From Rhynchobatus australiae (Eukaryota), in contig JAUZTB010000048.1 of the NCBI GenBank assembly GCA_034780895.1, positions 14,457,831 through 14,521,830 of the forward strand: a DNA stretch of 64,000 nt. Direction: 5' to 3'. The stretch's first letter is position 1, and every line of letters begins with the position of its first letter. Position numbers and translations under genes: made by a program. Of the stretch, positions 1 to 64,000 are shown in pieces. The notes under the pieces were generated by a model. That model was not told the DNA's origin. It did not search any database and saw only the letters and a list, made by a program, of their open reading frames with translations.

Positions 1-393
1 TCTTGTCAGTTGTTGTGCACAGTTGATGGTAATTTTGAAGTTAGGCCTCTATTAATTACTGTTAAATCAATATAATCTTCTAGAAATGCAAAATATTGAT
101 TGGTACAATTTTATTTACTTAAGTTAATTTAACGTGATGTAGTTATTAGTAAAAACATTGATATTAAATCAAATTTTCAATCTACTGGAGACATGTAGAA
201 CCTCAATGCTCCCCTAAATTGTTGGTATTGAAGGTTAAAGACTGAACACTATGAAATGACAATGGTACAAGTTTAAATATACCATAAAGGCACAGAATGT
301 TGAGATCTTCAATATGGTATTTTTTATTGAAATTCTTCACAGTTACTTTTTCATAAACATTAAAAATAGAGGACTCCCTCAGTTAGGGCATCA

Positions 394-417
394 AATAATA
401 ATAATAATAATAATAAT
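394..417 (+). repeat. (AAT)8 microsatellite
   Basis: Read directly: aataataataataataataataat. Confidence 0.9.
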
Positions 418-2799
418 GAATGTCTGGGCTTAGAGAGTGTTGACAGCACAAAAGACCTCCTGGGCTACAGTAAAAATGCCACAGTGTGTTGTCTCAGCAC
501 CTAGCCAGATACAGAAGCTTTTGTTACTGTGCTTTCTCGCTACCCATAGACACTATCCATTCGATTAAGTTGTGTAGCATCTGTCTTTGTTAATATTTCT
601 ACTGGTTCACAGATTTCTGGATCTTTCCATTTCAAATACAATAATTGAAGACCACAAATTTCCTATTAACTAGATTGCCTTTGTTACTGGTATATTTGTG
701 TTATTTATAGTTACAAGACCTGGGTTTGCTGATTAGGGTAGGAGGTGCCTTGTGATATTAAATACGACAGAGGCAATATGTAACGGTTTTGCTTAATTGA
801 TGTTTCGCTGACCTTTTTGGAGCTCAGTGTAAATATAATGCAGATCAGTTTCATTGTTATAATTTCTCTGACTCGTTGTGTTTAAATAAAAAATCAATGG
901 TTATTACATCTTCTATTATCCAAAGGTATTTTTGCAGTTTGATCAATACCAGCACTGGGACTGGTAAATGCTGTTGTATATGTGTGTTGATAGAACAGAT
1001 CTATTTATCATATCACGCTTACATCCTGTGTTCTGTGTTTGTCATAAACTGCATTTTGGGGTTCTGTAAAATATAATTCAGCAGGATTAGGTCCTGTCCA
1101 TTTCAGAATCGAATAATGTTGGGTAAAGCACAGACATTAAAAATAAACATTTGTTGAGGCTGGTGCCCTTTCATTAGCTTGCAAGAAATATGATATGAAT
1201 AGGTTCAAAGAATATCTCAGTTTTTCATTTTGTTTAATATGAAAGTCATATTGTTTTTCCAAAATCAGAGTATTTCTATAAAAGGCTATTTTCTTCCTGT
1301 GTAATTTTTAGTTTCTAGTACAGATCATATATTCTTCATATAAGTACACTACTTTGATTTTTTTTAAAAACACTCATGACCAAACTGAAAATGGAAGGTA
1401 AATATTATTTTTGAGAGAAAGTCAAACTTTATAAGTGCATCAGATGGAATTATTAGGCTAGTTGAAGAAGGAAAGCTATTTTTTAGCTTTTTTTTCAAAT
1501 CAGTCACATGGTATCACAATTAACATTTAACAAGTTTAAGAGTTTTGTCCATTCCTAATTATTTGGGCTGTGAAAAATGGTGTAAAGACTGCTGGCCGGG
1601 AAGATTTACTGAGCCAGACTGTTCATGAGAACTGCATTAACATCAGCAGAGATACAGTCGTTAACCTGGGAGTTCTTTAGCCATCATGTCATTTTAACCA
1701 TGTGTGTTAATTTAGTGCTGTCAGGCTCAGTAATCTTATAAACCAGTTCTCCAATCAACAATACTGATCATTTAACCATTTTTCATTCAGCATAACAAAA
1801 TGTAAAAAGAAGTATATTTTGAAATATTATAATTCTTAATTAATAAAAGGGACATTTTGGTAAACTTCTTTTTTCTCTCTTTCNNNNNNNNNNNNNNNNN
1901 NNNNNNNNNNNNNNNNNNNNNNNNNNNNNNNNNNNNNNNNNNNNNNNNNNNNNNNNNNNNNNNNNNNNNNNNNNNNNNNNNNNTTTCTCTCTTTCTGTTA
2001 CCACCCTCTTCTCCATCTCCCCTTCCCCTGCCTTTTGATGGGGCTCTTAACAAATCAAGAACCACAATAACTAACTGTAAATGAAAATATTTTGGATTCT
2101 TCTTCTTAGAGATCCATGCTTATTATTATCAATTTTGCCTTGACTTTTTTTAACTAGTAATAAATTCTGAAGAGGATTTGATTGTAGGGGGTGGGTGAAG
2201 GGTTGTCCACATTGTGCAAATCATTCCCATGCCAGTCTTGCAGTTTAATTCATACAACAAATTATTCCTCCCAGCAGCCACAGCTTCTCTGGCTTGTGTA
2301 ACCAATACACAACTGAGACCCCAGCAAAATTTCTGCAGCCAGTAACGCATGAAATTTGTGATTTGTGGAGAACTGAAGACTCTATTTTAATATAATTTAA
2401 GAATCCTTATTAACGTGGATCAGGATATTAGGATAGACCAGTTGAATTAGCATTTTACTGTTGCTGGGAATATTTTTCAAAATTAAGATATAATATGATG
2501 ACTAATAAATCCATAAGAGGGTTCAGGAGAAATGTATTACCAAAAGATTGAATGGAATGAGGAGCATGCTACTATGAAGTACAATTGAGGCAAAATAGCC
2601 AAATGCATCTTAGGAGAAGCTTTTTAAGGATACAGAAATGGAAACATCTGCTAAAATGGAGTGGAGAAGTGTCTGTTTAGGCAAGCATAGGCCACTTGGC
2701 CTGTCGTTCTGTCGGCTCTATGTAACTCAGTGTGATTAATTTGTATTTCATCATATCTTATTATATATTATGATGAATAATTGTGTTTGCCAGTGATAA

Positions 2800-2985
2800 T
2801 TGAAGGGAGAATGTGGTCCAGCAGCAGAAGAGCCAGTGCTGTTCTCTGGGTTCTGCAATATGATATTTTAAATCCATAGTCAATCGCCTCAGACCACATG
2901 GTATTCCTTCAGTACTGCACTTCAAGTTTCAGCTAAGATTTTGAGCTCAAACTTGAAGTGGCCTTAAACCAAAGGCCTTCCAATT
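2800..2985 (-). mobile_element. Old Deu-domain SINE fragment (SacSINE1/AmnSINE1-like)
   Basis: 'ttccttcagtactgcacttcaagtttcagctaagattttgagctcaaacttgaagtggccttaaacc' resembles the antisense DeuSINE core as I recall it; strongly decayed. Confidence 0.5.
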
Positions 2986-3094
2986 GTGCCAAAGTGACCT
3001 TCCAAAAGGATGAAGAATAAAGGTCACTCAACATGAAGGATCTTAATTTGTTGAAGAGATTAGGAGCATTAATGTAATATATAAGAATATATCT

Positions 3095-4160
3095 AATATT
3101 AATATATAGTCATATATTAGTAAGTTTGCTGATGACATGAAAATTGGTGAAGTCTTAGATAGTGAAGACTGTTGCCTATGGATACAGAAGGATATAAATT
3201 CGATGAAAAATTGGCCAGAGTGGTGGCAGATGAATTTAACCCAGATGAGTGTGAGGTAATATATTTTGAAATGCCGAGTACAATAAGTGGCAGAGACCTT
3301 AGGAGAGTAGATGTACAGAGACACCTTGAGATGCAAGTTTGTCATTCTATGAAAATGGTGATGCAGGTGGATAGAGTAATGAAGAAGGCATTTGGCATGC
3401 TTTGACTCATAGGCTGAAGAACTGAGTATAAGTGTTGGACTGTCATGTTACAGCTACACTTGGAGTATTGTGTACAGTTCTGGTCACCACACTATAGTAA
3501 GAATGAGAAAGCGTTAGAAAAGATGCAGAAGAGATTCACCAGGATACTGCCTAGAATGAAGAGCTTTAGTTACAAGAAGAGATTGGATAGATTGGGTTTG
3601 ATCCCTCTGGAGCATCAGAAGCTGATCTTCCAGAGGTTTGTAAGATTATAAGGGGCATAGATCAGGTAGATAGAGTCTTTTTCCCAGGGTATTGGAACCT
3701 AAGACAGGGGGTTTTAGGTGTAAGAGGAGAAATTCAAAGGAGATTTGGGGGCAAGTTTTTCACATAGAGGGTGATGATTGTGAAAAACTGCCAGCAGAGT
3801 GGTAGAGGCAGATACAATTATAATGTTTAAAAAGCATTAGGACAGGTAAGATAAGATATCTTTATTAGTCACATGTACGTCGAAACACACAGTGAAATAC
3901 ATATTTTGCGTAGAATGTTCTGGGGGCAGCCCACAAGTGTCGTCACACTTATGGCACCAACATAGCATGCCCACAACTTCCTAACCCATTCATGTGGGAG
4001 GAAACCGGAGCACGTGGAGGAAACCCACACGGACATGGGGAGAACATCCAAACTCCTTACGCCAGATTAATGTAAATGGGCATCATGGTCACCATGGACA
4101 AGTTGGGCTGAAGGGCCCATTTCTGTGCTGAACAACTTTATGACTATATGGCTCTATGGC
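3095..4160 (+). mobile_element. 5'-truncated CR1 LINE (RT C-terminus and 3' UTR), interrupted by a SINE
   Basis: ISKFADDMKIG near 3115; ORF 3445-3651 gives HLEYCVQFWSPHY..ALEKMQKRFTRILP; CR1 tail gggctgaagggcccatttctgtgctg followed by decayed (ctatga)n repeats. Confidence 0.9.
3851..4062 (-). mobile_element. V-SINE-type SINE, 5'-truncated, nested in CR1
   Basis: Close match to the copies at 6063-6355 and 60525-60822; V-domain-like 'gggaggaaaccggagcac..ggaggaaacccac'. Confidence 0.85.
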
Positions 4161-5369
4161 ATTATGATATTAAGTTGTTACATTTCAAGAATTTTCTTCA
4201 GGAGCTATACTGGATAGCTGCATGAAAGGAGTAAGGTCCTGGAATATTATTTTTGGATTCCCTTACAAATAAGTATCAATGGGATAATTAACCCTTGAGT
4301 CTTTTTTTTCAGTTGTGCAGAATGGTGTAACAGTCTCGGAGAGAAGTTGAGTTGAGCCCCCAGATTTTGATACAATAATAGCGTGAAGCCATGGAGAAGC
4401 CCATTACTTTGTCACCTTAAAGGCAAGCAAATGACATCAGCATTAAATGTTCGATAGTGGAACACTGTTCCGCTTGTTTTTCTAAGTAGCATTTTCTGCT
4501 TGAAGTATAGAGGCTGCAGTGGGAAGCAAGACCACTGGCAGGGTGAGGAGATGAAGGGTTCCCATATGGATTTACTCAAAGATTTTAAAGAATTGCAAAC
4601 AATGGCAGTAATTTATTTTTTCTGGAAGTTCTCTGGCCAAGTCACTAACAAGCTCTGTTCAAAGTGATGTCTGCAAAGTAAGTATGCCAGTAGCCATGCT
4701 TTTTTTGTTGTTCCTTTTATTTTCCCATCCTGGTTGCAATTGGTTGCAATTAAAATTTCATTCCAATGTAAACAGCATGGGTTTCAGGGCAGGAGCGCAC
4801 CAGAATTAGATCGGCACAGAACCATTTCGTCAAGTTGTGCTGCAATATAAACAGCCGATATTCAGATTCCTAAGCATCTGTTTGTCAGATTCAGCGGGTA
4901 TCTTTCCTGAACTGATTGTTGAGCCCACAAGTACACTCACCATTAACGATCACTTTTTAAATAATACAGCTTTGCACGTATATGCAAAATACTATTGTAA
5001 ACCTATAATGAGATGGGCTTTCAAGAGTAAATGGGGTATTCTTGTGCATGAGTTATATTTTATGTGCAAGTGTGGGAGGGACACTGCTCCCTCCAAGATG
5101 AAGCGTCACTCTGGGGCATAAGCTGCAGACAAGTGGAAAATTAAAGAAAAGATATTGAATCTAGAATCTTGAAATGACAGTATAACCTCATGTGAGAGTG
5201 TTAAACTGGTCTTTGCATTTGGTTCATGTAAAGGACTTGCAAAGTTCTGAGTAGGGTGGGAGGGACATTAAGTAAAGGAGAAGGGAGAGCGAGCATCCTT
5301 ATAACCAATGCAACATCCAATTATAACTTAAATCTACCTCCTTACATTGAGGTGAATTTCATCCATTAT

Positions 5370-5505
5370 GATTACATGAATGATAGAAAAATAGGAGGCT
5401 ATGTGGGAGGGAAGGGTTAGGTCAATCTTAGAGCAGGATAAAATGTCGGCACAACATTGTGGGCCGAAGGGCCTGTACTGTGATGTAGTGTTCTATGTTC
5501 TATGA
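5370..5505 (+). mobile_element. CR1-type LINE 3' tail
   Basis: 'ggcacaacattgtgggccgaagggcctgtactgtg...ttctatgttctatg' is the CR1 3' stem-loop plus terminal short repeat. Confidence 0.8.
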
Positions 5506-6062
5506 TAGCATCAAAAGTACCTTATAATTTATAAGCACTTTGCATTTCTCTAATATAATGAATGGCACTGAGTCATTGCAAGTCTTTCTTTCCCCCTCAT
5601 CTCCTGCATGGGGGCAGTTTTACTCAGGCTCTCTTTAAGAGTAGAACATTGCTGTTGCTGGAAAAAGAGCAAAGCAATGACAGTGTCTTGGATTCTGGGA
5701 TCAATATCCCAGCCCAATAGATAGTTTGAGGTAAAGACCAGAAACACCATCTTTGCCATGCTCTTTCAAAGTTGAGATAACAAGTAGCTCAAGAAAGAGA
5801 TACAGGATGAGTTTAGAAGGATCTATGAGATTAGAGATGAAGCCAACCTGCCACTGCACTTGCATTGGATTTTATCATTGATTCCAACTCGCCGGTGAGG
5901 ACTGGCTGCTCCTAGATTACAGTGTAAGATACAGGCTTTCACAGAGCACTATTAGTGATGGTAGGCAACCCCAGTCTCTCAATAGTTTCCAGGGAGAGGC
6001 CTAATGTGGATAGGAAATTGATTTTAAAAATCAAACATGTTAAAGTTTTAGTAACCATCTTT

Positions 6063-6355
6063 TAAGATATCTTTATTAGTCACATTTACATCGAAACACA
6101 CAGTGAAATATATCTTTTTGTGTAGAGCGTTCTGGGGGCAGCCCACAAGTGTCGCCACACTTCCGGCACCAATATAGCATGCTTACAACTTTCTAACTCA
6201 TACATCTTTAGAATGTAGGAAGAAACCAGAGCACCCAGAGGAAACCCACACAGACATGGGGAGAATGTGCAAACTCCTTACAGACAGTGACCAGAATTGA
6301 ACCCCGGTCGCTGGCACTGTAATAGTGTTATGCTAACAGCTATACTACTGTGCCT
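6063..6355 (-). mobile_element. Full-length tRNA-derived V-SINE-type element
   Basis: Minus-strand tRNA-like head with B-box GGTTCAATTC (near 6295-6304), V-domain-like core, and a tail ending AATAAAGATATCTTA. Confidence 0.9.
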
Positions 6356-8794
6356 GCAGTGTATTAACAGTGTCTATTTATTTTTTGTCAAAAACCTGTG
6401 AAAGTCCCAAGAATAATTTATTTCAAAAGTAAAATTAGTAATTAAGTATTAACCCTTCTACTAATCTCACTCTACATTTTATTGTAGAGTGCATATGATG
6501 ATATCAGAACAAATCAGTTGATACAGGACTGAAATTGTGGAATATTCAAGATTAATATTGTGAAATTTTCCTGATGTTGGAAATTTTGAAATGATTCTTC
6601 AATGAGATAGTTACTGATTGAAGCATTATTATTTTTCCTTAGTTGATTCAAATGTTTTAAAGGACCATTATCAATTCTTCACCTTAAGCTGTCTGTATTT
6701 CAAGGTAAACCAAAGATGTTCCTGTGTAAAATGCATCTCAGCATCAATGGGATGATTTTAAGTCTTGCTATCTGGTCAGTAACGTTTGGGAACAGATTGC
6801 CCACCTTTTATAGAACTGGTCCCTTTCTAATTGATGCATAAGATTTAAGCAGCTCTATGAGAGCAGGCATACTCTGGCACAACACTCATGAGGCAAGGTA
6901 GAAAAGCATCTCCAATGTTGCATGTGGGGCAAGGCTAACGTAAAGTTAAAAGGTGAAGGTGTAATCAGTGATGTATTGAAATCCTATCCCATGTGATTCT
7001 AACCTTCAGCAAGCTTTGTTTTAAAATCGGGTAAATATCGTACTTAACTCGTTTGAAGTGGCCCTTTTAACAATATTCATCATCAGGCTATAGGGCCCCT
7101 TTAAGGTGAATCCTGCTTCTTGTTTACATAAGCAAAAATTTTGCAGCCAAGCCCGTCCAGCTTTATTCTGCTGCCGACCCCTCTGATTTACAGTATAGGT
7201 GCCAGTTTTTTGTAACAGAAGCAACAGCTGAACAAACACGAAATGAAGTGGCAGCACATCACTGGCATCATTTTGAGGGCAAGCAGTTGAGCAGGGAATG
7301 GGGAGGTGTGACAGAAGTGAATCTGCACTTTGGATCCCACCATTCTGTGAGGAAAGATGCCAGGTTTCACACCAGAGGCAGCTTGAATGAGTGGCTCTCA
7401 GATGCCTCTTAGTGGCTGTCTAAGGAGAAACATGACAAGGATAAGAACAGTTCAGATAACAGAGAACTAAATTTATTCTTTGACAACAGGAAAGAGAGAT
7501 AAATGATAGCTCTAGTTGCAGCACTAATATGTAATTTATGAACTATAATTTAATTAGTATGGATATTTTAATTTGACTGTTATGGAGTCTTGTGCTGTAA
7601 GAGATGTAAAGAGGTGCTTTTGTATATCAAGCTCAATATTACTGTTTTGAGCTTATGTTAATAAATGGGCTGTTTTTAAATTAAATTTTGTAATATTTAT
7701 AAATTATATTAAACAGTAAGAAAGAAAGAAATAATGTAGAAATTCTTGATAAGTTAAGACAAATTCAGAGTTTTATGATATCTATTATTAGTCAATTGCC
7801 TGACTGAAATATTCAGTGGAGGTATTATTTCAACAGGAATCATAAAATGACTCTTTCAACTTCCATGCGAATATGTTTGGAGGAAATGGCCACTCCTGCT
7901 TGCTACAAGTGCAAGCACTAAAAGTTATAGCCAGCATTTGCCAATTATGACAGCCAAAGGGTATCCAGCAGCCATGTTTCTGAATTTATTCTATTTTCTC
8001 TACCTCTTTCTTGATTTAGTGTGTAGTTTTCCTATTAAAATGATTTGTTAGCGATGCAGGTTAGACAGCTGGTAGACTGGTTTATCAGGTTTCACTCTCC
8101 AGTATATCCCTCCAACTGCCAGAGCATTGCAGTTGTATTGTTGCACAAAAATTACCAGCGATTATTTGCTGCCATCCCGTGACACACAATTTTTATTTTC
8201 CCATCCGCCGTTGACTGGATTACTCAGGGGCAGCAGAGTCAGAGGAAACTAATCTCTGCTTCGTAAGCAGAAATAAAAACAATGTATTTCATGGTGAGAA
8301 GCTGTCTATCCACTGTACTTCAAAAATTCATTTTTTATTTGTTTTAAACTGTAAATAGAGGGAGCATTAGCACAAATGTTAGCTTGTTAGCATTATACCA
8401 TCATAACATTACAATTATGGGCAAATAGACAACTATTCCATAAGCTAGAGATAAAATGCACATATGGGAGTGCATAATCATCTACTTGTCTGAGAAATGT
8501 CGACTGTGTGAAGGAGTTCAATGTTTTTGTTTGTCCTTTCAATCTGTTTGAACAATTTGTGCTTTACAAATGAGCTGATCGTCTTCCCAATTGCAAGGTT
8601 ATACAGACAATGGCCAAGAATCTCAAAAAATGTTATCAATAGATTCGTAATGTCTTTTCCCGAGTTTTTTTTGTCACACAAGAGCTTTATATATCATTGT
8701 TCAATCACCTACCTTGAGCAGGTATATTATAGCTCCTGAATTTTCTACAGGTCATTTAACAACAGCAATGTCTGCTGTGATACTAAGCGTAAAT

Positions 8795-9010
8795 ATCTAG
8801 GTATCCAGTCTCTGCTGAGTTAGCAGATATCAGCCAGTAGAAAACAGTAGAGGTGCTACAAATAGCTTTCAAATCCCCAGGGTGCTGGATGGAATGAAGC
8901 AGCCAGAGATCCAGATTCTGACTGCTGTCCGGTAAGTTGTGATGGTAGACAGACCGATCTGGAGTTCGGATGAGAACAGGATTGTTCAGTTGTAAACGTC
9001 CCAGAGCATT
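8795..9010 (+). mobile_element. Ancient SINE-like repeat (family not assigned)
   Basis: 'ctctgctgagttagcagatatcagcc..ggtgctacaaat..cagccagagatcc' resembles an old elasmobranch interspersed repeat as I recall it; a possible antisense copy lies at 20920-21030. Confidence 0.4.
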
Positions 9011-12000
9011 TCAGTGGCTGCTGAAAGTCTACCCTCCTGTACCTGCTCCCCAGCTTCAGTGAATATTTTTTCAGTAATCACAAAGGGCAGTTAAAATAAT
9101 TCCTTACTAATTGTGTGAACATTTCTGTCACTTTGTGATATCATTTGTTGCTTGATAAGAAATTATGCAGAAACTAAAACTATCCCTTTAAAAACTTGTC
9201 AACAAATAAATGATATTAAGATTCTAGAGTCTGCTGTGGAGGGAAAACCAAGCATTATGGATTTAAATGTAAAAGCAGTCTTCCTACAATCTATTAGAAA
9301 TTGTCTTTCAGGAACCAAAGTTCTGTCCTTGAGAAGAAAATGCATTTCAACTAGATAATCACTATTGTGACTGGCAGAAATTTATATAAGGAAATGTAAA
9401 GTTTGTGAGAGTGTTTTAAGCTGTTGCTAACAGAAGCAACAAAACTTAAAGGGTTAAAGGATAATTTTGTTTGTGGCCTGGAGGGATACTTTGGGAACTT
9501 AAAAGAGTTACTGAATCCAGTGAGGTCCAAACCATTTGGTTGATCCAACTTGAGAACGTCCCGGAAGATGTGACTTTTGTGAAGCAGACAGTCTTGAAAC
9601 CCTGCAATTGTGATTGAGGACACTTTCACCTCGGCTCACATCACTCCAAGATTCCTCATGAACTTCAGACTCAGATCAAGGTAACACACCTGAGTGATGA
9701 ATGTAAAGTAGGAGACTCACCCGATGCTGTGCTGTTCACAGAATCTACAGACAGTTTGTTTTGCCAAAATGATCTGAGACTTAAAAGAAAGAATCTTTTT
9801 TTAATTACTTATGTCTGGAGAGTTAAGGATAAAGCAAGTTGAAATGTAGTAATAATGTCATTCTTTTTCTTCTCCTCTCAGGGCAAAGATAAACAATGAT
9901 CACAATCTGCAGTCCAGGCATCCTTGTCCAGGCCCTCCCCTGCATCACTTCAGCTGCGACATTGAACTCCAGGTGCTCTGACCGCAAAGAGCACTCAACT
10001 CCTGCAATTACTCTTCATTCTCACTAACAATTTGGTAATGAAGTATTGATTTTTCAGCTCGATTCTTATGGATGTTATTAGATTTTCATTGATAAACTGT
10101 GCTTGGGCTCTCTACTCCCTGATGCTTCTCTGAGGCACATATAACAAAGTGTTCTTTAGGGGATAATGGCTGGGAACATTGATGTGTTTATTTCGTCAAT
10201 TGGTTACTCCTGATGGCAAAAAAGGTACGATTTTTCAAACTTTAAGCCCAAGTTTAATGTAAAGATACAATCACATTGGACACTAATGTCCTTCCTGCTG
10301 ATGCTGACATTGAATTATGGCTGAATTGCGGCTGTGGCCCATAGCCCTCTCTTTATGAAGGAAGCGGTTTGTAGCCAGTACAGTTGTCAATGTTGCACCT
10401 GGGTTTCCCACTCCATTCTTAACAGCACAAGGGATCAATCTGTCTAACTAAGAAGAAAAAGACTGATGAAGCAGTGAACGAGATCCAGCCAGAGAGAAAA
10501 AAAACTTGTACACTGTTTATCATCTGCTGCAATAGTACACAGAATCAGCTTCTTTGTGGGTAGGANNNNNNNNNNNNNNNNNNNNNNNNNNNNNAGTCTG
10601 CTGCTGTCCTTGTTTTTTAAAAAAATAGCATTCTCTGACATCCTACATCACACCAAGTATGAACCTACAGCTGAAGGAGAAAAAAAATTATCACAAGGGA
10701 GCAGACAACCGCAGTTCAATCCTGTTAACTTCTTGTTTCTACAGACAGTGTGAGCTTCAATGGTAGAGATTGGAGGTAAAGGGAATGCATCTCCATTATC
10801 CCTGATAAAGTCGCAAGAGACAAAGTCAAAAATGAGTGATGTTTGCAGCTAGGATACCACAGGCACACACATCAGGTATTCAGTTTATTAAACACTGCTG
10901 GACAAACGTATCAGTTTTATTAATGTAACTTTTATTTTTAGAAAGTTCAAGTACTTTTTTTGTAAAGGCCAACCAATCTTTTACAAGTGATTGTTAACCC
11001 ACTGAGGTTATGACAATTCCCCAAGTTATAACACAATTGGTATTGAGGATGTACATTAACAATGTAGTTTATTGTAAAACTCGGAGAATAGTCTGACTTC
11101 ATAACGGCAGGTGCCCTCGGCTTGTGAGTTCTGTCGAGAAAAGGAGACTTTCTCTTGCTTTGATACATACAGGCATGTATTCCATTTGTACCATACTTTA
11201 CTATTAATGATAAATTCAAATTAAGGTTTTGGTCAGTTTTTTTCTGGTGCTGCTGCGTAATTTGGTTTGATATCAAGTTGAAGGAGACAAGTCCTACCAA
11301 TATACATGTAGAAAATAATGTGAAAAAATCTTTGTGTTCCTCAGTGGATTTCTCATGTATTTTCATTGATGGAGCCCGAGGATTAATTTATTCCACAGGC
11401 CAAGAGGGGCAGATCAGTATTGCACAAAGATTGCAAATCAGTACACAGCCCATTGCTTTCCTATCTTAATCACTTAATTAAAAATGCATTTGGTAGCCTT
11501 AATCTAAATTCTTACTGCAAAACAAAATTATTATGAGGCCAAAAGGACCTGTTGTATGTGACTCCTAGCACCACTTGCCTCTACTGCTCACATTTTGCAA
11601 TCTCAAATCCAAGGCTTGCATGGCACATGGTGAAATTGTTTTAATCAGCTCTCTCACACAGCTTAATTGTTCAATAAACAAACAACAAATAAATTGTTAG
11701 TTTCTCATTGCTATAGTTTCCTTAACCATCAAAAATTTTATCCGAAAAAATATAAGGGTCTACCAATGTTATCATGTCCTTACTGTGGTCCTGCTCTGGC
11801 AGTCACAATCCTGCCCAAAATCCTGTTCTGGATATTTTCAGCTGTTTGCAATTTGTTTGCCTCTTGTAGAAACTATCCAATAGTGAGAACTGGGTGGTTT
11901 CTGCAACGGATGGTCAATCCGCAGATTGCAGCTGAAAAATCTATTCCAGCATCTTTCTGGGGTTGGAAGAACCATGTTAAGCTTTGTCCATGAATAACCT

Positions 12001-13629
12001 TGTCCAATCCCAGAGCATTTTATGCCTGGCATCAATACAGTGCTCCTCCTGCTGCACTCTATTTTCTTTACGTGCAGTTTTCAATATCAATGTAATTACA
12101 TGCTTTCATATTATTTTGCAAGAGCTGCTGTTCTCTGGATGTGGCCACAAAGATTTCATATGCAGGAGAGCTCTTAGTCAAGGTGAGGTTTATCAGTCTA
12201 TGTTCTCAGTCAAAAGAAACTCCTGGAATATTTAAGAGGGGGACTATGTAATGCAGAAAGAAAATCTCCTCCTCACAGTCATTTGGTCAGTATTTCCTGC
12301 TGAAGTGAGTCTTGTTATTGCACATAACCTACAGCATTCCAACTGCTCAAAGCCCATTTATACTAGAAGTAAAGTCCCAAGTAATGAGCGTTTTATCGCA
12401 TTGATGGTCTCTACTCCTAATTAATCAGGAGCGACATTGCAACATATTAAGACGTCACTGTACTTTTCAATATATTGTATTGCATACTTCATCACTAACC
12501 AATTTTACCACACTGTTTTAGGATCACATTACCAGTCTGACATGATGATGTGTCAATTAAGTACATTAGCTATTGTCATAAAATAACTTTGCAGTTTTAT
12601 TTAAAAGAGCCTGATAGCAGAACAGACACGACATTCATAGCAGGTTTTATTTGTTACTTACCTGTTTATCAGAAATTTAGTAATAGGAATATAAGTAGGA
12701 ATCCCTGCAAATGATCTGCAAGAAAAACCGCTTCACATTAATAAAAATACTTGGTGCCAATAAAAATCCCCAGTCACACTAATAGCTGGAAGCATGTGAC
12801 TGAAATATCTATCTGCAGTGTTTGATCAGTGCAGAACAGCTGCTCACTGCCTCACTATCCCTACATTTATCACTTGAACCTCTTACCTGGTAATCTTTTA
12901 GCAGGTTTAGAAAGCCATTATAATTCATCATTTTTAATTAGATATTCCCAAATCATACAAAAATGTCCTCTAACTACTTCACTTGGCAGGTTATCTGTAA
13001 ACATCTGATTGCATGCTTTATATTTGGATACTCTGTACAAAANNNNNNNNNNNNNNNNNNNNNNNNNNNNNNNNNNNNNNNNNNNNNNNNNNNNNNCCAT
13101 CACTGGCAGCCCCAGCTGTGAAACTTTAAGTCCCTGGTAGTGTTGTCATCCCAATTTTCCTGGCTCCCCATGGTGCCTGTTGGAGCCAGCAAAAATATGA
13201 GAGTTTCTGCCTTATTGTCCTTCTAACTGACTGATTGGTGGCTCAGTCCTAAACAGACTGGGGGGAATGGCACTGAGAGGTTGCGGCTTTTTGTTCGAGG
13301 TTGTCCGACTACATGACAACAACTTTCAAACTCCTGTAGCTGGACAATTTCAATCTAAAAATTCAGATTATTGTAAAACTAAGGTATGTAATATGTAACA
13401 ATAGCAGTTATTTGTATAACATGATCACCCAAAATTTGCATTACTTGACTTGGCTCAAATGGATTAATGCCCAGAAATTTCATTTTCAGTCAGTGATACT
13501 TGAAACAGCCATGTGCTCGACTCCACTTCTGAGTTCAATGCAACCAAATTAAAAGTGGTGTAACATTTTCAGCTGCTGGCAAATAACATATTTTGCACTC
13601 CTGACTGGAAATAAATTTCTAAGCCTGTT

Positions 13630-13775
13630 AAATCATGAGAACCAGGAGCAGGAGTAAGCCAATCAGCCCCTTGAGCCCATTCATGGCTGATCCAATTTTT
13701 CCCATACCACTTGACTCCATTGCAGTTTAAATGCCTTTTAATCTTAGCCTTGAATACCAGCACAGCTGTCTGGGG
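13630..13775 (-). mobile_element. CR1-type LINE 3' end fragment
   Basis: 'aggagcaggagtaagccaatcagccccttgagccc..atggctgatc' is the antisense of a CR1 3' terminus. Confidence 0.65.
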
Positions 13776-13899
13776 TAGGATAAGTGGAACATAACTTTTT
13801 GAAAAGACATGAGGAGCTGAGTGTAATTCTGAATGTCTTTTTAATAGCATGGCCCACTGATTAAAAAAAAGCATAATTGAATCTGGATCTTCAGTCAAC

Positions 13900-14210
13900 A
13901 CCAGCAATGAACTACCCAATTACACTAACACGAAACTACAGTAATCCCATTTTATTCTCACTGCGTTCCCATCAACTCTCCCCAGAATTTACAACTCACC
14001 TACACTCTTGGGTCAATTTACAGTGGACAATTAATCTACCAACCCATACGTCTTTAGGATATGGGAGGAAACTGGAGCACCCAGGGAAAATCCATGCAGT
14101 CACAGGGAGAACATGCAACCTCCACACAGACAGCACCCGAGGTCAGCATTGAACTGGAGTCTCTGGAGTTGTGAGGCAGCAGCTCTACTAGCTGTGCCAC
14201 TGTGCTGCCC
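13900..14210 (-). mobile_element. V-SINE-type SINE
   Basis: 'gggaggaaactggagcacccagggaaaatccatgcagtcacagggagaacatgcaacctccacacagacagc', with the tRNA-like head ending 'gccactgtgctgccc'. Confidence 0.85.
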
Positions 14211-14234
14211 CTTTTCTCTCAGTTGTCAGAGAAA

Positions 14235-14597
14235 TCCCATTTCCCCCATTTCTGTCCTTGCCACCAATTCTTTCTCACGTGCCCATCAACTCCCACCTGA
14301 CCCACGTACCACCCATCTTCACAACATTAATTGTCAGTAGCCAGTGAACCACCATGTCCTTGAGATGTGGGAGGAAACCAATGTTGTCACAGGAACAAAG
14401 TGCAAACTCCACACAGACAGCACCAGAAAGCAGGATCGAACCCAGGTCACTAGGGTCTAGCATAGGTGCAAATGTGACTGTTTTAAATGGGAATCTTGGT
14501 CAGCATGGATCAGTAGGGCTGAAGGGGCTGTTTCTGTGCTGTATGACTCAATGACACTGGAGCTGTGAAACAGCAGCACTATCTGCTGCGCTACTCT
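14235..14597 (-). mobile_element. Second V-SINE-type copy, with a plus-strand CR1 tail (about 14455-14553) inserted in its head
   Basis: SINE core at 14360-14450 resumes at 'ctggagctgtgaaacagcagc'; the insert carries gggctgaaggggctgtttctgtgctgtatgactc. Confidence 0.75.
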
Positions 14598-17500
14598 GTC
14601 ATTTGTATTGGTTCATGCATGCACTTACCTAGTAGAGAGCTGCAATAGATGTAGACCATCAATCTTTGCACAATGAGACTCTGATAAAAACAGAGCAATT
14701 GTACAATGTAGTAAAAGAGAGGCCACCTGTCTAATGGAAAACAGAAACCGAAAGACTTACCATTCCAGCTCACTTTCTTCCATGTGGGAATCCTGGTGAT
14801 TATTTATTCTGTCCCATTTTATTGAAGGAAAGTTCTGTACAGTTTGCCACATAATGTGTGTGGCATACAGAGACGCACAGAGGGAGATGCAATTGTCTTT
14901 TCTTTAAATGAGGGGTAATAAATCTTTATCTTTTTTTAAGCTTTGAGATTTCTCTGCTTGTAATTATTTTTTGGTCAAACTTACCTTTCACAAGGACATT
15001 GTGCTTTACACTGCTTCCATCTACTAGTGCTCCAGAGCTATCAAATCCCTGAACTGAGAACCACTCTTTATGATCACTCCGTCATTCCGTGCTGTAAAGA
15101 GTTAATGCCATGAGTTTGTCTCGGATTGAATCATGCTGGCATTCCATTGTCATGCAGCCCCCTCCTTCCTTTGCTGCATTTCCTTCCATCCATCCAATTT
15201 AATTGGGCATTGTATATAATTTTAAGTTTTATCATTGAATCTCTGCAGAGCCTAGATGCCTCTTTACGTCTGAAGGTTATGTGATGCTATGTGACCACGT
15301 TCAATAACAATTCAATAAAATCAGTCATCACTGAAAATTCTGGAGCCACAAATCTCATTTTGCTTTAATACAACTGACTACTGGCACAGTTATTATTATA
15401 TTTCTAGTGTGGAAATCATCTCCTTATCCTGTATAATGCAGAGTGGATAGAGTCCTTAGGGGCAGAGAAAACCTTGTCCACTGGTGAAGATCAAGGCGGG
15501 CAGACAGCAGATGGATTTGATTGTTCTGTGTCTTGTGCAGACCTGGGGAGTAGACTCAGGAGGTTAGACATAGAGAAACGAGCACAGGAGAAGCTCATGG
15601 TGGGTTGTGACTGAATGATGCCTGACAGGAAAGCCTTTCAGTCTTTTGTATTACAAAATAAATTCTGTAGCCCTCTTAAACCCAGCATAAAAAATCTGTC
15701 ATTCACCTCCCAGGGACTACGTCAGTCAAACTCTAGTCGGACATAATAGCAAAATTGCTTTTCTCAGGGCACGCACAGCCAGGTTCAGAATACAAAAGTA
15801 TCATGCTTTGGGGAGAAGGAAAAAAAAGAAAATGAAGTTTCAGAAATGTCATTCTGAGGTAATGAGGCGTGGGCAGAAAGTATACCCCGCGCATCATTTG
15901 ATAGAGATGCTGGTCGAAATAGCTTCATTGATGTGTCAGCACTCGTCTATCAATCAATCATCCATTACACTTTGCAAGTAACAATAACTGCAAAAGCTAC
16001 AGGGCAGCTTATAGAATTCGCTTATGGGTATCAAAAACAGCAGTTAAAATGCAGTTTTGACATGAAAAGCATGAAGCAAGTAATTTTTTTATGGCAGGAG
16101 GGAAAGATGCACTAGACCAAGAAGCGCATTGATGATACGGCCGTGGTTTGACTTTATTTAATGTTGCAACCAGACTTGGATATGAAAGTTGGTTCATTCC
16201 TTTTATCTGTAGACCACACATCTGGAAATGAATCCAGCGGGAAAGACAGCCACACTTAGCTGAATACCTCATTTGTACACAGAAATAAGAAATTAAAACT
16301 ATAGCCTTGATAATCAATTATCCAAAGTGAAACATAGCTCCTCTATTGACCCAGAAACTACTAAGTGAACAGCTTTTTGCCTTGGATTCCATATGTTCTG
16401 TTTGTATTGCAAATCTCTCAGCTGTGTGCCAACTTGAGGGCAATAGTTTGATTTTTTTTCTGGCTTGCCTCCAAAGTAGATTAAAATTATTAATGTTGTA
16501 CTTTAGGAGTCCTTTTGATTATAGTTACCCATCANNNNNNNNNNNNNNNNNNNNNNNNNNNNNNNNNNNNNNCCAGGACCATGCTGGTTTATAGCAGGTA
16601 TACTGAAACTGGAGAAGAGAACCATTGGAAACTCCAATTTGTTATTTATTTATAAATTTGACACTACACACCATGCAAAATTAAAATCTTCAGCTTGTGA
16701 GTCATCAAATTGCATTGACAGCAAGCTTCTGTTTAAAGTCATGCCGATGGCTAGAAGCATGTGACTAAGAGAACCAGTTATCCCTGTTCTTCACTCTTGT
16801 CTGTGCTCTGATGCCCGTTCTAATTGCCAGCAGGTCAGTTTACAAATAAAATTTGATGCATGCCAGCAAAGATTGCATCTCTATGTCTACATTTGGATGC
16901 AAAAAGATAGGTTTGTTGAAAGGATAAAATGTACTTGGCAAATACATTCAGATCAGATTCAAGTCTGCTTTTTGTAGATTTAAATAAATAACATTTAAAG
17001 TAAGGAGCGTGACTGATGAGAATCAACTCTACTGACTTTTCAATGACAGTGCACATCATTGGCAATTTGAGAAGGCCTACTTGTTGAAGTTAAATTCTAT
17101 TGAATTTAATTAGGTTGTGATAGATCTTTTCCCTTGGATTCCTTTCTTTCTCAGAATGAATGGGGTTTGGGCTGAGAATTTGAATAGGCAAGACAATGTA
17201 CTGAACAATAAATGGCCAACATCATTGTCTGTTGTAAGTAACATTACAATCATCTAGCTCTGTTACCTTAGTTCTTATTAGTAAATAACATTGCACTCTC
17301 ACTGCCAAAATATCCATCCAATCACATCCAGTGTCACAATTTTGCCAGATGACTCCACTATCATATTGAAAAGAAGTAAAGCATGTTTCGATTTCATTAT
17401 TAGCAAATGATGATATTCACCCCATCAAATTTGACCTGTTACTGGAGTATGGATGTTATCATAATGGTCCAAGAGTGCCTGGGAAGGAATGATCATTACA

Positions 17501-19663
17501 GGTGGTGAAAACCTCAGTGCAAATGAGTGTGTTCCAATTGATTTTTGTGTGTGAAGGTGGACTGAAGTCTGTAGTTCAGTTCTGGACTGAAATTTGAATT
17601 ACAGCCAATATAAATATGCAGCTCATCATTTTAACTGGTGCCGAACTGTTCCGATTCCCAATAATAATAGATTTGCATATGTAAAAGTCCCGGATGTTTG
17701 ACATCAGTTGCAAGGACATACAGCCAAAAAAAAAGAACTAATCCTTCAGCTGCCAAGGCAGGCAGTCACGAGTCCTCCGTTGAAACAAAAAAAATGAACA
17801 CAAAAATACATCATTAAAATATGATGCCAATATCCTAAAACTGGATAGATTATGAAAACATGTTATCCTTGTTCCATTATTACATTGTATATTGATTCTA
17901 ATTGCTAGATTTTAATGTAATGAAGATAAGGGATAGAGCTTGGTTTAAGGATAATTAAAATAGCTGGTACCAGGCACAGCAAGGACTATTAGAATTTGCT
18001 ACAAAGGAATTTCCTTCAAGTGCTGGACTCTGTACTGATATCTGAATAGTGACAAAAAGTCTGAAAATTTAGTACACAAAATTAGAATTAACCACTATAA
18101 AACCAGCTGTTAAAACCTTTGAATACAATTTCCTTGCTAAAAGCAGTAACACAAGAGTACAGAGAAAGTATCTTTATAAATTGAAAATGAAGTAATCCAA
18201 TTAGCAATACAAAGACTACAGTGAGACAGTACCATTCACATTATGATGCCATCAGTAGTTATAAAGAGCCTTTACTTGTGGATAAGATTTTTTTTAACCC
18301 TTGTATAATTAGCAGCTTGTACTCAAGAAGCTGAATTTTCAACTACATATTGTGCTTGGCATTGATCTGTCACAGCAGTGTGTAAATAATACCAGCACAG
18401 ACTTGCAGATAGATAAATTTGAGGAAACAGCAGGAGTGCAGGACTGCAGAAACCCATGGAATGATCTTTTTTCTTCCATGTTTACACAATGATTGAATTT
18501 CACACCAGTGTCAGCTTTTGAGAATGAAGCAATCTAAACTTTTATCTGAATACATAAAAATAATGACATGCAGCAATTAGCAAACAACTCTCATGCTTAA
18601 GCATCAATTCAAAACAACGAGAACCTTGTATTATACTAGGAGCTTTTCCACAGGTGCAATAGGGCAATAAAATGGTTAAATCTGAGAACTCTTCATAACT
18701 GTGCTGGTTATGTAAAAAAAACTAGAGATATTCAAAATGGCTGACAGCAGTAGCCCTCTAGTTACTTCATGTACCCTTATAGTTTACTCAAGTCTAAATA
18801 TAGCCTGCTAATACTTATTCAGACATTTTATAATTCAACTGCATGTTGTATATAAATATTCTTACCTTCATTTTTTTTTAAATTCCAGTTGTATATTTAC
18901 TTGAAGCTCAAAGACTTGGGTGGATTGGGTGGGGCAGGGTGGGAGAGGGGGAGCGTGGGCGTGGGGGGAAGTTGCATTGTTTAAGGATACATTAGAGGAG
19001 TTAGAAGAAACTGCACTTCAATTTTTATTATGAAGACATGAAGCACTGTATATACATGTAAAATATTCAACCCAAATAACTGTTAGGGTCTATGTTTTCA
19101 TGTTGTATTGGCTGTTCTTTTGAAAAGATGTTCCACTTTTTTTGGTACAGATTATTTACCTGCTAAATGCTGTTTTGCCTTCTGGCAACAGTTTAAATGT
19201 CACAGAAAAATTTGGCTGTTTCCTAATATGGCACTAGTCACAATAAATCTGGCCAAGACAAAGTCACCTTACTCTGAAGTACTGTTTAACAGGCCTCTGC
19301 CCCAACTGCATATATAGCCAATATTATTGATAAGTAAAATTCCTTAATATGCCTCAGCAGAGTATCATGTAAATGTTTAGAATGCAGAGACAACAATTAA
19401 GGTTTCTCAAGCTTTGATTTGATACTTATTTATTGCATCTTTTAATCAGTATATGAAAGAGATAATTGAGTAAATATAAACTATTAATAGCAAAACAACA
19501 TTGAAAATTGAGAGAAAATGCCAGCCATATATTTATGCACTGACTTCCAAAATAAATGAAGTTTCCTTTGCATTTCCACCAACCAATTATTATTTTTAAA
19601 TAAAGCCCGAGAAACTATTTCCTGGCATTGAATAGAATCGTCCAAGATTATAGTCTTGTATTG

Positions 19664-19669
19664 AATAAA
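19664..19669 (+). promoter_or_regulatory. Candidate polyadenylation signal of the plus-strand gene
   Basis: AATAAA followed about 25 nt later by U/GU-rich 'tttcttttgttgttt'; a second AATAAA lies at 19599-19604. Confidence 0.55.
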
Positions 19670-20419
19670 ACTTTGTCATTAAAATATTGCATTTCTTTTG
19701 TTGTTTAAAATCTATTCATTATCTGAATCTCACTGATGTATAATTTTGTAACAGACTGCCTTTTGTTTTAGTACAGTGGTTCCTGTACTGTTTGTATTGA
19801 ATTTAAGTTGAAACTGCTTGTAGTGNNNNNNNNNNNNNNNNNNNNNNNNNNNNNNNNNNNNNNNNNNNNNNNNNNNNNNNNNNNNNNNNNNNNNNNNNNN
19901 NNNNNNNNNNNNNNNNNNNNNNNNNTTGTAGTGTTGATCCACCAGGACACAAGCCATGAAAAGGCTTGTTTGTGTCAGACTGGGTTCTCCAATGATAATG
20001 ATAATGACCTATAATACAAAAAAAGTGGATATGTATAAAAAAACTGATGCACTTATTAAAGAGAACTATTTATATGATTAAAAAATATATATTTAGATTT
20101 TTTCCAAGCACAACTCTGAACAAAAAGTGCTCTTTTTATTCTTTATGAAGATGAACTGTTTCTGATCTTTCTACATCAGGCTAAATAAACTCTGTAAGGA
20201 CATTTGAAAAAAATGCCTTTTGTGTATTTATTGAGTCATGCTCAATATTTCCTGTTTGACTTTAGCAACACATTGCACTTTTTATCCACACTTGTCCTTT
20301 GTCAGACTCAGATGTCATTCTGGATTTAGATTCCATTCTGATGCTTATTAATATCATCTCAAGATGGGTGGTGCGAGACTTGGGTTTAGAAGTTGGTATT
20401 GAGTCTCAGAAAGAACAAA

Positions 20420-20710
20420 GGCTGAGGAAGCTAATGGCCTAGTTGTCTAAAGATAGATCACCAATGACAGGACAAAGTAAATCAGTTATGCACAAGTGGC
20501 CAGAGTTGGAGGAACGCCGAGTTTCGAGTGGGCCGGGGAGCTTTAAAGCAAAGGCCATATCCTGATGAGACTTTTCAAATTGAGCCATTGGTTGACCTGA
20601 AGCTAGTATAAGTCTGAGAACATGTGGCAATGGGTGAATGGGGCTTGGGCTATATTAGGCAGAGTTTTGAATGAGCTAGGTTTATGGAAAATAAAAGTCT
20701 GGAATAACCC
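20420..20710 (-). mobile_element. Decayed L2-like LINE fragment
   Basis: 'cacaagtggccagagttggaggaacg...aatgggtgaatggggcttgg...ggcagagttttgaatgagc' resembles antisense elasmobranch L2 ORF2 3' sequence (from recall). Confidence 0.5.
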
Positions 20711-21614
20711 ACCCAATATACTGCAAGGCATGCTTGGAGGTTTCAGAAGATGACCAAAGATAATGATATTATGAAGATGTGTCTTTCCTGGGATTCTGGC
20801 TTTGGAGTTCTTCTGTTTTCCAGTACTGTGTCTGAGTGGTTATTCAAAGTTAAACCTGCTACTGAAATTAATTTATTGTTTTAAAGACACTGGCTAAATA
20901 CAAGTTATTGTATCAGGTGACCAGTTGAGTGCTCAGGCATTTCAATGAGTGATTCTTGCCCAACATCCACATGCATAGTTATTCCAGAAAGGGTCACTGA
21001 ACAACAATCAAGAGCATGAATCCGAGCACAGGGTCACCGACAGCAACAAAAATTAAATCAGTAATTCAACACAAGCTAGAAAACAAAACAAGGTAAGTTA
21101 TCGATTTTTTGGATGTGTTTTTGTATTATATCAGATGCAGATGTTAAGTTTTTTTTCCACAGGTCCATTTTGAATCCAAGCTACTGAACAAAATCTGGTG
21201 ATGTTCAAATTGTTTGCAGAAAAGTTCAGAAGCAGATTGCCCAGCACCACTTCCCATATCGCCCCAACATGTAGAAATAAAGCTTACACTTACATCTTAC
21301 AGAAATTCTGTAGAATTCAGGTCTTTTCTTACACTGACACTTTAAGATGATTTATGTTGGGCTGGGAAGATGGATTAACGCTTTAAGGACTGTGGTGACA
21401 CTCTAATGAGAATCTTAACTGTGTGCATAGTACTCCTGCAGAGAGAAACTTTCTGATTTATTATNNNNNNNNNNGTTATAAACAGCACTCATCCTAAAAT
21501 CCCATGAGGAGTTTTTGATGTCGTTAATGCTGTAGCTATACTTATGCATATTTCCTCAAATGTCATATAGTTAAAAGGCATGCATTGGAAACTATGAATG
21601 ATTGTCTTAGAGAA

Positions 21615-22580
21615 TCATCTCCTTAGGCAGTCCCTCAGGATTGAGGATGGCTTGCTTCCACACTGGTTTTGTGGGTTCTGAGGTGACTGATGAAGTCATT
21701 GTGGGAACTGCAGGCTCTTCCATGGATTGCGCATGTGGTGCTTGACAAGGCAAGCAGAAAGCTTAGTTGGGAGGTCATGGACTCCTTCTGCATCTGCTCA
21801 GGGCTTCTCTGTGCTCCCAGAACAAGGACTTGAGATTCTCAATACCATCCTGAATGCTCCTTCTCCACTTTGAGCAGCCACAGGCCAGAAATTCCCAGGA
21901 GTCAATGAAGATATTGCATTTATTTTTTTAAAATGAGGCTCTAAGCATATTCTTGAATCTGTTTCTGTGTCTGTGTAGTAATCTCTCCCTAGATTGTGAT
22001 TAAAAGATGTCAGGCATGCCACCAACCTGCCTTCCCATTGTAGCTAACTGAGTACAAGAAGGATCTCAATGCTGATGGTGTTGGCCTTGGAAAGGTAACT
22101 GATGTTGTTTTGCTTATCCTCCCAGTCAACTAGGAAGACTTTGCAGAGACAGTGTCTGTGATACGTTTCTGATGCAGGGAGATGTCAACTGCAGGAAGTC
22201 CAGATCTCAGAAATCAGAGGAGGGCAGGAATCACTGCTGCCTGGTAGACCTTGAGTTTATGCCAGGTCTGAGATGTTGATCTTCAAGTACCCTTTTCCTC
22301 AACTGACCAGACTCAATGCTGGCACGTTGAAGGTGGCAATGATTCCATCCTCAATGTTTGCCTTCACCAAATGGTGGCTCCCGAGATATGGGAAGTGATC
22401 CGCATTTTGTGGAGTCTTGTTGTGAATCTTCATTGTTGAAGGGTAATGTAGGACAGCAGGGGCTGGTTGGTGAAGGACATTTGTCTGGCAGACATTCAGA
22501 GCAAGGCCCAATCTGTCTATAGTCCAAATGCCATGGACCTCAACCTCTGTTTGCAAACGGAGGCATCATCTGTATTTTCT
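21615..22580 (-). mobile_element. RTE-clade LINE, 5'-truncated and decayed
   Basis: ORF 22299-22556 (RLGLALNVCQTNVLHQP...DHFPYLGS) resembles the last RTE RT subdomains; degenerate xADDA near 22560-22575; RTE-like 3' end 'tccttaggcagtccctcaggattgaggatggcttgcttcc'. Confidence 0.8.
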
Positions 22581-24284
22581 TATGATACAGGTGCAGTTAG
22601 TATATATTTTAAATACGAAGAACATATCCCTCTCCATGCTGTTTATTCTGAAATTCTTATGTTTTCTTTCTAAATATTAATGCTGTTTATTCTGTTACCC
22701 CTTAGTTTCAGCTCCTTAATTTATAGAAGCCAGTAAGCTTGGTACACAAGCACCATTGTCATCAAACTTGGAAATACCTTCTGTAAAAATACCAAAAATA
22801 ACTATTTTTGAGCATTTTCTTCTTCTGAATCACATTTCTTTAAATATGGAGGAAGTATAGGATAGAATTGCTGCAGAAGGAGGAGAACTCCAGGGGTCAT
22901 TGGACTTACTGATTTATGCCCATTAATGCTTGTGCAGTAACAGCTTGCATTTATATTCAGGTATATTTATAGTATTTCAACCCGAGAATTGGCCCAGAAT
23001 GTGATGGGAGGTTGAGTTCACGTATCCATGCATGTTTCTTTTTAAAGAAACGTGTTCATTTTATAAAAAACATTATCAATCTATTAATTTGGTGCTGTCA
23101 CTAAGTTAAGATGAAATGGAAGGAAAAGATAAATGGAAGATTATTTAACTAATGTGAATGTTTTGAGGTTTTGTATGTGGATTTCCTTCATGTCTGATAT
23201 CAGAGCCAGTTGGTACACCCATACTGGCTTATTTATGCTGCTGCAGTCAATAATTAAGTAATTTTTGCCATTTAAAGTTCTGAATAATCCAAGAATTTGG
23301 ATGAAAAATGGACATAAGACAGCACAGCTGGAGTCCCTCAGACATTTGAATTAAATAACATTGAATATAGTACAGTGCCACAGCAGATGTGAATTCATCT
23401 CATTTTCACTCCCTCCTTTCAGGGCTGAATTACATCAGCTGCAGTACTTCTGACTATTGGAATAAACCTATCAGAGTTCAGAGACTTAACCATGCAAATA
23501 TATGCTTAGAACTGGATATTTTACTTCCTGTTCCTGACTTGCTAAATTTAACCAGAAACATACAGCTGCTGTTTTTTTTAATTTCATATAGATAACTTAA
23601 ACGTAACAAGAAAAGTCAAGTGTTCATTTGTACATTTGTAAGTGTATTCAGGATCAATGCCCAATAGACCATGCCAGATACAGCCTCCACGGAGTCACTC
23701 GGCAACCAAATCGTAACATAGGACTCAATTTACACATGGATCAGCAATCTGCACATTTGTGAAAGGAAGTAAAAATAATTAGAAATAATTCAAAAATGAT
23801 ATTCATTAAAGGTAAACAAAGTGTTAAGAAAGCAAAGAGTGGGTATAATTCCATTAACANNNNNNNNNNNNNNNNNNNNNNNNNNNNNNNNNNNNNNNNN
23901 NNNNNNNNNNNNNNNNNNNNNNNNNNNNNNNNNNNNNNNNNNNNNNNNNNNNNNNNNNNACTGAACTGAAATAGTATAAAATACATTAGTACACTTTGAT
24001 ATTGCAGTTAACATGTCTTTCAGATGGGAAATTAAACCAAAGCCATCTGCTTGTATGGGAGGACATAAAATACCTCATAACACTTATTCAAAGAGGAACA
24101 GGGAGTGCTTCTGGTGTTGACATACTTCACTCAGCCATAACCACCAAAAACCACATTGCTCTATTCCTTTACCATATGTGAGACTTTGTTGCATCACATT
24201 AGAGATGCCTGAGCCCCCACAGCAACAAGATTGCTTTAAAACACCCTGACCAACATCTATCTCTCAGCCTACATCAGTTTAAAA

Positions 24285-24375
24285 CGTAGAACAGCACAGG
24301 AACAGGACCTTCAGCCCACAATGTCTTCACTGACTATGATGCAAATCTAAGTTAATTCCATCTGCCTGCACAAAC
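24285..24375 (-). mobile_element. CR1 element A, 3' terminus (continues at about 25450-25598 and 27845-28140)
   Basis: Antisense CR1 tail; colinear CR1 sequence resumes after each of two insertions. Confidence 0.7.
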
Positions 24376-24379
24376 ATGG

Positions 24380-25392
24380 GACATAGAACAGTACAGCACA
24401 GGAACAGGCCCTTCAGCCCACAATGTCAATGCCAAACACAATGTCAAATTAAACTAAGTTTCTTCTGCTTGTTAAGGATCCATATCCCTCCATTCCCTGC
24501 ATATTCATGTGTCTATCTAACAGCCTCTTAAATACCACTATCTTATCTGCTTCCACCACTACCACTGGCAGCCTGTTCCAGGCACCTACCACTCTCTGTG
24601 TAAAAAACTTGCTCTGCACATCTCCTTTAAACTTTCCCCCCTCACCTTAAATGTATGTCCTCTGGTACTTGACACTTCTACCCTGGGAAAAGGATTCTGA
24701 CTGTCTACCATAATTTTATAAACTTCTATCAGGTCTCCACTCAGCTTCCACCGCTCCAGTAAAAAAACAACCCAAGTTTGTCCTCCTTATAGCTCATAAC
24801 CTCTAATCCAGGCAGCATCCTGGTAAACCTCTTCTGCACGCTCTCCAGAGCATCCACATCCTTCTTGTAATGGGGTGACCAGAACTGCACACAATATTCC
24901 AAGTGCAGTCTAAACAAGGTTTTATATAGTTGCAACGTGACTTCCTGACTCTTATACTCAATGCCCAGACCAGTGAAGGAAAGCATGGCACATGCCTTCG
25001 TTACCACCCTATCTACTTGCATGGCCACTCTCAGTGAGCTATGGACTTGGACCCCAAGATCCTTCAGTACATCAGTGCTGTTCTGGGTTCTGCTATTAAC
25101 TGTATACTTCCCCCTTACCTCCTAAGGTCCAACACTTCACACTAAACTCCATCTGCCATTTCTCCACCCATATTTGTAACTGATCTATATTCTGCTGTAT
25201 CCTTTGAAAGCCCTCTACACTATCCACAACTCCACCAATCTTTGTGTCATCTGCAAACTTACTAACCCACCCATCTACATTTTCATCCAAGTCATTTATA
25301 TTTATCACAAACAACGAAGGCCCCAAAACTGATCCCTGTGGAACACCACTGGTCACAGACCTCCAGCCACAATAAGACCCTTCACCAATCAA
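24380..25392 (-). mobile_element. CR1 element B (RT domain to 3' end)
   Basis: WRSVTSGVPQGSVLGPSLFVININDLDENVDGWVSKFADDTKIGG and HLEYCVQFWSPHYKKDVDALESVQKRFTRMLPGL. Confidence 0.95.
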
Positions 25393-25599
25393 GCACCAAC
25401 ATCCCTAATCAGGCCATGCTTTTCTGAATGTGCATAAATCCTATTCCTAAGATCTATATCCATCTATTCCCTGCCTGTTTATAATATGCGTCCAGCTACG
25501 TGCTTCTTAAGTATTGCAGTTGCATCTGCTTCTACAACTTGCCAGGCAGTGTGTTCCAGGCACCTACCACTCTGTGTTAAAAACTCGCCTTGCAAATTT

Positions 25600-27842
25600 T
25601 TATAAGATTGTCAGGAGGTGGGATCCCAGGCATTGGGGAGGCAAATGAGAAGCTGGAAAGTGATGCAGAAGTCAGTGAGAGCAAGTTGAATAGGCATGAC
25701 CGGCAGGAGAATGGCCAGGACTGAGAAAAGGCTATTGGATTAAATTGTATTTATTTCAATGTAAGAGGTCTGGCAGGTAAAGCGGATGAACTTAGGGCTT
25801 GGATAACTACGTGGGACTGGGATATTATAGCCATTACGGAAATGGGGTTAAGGGGGACTGGCAGCTTAATGTTCCAGGGTAGAGGTGCTTTAGGCTGGAT
25901 AGAAGCAGAGGAAGGAGAGGCATATTTGATTAAGGCGAATGTCACAGCAGTAGTCAGAGATGAAATTACTGAAGGATCATCCAGTGAGGCTTCAGGGGTG
26001 GAGCTGAGAAATAAGAAGGAGATGATCACATTCTTGATTATACATAGGCTTCTGAATAGTCAACAAGAATTAGAAGTACAAATATGCAAGGAGATTGCAC
26101 AGAGTTGGTAGAATAATAGGGTTGTCATAATTGGAAATTTTAACTTTCCTAACATAGACTGGGACCATACCATTTAGGGTTTAGATGGGGTGGAATTTGT
26201 TAAGTGCATTCAGGAAAGTTTCCTTGGGTAATATATAGAGGGCCCTACTAGAGAGAAGGCAAAGCTCAACCTATTCTTTGGTAATAGGGCATGACAAGTA
26301 ACTGAGGTGACAGTGGGGGAGAACTTTGGTACCAGTGACTATATTCTATTAGTTTTTAAATAGTTATGGAAAGGGACAGAACTGGTCCACGGGTTCGAGT
26401 TCTAAATTGGGGCAAGGCGAATTTTGATACGAGACAGGAGCTTGCAAAGGTTGTTCGGAGTATGTTGCTTGCAGGCAAGGAGACCACAGGAAAGTGGGAG
26501 GCTTTTAAAGGTGAGATAGTGAGAGCTTGAGGTCTGCATGTTCTTGTTAGAGTGAAGGGCAAACTGGTAGGAGTAGAGATATTGAGGTTCTGGCCAGGAA
26601 AAGGAAGGAGGCATGAGTCAGGTACAGGCAGCTGGGGTCAAGCGGATCCCTGGAGGACAATAAGGGATGCAGAAATGTACTCAAGAAGGAAATCAGGAGG
26701 GCAAAAAGGGGACATGAGATTAATTTGGCAGAGAAGATTAAGGAAAATCCAAAGAGGTTTTATGTATATCAAGGGGGAAAACAAAGAGCAACTAGTGAGA
26801 GAATAGGGCCCCTTAAAGACCAAAGGGGACACCTTTATGTGGAGCTGCAGGAGATGGGTGAGGTTCTCAATGAATAGTTCTCAACTGTTTCCTCCACTAG
26901 TGGCGTGCCTCAGAGGTTGGTGCTGGGCACATTGTTGCTTGTCATCTATATCAACAATTTGGATAAGGATGTACAAGACATGGTTTGTAAATTTGCAGAT
27001 GACACTAAAATAGGTGGTTATGGTTGACAATGAAGAAGGTTATCAATAATTGCAGGAGATATTGATCAGCTGAGTAAGTGGGCCGAGGAATGGCAAATGG
27101 AGTTTAATATGGATAAGTGCGAGGTGTTGCATTTTGGAAAGTCAAATCCAGGTAGGACTTCCACAGTAAATGGCAGGGCCCTGGCTAGAGGGACCTTGGT
27201 TTACTGAAAGTGGAGTTACAGGTGGGCAGAGTGGTGAAGAAGGTTTTTGGCACGCCGGCCTTCATAAGTCAGGGCATTGAGTACAAAATTTGGGTGGTCA
27301 TGGTGCAGTTGTACAGGACGCTGGTGAGGCTGCATTTGGACTATTGTGTTCCTGCTATTGGAAAGATGTTATTAAACTGGAAAGAATGCAGAAAAGATCT
27401 ACAAGGATGCCACCAGGACATGAGGGACTGAGTTATAAACAGAGGTTGGACAGGCTAGGAGACTGTGAGGTGATCTTATAGAGGTTTATAAAATCATAAG
27501 GGGCATAGATTGGGTGAATGTACTCAGTCTTTTTCCAAGGGTTGGGGAATCAAGAACAAGATGGCAGAGGTTTACGGTGAGAGGAGAAAGAAGAGAAACT
27601 TGAGGGGCAACTCTTTTTTTCACACAGGGTGGTATATACATGGAATGAGCTGCCAGGGGAACTGGTTGAGGCAGGTACAATAACAACTTTTAAAAGACAG
27701 TTGGACAGGTACATGGATTGGAAGCGTTTAGAAGGTTATGAGCCAAAGGCTAGAACATGGGACTAGCTTGGATACGATATCTTGGTCAGCATGGACCAGT
27801 TGAGCTGAAGGGCCTGCTTCTGTGCTGTATGACTCTATGACG
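25600..27842 (+). mobile_element. CR1 element C: APE endonuclease, internally deleted RT and 3' tail
   Basis: LNCIYFNVRGLAGKADELRAWITTWDWDIIAITE (about 25740-25840), GNFNFPNIDW, SGVPQRLVLG..KFADDTKIGG (about 26900-27020), tail ctgtatgactctatga; many stops and frameshifts. Confidence 0.95.
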
Positions 27843-27844
27843 CT

Positions 27845-28140
27845 AAACCTCCTTTAAACTTTCCCTCTCTTACTTTAAAGCCATGCCCTCTAGTATTTGG
27901 TATTCACTATCTACCCTATAGATCTGCCTCTCATAATTTTATAGACTTTTATCAGCTCACCCCTCAGCTAAGACAATCCTTGTCTGTCCAACCTTTCCTA
28001 ATACTCTCCAATCCAGGCAACATTCTGGTGAACCTCTTCTGCACCCTCTCCAAAGACTCCACATCCTTCCTGTAATGTAGCGACCAGAGCTGTACACAAT
28101 ACTCCAAATGAGGTCTGAGCAAAGTTTTATACAACATGAC
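27845..28140 (-). mobile_element. CR1 element A, continuation
   Basis: 'cctcctttaaactttccctctc' continues the CR1 sequence broken near 25598. Confidence 0.75.
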
Positions 28141-28144
28141 TTAG

Positions 28145-29010
28145 AGTACTAGAGTAATACAGCATGGAAACAGGTCTTTTGGCCCAATTCGTCCATGTCA
28201 AACAAGATGCCTGTCTAAGCTAGTCCCACTTGCCTTTATTTGGCCCATATCCCGCTAAGCCTTTCCCATCCATGGATCTGCCCATATGTCAAAAGTACCT
28301 GTCCAAATGTCAAAAGTGTTGTTTTATACTTGCCCCAACTACTTCCTCTGGCAGCCTGTTCCATATACAAACCACCTTCTGTGTGAAGAAGTTGCCCCTT
28401 ACGTCCTATTAAATCTTTCATCTTAAACCTGTGCCTTCTTGATTCCCCTTTCCTGGGAAAAAGGTTGTGTGCGTTCACCCTATCTATGCCCCTCACGATT
28501 TTATACACCTTTATAAGATCACCACGCAGTCTCCTAATGAATAAAGTCGTAGCTTGCCCAATCTCTCTCTCTATAACTCAGGCCCTCACGTCCTGGCAAT
28601 AATTTCATAAATCTTCATTGTACTCTTTCCAGCATAATGATGTCTTTCCTCTAACAGGGTAACCAAACCAGTACACAATATTCCAGGTGCAGCCTCACCA
28701 ACATCATATACAACNNNNNNNNNNNNNNNNNNNNNNNNNNNNNNNNNNNNNNNNNNNNNNNNNNNNNNNNNNNNNNNNNNNNNNNNNNNNNNNNNNNNNN
28801 NNNNNNNNNNNNNNCAAACCAGTACACAATATTCCAGGTGCAGCCTCACCAACATCATATACAACTGCAGCATAACATCCCAACTCTGATACTCAGTTCC
28901 CTGACTGATGAAGGCTAGCGTGCCAGCTGCCTTCTTTACCACCTATCTACTATCTACTTTTGTTGCCATTTTCAAGGAGCTTTGGATTTGCATCCCAAGA
29001 TCCCTTGTAC
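28145..29010 (-). mobile_element. CR1 element D (3' part)
   Basis: KKAAGTLAFISQGTEYQSWDVMLQLYMMLVRLHLEYCVLV and YKIVRGIDRVNAHNLFPR; spans a gap with duplicated flanks. Confidence 0.9.
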
Positions 29011-29014
29011 ATCA

Positions 29015-29195
29015 GGAAACCTTGGTCAGAAATGTCCTGCATATGCAGGGAGCCAGGAAACCAGGTGGTTCCCCAAGCAGCTGCTCGGAAGGGAAGCAGA
29101 TACCTGTGGAGGTCTGTGCCAGGAGTCAACCTCACAAGACCAGAATGCAGTTCTCCAAGATTTTCAATGATCTCACATGAATGGCCAAGTGAGTA
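29015..29195 (+). mobile_element. Possible old Tx1-like LINE fragment
   Basis: Scattered WFPKQ, QNA and DLT*MA resemble the Tx1 C-terminal WFPEQ..WQNA..DLAWLA pattern; weak. Confidence 0.3.
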
Positions 29196-29344
29196 AATAC
29201 ATATCCCAAATAAGAATTTCACATTGTACAATTCATCAAACCTCCATCACTAAATGAACAAGCACTATCAATCAAGGCTCATTTTTAACATCTAAATGCT
29301 CCACGACACTCATAGCAGTCAAGCCTCCTACCTTCAAACAGCTC

Positions 29345-29420
29345 AAGCAAAAAACAAACTGCTGGAGGAACTCAGCAGGTCAGGCAGCATCAGTGGAGGG
29401 AAATGGACAGTTGACCCAAA
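29345..29420 (-). mobile_element. Penelope-like element terminal fragment
   Basis: 'aaacaaactgctggaggaactcagcaggtcaggcagcatcagtggagggaaatggacagttgac' is shared with the termini at 31740, 34160 and 34834. Confidence 0.7.
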
Positions 29421-31737
29421 ACTGAAGGGAAGTGGCATTACATCTCGATAATCACATGTTAATCAATGACCAGCACCTCAACTTCCTGACCAATAGACAG
29501 CATTTCTAGTGAGATTTTGTTATTGACGTTCTTGTGAATAGAAGTTGGCAGATGACTTTGGTGTGGCTAATCACTGTAGATGTACCAATGGTCCGGAAAA
29601 CATCTGTACTCTCTTCCCATTAGAAAGGCGGCAGTTGTCATTTTAAAATAACATGAAAGTATGTCTAATCCTCTTACACCAAGCCCTCTGCTAACCAAAG
29701 GCCTGTTTTTTTCCTCTTGACTATCAAAGAATAAATATAATATTTTTAAGTATTTGTAGTTTTCTTTCCCTCCACTGAAGTTTGCATCCATATCCACTTT
29801 ATGCTCAGAACAACATACACGTTATGGGCATATCCACAATCACCATTAATGTAGCATACTAGGAATTGCATAATATGGCATACTAGGAATTGCATTACTG
29901 GAGAGTTTCTTCCCCTAGCCATTTACTGGAGATTGATCTTCATTCCTCAGCTTTAACTAAAGCAGATTTCCTGGTCATACATTTCAATCCTAGGTTAGGA
30001 AAAGTGAGGTGAAAGCCTTCAGCAATGATGACAATGTGGAAGCTATAGTTGATGACAGAGGCAAATGGGCTGTGGGCAAAATTACACCTTCATGACAATC
30101 AGTGTTTTCAATAACTTAACAAAAATGCCAATGCTATGGAACTATAGATTATCATCCAGTGACACATCCAGTTACTGCTCAAACCATCTTAATCCTTCCA
30201 GAATTGACTCATTTAGTCATCAATGGAATTAATCACAAGGGCCTCATCAACATTTGAAAGCTGCACATCCACTTTCTCATGTAGATGGAAGGAGGCTAAA
30301 AACTCATCACAATTTACTCTGCACAATTTGGCTATTCTGTCTCCTCTGGTTTGCAGAGGTCCTTCAATGGCTGCAAAGTGTCTTGGTATAAATGCAAGTT
30401 CTCTTCTCATTCTGAAACTGGGTATTGAGTCACTACAGCAGATACCCAAAACTGAGAGCTGCAGGACAGTAGATGTGAATTTGGTTTTCATAACCACAAG
30501 ATTAATGATGGATTGCTATAAATTTTAGGCTGCAAATACATTCCCTCCAATGCTCAAGGCATGACTCATAGTGAACAATTTCACTGGCATCAACTGTCTT
30601 CCATTATTTCACCCAAATCACCATTTTTCATGTGTGAGTGTCAACAGTGTTAATAGGCTATCTGCATACCGTGCACCATATGTAAGCTTGTTTTCATGAT
30701 GCTCACTTTAGGTACTTTCATGTCGGGTCACCAGGTAGCTATCAGAAATGGGAAGAAGTTGCTTTGTTTTCATCACTAACTCTGATATCAGCTGAAGCTC
30801 TCAGTACTATTACATCTGATAAAGCTAACAATACATGAGAAAAGGCACATATGGATGTTTTTCACCCTAGGCTGTATACCTTTTAACAGCTATCAGGAGA
30901 TCCATACAACTCTAATTCAAATCACCAGGCAGGTACAAAAATGATAGCTTTCAAATGATAACACTGTGCAAAATTGTGCAATTCTGAACGTAAAAACTGG
31001 ATAAGTTAAACACCAAGTTAAATAAAACAAAAAATGTTAGCAACAAATCCAAATCATTAATTTGTAAAACCTACCCCATTCCATCCTGCTATATTTTAAA
31101 GACAGACTTTCAAAGCCAGTACAGGGACAGCAGTGAAAATATTTTACCACATGTGACTGCATTTTAGACAGTCACATTAAGAGATCTAGCCTAAAGGTAC
31201 AATAAATATAGTTTTTTGGAAAGCATAGAAGTATAAATTGTGTCATGCCCAGAGGGTGAAAGAATACTGAATGTGGTTGTGATGGTAAGTATTTAAAGGA
31301 CACATGGCTGTGTCCTTTAGAAAGAGTTATTAATGACTATTTCCAACTGTTCAGATGTGATGCATTTTAACTAGGTAGAAGTTATAGCATTGTGCAGTGA
31401 GTAGATCTTCAAATACACACATTGAGTGTCAACACCAACATTTATAGTGTGCATTTACACTGTGTATAAAATAGTTGTTAGCTTTGACATTGATTTAATG
31501 GCACTGAGCAAAATTAAGACACATCCTGCAGTTACAATCCTAGCTCAAATCTTGCATCACCTTGCATTTTACCATCATAATACTATTTGATATTTTTTTC
31601 TATATGGTATTTTTGCATTTCCGTGGCAAAGCAGTGCGGTATATTTTAATCAATTCAAATCACAGCTTATGTTAGAAATACTGCGAAGAAGGATATTATT
31701 TTCTTAGCTTAACTTTTTCCCCAATAAATGAAAATAA

Positions 31738-32725
31738 AAAAAACTGCCAATGCTGGAAATCTGAAATAAAAAAAACTCAACAGATGAGGCAGTGTCTGTG
31801 GAAAGAGAAACAGAATTCAAGTTTCAGGTTGAAGACACTTCATCAGAACTAGGAAAGAGAGGAAACTAGTTTTAAGTTGCAGAGAACATGAGAGGGGGAT
31901 TGGTAGAACAAAGGGAGCATCTAAGATAGAGTGAGATCAGCATTGTTGTGTGGATAAGTTGCAGAGGTCAATTAGTCAATCCATTAGTGGGAACTATTAG
32001 AGAGCAAAAAATGGAATAATGTTTATGAGATGAGGGCCGTTGGAAGGCAAAATTGCAAAACAATGTAAAATGATGCAAAATACAGGGCAGTAGGATATGC
32101 CCACCAAGTTTCAATGTGCTGATGGGAAAAGAAAAACCAAGCCAGTATCACAGATGGATGTCTTACTGCAGAAGAGACCATTTCTGAAAGAGTGTGGCTT
32201 ACCTGAAGTTGTAGAACTCAATATTGAGTCCAAAAGGATGGAACATGTAACAGAAGATGAAGCTGTGTTCCCAAATTTACGTTGGATCTCACTGTAACAA
32301 TGCAGCGGGCCACAGGCAGATAGGCTGGAGTGGGAGTGGGATGGTGATTTAAAGTAGCTGGGAAACTGAAACCCCCCCTGCGGACGGACANNNNNNNNNN
32401 NNNNNNNNNNNNNNNNNNNNNNNNNNNNNNNNNNNNNNNNNNNNNNNNNNNNNNNNNNNNNNNNNNNNNNNNNNNNNNNNNNNNNNNNNNCCCCCCCTGC
32501 GGACGGACACAGGTGCTCTCCAAAATAGTCGCCACATCTGTGTTTGTTTTCTCCACTGTAGAGACAACATTGTGAACATCATAAAACATGAATCACTTCC
32601 CCACAACTTAAATGTAACTTGTTTTCACAGTTTCCCAATTATTGACCCGAAACCTCAAATGTTTCTCTTTTCACAGATGCCGCCTGACCTACTGAGTGTT
32701 TACAACACTTTCTGTTTTTTTTTCA
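31738..32725 (-). mobile_element. Penelope-like retroelement: GIY-YIG endonuclease remnant with inverted termini
   Basis: Minus frame near 32578-32200 reads CSQCCLYSGENKHRCGDYFGEHL..FKSPSHSHSSLSACGPLHC..GLNIEFYNFR, matching the PLE pattern CSxCGLLYIGETKRRLGDRFAEHL. 32645-32725 is an inverted copy of the 31740-31830 terminus. Confidence 0.85.
31812..31850 (-). ncRNA. Minimal hammerhead ribozyme-like motif (degenerate)
   Basis: Minus strand reads AGTT-CTGATGA-AGTGTCTTCAACCT-GAAAC-TTG-AATT. Both conserved core boxes are intact, but the predicted cleavage triplet UUG is not NUH. Confidence 0.6.
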
Positions 32726-33239
32726 ATAAAGTACCAGATAGTGGCTTACCTAAGCCACAGGGGTGCCATCCTTTGGCAATAAACAGAACTACAAGCATTT
32801 ATATGCCCTGACCATCTATGTAACTTTAAACATCTTTGATTGACACAGTGCATTCAATTGGAATGTATCAACCAAATATAATCATAAGGACTATTCATTA
32901 ATTTTAGGATTAAATGTGGTGGGGTGGGAGCAGGAGATTTGCAAAGACTCTAAAAGATAAAACAACATTTCTATCTGTTATTTCTATCATCCTCCAGTGT
33001 CTTTCATCCACTGAGAGTCTCCAGCCAATTTATTCTGAGGAGGATAGCAAATTCAAACGGGGAAACACAGAACAAACACTCAGGGAGCAATCTTATTTAC
33101 TGATTCAGATATTTCAGTCCAAACAGATCCAAGTCACACCCATCAAACTTTCTAAAATTAAGACTAACTGAGTAGTTTAAAGGAGCAAACTTGGTGGCAT
33201 ACAAAAGGAGTTAAGGGTGGAATCAAATCAAAAGGAAAG

Positions 33240-34155
33240 GTATGCAATGTTGTAAAGATGTGTGGCAGGCCTGAAAATTGGAAACTTTTTTTTATATACG
33301 CAAAAGGACAACTTAGAAATGGAGATAATAAATTTGAGAATAAACTAACAAGAAATTAAAATGAACAGGAAGTGCTTCTACAACTAAAGGCCTAGATAGA
33401 GTGGATATAGAGAGGTTGCTTCCCATAGTAGGAGAGTCTAGGATCCAAGGGCACAGCCTCAGAATAAAGGGATGTCCCTTTGAAACTGATAATGAGGAGT
33501 TTCTTCAGCCAGAGGGTGTTGAACCTGTGGAATTCATTGCCACAGAGGGCTGTGGAGGCCAAGTCATTGGGTGTATTTAAGGCAGAAACTTGTAGGTTTT
33601 TGATTAATAAAAGGGTTAAGAGTTACAGAAGGTGGGAGAATGGGGTTGAAAAAAAATCAGTCACAATTGAATGGGGGAACAGATTCAATGGGATGAATGG
33701 TCTAATTCTGCTCCTATATCTTATGGTCTTAAATAACAAGATGAAACTGGGGGAATTAACAATGGAAAATAAGAAAATGGCAGAGACTTTGAGCAAATGC
33801 TTTGTACTTAATTACATGGTATAATACAGAAAAAATATTCCAACAACAGTAGAAACCTTTCCTAAGAGGAAGGGAGGAACATAAAGCAATCAGTACAGCA
33901 AGGGAAAAGCTGCGAGATAAACTAATGCAACAAAAGATGGCTTGCATCCAAGGGTCTGAAAATAGGATGCTGCAGAGACAGTGGGTGTATTAAACCTAAA
34001 TTTCCAAAGCTCCATTGATTCTGGAAAGGTCCCAGCTGATTGGAAAACCACAAATCTATTGCCCCTATTCAAGAAAGGAATGAGACACATCTGGAAAAAA
34101 AACAGGCTAATTAGCCTAATATCTGTCATTGGGAAAATCCTGGAATCCATCAGCA
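33240..34155 (+). mobile_element. Old CR1 ORF2 fragment with a younger CR1 3' end (about 33385-33730) nested inside
   Basis: Inner: FFSQRVLNLWNSLPQRAVEAKSLGVFK and tail ctcctatatcttatggtctta. Outer: FQSSIDSGKVPADWKTTNLLPLFKKG..ISLISVIGKILESI. Confidence 0.85.
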
Positions 34156-34157
34156 AA

Positions 34158-34252
34158 TGAAACAGAAAATGCTGGTAGGATTCAGCAGGCAGCATCTGTG
34201 GAAAGAGAAACTGGGTTAAGGTTTCAGGTCAAAGATCCTTCACCAGGACTGC
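34158..34252 (-). mobile_element. Penelope-like terminus with degenerate hammerhead core
   Basis: Minus strand reads AGTC-CTGGTGA-AGGATCTTTGACCT-GAAAC-CTT-AACC; the flank is homologous to 31740-31850. Confidence 0.7.
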
Positions 34253-34299
34253 TTCAAATCACATTTATTTTAATGCAAGGCGTACCACTCGTACAGTCG

Positions 34300-35420
34300 A
34301 TGAATGCAAAGGTTTAATTAACACAGGGGTCTACAATATTGTTGCCATCACTGAGACATTGTTGAAGGACGGGCAAGAATGGCAACACAATATCTCAAGC
34401 TATAGAATTTCCAGGCGAGATGGAGGGGGGAGTAAAAGGGGAGGGGGTACTGCTGAAAAATGAGATGGAGTTTAATCCAGACAAATATGAGGTGATGTAT
34501 TTTGGGAGGACTAATGAGGCTAGGACATACACCACGAATGGAGTACAAAGAGACTTTGGAGTACAAGTCCATATATTCTTAAAGGCAGCAGCACAGGTAG
34601 ATAACAGGATTCCAAAGTAATATGGGATACTGGTCTTCACTAGTCAGGGCATCAAATACAGAAGTAGGAAGGTTATGTCCCAACTTTATAAAAACTTGGT
34701 CAGACCTCAGCTGGAGTACTGCATGCAGTTCTGGGCACCACGCTATAGGAAGGATGTGATAGTGCTGGGGAGGGTGCAGAGGAGGTTCACCAGGACGTTG
34801 GAGACATAAGCACCTGCAGATGCTAGAATCCAGAGCAACAAACAATCTGCTGGAGGAACTCAGTGGGTGGAGCAGCATCTGGGACTGATGCAGGGTTTCA
34901 GCCCAAAATGTTGACAATTCCTTTCCTCTCGCAGATGCTCCTCCACCCGAGTTCCTCCAGCAGATTGTTTGTTGCTTCACCAAGATGTTGCCTGTGATGG
35001 AGCAGTTCAGTCATGAGGAGATACAAGAGAAGCTAGGTCTGTTCTCCCTAGAGCAGAGGAGGTAGTAAGAGGGCATGATTGAGGTATAGAAAAATAAGGG
35101 GTATCGATAGGGTAGAGTGCAGGAAACCTTTCCCCATATCATAGATAGATAGAACTAGAGGAGACAGATTTAGGCTAACAGGGGAGAGATTTTGAGGTGA
35201 TCTTTTGCACTCAACAGAGTGGCAAGTACCTGGAATGTACCACCTAGAACTGTGTCGCTGACCACATTTAGAGAATACAAAGATGAGCACTTGAATTACC
35301 CAGGTTTAGAAGGCTATGGACCACGTGCTGGGAGATGGGAATAATACAGAAGGATCCCCACTGGTCAGTGTGGACAAGTTGGGTCAAAAGTCCTGTTTCT
35401 ATGCTGTATGATTCTATGAC
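34300..35420 (+). mobile_element. CR1 LINE (endonuclease scrap, RT C-terminus, 3' tail)
   Basis: YNIVAITET; MEFNPDKYEVMYFGRTN; LVRPQLEYCMQFWAP; tail ctgtatgattctatgact. Confidence 0.9.
34801..34976. mobile_element. Short palindromic Penelope-derived non-autonomous element with a 15-bp target-site duplication
   Basis: Perfect 28-bp inverted repeat at 34834-34861 and 34949-34976; flanks ttcaccaggacgttg (34786-34800) and ttcaccaagatgttg (34976-34990). Confidence 0.85.
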
Positions 35421-35589
35421 TGGAATGTGAGAAAACAAGTTACTTTTCAATGGGGAAAGTAGCAGCAAGACATTCAGGGAGAGTTAACGAAATCTTTTGA
35501 AAGGGATTTATTACTGTTCTTTTGAGGATCTGACGAGTAGGTGAATCAGGTCCATAACCTTCTAATCCTTTGGTAAGGAGGCATTGCCT

Positions 35590-36745
35590 TAAGGTTGATC
35601 AATGGATCTTTGTGTACAATGCTATGCTTCTGGCTGGCAGCATGTCAGAATCCATGAGGAAGGGCACCATTACCTTCATCTACAAGCAGTAGTGGGAGAG
35701 GGAGGGCATCAGAAATTGGAAACGCATCTCACTGTTGAATGTGGATTATAAGATCCTATCCAAGGCCATCGCCAACAGGGTCAAGTTTGCTCTAGGACAG
35801 GTGATCCACCTGGATCAAACCTGTGCTGTAGCTGGCAGGAAGATCTTTGACAGCCTTGCGCTGCTCAGGGATATGATCGCCTTTGTGCAGGACAGAGGGG
35901 TGGACACCTGCCTGGTCAGCTTGGACCAGGAGAAGGCCTTCGACAGGATATCACACACGTNNNNNNNNNNNNNNNNNNNNNNNNNNNNNNNNNNNNNNNN
36001 NNNNNNNNNNNNNNNNNNNNNNNNNNNNNNNNNNNNNNNNNNNNNNNNNNNNNNNNNNNNAACTCACCAACAAGCACCAAGACCTGGCTTGGCTGGCGGT
36101 GAGAGGGGTCCTCCCAGTCAGATCCTTCCTGCATGGTCAGAACATCACTCCCAGCTCATGCTACCCCCAGGAGGACTGCACTGAGGACAAGACAGTCGCC
36201 CAACTCTTTGTGGGCTGTGGGTTTGCAAGGAGAGTGTGGCGAAAGATGCAGGGGTCATTGTCACGGTTCATCCCCAGCAGTTGTGTAACAGAGGATTCTC
36301 TGATCTACGGGCTGTTCCCGGGGATGCACACAGAGACAGATATCAACTGCTGCTGGCTTTGGTCTGCCTGAAACTTGGTCTCCCAGCACTGCGAGATGTC
36401 CGTAGGGGAATGCTGCCAACTGGAACATTCTAGGCTGCAGGAGTACGTGCTGAGGGACGCACTGAAGCAGGGTGCAGCCAATACAAGGGCTCGGTGGGGA
36501 AGGACTACAGTTTAGGGTTCTTCTGCCACTGGAGATGGAGGGGCAGAGTCAGGTGAGGAAGCCCCTTAAGGATTGTAAATATGGCCCCAGGGAGCCACAT
36601 GAGGGGCATCGGTGCTGTGGCTTTTATAAAACATAACACTAAGGATTGATCTGTACACAAATGTAAAGGTTTGCACTGTTTTATTATTGTATATAGTTTG
36701 TTTTTATTATGAATAAAGTTTATTTTGGATAAAAAATAAAAATAA
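35590..36745 (+). mobile_element. Tx1/L1-clade LINE, 5'-truncated, with a gap in the middle
   Basis: RT NVDYKILSKAIANRV..DQTCAV..LVSLDQEKAFDRISH; C-terminal LTNKHQDLAWLAVRGVLPVR..C..C..LFVGC; AATAAA at 36712-36717 and an A-rich tail. Confidence 0.92.
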
Positions 36746-36779
36746 ATCTGTGCTCTTGCCTTGTGCGCTAAGAATGAGA

Positions 36780-37105
36780 GATATTATTACAATAAGATTC
36801 TGATGAACATTGACATGGTAGAAGATGAGCTGATGTTATCCCTTGAGAAGGAATCTGGAATTAGAGAGTATAGTTTCAGAATAAGGGGTTGCTGCTTCAG
36901 ACTGAGATGAGGAGGAATCTTTGGCATTCTCTACCCCAGATAGTTCTAGAGGCAGAGTTATTGAATACATTCAAAGCTGGAGCAGACTGACTTTTGGTCC
37001 ATGGGAAAGCCTATGCTTACAGAAAATAGGAAGGAAAGTTGAACTCAGTTTATGATCAGATTAGCCATGATCATTAGCAGGCTTGAAGGGCCACACGGCC
37101 TATTC
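36780..37105 (+). mobile_element. Decayed CR1 3' region
   Basis: 'tagtttcagaataaggggttg..gactgagatgaggaggaat..gcaggcttgaagggccacacggccta'. Confidence 0.7.
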
Positions 37106-37415
37106 ATAGAACAGCATAAGAACAGGCCCTTAGGCCCACGCTGTTGTGTCAAACTGATTAAACTAGTAACTAAATGCCTAACTAAAGCACTCCCTTCTGC
37201 TTACACAAGTCCAAATCCCTCCATTCTCTGCACATTCGTGTACCCATCTAGGAGCATCTTAAATGCCTCTTTCATATTTGCCTCCTCTACCACCCCTGGC
37301 AGAGCATTCCAGGCACCCACCACTATGTAAGAAAACTTGCCCTGTACATCTCCTTTCAACTTACCCCCTCTTAACCTAAATCCATGCCCTCTAGTATTAG
37401 ACATTTCAACCCTTA
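37106..37415 (-). mobile_element. CR1 3' end
   Basis: TRGHGFRLRGGKLKGDVQGKF..VVGAWNALPGVVEEA..AFKMLLD. Confidence 0.9.
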
Positions 37416-38984
37416 TTCCTGTTCTATTTTCTTGTGTTCTTTTGTAAACTGTTAACATGTTGCTACATAGATTGTCGTTGCCATTCTACTTGAAATTGTA
37501 AACTACATTCTCATAGTTTCAGTTATGATGCTTGGAATCCCCACGAGAAGAAACACAAGGGCTGACAATAGATAAATCTTTTATTTTAGTGAAAATAGTA
37601 GCCATTCAGAATTATCTAACAAGGGTGACAAGGTATCCCACTTCCTTGTCTGTCTGCAAAACAAGCAGTCGTGGGACATGACATTAATGTTTCACACCAG
37701 TCACTTACCCTAACTTGTGTAGCCAAGGGGGAGAGAAAAAGACTAAATTAAAGCTAACTTTCCAGACTATCAGCATTCACACCGTGTCCCAAGCTCTAGG
37801 ATCAGTAATCTACAGGGAACACATTGCCTGTTCAGTCTTTTGGCTTTNNNNNNNNNNNNNNNNNNNNNNNNNNNNNNNNNNNNNNNNNNNNNNNNNNNNN
37901 NNNNNNNNNNNNNNNNNNNNNNNNNNNNNNNNNNNNNNNNNNNNNNNGTTTCCATGAGGAAACCATCAACTAATGTAAAACAAATGGAGAATGAGATTGG
38001 TTTATCTGAACGGCTATTATGAAGTACAGACTGGTATGCAAGAACTTGTTAACCAATATTTTTAGATGGCAAATTATTTTTTTTTTAATTAAAATTTCTT
38101 GTGTTATATCTTAAAAGAGCTCCCCACTATTTTTCCCATCATTACTCAATATGTCTGTATTGAATCCAGTCAATGCAGACTAAATGTTTGCCCACATTTT
38201 TAGGTCTGTTGAAATGCATGGTCCAATTTTCAGAAACTTGATACTTCACAAACCTTAAATATGCCCACAGGCAGATTCCATTCATCTCCCTGGCTTCCCT
38301 CTGCTCAGCATTGACATACACACCACATTTTTTTTTAATGCAAATGGCAATTGTCAACATCTTTGTTTGACTGACAAATAAATTAACCTCAACTTTTTAC
38401 CAACAGTGAGCATGGACAAAACACAGCTTCAGTAGGTTATAAATTGAATAAAATTGAACTGCTTTATGCAAGATTTTAGCCAAAGCCCTTTAATTATTTT
38501 AATAATACAATTATTAATTGAAAGTAATGAGAGAAGTAGGGCCTCCAAGTCCAGTTCTTACATTTGCATTAATGATGCTGGTTTGTTTCAGAGTGTGCAG
38601 GAAACAGGCTTCGAACACTTGTATGCAATCCACATCACCTATGCATGCAGATATTATTGAGGATAAATATTCATTTAACATATTTATGGTATTTGGTGCT
38701 GTTGTATTCAATATAATAATTACAAAACCACACATCCTGCCAGAAGTGTGCCAGGTGTCATAGTACAGCAAATTCATGAAGATGATCAAATAAACAGAGT
38801 TAAATTATGTTAAGTAAAATTTGAAGGCTAAATTCCTGGCTGGTGAAATGTTGAAGCACAAAAACTGAGCCCCTTAATTCTTACAGATAAAATAATGATG
38901 TTTTTCATGGTTCTAACATCTCCCACTTAGCACCAAACCCATGACTTTCAGCATCACTTAGTATCAGTACTCATGTAGGTCATT

Positions 38985-39235
38985 TCAAATGCCAGAGTCT
39001 TGGACACAATTTAGCTGATACTTCAGAGTACTACTGAGGCAGCACTGCACAGCCTGAGATTTAATCTTTAGACAAGGTGCTAAATGAAGGCCCCATCCAT
39101 CCTCTCCATTTGAGGATGACTCTGTACAGTTTCTCTGTCCTGGACAGTATTTTAGTTTCTGCTACCAATGCTAATAAATCAGAACAGCTGGGTTAGACTT
39201 GCATTTGTATTTGTGGGGGCTTTCTGTAGCAACAT
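38985..39235 (+). mobile_element. Decayed Deu-type SINE
   Basis: 'gctgatacttcagagtactactgaggcagcactgcac..tttagacaaggtgctaaatgaaggcccc' resembles the DeuSINE core (from recall). Confidence 0.5.
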
Positions 39236-39359
39236 CTCACTTTGGGATGTTGTGAGCTNNNNNNNNNNNNNNNNNNNNNNNNNNNNNNNNNNNNNNNNNN
39301 NNNNNNNNNNNNNNNNNNNNNNNNNNNNNNNNNNNNNNNNNNNNNNNNNNNNNNNNNNT

Positions 39360-39436
39360 TGACCTGTACAATCGGTATGCAAGACAAGTTTTTCACTGTA
39401 CCTCGGTACAAGTGACAATAATAAACCAATACCATT
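39360..39436 (+). mobile_element. LINE 3' tail (L2 or Rex-Babar-like)
   Basis: 'tttcactgtacctcggtacaagtgacaataataaaccaatacca' next to a gap. Confidence 0.6.
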
Positions 39437-42400
39437 ATATTTTTTTCTGCGACTCTCAGTATGAAATAGAATGTATAACAAATGTTTCAGACAATCAGAT
39501 GTCCCAAAAGGAAGGCCCATGATGTCTCTTTGAAATCCCTGTGACCTAACTCCTATTTCTACATGTATATTTACAACAGCCAGGGGAAAAACTTGAAATA
39601 AATTTAATTTCTATAAAATATAAAAAAATTCTTCCAAATAAAATCTTCTGGTAGGGTGGAAGAGGGAAGTCCAAGACATACCTGGAAGATGAAACCAATC
39701 TTTATGGACAAGAACCTCACATGGCAGCTATAATGATATGTAACTGACAGATCAAAACTTGCTCACTTTGCATGTTTTGCCAGTGAACATAACCCCTGTT
39801 CTGTGCTGTTAAAATAAACCTCACTCAGCTGTTTACTTTCCCTGGAAAATTAAAACCGTTCATTTAAAACAAAACCCAAGTAGTTCACAACAACCTCTAT
39901 TTTCCTTGTTGCCTTTGTTAAATCACAAGTTCTTTACAGAAAAAAAAGCTGCATCTAGATTTACAGCTCTTGAAGGTTTTGAAGTGATTCTCTCCCACCA
40001 GACCTCACCAGTGTGCTACCTCACAGTGATGCTTATCTTGTAGCTGCAGATCTGGAGTCAGTTTCTGTAGGTGATGAATCAAACCATTGTCATTTTGATC
40101 TTAAGAAAACTCAAAAGACCTCAGACATGGTGACTCTCCCTAATATGCATTCCTCTTCCACCTTAGCCTACCTCTGCCAATTCCTTTTCTTGTTAATTAC
40201 ATATAAAGGGAACTGCGTTGGACTTTATTGTAAGTCTGATGGCTTGGAGGCCTCCCATCTCAGCACAGAACTTTTGCTAAATGATACAAGTTTGTAAGAT
40301 TGTGGTATATAGAACTGTCACGACAAGTTATTGTGCAATAACTTTTTTTTTAAATAAACCAATGAAATGCCATTTGCAAGTGGACAGATCATACCCATGT
40401 CAGTTAGAACAGCTATAACAATTCAAATGGAGATGATGAAACAAGGTCCAACAATACTGGGTCTCTTTATAGGCAGGTCCAGTGCCCTTTTTTACTTCTA
40501 AATAATTACATTTAAAGTTAGCAAGAATGAATTTTGTTGCTTTTGACAAGGACAAAGCTTCTGAGTTCAATCTTCTCCAAATGTATTGCAAGATAGCAGC
40601 AATCAATTAGAGGTAGTTCCCTAATGAAAATGGGGAAATAAAATTATATTGCAACACACTAGAAAAAAAAACATACATAAAGTGGTTTTATATTACTAAT
40701 AGTTGGACTGAGTAGAAAATGGAATGTTACATTTTGAACTCTGTTGTCTTTAATGGGTGGTTGATAAATAGTTGATAAGAGAATGATTTATCATATGCAA
40801 AATAGTTATGTTTTAATTCATTTTTCTCAGCCTTTTATAATCTGAGCATTCAAGGTAATTATAATTCCTGGAAGGCCAGAGCCCTGTAAATGCATGTGCA
40901 TCATTTAATGCCATTAAGGAATGTATGAACTGGATTTGCTTATGCTTGTATGCTATGACTAATACATGGTGAAGGCAAATTAAGTTTGAACCAGTTATTA
41001 GAGTGGGATGTATTTCAAGTCTAAATTAAACTAGAACTATTAAATCTGCTTTATTGTGTAAACAATTGAATTCATCAGATCAGCATCAGATTTGAGGATT
41101 CTTTTCATAAGCTATAAATGAATGCTAATGACTCTAGACCATGAAGGCCCATTACCAGTTGCTGAGGATACAAATATGATTTTCATTATTATTTATATAC
41201 AGAGCGGTAACTCACTGAAAAGTGTTTCCACACCTATCAAGTATGACTTGTTGCAATGTCTACTGTTAAATCCTTATAAATGGCAGTAACCAAAATCTCT
41301 ATCTTCAGTTTAGATGCACTACTATTGTATTTGAATAGTACTTAATGTACTTGAATAGGCAAAGATCCTGCTGAACAATAATCAAACAACAGTAGATGTC
41401 CTATTCAAAATGTGATGCAAACACAAAAGTGGAAGTGCTTAACTGTTGAAGCTACGATCTTTAGGATGAGACCATAAAACAAGAACTTGTACATTTGCTC
41501 TCACAGGGACATACAAAGGTTATCATTGGATAACAAATGTATTGTCAGCTCATCAGCAATTCCACAGAGGACCTCTGACTTGCTGCTACAAAGTTTAGAG
41601 GTCAAATGGGCCCTGTATATTTTTGAGCGAAGCGGCTGCACTCACTTGTTTCAGGTCAGCCGCAGCTGCCGCACTTACCATGGGCCCGTTCATTTAAATG
41701 GGGCCATTAACCTTAATTAAAAAAGGTAGGTTTAGCTAAGGTTTTGTTTATTTGTCTTCTTTCTCTGATATTTTTAAGTAACAACAGTTTAATGTTTCAA
41801 TTTCTTTTTACTTGCAAGATTTCAACTATTTTTATAAATGGCTGATTATGGGAGACATTTAAAAGTGAAACAGATCTTTGACAGCACATGGTGTCAAAGG
41901 CAGTTATGGTGGTGCTTGGGCAAGTCCTCAGTATGCACTGTGCAGGGGCCCAGTTGCCGTTGTGGTCTGATGCACCCACAGCACTGTCACAGACCACAGG
42001 CCTAAATTTAGGGAGGATCATGTTCAATACGGCCCTAATGCTATTTCAACGAACAATTTTGCAGTATTTATTCCTCAATCAGCATCACAATTACATCCCT
42101 ATGCATGGGATTTGACTGTTACATTCTGTAGATTAAAACATTGACTATAATTTTAAAATACACCTGTAAGCCCATCTTTTGCTAGTCCCAGATGTGGAGT
42201 ACCATAAAAATAACTTTCAGAATGCACTTATGAATTTGAACTTCAGTTACCAGTGAATTTAGTTCCTCCTTTCAGCAACGCACCAAAAAAGGTGCAAATT
42301 TTTATATTGTTACATAGGCATGGGCAAGCTGTGTATTACTCCTTTATTTAGATACCACCCTTTCTATACTGGATGTTTGATACTGTGCATCGTTTAAGAG

Positions 42401-43909
42401 AGGGTTGACAACCTGCTCATACACCTCTAGCAATGCCATTCAAAGCCAGGCACAAGACCACAATTCAAGAAATGTTACTCATTTGCACTCTTGCCACACA
42501 GGCAACTACTTAACCACTCAGAGCTGTAAGATTGAGAACTCATCAAGTGGAAAAACAGAAACATGCTGACATCCTGGTTCACCATTGCAAAATAAACTGC
42601 TTTAGAATTTATACTTACACAACAGTTTTAAATGTGGAGTCATCATGCTTACACATAAAAGACTATTGCATAACAAACAAGTTAATAAAAAAATTAACCA
42701 ATGAAAACTAAATTGTTCTTGCAGGTTTCCATAAGAAATTGGAAGAAAATAAAATCAGCATTGTGTGTTTCTGAGATTGGAACTGGGAAAATCAATTATT
42801 AATCATTTCATTTTGTCCACAATTGCAAAAGTAACAGTTCTCGAATCTCTAATATATTCCAATTAGTAAATTAGAAAATGGAAAAGTTTCACATATGGGA
42901 AAACATCAGACTATCTGTAACATTCAAACACATTTTGATAATTATAGAATGCCTCATTTTATAGTTAAACCTTTTTCGCTTCCTTCCCCCAACACCCTGA
43001 ATATTTCTGTAGATTTTCTAAATTTCATTGAGAGTTGCTTGGGATAGGACTGGTTACAGGGGAAGTAAAAAAAAATCAGAACCAAAGCTCAGGCAGCAAT
43101 TTTTATGCACACATGTGGCTATCCAATTTAGCTGAAGCAGCTTTCTCACATTTCAATTAGCTGAGAAAATCAACTGCTATTTTGTTGCATGTACAATCTT
43201 TATCCTTAACTACTTTATGCATACTTGTAGCTTAGATACCAATAAAAACTACTTAAATTTTTAATTTGCATCTTAAATTACACACACAAAAAGATACCCA
43301 CCATTTTAATTGTATGGTAATGATAAAGTGGTGCAGCCAGGGTTTGAGGTGACATTTTGGCTTCAGCTGTTGCCCAATGGATGTTCAGGAAACAGTAAAC
43401 TTTTGCATCAGTGGTGGTTTACTTATGCGGAGGTGGCTTTGATTTTCCAGCAGTGCAGGAGGTAGGCTCTTCTCTGACAGGGATGGTCGACGGTCACTCA
43501 TGCTCCGTGGCACGTCAGTGCCTGGTGGCATTACTACAGATTAGCCTGAGGTAGCTGCTTATGCTCCTACAGCCCTCAGATTCTATCATGATCTAGTGGC
43601 TGGATGTCACTGAGTCAGAGTTAGTGCCTTCCTCAATTTAAGGCCAAGTGATGAGGGCTTGGTAGGGTTTTCATGGATCTGGAGGTCTGAGTAAATGCAT
43701 TCCATTCTTCAGAACATTTGCACATATTCTCAGATCTGAGCATTGCCAGATGAGATTGACAGCCATTCAGTCAAAGTAATTTTTAACATGAAAGTGTCCA
43801 CATGAAGGCGGTGAACTCCTCACTTAACCCATTTCTTAAAATGGCCACATTTAACTCAGTCAATCATTTAAATCTGGCAAATACATTGGAGCGAAGTTAC
43901 AAATGAATA

Positions 43910-44042
43910 CTACTTTGTTATTCCTTTTATTTTTGCTCTATTTATTTAATTTGTAATTTATATTAATCTTATGCCTTTGCACTGTACTGCTACCGCAAAA
44001 CAACAAATTTCACGACATAAGTCAATAATAATAAATCTGAAG
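43910..44042 (+). mobile_element. Rex1/Babar-like LINE 3' tail
   Basis: 'gcactgtactgctaccgcaaaacaacaaatttcacgacataagtcaataataataaatctga'; family assigned from recall. Confidence 0.6.
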
Positions 44043-44424
44043 AAAATTACTAAGCAATTAGCAATATATATTGCCAGACTAAAATAAGTGTTCAGTGAGT
44101 TGGCTGCACTTTACGAAGGTGCATTTTGAAAAATAATTAAACAACCTAATTAATTCACTTGCAACTCATTTATCCAGCCCAGGTAATTTATATTGCCTTA
44201 GCAAATGTAATAGCTGCACAAAAATTAATTTTAACAAATTTTTAAAAATTCAGAATTTTGTTAGAAGCAGACTTTCAATTAATGCAATCTTACACTTATT
44301 GGTCAAACTCTGTGTCGAATATCCTCAACAATCAAGTATCCACAGTTCTTTTGTGTAGGGAATTCCAAAAAATGAGTAAGAATTTTTTTCTCAGTCATAA
44401 AACATTGATACAAGGTATGCAACA

Positions 44425-44500
44425 CAAAATGTTAACTGTTTTTCTTTCCACAGACACTGCTTTACTTACTCAGTGTTTCCAGCATTTTCTGTTTTTAACT
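44425..44500 (+). mobile_element. Penelope-like terminal fragment
   Basis: 'aaatgttaactgtttttctttccacagacactgc..ctcagtgtttccagcattttctgttttta' is the reverse complement of the 31740 and 34160 termini. Confidence 0.65.
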
Positions 44501-44699
44501 TAAATATCCCTAGGTTTAAAATTCTGCTGAAATCTCAGCAAGTTAATCCTACCCATTTACATTGTGAGAGCTGTCACGAAGTTCTACATCTCCATGCCTT
44601 CTTTTGGAACTCACAGACGTTTTCTCTCGATAAAAGGTTAAGTGTTAATGATTGAGTAAGAAAAAATTCTTATGTTACTCACTTTTGGATTTCTCTACA

Positions 44700-44865
44700 C
44701 AAAAAGAACTGTGGATACTCAATTGTTGAGAATATTCAAGTCAGAGTTTGATAGATTTTTGGAATCTAAAGAAATAGAATGGTTCTGAGGTAGATCAGTC
44801 ATACCTTTTTGTATTATGGCAGTGAAGGTTTGGCAGACGACATAGCATACTGTTACCTCTATTTA
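44700..44865 (+). mobile_element. Old CR1 3' fragment
   Basis: 'ctgtggatactcaattgttgagaatattcaagtcagagtttgatagatttttgg..gaggtagatcagtcat'. Confidence 0.55.
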
Positions 44866-47504
44866 TTTCTTGTACTTTCAATGGCTTAGATTTGATAGAA
44901 AAATTGTTTTAATTTTCAACAGCAGTGCAGTTGTGGATAGTATAGTTGTAAATATTGGTATTGGTATAAAGATCCCTTTGCACCAAATCTTCAAAATAAG
45001 TAAAAGGCTTTAATGCTCACTTCACCTCCAAGATGAAAAAAGTGTATATAGGTTGCAAAGGAATCTGGTAATAAGGAAAAAATACATTTGATGTTGAGTT
45101 TTAAAAGCAAAATCAGCGATCACCACAAAATTGCCTCACCAATTTCAATAAAAGGTGACAAAAACTCCTGACGTGACAGGGCCAAGATAGTTGTTTCATG
45201 CATATATTTCATGGCAATATGACAAATATTATAACTTCAAATAAGACCTGATTGTATCATTTTAAACTAGCAGTAAATGTCACACTGTCATATTTTTAAA
45301 AAAATTAATTGATGTATCAAATTTTTAGAAACTTATTATTGACCCGATTCCTTTAATAGAATTTAGAATGTGAAACAAAGGATGCCTGGAATTTGAAGGT
45401 GAGCAGTACAAGTTATTTGTATGAAAATAATGTAGTTTTATTAATAATAGTGTTTACATCTTGAACAGTTACTGATCCACGCAATAGTGAATACTGGAGA
45501 TGTAATTACTTCTACAGAAAGAATGATCTTATACACACAGGGATCCATTAGTTTAAACTACACCTGCACAACTGACAAAATGTAATCTCACGCATGGAGC
45601 ACAAGATGCCCTCCTTGCAGAGAAACGTTTGTACATCATACCAGAACACAATTCTAGAACCATGTTTAATTCCTGAGACACATCAGGGGGATGGGAAGTT
45701 GTCAGGTTACTTGTTTTAGATTACTAGGCTTCAGAAGAGGATCTCTGCAAAGGATTTAAATTAGGATAACAATGCTACTCATCTGCAAAGACCTAAAAGA
45801 AGTTATTTTGCAATAAGGCTTTGCAATTGTACATTTCTATTGAATTTTCACAGGTAGAACCTGTGTAGAAAATTGACAACATCCTCAACCCCTTTGTATT
45901 TCAGTGATGGACCGAGGATCCAGATCCTACGCTGTGGGGCAATCTTCCTTCATTAAAATGTTATATCCAAAATGGTGCTTAAACTGAATCTGAATAGCTA
46001 TCAGTAGTAGTTCACTGTGTGATGTTGGTATACACTTTTACACATGTGTAGAAGCTAAAAAAAAAGTTTGGTTGAGACTAGGTCCCCAAGTCATTCAGAT
46101 GATAGAATCCAGTACCAAAATTAGCCCGAAACTATACAGTACAAAGACATGCTCGAGTTCAAAGCAGATATGATTAAGGCTTTAAATTACTCTGCGGGTC
46201 AGTCAAACATGTACATCACTTCAGCACCTTCCATTTTTGGCAGCCAAGGCTGCAAGGTTCTAATTCGTGGCCTAAACTGCTGAATCAAGACATTGGGACA
46301 GATTAAGCAAAATGCAATCAAAATTTTGAGTGCAGGGAATGTGGATGTGGCTGGCCAAGAATTAAAAACAGAAATAGCTTCCTTGTAATGCTCCTGTTAA
46401 AGAGCTAGAATTTGACCAGCTTACAAGAAGCGAGAGATCTACCATGTGTAAAGAATGCTCAACATATCTGGAGTGAAAATGTAACTTGCAGTTTTTATCA
46501 TGCAAATTAAGGACTGGTCTCTTAAAAAGACCCAAAACATACAGAGCCATGTTAGAATCATCTAAATAAATCACAAAAACTATTGCAAATCTGGCAAAAT
46601 ATTTCAACTGTAAAAAAATATACACTTTGATGGAAAATAATTAGGACACAAAGCCCCAGGCCATTGTTGCAGCTTTCAAATAACTAGAGTACTATGTATA
46701 CAGCAGCTGAATTACTACATTGCCACCAGTTAGGTGTCTGACTTGCAATTCATGGTTCAGATATCATTACATCTTGGAACAGAAATCAACCAAATCAAAG
46801 CAGCTTATATTCCACCCTCACCCCTCCACTCCATGCATTAATACATTAAACACTCAGCCTTAGTGCAGTAAGTGTCTCTCTTGCCATAGGCTGTAGCCCC
46901 CATCAAGATTTAAATACACAAGATTTTCCACTTATGAGCATGGTCACTGCTGACACAAGTGGTGAATTGGGCCCATTTTGAGAAGCAGTTTATTCTCATC
47001 CCTAAACTAGTTATCACCCAATACAAAATACAATCAGACAGATCAATGCAAACGGCAGTGTTTTGAGATCATTCTAAGTTTTGCTTTAAAGTTTATTTAA
47101 CCATGATTGGAGCTAAAATTGGATAACAAAAATAAGTACTTGTAATCAGTGTCAGTTCAACACACAAATTGAAAATATTTTTAATTTACTGATAATGACT
47201 TAGTACTGGAACATTGAAATTATCTAGGTACAAAAGACAAATTTGGTAATAAAAAATGCAATCAAAAACTTGAGAGCACCCTTACTGGTCTCCAAAAGCA
47301 GTAAATTAATTTCTGGAACATCCCTGAAGGTGCACAAACAATTTGTAAAACAAAATCCATCAGTGTCTAATTCATCCTGACAGTGTGGCCAAATTCTAGA
47401 ACATTTTTAAACTAATGCAAATGGAGGAAACAAACTATAATTTGTACATACAATTTTAGTCTTTTTGCGGTGTTTAAACAGGCTTTAAAAATGCAACTCT
47501 ACCT

Positions 47505-47757
47505 GGGGCGGCATGGTAGCATAGTGTTAAGCGTGATGCTATTACAGCACCAGCGATCGGGGTTCGATTCCCAACGCCGTCTGTAAGGAGTTTGTACATT
47601 CTCCCGTGTCTGCGCGTGTTTCCTCCGGGTGCTCCGGTTTCCTCCCACATTCCAAAGATGTACGGGTAGGTTAACACAGGGGTTAAAAATGGGCAGCACG
47701 GACTCATTGGGCCAAAAGGGCCCGTTACCACACTGTAAATAAAATTTAATTTTAAAA
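47505..47757 (+). mobile_element. Full-length, CpG-rich (young) V-SINE-type element with a CR1-like tail
   Basis: A-box-like 'tggtagcatagtg', B-box GGTTCGATTCC at 47561-47571, core 'tttcctccgggtgctccggtttcctcccaca', tail 'gggccaaaagggccc'. Confidence 0.92.
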
Positions 47758-50700
47758 AGGGCAAATGCTTTGCAAGAGATCTTTATTTTTCTGCCTTATT
47801 GGGCAAATATAAGACCCATTGTTACCATTTAGCAAGGGCCAGGGCAGTTCTCCCATTGTACAGGTCAACAATTATTTTCTGTTAGCAGGAGTATACCAAT
47901 GCAAGTCTGTTCTTTGCAAAATGATTACCTTTAAGACAATACAGTCTTAAGTTTTTTTTAAACTAACTCCTCAAAAAGACTTGACAGTCACCATCATTTA
48001 AAGGACCAAATGGATTAAAGATCTGAAACTTTTAATGAGTTATCAACAATGGATTTTTACTACTTTCAACTGGGTTATTTTTGTTAACTTTTTTGCGTTC
48101 CTGTTCTCCACTCCTTACATAACCAACCTCTAAATGTACACCCACTGCCCTGTTTATTCTATTATTATAATTTACAAACAAAATGAGTGTAAAAAGATTA
48201 AGTAGATCTGAAATCAAAAACAAAAGTCCTAATCACTTGTGTATTTACTTTAAGATGTAAAGAATGGGCCCATAAGATTTTAAATCCCAGCAGCACTTAT
48301 TTGTTAGCAATATTTGTTCTCGTTAATATTGATAGAATTACTTGATAAACAGATTTGAATTTCATGAGATTTTTTGTTTTAAAAGAACAGTTCAGTTCAG
48401 TGCTGTTGCCTCAATGGTGGATAAATCCTACTGTACAAGCTCCCATCTTAAGATGCATGTCAATGGATTGGAATATTGCACATGCTCAATGAATGTCTCC
48501 CATTTGATTGCATTTTCTGAAGTAATGCAGAGCTTCTGACTGATCAGGTAAGAGGACAAGAAAATATTCTATCCAATAATATGTCTGCAAGAACAGCCAA
48601 GGTAATTAGGAACCATTTTTATTTGAGTGCTATGATTAAAGTTTCATTGGAAAAGGGAGAAATTAATGGATCATGTGCAACTCAAAATGTTTTCAGATCA
48701 AAGTTGTGACTGAANNNNNNNNNNNNNNNNNNNNNNNNNNNNNNNNNNNNNNNNNNNNNNNNNNNNNNNNNNNNNNNNNNNNNNNNNNNNNNNNNNNNNN
48801 NNNNNNNNNNNNNNGGAGGGAGAGATAGAAAGAAGGAGAGAAAGACATTTGGACAGGAGTCAGTGAAAGTTAGTGGAGCAAAGCCCCTGTGACTGAACAC
48901 CTCTGTGCAAACTTGCATAGTGAACTAGAACAATAGGCTGTGGAAGTGAAATTGCAGGAAAATAACTTTCACAAACAGACAAACTGCAACAATAATTTCT
49001 GGAAAGAATTAAAAACTCCAACAGAACCAGAGATGTAAAACACCATATGTATTCCAAAACTGGATGAATGTACATCGAACAATAGTACATTATAAATTAA
49101 AGACAGTTTGAAACACTTTTGGATGGTTTAACATGGTTTTAAGGAAATCAAAAAAGGTCCAAATATGTAATAAATACAAAAAGAAAACTGAATTAAATAA
49201 AAGGTACCTTAATATGCATACCACAGTGTGGCCAACTACAACAAACTTCTAATATTATAACACTGAGAGATCAAAACAAAAATCATGTATGTGAATTCCC
49301 TATAAATTGCATTGCAAATGAAAATGTCCAAAATTCAATAGAATAGGAATTAATGAAATTGAGCATGCACCGTCAAGCAACAAGTTTATAATCTGGATCA
49401 AATAAGCAATTTTTAGCCCCTGTATTTGATGCACAACAATTTCAAAATTATGCTACAAAAGTGCAACTATAAAACATTTTCTAGCACACATATATATGGC
49501 TCAGTCTTCTCTAGCAGATGGGGTGAGTAAAGGAAAATTAGAATCCATGGTCATAGGAGGTCAGTAGTGTCAACATTACAAACCCCAAATAAAAAATGCT
49601 CATATTTTTCCAGAATATTAAGAATTTGGGATCTTTGTAAAAAAAAGTACCACAGTTCAGATACTCTGCGTGAAGTGTTTAAGCAAATATTTAAGCCAAA
49701 CACACACACACTCCAACTGCATAGCTAGTTTCTTATTCATACAACCACTGGAATGTTGAAAGGTATTTTTTTTAAATTAACTTTTATAAACTGTAGCCAC
49801 CCATCAGTCTAACAGCTATTGAAGAGCTTGAGAAGTGTACATCTGTCCAATGGCTTCATTATGTCAAAAGCATATTGAAGAGCTGATAGACAATGCAACA
49901 GCAGTCTATGGATGATGCACTCAATTTTTTCACTCAAAAATAGATTGCTTTCCACTAGTCTATTAAAAAAACACAATTAGTTCAATTCTAAAGATAACTA
50001 AATGCTAGCCAAAAACCTCATTTCATAAAGACTACCTGCAATCCCAAGGTACCAATCCCCTTCACCCAGATGAGCATACATGTGAAAAGCAAACAATTTA
50101 GCAGCCTAATTGCACTGAAACGTAATGTTAGATTACCAGATTTATATTAAAAACAAATTCAAAAAGTTATAGACAGACTTATTCCACAATTCAAAGCTCA
50201 ATGGTCCATTACCCAAGTCAAAAATAAAACTGTCTGGAATTTCTTTTACACATACAACTTCTGCTCCTGGGTAAAGGACACATATTAAACAGTATCCCTT
50301 CACTAGTGCAGTATATACGAATGACCTCAAACTTCATTCCTACACAATATACTTGGTCACAGTTGCATCATGAAGTTCAGGTAAGATAATGCGAATATGA
50401 ACAAGATCTCCAAGTCAATTACCAAACTCTTGAAATCCAATTGAATGCTTCAGTAATCACAATTCTGTTTGCTTCTACCCTGCCCTCAGAAGAGCAATAT
50501 AGTGCATTTTATTCTGGTACAGCTGATCATTTTTAAATCAGGCTCCCAATATACTTTTGTTAACACTAACTGATCCTTGATTTCATTCAAAACTTTAAGA
50601 ATTTAGTAGTTTAACTTCCCAACCAGATGAAAAAGGGATTACTGTATCTACCCTTTTAATTAACCAAAATACAATTACCACCCCCAGTGAATCAAAATTT

Positions 50701-51149
50701 AACAGGTTCATAATGTGCATAAAACATTAAATCGAGGATTTTGGACATAAAGGTGGCATGTTCAGTAAACAAAACTGTCTTCAATAGAATTAGATATTTA
50801 ACCTTTCAACTACACTGTCACTCATTGTTTTAAATGTACAGGGCCAGGGTCTTAAAATTCAATTCACTGAATTTTGCAGATTAATGTAGCAGATTTAAGT
50901 ACAGCTGTGATGAGCACTACTTAAGATATTAAAGCTTGGAACTATTAATGCAAGGTTAGCAAATGTGGATACAATGCAATACTTTGATCTAATTGATCAG
51001 ATTTTGGTACAATTGTGCCTGTGGGCCCTGACTATATGACAGATGCACTTGCTGATGATGCCCATTCCATTCACTTATTCATCCATAAAATCTCAGCCAA
51101 CAATTTTTTTACGTTACTACCAAAAAATTGTGCCATAAATGAGCTTGCA

Positions 51150-53251
51150 CAAGATGGGACTGGTCAATAAATCTTTATTCAAGACAGAGCACCGTTATAC
51201 AGCAATACCTTCAGTTGTTTCAAAATAAAACTAAATTCACCCAGTACAATAATGGGAAATGATGACTCCCACTATCCCTAAAGTCTATTAAGTGAGACTT
51301 AATTTTGGGAAAATGAGATGAACACTGAGCTTTAATAGAATCCTAAACAGTGATCAGTAAATTAAGGCTTTTTTTTAAAAAAAATAAAAGGAAGCGCAAA
51401 ATATATATTTAAAAAAAATCAGGTAGATAGAACACCAACATTACAGTTAGTAGGCTCCTCCCAAAAAAATGTGTTCATCCAGTCCAAGCATTTTCAATTA
51501 AAAACTCTATTCCCCTTCAGGACACCAATTTTGCTCATTTTAAAAATATTCAAACGTGCTCAGCTTTACATTTCCAGTGAAGAGCTTTTTCTCTTGCTTG
51601 TAATCGTTGAACCTCACAACCCCTTGTGACATATTGCTTCAATTCCTGAACCATTACACAGTAATAATCCAATGTGTCACCTGGGTGAAGGGAAGGCCCA
51701 AAGAGCCCATAACTTGGATACAATTAGCCGATTTCATCCGAGAGTCTAGAAGCTGGAATAATTAGCTTTGTGAGGAAAATGTCACGACATTGCATTCGAT
51801 TGCGTAGTTTTACTGATGATCCCTGATAATTATTTATAATTTCAGCTAGGCCATGAGGGAAGTTGAGGGTTCATTTTCCTACACCATCATAATGAACTGA
51901 TTTTGATCATAGAGATAATCCAGTGGAAACATGATCCGAAACTGAGTTGGGCTAAAGAAACCACATATGTATACTCAAACCACGAAGTTAATATGAAATC
52001 AAACTTCATTTAAAACTAAATTTCTACATTGATATTTTGTAAAGTTATGTGCAAAATAACTTTGAACATTTGATGCAATGATTAGGATTTTTGTTGCACT
52101 GTTAAATGCGATTTTTGAGGAACTCCCATGTTCCATCTCAACACAATGCATTTTGGTTTGTCTACCCGGTTCACGTGCATTTTTGCCAATTGATAATCAG
52201 ATGCTCAGTTTTATTTCCAAAGCGCAGTACAACCAGGAATTGTATTTGGCCGGGCCTCTTTATATACTCATGTAGCCCTTAACTGATTTTGATGCAATCT
52301 AACCAAGCTAAAAATTTAGTAGTATCACACCCAAATGTAAAGGGAATCAAACAAATGTTAAGTATTGCTTGCCACAGCTGTGCTACCCAAGACTAAATAG
52401 TATACAAAAAGAGTTGGAAGACTGAAGCTTGAAGCATTACCACAGGTCATAGAATTTATTGCTCATTTTTCCAATGTAGAAGAAAAAGCTCAGTAAGAGT
52501 TACATGATTTCCCAGAAATATTAAACTTCAGGTACCAAAAATCTGTTCTCTGCTTGAAGAATCTTTCAACAACAAAAAAAAAGAGCCTATCATTCCAGAA
52601 ATGATGGCCCACACTTATTAGTGCCAAACAATCAATATAGTTATTGCAAAAACAGAAACACTTAACAATTTTAATTAGAAATGGTACAATTTCAAGTTCA
52701 GAATCAAAATGGAATACAAAGCAATTTTATATATATTTATAAAGTCTCTGATTACATTTTAAGGTATGAACAAAAAAAAATGCAATCCAGAATGAATGGA
52801 ATAGTAGTGTTCTATACATATACAAATCACAGCTTATTTGATGTGGATCCTGTACTTCAAATATGATCAGATTTCAGTGGACCAGCTGACACCCCTTTTA
52901 AACATTTTGATGCAGGTGTATTCCATTCACAGCTTTCAATAGATCTAAGGTTAAGAACATACAAAACTGTTAGAAAACAGTGGCCAATCACAACTTCAAA
53001 ACACAACCCAAAAACTCCAGGAGATTCAAGATTTCATGCATTAAAGTTAGTAGCACATAAACGGCCACTTCAGCAGCATAATGTACTAAATATATTTGAG
53101 GAATGAAATTTAGAAAAAGGATATTTTTGAAAAATTGAACCACCTCTGCCACCTTCAATTGTTTGCTCCCCTTCTTCTCTTGTGTACCTTCCTTTGAAAA
53201 TGCACAACTGTCAATGGATAAAGCAATAAGCATGGAATGGGAGTGAACTGC
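51150..53251 (-). other. ZNF217: Putative ZNF217 non-coding terminal exon (3' UTR)
   Basis: Candidate acceptor ctcttgcag ending at 53252; AU-rich and free of recognisable TEs; minus-strand AATAAA at 52215-52210 and 51179-51174; miR-19 8mer TTTGCACA at 52055-52048. Both boundaries are inferred. Confidence 0.55.
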
Positions 53252-53389
53252 CTGCAAGAGCATTTCCAGTGTTTTTGTTTTAAAGATTGTAGTGTGAATA
53301 AGTCATTCCAGCCTCAATGACATTGGCACTAAATTACCTCTCAATGCAGGGACAATTTGGGATAAATGAAAAGCTGCCCCTGCTATCGA

Positions 53390-53720
53390 TTGCTTCATTC
53401 ATTCATGGGATGTGATAAAGACATTGCGCCTTGAGGACATAGCTGGAAAAAGCCCAGCATTTATTGCCCATCACTAATTACTCCTGAAGACTGTAGTGAA
53501 CTCGTGCACTCCTTCTGAAGTTAATCCCTCAGTATTGTTTGGTGAGGAGTTCCAATGACAATGAAAAAGGTACAGCAACACATTCCCAAATCACAGTGGA
53601 ACACAACTTGGAGGAAAACCTGGCAGTGGTGATTCAATACTCCTGCCTTTGTCCTAGTTGATGCTAAAGGTCATGGGTTTGGCAGATGCCATCACAGTAC
53701 CCATTGTGAATATACAAAGT
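53390..53720 (-). mobile_element. Decayed CR1/L2-group LINE 3' end inside the 3'-UTR intron
   Basis: 'attcattcatgggatgtg..ccagcatttattgcccatcactaatt..ttggaggaaaacctggcagtggtg' matches a common elasmobranch LINE antisense terminus (from recall). Confidence 0.65.
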
Positions 53721-53854
53721 GCACCTTAGTTGCTGTGCAAACCATCTACAGGGTCCATTAATGGTGGAAGGATTACATGTCCAGGTCCAGGACATGCCAC
53801 CTACCAAGGTGAGATACCAATTGAGAAAGATGCAAGATCAAGGCTTACTGAAGA

Positions 53855-54030
53855 AAAATGTATTTTGGAAATGGGAAGGACTCAGCAGGTGAGCAACATC
53901 AGGGATGGGGGTGGGGGCAGAGGTTGAGGAAGAAACTCAACATTTCAGGTCGAGATCCCGTATCAGGACTGAGAGTGGAGAAGATAGCCAGTATAAAGAG
54001 GAGAGGAGGAAGGGTGAGACCGGTGGGGGA
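53855..54030 (-). mobile_element. Penelope-like terminal fragment
   Basis: 'actcagcaggtgagcaacatc..aacatttcaggtcgagatcccgtatcaggactgagag'; decayed hammerhead-like core on the minus strand at 53941-53970. Confidence 0.65.
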
Positions 54031-54094
54031 GTTATTGTTTAATCCTTTTGCAACAACTGCTGTCTTCTTTGCAATTACCTTCTACTGATGGGCT

Positions 54095-54201
54095 TCATTG
54101 GGTCATGTACTCTTTGTCTAAAGATCCACCGAGAGTGTGATTAATGCTCCGTTTTTGTGACATACTGTTAGAATGTTGTAGATATTGGAGCGGCCTCTTC
54201 C
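54095..54201 (-). CDS. ZNF217: ZNF217 last coding exon
   Basis: (G)KRPLQYLQHSNSMSQKRSINHTLGGSLDKEYMTQ* is similar to the human C-terminus GKRPVSYQHLSNSMAQKR. The phase-1 acceptor tgtataaag matches the phase-1 donor at 58143. The exon continues to an AG|gtaatt donor after 54079. Confidence 0.88.
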
Positions 54202-57200
54202 CTTTATACAATGTAAAATAAAACAGAAATTGGTTAAAAGCAGATAAATTTGCTGTCCTTTGCCATGTATTCAAATTAAAACTGGTCATCATACACACTT
54301 AATGGGATAAAATGTCAAGTTATGATACAATTGACCAAAGTTTAATTTGCTTTTTGAATCTGGTTCTTTCCCTTTCTCCACCCAACTAAAAAATACAAAC
54401 ACAAGATTACTTATAATACAAGACCTACATTTCAAAATACATGTTGCACATGATACACTTATTAAAAGACAAAATATTCTATACAAATCCAAGTCTCTGG
54501 GGAAAAAAACAAAACAAAACATGAATCACCTGAATGNNNNNNNNNNNNNNNNNNNNNNNNNNNNNNNNNNNNNNNNNNNNNNNTCTCTGTTACAAGATCA
54601 TGGATTCACACTTCATTCAAGACTTGCCACCTAATCAAGATTAATTTTTCAAGTGTCCATGGAGGACAGTGCACAGTGAAATAAAAAAGTTACCCTTTAA
54701 AATGCGCTTACTGGTCTAATTGGCATTGTTTAAAAAACAAAAATGCAAGATATACAACTGACTGAGGAAATTATACACCACATTATCTGGAAGCAATCTA
54801 CATTCACACAATAGCTCCAGGTTTAACACTAAGGCTTGAAGGTAGCCGACCTCAACTAAAATGATATCACCTGGTTAGGAAGGCCAAGGGAGTAAAACAA
54901 ATTAACATCTTGTGATCTTCATATAGGGATAAAGAATAATGAATCTAATTCAAGACCAGTCTTCATCAAGAACCCCCAGGTCTGGAATGAATCAGTGGAC
55001 ACTCAGTACCTAGGCTGGGCCAAATATCGCAAACAGGCTGTGGTGCCCTGCCAGTTCCTACAAAACAATATTTTAAGGTTTCATTCTTTACAAGTCCTAT
55101 ATGAAGTTTACTCTCAGGTTTGATGGCCAAGNNNNNNNNNNNNNNNNNNNNNNNNNNNNNNNNNNNNNNNNNNNNNNNNNNNNNNNNNNNNNNNNNNNNN
55201 NNNAGCTATTAGACCATAGGAAGCATCTGGATACTGGACCATATGGGTCCATTAGGTCATCGACCAAGTATCACCCTCATACATTTCCAGCAGAATTGCT
55301 GGCTACAACCTACCAACCCTTTCTTCATTAGGGCATCCAGCCAACCTTCTCTGATGGTGCCTTTTCCATATGTATATAAAAAAAGGATGCAAATTATATT
55401 TTTTTGTAAGACATGAAGAGATGTTTTACTTGTATATTAATACAAGAACCAAGACCAAGGTTCTAGGGCTATCCTCATTTTAACAACCTAACACCTAATT
55501 AATTGACATAATTCTGGATATAGTGTTTATTTAAATATTCAAAACCTCTGCTGATAGCTGCCACAATGTCAACTTCATTCTAAGGGATACAGCTCCTGCC
55601 AAAGTTATACTTTTGTTTTAAAAAAAAGTACATATGGGAACAAAGTTGTAAATCACAAAACTTTTTTTTTGACCAAGAACCAAGAAAATGGGCTCATCTA
55701 ACTGACATTGAAGCAAATGTGGTCCCTCAAGTTCACTAATCTAAATGAGGGGAGTTGGAGAACCACATTTCATTTGGCCAGAGTTTTTGGACGGAAGGAG
55801 AGGAAAACCATTTACCCCTCTACCCCACTTGTACTCTGTAATTCCATCTTAAACTCAGGGGAGGCAAGGGTGAGATTAGTTTGTGCTTCCTTCAAACCTC
55901 CCACAAATATTTACCGTATAGCATAATACTTATTCCAAATGGCCATTTTTGATATTTCATAAAGCTGCAAGAATCTTGGAACAGTAACATGGAGGAGTGT
56001 CTGGCTTCAACATAGCCACAACTAGTTAGTGGAAGCATTAATCATTGCTATGCTGTTCAACACAAAATTAATGTTCTTTTGTGAAACAGGACAGATTAAA
56101 AGTACCTTCTTCTGGAACACTGACAAAATGAGTCTTTTAAAAAGGTCTTAACTTTTTTTAAAAATGGGCATGAATCTTGCAAAATATTAAATTATTGAAA
56201 ATAAGCAGTAAAATCAGTCACTCTATTTGATAAAAAGGAGCATTTGTTTCGATACCTAACACTACCTTTTTCCAGCACAAAAGCAGAAATCAAGCAAGTT
56301 TTTTTTTTAAAAAGGAACTGAGCCTGTTCAAAAGCTCTGAGTTACTATACAGCCTTTCAAATTCAAACAACTTTCTCAGAATGAAGACTCAAGGGGGATT
56401 AATCAGTCCTTAGCTGTTGGATACGAAAACACTTGCACTAAATTTCTGACGTTATGCAAACAGTTTTCCCATCACAATCTCCTAAAGCTGATGCACTGTA
56501 CATAATAAACACATCAGCAGAGCCATATCCAACCAACAGTACTGTATCCTTAAAGTATACCAACTGGCTAGCTGGAAGATGTGAACAGTTGCTGTGCAAC
56601 AATAATCAGTTTTTCATACCCTTCGCTGACAAATCTCAATGCCCTGTATGTGTCCCAAGTTGCATTATGACCAGAAAACAGCAGGGGAAAATGATCATGT
56701 TAAAATTCAGGACAGGAAGATGTCATTAGCATTTCTGATATGCCAGGGCCCTTCTCTGGCTACTATGAGCCTCGGCATGACTACTTGACAGCCTTCATTG
56801 TCATCAGTGCTGACAATCCCTGCAAAGTGCAAGGCAGCAAGTATGAATAAATTGCATTAAATTAAAAGCCACAAGCTTGATAAATCTCTACAGTAGTATC
56901 ATACTCTTGTCAGGCATGATCCTTTCCGAGCAGCTGGCATTATTTTTCAGACATCAACCAGCTTCATCAACCAGCAAGTCAGGCAAAATGGAATGTCGCC
57001 ACCTTGATAGGGGCAACTGATGCAAAAATAACAGGAAATGAGTGGCACCAGAACTTTCCTGTCTCCTCTGGGCAAAAAAAAATCAGTATGATGAACAAGC
57101 AGTGATTGGAAACATCATGGGCTAATCAAGTTTGCTGAGTGTAATGCATTTCCCATGTCACTCCTGATCTTTCATCCAACACAATACTCAGCCCCAGAGA

Positions 57201-58143
57201 ATGCTGTCACAGACCAACAAGGCCTATTTTGTAATTCAAAGTGCTCACAGATACTTTGGGCTTGAAGACATGCAGCGTTTCCTACTGCCTGCGTTAGCAA
57301 GTGTAAACTGAAAGTTGGATCAGTGACACTTCTCATTCAATATCTATTTCTAATGGAAATGGTGTTAAAAGATTTAGCAGGGTAATTAGTCCTCAGGGTT
57401 GCAATTTACCAGTTTCCAGTCCTCTAACACTGACAGGACACAAATTTAATCTGAAGATTGATGCTGCAGATTTAATACGATTCTTCATTTAATCCATCAC
57501 ATTTGCAAAGTCAATAATTGACTCAACAACTAAAGATCAGCAGTTTGTAGACAAGTTCAGAGACAATCATAATGAAGTTGCTGGCCCAAAGCAGATGGCA
57601 TTGTCAGCCATTTAGCCCATGTGAACACAGATTTGTTCTACGTACATTCATTTAGATACTTGTTCATATGAATCAAAAAGGTGGTGATATTTTACTAAAG
57701 CCTCTAACAAAATAATCACAAATAAGTATTCTGTACAAAACTGGTGACAAACATTTGATTTTCTTTGAAGTCAAGCTAGTTTTCTGAACTTCAACTTGGC
57801 TTCTGGGAACTTAGTTTACTTTTGGCGTGGGAGGGAAAGGGGAAGTGGGATTACAGAGAAAAAAAGAAAAATGTTGGAAATAACAACTAGTTTACCAGGC
57901 AACATCCAAAAGATAAAAATAAAATTTAAACATCAATGTTCTTTGAGGGTATAAATGAACATCTAGATCTCGTTAATTAAGCAACACTTGAACCCTTTTC
58001 TTGGTTCCCTTGAATCAAATCCTCAGATTCCAATTTTAAAAAATGTAAACATTCAACCTTCAGAAACCATTTTTAAAAGTCTTCATACAGCATTGATCAC
58101 ACTTTTAAAAAAATGTTTAAAGCAAGATGTAAACCATTCCTAC

Positions 58144-58953
58144 CTTCTTGAGCAATATTGGGATCTCTACTGTTACTGGGTCCACAAGTGCTGTACAGTG
58201 AAGCAAGATCTTGTGGGTTGTAGGAATTCAAAATTTTCAATACATTCCAATGAGAATCAATTCCATTTGAATCCAAGGCTGATCCTGGCTTAGTTGATAC
58301 CCCTGTGCCTCTTGCCTGAATCGGTGACATCTCCTGAGATAATTTTATATTTCTTCCTTGGATACTCCTCCTTATTCCAAATGAAAGCTGATCATTTCTT
58401 AAAGGACTATTTATTTTCATTCTTTTAGCTGTAGGCTCATGCGAGTCCAAACCTCCCTGATTCTCAGACACATTAGTAAGACACATTTTGCTAACATTTG
58501 GAGCCCAATGACCATCATATCTAAACAAAGGTCCCCTGGGTCCTTCAGATTCATAGTCCAATTTCGTACCAGATTTTTCAGACACATTTCTCTTGCTGGT
58601 ACCAGCTTCTGAAGATCCATTTCTCTCTGTTTTTTGCACCACCTCTTGCATTTGTCTAGTTTCAGAATGTACAGATCCATAGCTTTCAAGATGTACATTA
58701 GGATTCTGGGTCACCTTGAATGCTTTGAAGTCACCAGAAGATCTAGAATCTGCAGTAGAAGGAATGATATTATTGCACAGAGACTGGTGTGAGGAAGATG
58801 GTAATTTTGCCTTTCCAGGTAGCAAGTCCGAAGCATCTGGTGGAGCTGCTGGTAGTGGTGACTTGGTCCGACGAGAAAACTTTTTGCTCATTTCTTTGGT
58901 GGCAAGCAAAGAAGAAACATCTTGACCTAATCGTGCAGGAGGGCATCCAGTGC
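58144..58953 (-). CDS. ZNF217: ZNF217 large exon, 3' part (CtBP RRT-motif remnant and low-complexity C-terminal region)
   Basis: Open frame from the gap edge: TGCPPARLGQDVSSLLATKE...NIAQE (human RRTGCPPALLGKDV); donor G|gtagga at 58143. Confidence 0.9.
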
Positions 58954-59476
58954 NNNNNNNNNNNNNNNNNNNNNNNNNNNNNNNNNNNNNNNNNNNNNNN
59001 NNNNNNNNNNNNNNNNNNNNNNNNNNNNNNNNNNNNNNNNNNNNNNNNNNNNNTCAGTTTAACTCCAACTCCACATTAATTTGAATCCAAAATATTTTAG
59101 TTGGAGAACTACAAATCTGGAACTAGGAACCAGAAATCAGTGTGAGTCTGTCAGTAAGTATATTGTCCTGTGGAAGGATCTGCCTTGATCCTACAGCTTT
59201 AGTGTCTTCTTAGACATTGCACTGTGAGGCAAGTTTGTTTGTGGTTTAATCGATGACTGAATTCATTGAAGTTGTTAAAAAAACATGTCCATGTTTTGTA
59301 CTGTTTCCATTCTTGGTGTGCATAATCTTTTCTAAACCTAGCACCAAAACAGAAATGACCAAAGAAAGCCATATAGCTGGGACATCCTAGTTCAAATAAA
59401 GCATTGTTATAATTCACATGCTTTAAGAGATGTCAAAACTCAACTTGTGTGCTTCACATACTTTTCTGGTTGTTAG

Positions 59477-60366
59477 TCAGGCAACATCATTTATTGGACT
59501 TGGATCAGGATTATACTTGTGTACCAACCTTTGGTGCATCACTAAGACCTCTGGGTAAAAAGTTCTGTAGGTACAAAATGGGCACATGTTGCTCAGTAAG
59601 GCACTCTTGGAAAATGAGGTAGATGCATTTCCCTGAGGACTACCACCGCTGCACAGACTTTGCTGATAAATTGCGGTACAAAGATTCAAAGGCTTTTCCG
59701 ATAAGTTGGATTCATATTTATCACAGTAGTCCTCCATGTTACCTCTAGCACTAATGTAGCATTGGTCATTTATTGAACTTGGTTCCACCTTCATACTTCT
59801 AGCATTATTCTGTTGTGTATTATTTTCTGCCAGTCCTTCCATTAAACATTCCTCCGAAACCTTGGAATCATCTAGTTCAGTAGCAACCTTTGCATCGGAG
59901 TCACTTCTCTGCAACTCACCCACTAGCTTTTCATCCTTCAATTTCTCACCAGGTGGAACAGGCAACAGTGCATTGCAGAAGATCCGCCGATTGTGATGGA
60001 AATTTGTACTTTTGTTCAGATCTGGGTATTCCCTACTCACATTTGAAAACTCTGCATTTTGAAAAATTGGACTAGTAGATGAATGAATCCGTTTCTGTTT
60101 CCCCCGAGGAAAGTCTGCATCTAAATCTTTGGCACTGCCCAAAGAATCTGTAAAAAACCGCTTGGATTCTGTAGATTCCTGAACAGGTTCATCATTTTCT
60201 TTTGGTGCTACTTCTAATTTTGGAGATGCCAATGAATTCTTCAGAGGATCACTCCTTTCTTCCGTCCTTTTCTGCTCACCCTTGTGATGCCGTTCCAAGT
60301 GATACTTCAGTGAGGTTTTTTGAGCTGCAGCATAGTCACAGAGAGGACATCTATGGGGTTTTTCAC
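59477..60366 (-). CDS. ZNF217: ZNF217 large exon, 5' part (two C2H2 fingers and a PLNL motif)
   Basis: Acceptor tttttgtttcag; GEKPHRCPLCDYAAAQKTSLKYHLERHHK, EKPLNLC and CPFCTYRTFYPEVLVMHQRLVHKYNPD are ZNF217 signatures. The 3' boundary is uncertain (see findings). Confidence 0.93.
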
Positions 60367-60524
60367 CTGAAACAAAAATAAGTGCATTTTACTTGTTTTA
60401 AGTATGCCATAATATTAGGATAGACCAATTTTTTTTACACCACAATAATCAAACCTAAAAACAAAATTCCATTAGCCAGACCATCATACAAGTAACTGAA
60501 CAATCAGTCCCGGTAACTGATACA

Positions 60525-60822
60525 CATAGTATGGTATTGTAGCAGTCAGCATAATGCTATTACAGCGCCAGCTACCTGGGTTCGATTCCCGCTGTCATGT
60601 CTGTAAGGAGTTTGTACGTTCTCCCCGTGTCTGCGTAGGTTTCCTCCAGGTGCTCCAAGTTTCCTCCCACATTTCAAAGACATATGGGTTAGGAAGTTGT
60701 GGGCATGCTATGGTGGTGCCAGAAGTGTGGTGACATTTGTGAGCTGCTCCCAGAACACTCGACGCAAAAAGATGCATTTCACTGTGTGTACTGATGTACG
60801 TGACTAATAAAGAGATCTTATC
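60525..60822 (+). mobile_element. Full-length V-SINE-type element in a ZNF217 intron
   Basis: B-box GGTTCGATTCC near 60580; same subfamily as 6063-6355; ends gactaataaagagatcttatc. Confidence 0.9.
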
Positions 60823-61443
60823 CTATTTTGGTCTTTAGAATTGAGAATTATATGCCATCCACAAAAAGAGACAAGGGGAGAGAAAATGATCTAGTGACAA
60901 ATTTATGAAGCAGCAAAAGATAGACCACCAGTTAAGAAGTTTCATTGCTTGCAGTTTGTTTTTAATGATTGGGAGAAAGGACAGAAACCAATAGGTTATA
61001 AAAATCTGTGTTTTCCTTTTTAAAAGAACAGCTATGCATAAGTGAATCAAGAATCATGAATGACTGCTCTGGCACCCTCCACAGATCAGGTTTCACATCT
61101 ACCTGGTCATACTTAAGGAAATTGGGGTGGATGTAAAAGCCTACCAAGTTCACAACATTGGGACACTGCCTCTCAGCAGAGGTGGCAAAATGCTTACAGG
61201 AGCAGTCAACAGATTCAAGTACACAAGAGCTTCTGGGATCAGATACCCTCAGTGAGCAATTTCAGGTCCTTAAAATGGCAGAAGTGCTATATTTCAGTTT
61301 AGTTTGATGCATCAGGCACATTTAAAGAACTGGGTCAATTAGATGATCAGGATGGGCGAGGTATTTTGAAAGGGTTCTCACAATACAAAAACAGCAAGTT
61401 GGAGATGAATACTTACATGCTTCTGTGCCCCAAAATGAATATA

Positions 61444-61844
61444 CAGTAAAACTCTGATAATCCAGCACTCCTGCAATTTTAGTAGTGCCTGACTAGCAGA
61501 TTTTCTAGGTTACTGGATATTGATATTAATATCCAAGCAACTTATTTCCTTTCTTTAAAAAAAGGAAAACAAACAAGTTATACATTACCATTATTTTTTT
61601 TAAGCAAACCTGGTAAGACTAAGAGGGGGCCAGATATATATGAGCACTCCAGATCCTGGCTCCAACTGCAAACCTACCCAAGCTCCTGACCCTTGGTGCT
61701 CCAGATCCTACCCTGGCTCCATTTGCACACCCTGTTTGCAACCCCAGCTCATACACTAATGAGACAAGTGAGCCAGATACTGGGTCTGCAGGATTTCTGA
61801 ACAATGCCGATGTCCTTTAACAATGAACAATTGAAGTTTTACTG
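61444..61844. mobile_element. Tc1/mariner (Tigger/pogo-like) MITE
   Basis: Terminal inverted repeats CAGTAAAACT (61444-61453) and AGTTTTACTG (61835-61844), preceded by TA and followed by CA; internal ctccagatcct repeats; no ORF. Confidence 0.65.
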
Positions 61845-63851
61845 CACTCTACAACCGCCAAGGAATTTTAAAAGAGGATAAAAAAATCTCTATTGTCCTT
61901 CAATACCTTGCTGTTTTTTTTGGTAATCATGATATGCAGAGATAATCTCGCTTTGAGCGAGAGATAGAAAATGGACAAGAGAAAATAACATGGAAAGTTG
62001 TATACCAGGAGTTTTAAAAAAGTGGCTGAAGGAATCTTCATTGACAATAGCTCAAGGAAGGAGAATTATCCAATTTAGTTCCTTAATGGAATGTGCATTT
62101 CTTTTTGCTCCTCATGATCCACAGAAGGTTAATCAGTGGGTTGCTCATCATATTTCGGAATCTTTTATTTCTGCTTTCCACATAAAACTAAAGCTTCCCA
62201 AATACTTTAAACATAAAACATACCATTGTTATATAGGTTTAAAAAGCCTTAGAATACAGCCACAGAGGTTGAGAGTTTTCAGTGTTAATGAATTAAAAAT
62301 TGATGGGATTACTACAACTAATATTAAACAAATTATTTGCTCATGGATAGCCAAACCAATCACCTCACCCATTATTTTTCAGAATGGAGCATTACTAGCA
62401 AGACCAGAACTTATCTTGAGAAGGTGTGGTAACTCACATTCTTGAACCATGTAGTTCTTCTTGTGCAGGTATCCCATATGATAGAAGTGCAGGATACTTA
62501 GCCTTGCAAGTATGTTCCACCATTCAATGTGATTTGTGACCCAACTCTACACATCCATCTTTTCTCNNNNNNNNNNNNNNNNNNNNNNNNNNNNNNNNNN
62601 NNNNNNNNNNNNNNNNNNNNNNNNNNNNNNNNNNNNNNTTGCCATTCCTACCAAGTACGCCAAATTTCCATGTAATTTATGAAGCCGCCCAGAAGGATCA
62701 TCCGCGAAAGGAATTCATGAGTGATATGGAGAAAAGGAAAATTCTATGTCCAGTAAATAAAACATTCTATCATTCAGCTAATTCTGACTCTTACTGCTTA
62801 CAAGTAAGGAAATACTGTGTTTTAATTAATGTATCAATTTGAATACAGTGATATAAAGCCAACAGGGCAAGTTGCAAGTGAAAGGGTGAGGTGGGTTGTT
62901 AACTAAATAGGCTTGGAGTATAACATGCAGCTAATCAGATACCATCAAAAGTTAATAAGCCCTTAATTATTGCCATGAAGACCTGGGTCATTTAAGTAGA
63001 TAGATTTGGAGAAGTCCAATGGATTTTAATTTAACTAATGGGAGAGAAATGAAGTACAGGAATGTTGCAATAAATATTCACAGCACAAAAAGGTTCTCTT
63101 TCTGGACATTGTACTGGTAAAGTCCAAAGGTTAGAACAGGAGATTGCATTTGAAAGCACCTGGCCAATAATAAGGCAAGGCAAGGCAAATTGTACAGGTT
63201 TCATGAAAAGGGTCAAAATAGTTCTATTTAAATTGAACATTCAATTATGGAGCATGGAGTGTAATTCTGGGTCATTTCATCTGAATGAGAAGATGGATTT
63301 TTTGGAAAAAAGTGTTCAGAACTGGCCATTTTAGGTATTAATTAGTCAAGAAATACTTAAGCTTGTTTTTAACCACAATAGACAAGAACAATTCCTTTAA
63401 AATATATGCAAAGAAAGATGGAGGCCTTGTATAAGAGTAGAGGACAGCAATTCAGAATTCACAAGCTTTAAAGGAAGGTTTATTGTTTTTAACCAATAGG
63501 AAAGTAGGATATGGGTTAAATGGTAGTACAAAAAGGAAAATGGATCACCACCAATATTAAGAATGACAGCACTGCTCAACAGGAAATAGCATTGCAAAAT
63601 AAAACAGATTTCACTAATTAGGCCCTTAGCAATTCCTCAACTTAGCAATAAACACAGTTTCGTTGGTTATAGGCATTATCCAGCATGTTTGAAAAATTCC
63701 TCTTTATGCAGCAGTGAACAAATAAAATATAGGGAAGGAAAGAAAAATGGAGTGAGTTGTTTGTAGTAGAATGACAAAGGGGATCTGACCGTAAAAGGCC
63801 TCTCTAATGTTCTTGAGCAATTTAGATATTCTTGTACGTCTCAACTCATCA

Positions 63852-64000
<149 letters not shown>

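Follow-up and report, generated by a model that had tools for sequence, protein, structure and literature searches.

An old, 5′-truncated Penelope-like retroelement in Rhynchobatus australiae from a high-copy family with a minimal hammerhead motif, predicted dead in this copy

Introduction

Minimal hammerhead ribozymes (min-HHRs) have been described in the pLTRs of metazoan Penelope-like retroelements (PLEs), including the fish elements Xena, Poseidon, and Neptune (Cervera and De la Pena, 2014, PMC4209133). Thus, minimal hammerheads of fish PLEs were already published in 2014, and the feature considered here is an instance of a known general property. Minimal PLE hammerheads are reported to have no activity as monomers and low activity as dimers (PMC4209133), and low or protein-dependent activity is reported for such motifs in two studies (PMC4209133; PMC11167929). 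PAc, a Poseidon element of Anolis, mainly uses uncut RNA as its substrate, and its hammerhead cleaves only when protein is present (Frangieh et al., 2024, PMC11167929).

Among PLEs, only Neptune and Poseidon are reported from vertebrates (bioRxiv 10.64898/2026.07.22.740005), and a linker of the C-x4-C-xx-C type (CX2-5CxxC) marks Neptune and Nematis as opposed to Penelope/Poseidon (Craig et al., 2021, PMC8557442). Animal non-LTR retrozymes share with the element described below a type I hammerhead related to those of PLE pLTRs (PMC7229834; bioRxiv 10.64898/2026.07.22.740005).

Here we describe a PLE copy from a 64-kb stretch of Rhynchobatus australiae DNA (the window). We found no paper on its family; the supplements of PMC4209133 and of the bioRxiv preprint may list cartilaginous-fish motifs. 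In its host group the family differs from the min-HHRs of PMC4209133, the searched supplements of which contain no shark or skate term.

Results

The window carries a 5′-truncated PLE copy on the minus strand at 31729-32723. The first-pass annotation had recognized the element but set its bounds at 31738-32725; these are corrected here, the shared end of aligned relatives halting at about 31727-31729. The following features can be distinguished.

31722-31728, no strand: probable left target-site duplication, 7 bp, AT-rich, with an identical 7-mer at 32724-32730
31729-31817, minus strand: 3′ pLTR downstream of the cleavage site, including a tail of about 30 nt, with a 15-nt deletion relative to the family
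31814-31850, minus strand: minimal type I hammerhead motif, broken, with whole core boxes
31851-32074, minus strand: 3′ untranslated part or pLTR body of the subfamily, from alignment to the subfamily majority
32075-32186, minus strand: second, decayed hammerhead-plus-tail unit, ends approximate, preceded by an inverted hammerhead 5′ arm
32199-32585, minus strand: C-terminal remnant of a GIY-YIG endonuclease with its stop codon, with frameshifts and small deletions and no reverse transcriptase (RT)
32391-32490, no strand: assembly gap of 100 N, an overlap artefact (32372-32390 is identical to 32491-32509)
32596-32723, plus strand: inverted, 5′-truncated pLTR copy, its CUGAUGA box gone through a 13-nt deletion
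32724-32730, no strand: probable right target-site duplication, deduced from the matching left 7-mer

The N run is bordered by an identical 19-mer, and both borders map onto the same 17 family positions. Thus, the gap is an overlap artefact without real sequence, and therefore the true length of the element is about 876 bp; no bridge across the gap was seen among contigs from four public runs. Over 31731-32231 the element is identical to the majority of 12 subfamily relatives at 363 of 465 positions (78%).

Comparison of the element ends with each other confirms the inverted termini noticed earlier, with arms of 42 nt that are 79% complementary; the inverted arm is longer than first noticed and starts at 32596. 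It cannot act as a hammerhead partner, because the CUGAUGA box is missing, and it also sits on the other strand. Counted from the cleavage site, the main end extends to +100 and the inverted end to +72, the tail of about 30 nt being present on the main end only, which matches the one-sided 30-40 bp tail of PLEs (PMC8557442). An inverted, 5′-truncated copy that makes inverted ends, with a tail at one end, is likewise known from Neptune PLEs (PMC8557442), and PAc shows two preferred 3′ ends about 30-40 nt apart and an AT-rich target (PMC11167929). The 7-bp AT-rich repeat around the element is probably a target duplication, although a chance 7-mer in AT-rich DNA is conceivable.

The endonuclease remnant, also proposed from the first reading, is matched at 32578-32202 by a 129-aa open endonuclease frame from a relative (tblastn E 6e-9) and was aligned at the DNA level with the majority of 30 relatives. 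This frame hits Pfam GIY-YIG weakly (E 0.017, below the cut-off); genome-wide, there are 51,770 first-look candidates for it. The family majority has CxxC before YIG, two later histidines, and the C-x4-C-xx-C linker. The best four of 12 longer homologues are proteins of the rays Mobula hypostoma and Hypanus sabinus with 57-61% identity, which agrees with the cartilaginous-fish affiliation suggested before. Homologues carry RT motifs, the same linker, and a CCHH-type GIY-YIG; in four of them the Pfam GIY-YIG E values range from 5e-4 to 0.05, below the cut-off, and RVT_1 scores are likewise below. RT lies upstream of the endonuclease in one ORF in relatives L109, L120, and L136 and in homologues P0004 and P0011. 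L120, which belongs to a sister subfamily, combines RT and endonuclease with a hammerhead-like end downstream. The Penelope-like identity of the element is thus supported by the endonuclease remnant, the RT-endonuclease relatives, and the inverted pLTR with a one-sided tail. Elsewhere in the window, at 35693-36371 (plus strand), there is an unrelated LINE-type reverse transcriptase fragment (RVT_1 E 5e-11).

By its linker motif, rather than by a tree, the element likely belongs to the Neptune clade. The C-terminal CCHH GIY-YIG, the linker, and the 5′ truncation all have counterparts in Neptune PLEs (PMC8557442). In contrast to these, the present family yielded no full-length or tandem copy: no complete pLTR-ORF-pLTR tandem was present in 20 long-frame regions or 30 loci of the N-terminal region, in an assembly that is gappy. 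PAc differs in being a Poseidon element without the linker zinc finger, and in being active in vitro, whereas the present family is known from sequence (PMC11167929).

The hammerhead motif lies exactly where the first-pass annotation had placed it. On the minus strand, CTGATGA (31846-31840) is followed by 14 nt, GAAAC (31825-31821), and the triplet TTG (31820-31818), with AGTT (31850-31847) and AATT (31817-31814) as flanks. Stem I of the window copy has 4 bp, one of them G.U. The NUH triplet, the palindrome, and the intact stem II of a minimal type I hammerhead are all lacking: the triplet is UUG, with G at the cleavage site; positions 15.1-16.1 read ACUU in place of ACGU; and two of the five stem II pairs are broken at places where the family majority is fully paired. 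A G at position 17 blocks hammerhead cleavage (the NUH rule). The hammerhead of this copy is therefore predicted to be dead, as had been supposed, and the copy is likely inert. Just downstream of the cleavage site is a pyrimidine tract (window about 31812-31797, minus strand; also in the family majorities), which ends in CAG or TAG before ATG in two subfamily majorities and in CGG in the third; by its letters the arrangement resembles a splice acceptor or the start of an ORF.

The loose core pattern has 10 matches within the window, so that the motif alone proves little, and its reality has to be judged from family counts. A covariance-model scan against Rfam, of the kind recommended at first reading, gave no match to a hammerhead family, with E values up to 10 admitted, either in the window copy or in the intact copies L166 and L034. 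Since intact copies are missed too, Rfam cannot decide the question. The window copy also gave a Y_RNA match (22.9 bits, cut-off 38), which we regard as a chance hit, absent from intact relatives.

In the genome (2.23 Gb) we observed 7,410 exact minimal-hammerhead cores, as opposed to 208 in the control. The pattern comprised only the core with the ACGU palindrome and NUH triplet, and the control was the same pattern reversed. The full subfamily pattern, consisting of stem I, core, and stem II, gave 18 matches and no control matches. The 3′ 163 bases of the element have 2,190 first-look candidates genome-wide, the best with 73-88% identity. Stems lay outside the core search pattern; among the first 30 core-only loci, picked by core letters, at least four contiguous stem I pairs are formed in 12 (shuffled mean 0.5, maximum 4) and at least four stem II pairs in 21.

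The family structure is seen best in three subfamily majorities, derived from 47, 14, and 9 loci; the stems of the 47-locus set were prescribed by the pattern used to select it. Both boxes and ACGU are retained in all three, and the differences among them lie in stem I, loop II, and position 7. At the family level, the CUGANGA and GAAA boxes, the NUH triplet, and the palindromic 15.1-16.1 are present. A consensus without core or stem pairing had been named at the outset as the case against a hammerhead; the three majorities retain the core, and the stems pair. In 29 distinct rows, 80% of cells pair, compared with 17-42% when the sides are slid. Changes on both sides of a pair occur in 9 cells against 4.4 in shuffled data, mostly as one C-G to U-A switch in one pair; this covariation is modest and thin, and related sequences alone could produce such changes. 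The G10.1-C11.1 closing pair is G-C in two subfamilies and G.U or A-U in that of the window.

The family resembles the min-HHRs of PMC4209133 in the type I layout with one bulged base after the first box and a short stem I, in the palindromic 15.1-16.1 without a real helix III, and in thousands of mostly solitary copies with opposite-strand pairs a few hundred bases apart. It differs from them in stem II, here of 5 bp and in the window's subfamily closed by G.U or A-U rather than G-C, and in a fixed, decayed upstream duplicate (PMC4209133).

Forms of the core junction point to a CpG-containing ancestor. A hand count of the first 100 of 296 open-pattern matches gave 36 CA, 37 TG, 8 CG, and 19 others, with T at position 17 in 81, C in 14, G in 4, and A in one; among 30 fetched open-pattern loci there were 11 CA, 10 TG, and 1 CG. 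The symmetry of CA and TG is the mark of CpG decay of an ancestral GAAAC-GUU. Together with the subfamily majorities, it supports the ancestral core CUGAUGA..GAAAC-GUU/GUC that the first-pass annotation had proposed. Among the 29 best matches to the window copy GAAAC-AUU is the majority; we rejected a non-palindromic GAAAC-AUU ancestor, this set being biased toward the letters of the window, whereas the open-pattern sample is symmetric.

The family is very large, and most of its copies are decayed. In 40 ten-kb regions at round coordinates (L216-L255) we observed 84 pLTR ends in 326,277 non-N bases, that is, about 257 per Mb, or roughly half a million genome-wide if the sample is typical. The hammerhead is spanned by 43 of the 84 ends; 11 keep the core letters and none keeps the core with ACGU. 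Most genomic copies are short pLTR ends. Neighboring pLTR pairs less than 1 kb apart are oriented outward in 13 cases, inward in 4, and on the same strand in 8. In the window itself, five further pLTR ends of the family lie at 29354-29415, 34160-34251, 34800-34972 (an inverted pair), and 44427-44509. At one locus (L171/L172, G000:C1:2828233-2828336), two identical intact cores are found 76 nt apart on one strand; such a local tandem duplication could conceivably provide a dimer in cis.

The subfamily of the window contains an older hammerhead-plus-tail unit straight after the endonuclease stop codon (window 32186-32075, minus strand). Its self-alignment score is 99, compared with a mean of 55 and a maximum of 76 in 500 shuffles. 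In the majority of 12 copies both core boxes of this unit are changed. The decayed core lies upstream of the whole one, the two being 293 majority columns (about 300 nt) apart. The junction of the inverted 5′ arm with the hammerhead unit has 510 exact matches and none in the control. It forms a loop-less palindrome right after the endonuclease stop, the inverted hammerhead 5′ arm coming first and then the unit (L256-L285). Judging by its sequence, the inverted arm could pair with the 5′ arm of the ribozyme and block it. In a sister subfamily, the unit behind the junction is nearly intact (L277, L280, L281, L283).

Finally, we considered where genomic copies begin and how old the insertion is. 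Only 3 of 76 copies have 5′ ends within -2..+4 of the cleavage site. As the ends do not gather there, the genome gives no sign of cutting in vivo. At the 5′ edge of the hammerhead (-36..-30), 18 of 76 copies start, several of them from subfamilies with upstream sequence unlike that of the three queries. Contigs from two other organisms cross from the unique flank into the element; the insertion thus predates their split and is old. One of these contigs, 632 nt long, spans the hammerhead; no difference is listed for it at the triplet G, and this weakly supports an early loss of the ribozyme.

Discussion

The element is very probably an old, 5′-truncated insertion of a high-copy PLE, in whose active ancestors the 3′ repeat included a minimal type I hammerhead; the one here is predicted to be dead. 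By analogy with PAc (PMC11167929), the RT-endonuclease protein would have nicked AT-rich DNA. The template RNA was presumably still uncut at this hammerhead, because the copy contains sequence from either side of the cleavage site and 5′ ends are not gathered there; PAc copies, also derived from an element with a pLTR hammerhead, extend past the cleavage site as well (PMC11167929). Copying would then have halted within the endonuclease gene, and insertion of another short copy in inverted orientation may have followed, producing the inverted ends, the one-sided tail, and the 7-bp duplication. After insertion the copy probably decayed neutrally, the ribozyme being lost by drift in inserted copies. 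In source elements, by analogy, selection likely maintained a ribozyme of weak, conditional activity, its cutting requiring either a partner through the ACGU palindrome or the protein of the element.

A different view of the last step is that the element is a PLE, but the family motif is a non-cutting vestige, either retained as a structure for protein binding or priming or merely copied along. We consider this rather unlikely, though it has several observations in its favor. Copies retain 60-105 nt past the cleavage site with no 5′ pile-up there, and stem II of the window's subfamily is closed by G.U or A-U, not by the conserved G-C. In PAc, mutation of the hammerhead leaves insertion in vitro normal, and RNA-seq shows no reads terminating at the site, but the PAc motif does cleave with protein (PMC11167929); for Xenopus, 8 of 9 dimers were reported as uncleaved (bioRxiv 10.64898/2026.07.22.740005). 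On the other hand, three subfamilies have all retained the boxes, a cleavable triplet, and the ACGU palindrome while differing around them, and the window's subfamily lost the boxes in the upstream duplicate while keeping them in the end copy. The subfamily comparison and the decayed duplicate speak modestly for selection on the core in source elements. Loss of the boxes upstream with retention at the end suggests selection, although it happened only once, and the same picture would result if the end unit had been captured recently.

A non-autonomous retrozyme or SINE-like element made of pLTRs is a very improbable origin for this copy. Most genomic copies are indeed short pLTR ends, and retrozymes, which derive from pLTRs, are reported in one chondrichthyan (bioRxiv 10.64898/2026.07.22.740005). 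However, the copy includes about 270 bp of endonuclease coding sequence, and the junction of this with the element's own 3′ repeat is that seen in relatives. Retrozymes are tandem, non-coding repeats (PMC7229834), whereas the window element is a dispersed, truncated copy with no tandem array, and its hammerhead is minimal, not of the canonical retrozyme type (PMC7229834).

Co-option of the copy, so that its RNA cuts or regulates a host transcript such as that of the C2H2 zinc-finger gene that shares its strand at a distance of about 25 kb (exons at 58097-60388, minus strand), is scarcely credible: the insertion is common to other organisms, but G occupies the cleavage site, helix III and stem II are broken, the 78% identity to the family is that of a neutral copy, and with about 257 such ends per Mb a nearby gene means nothing.

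Returning to the history of an inserted copy decaying from a source element with a selected hammerhead, the window's subfamily allows a more specific and quite doubtful proposal. In this view the source element would have had two units, only the end copy of which kept its boxes, and PLE propagation would select for one working ribozyme at the 3′ end.

A single dead copy matters little. Through its family, however, cartilaginous fish join, at very high copy number, the groups from which minimal PLE hammerheads have been described. It bears on the in vivo role of PLE hammerheads, for which the copy ends point to an uncut RNA template. If selection for one working 3′-end ribozyme does operate, then cartilaginous fish, given the more than 7,000 intact cores, many of them likely in host transcripts, would be suitable for testing trans cleavage of minimal-hammerhead dimers in vivo.
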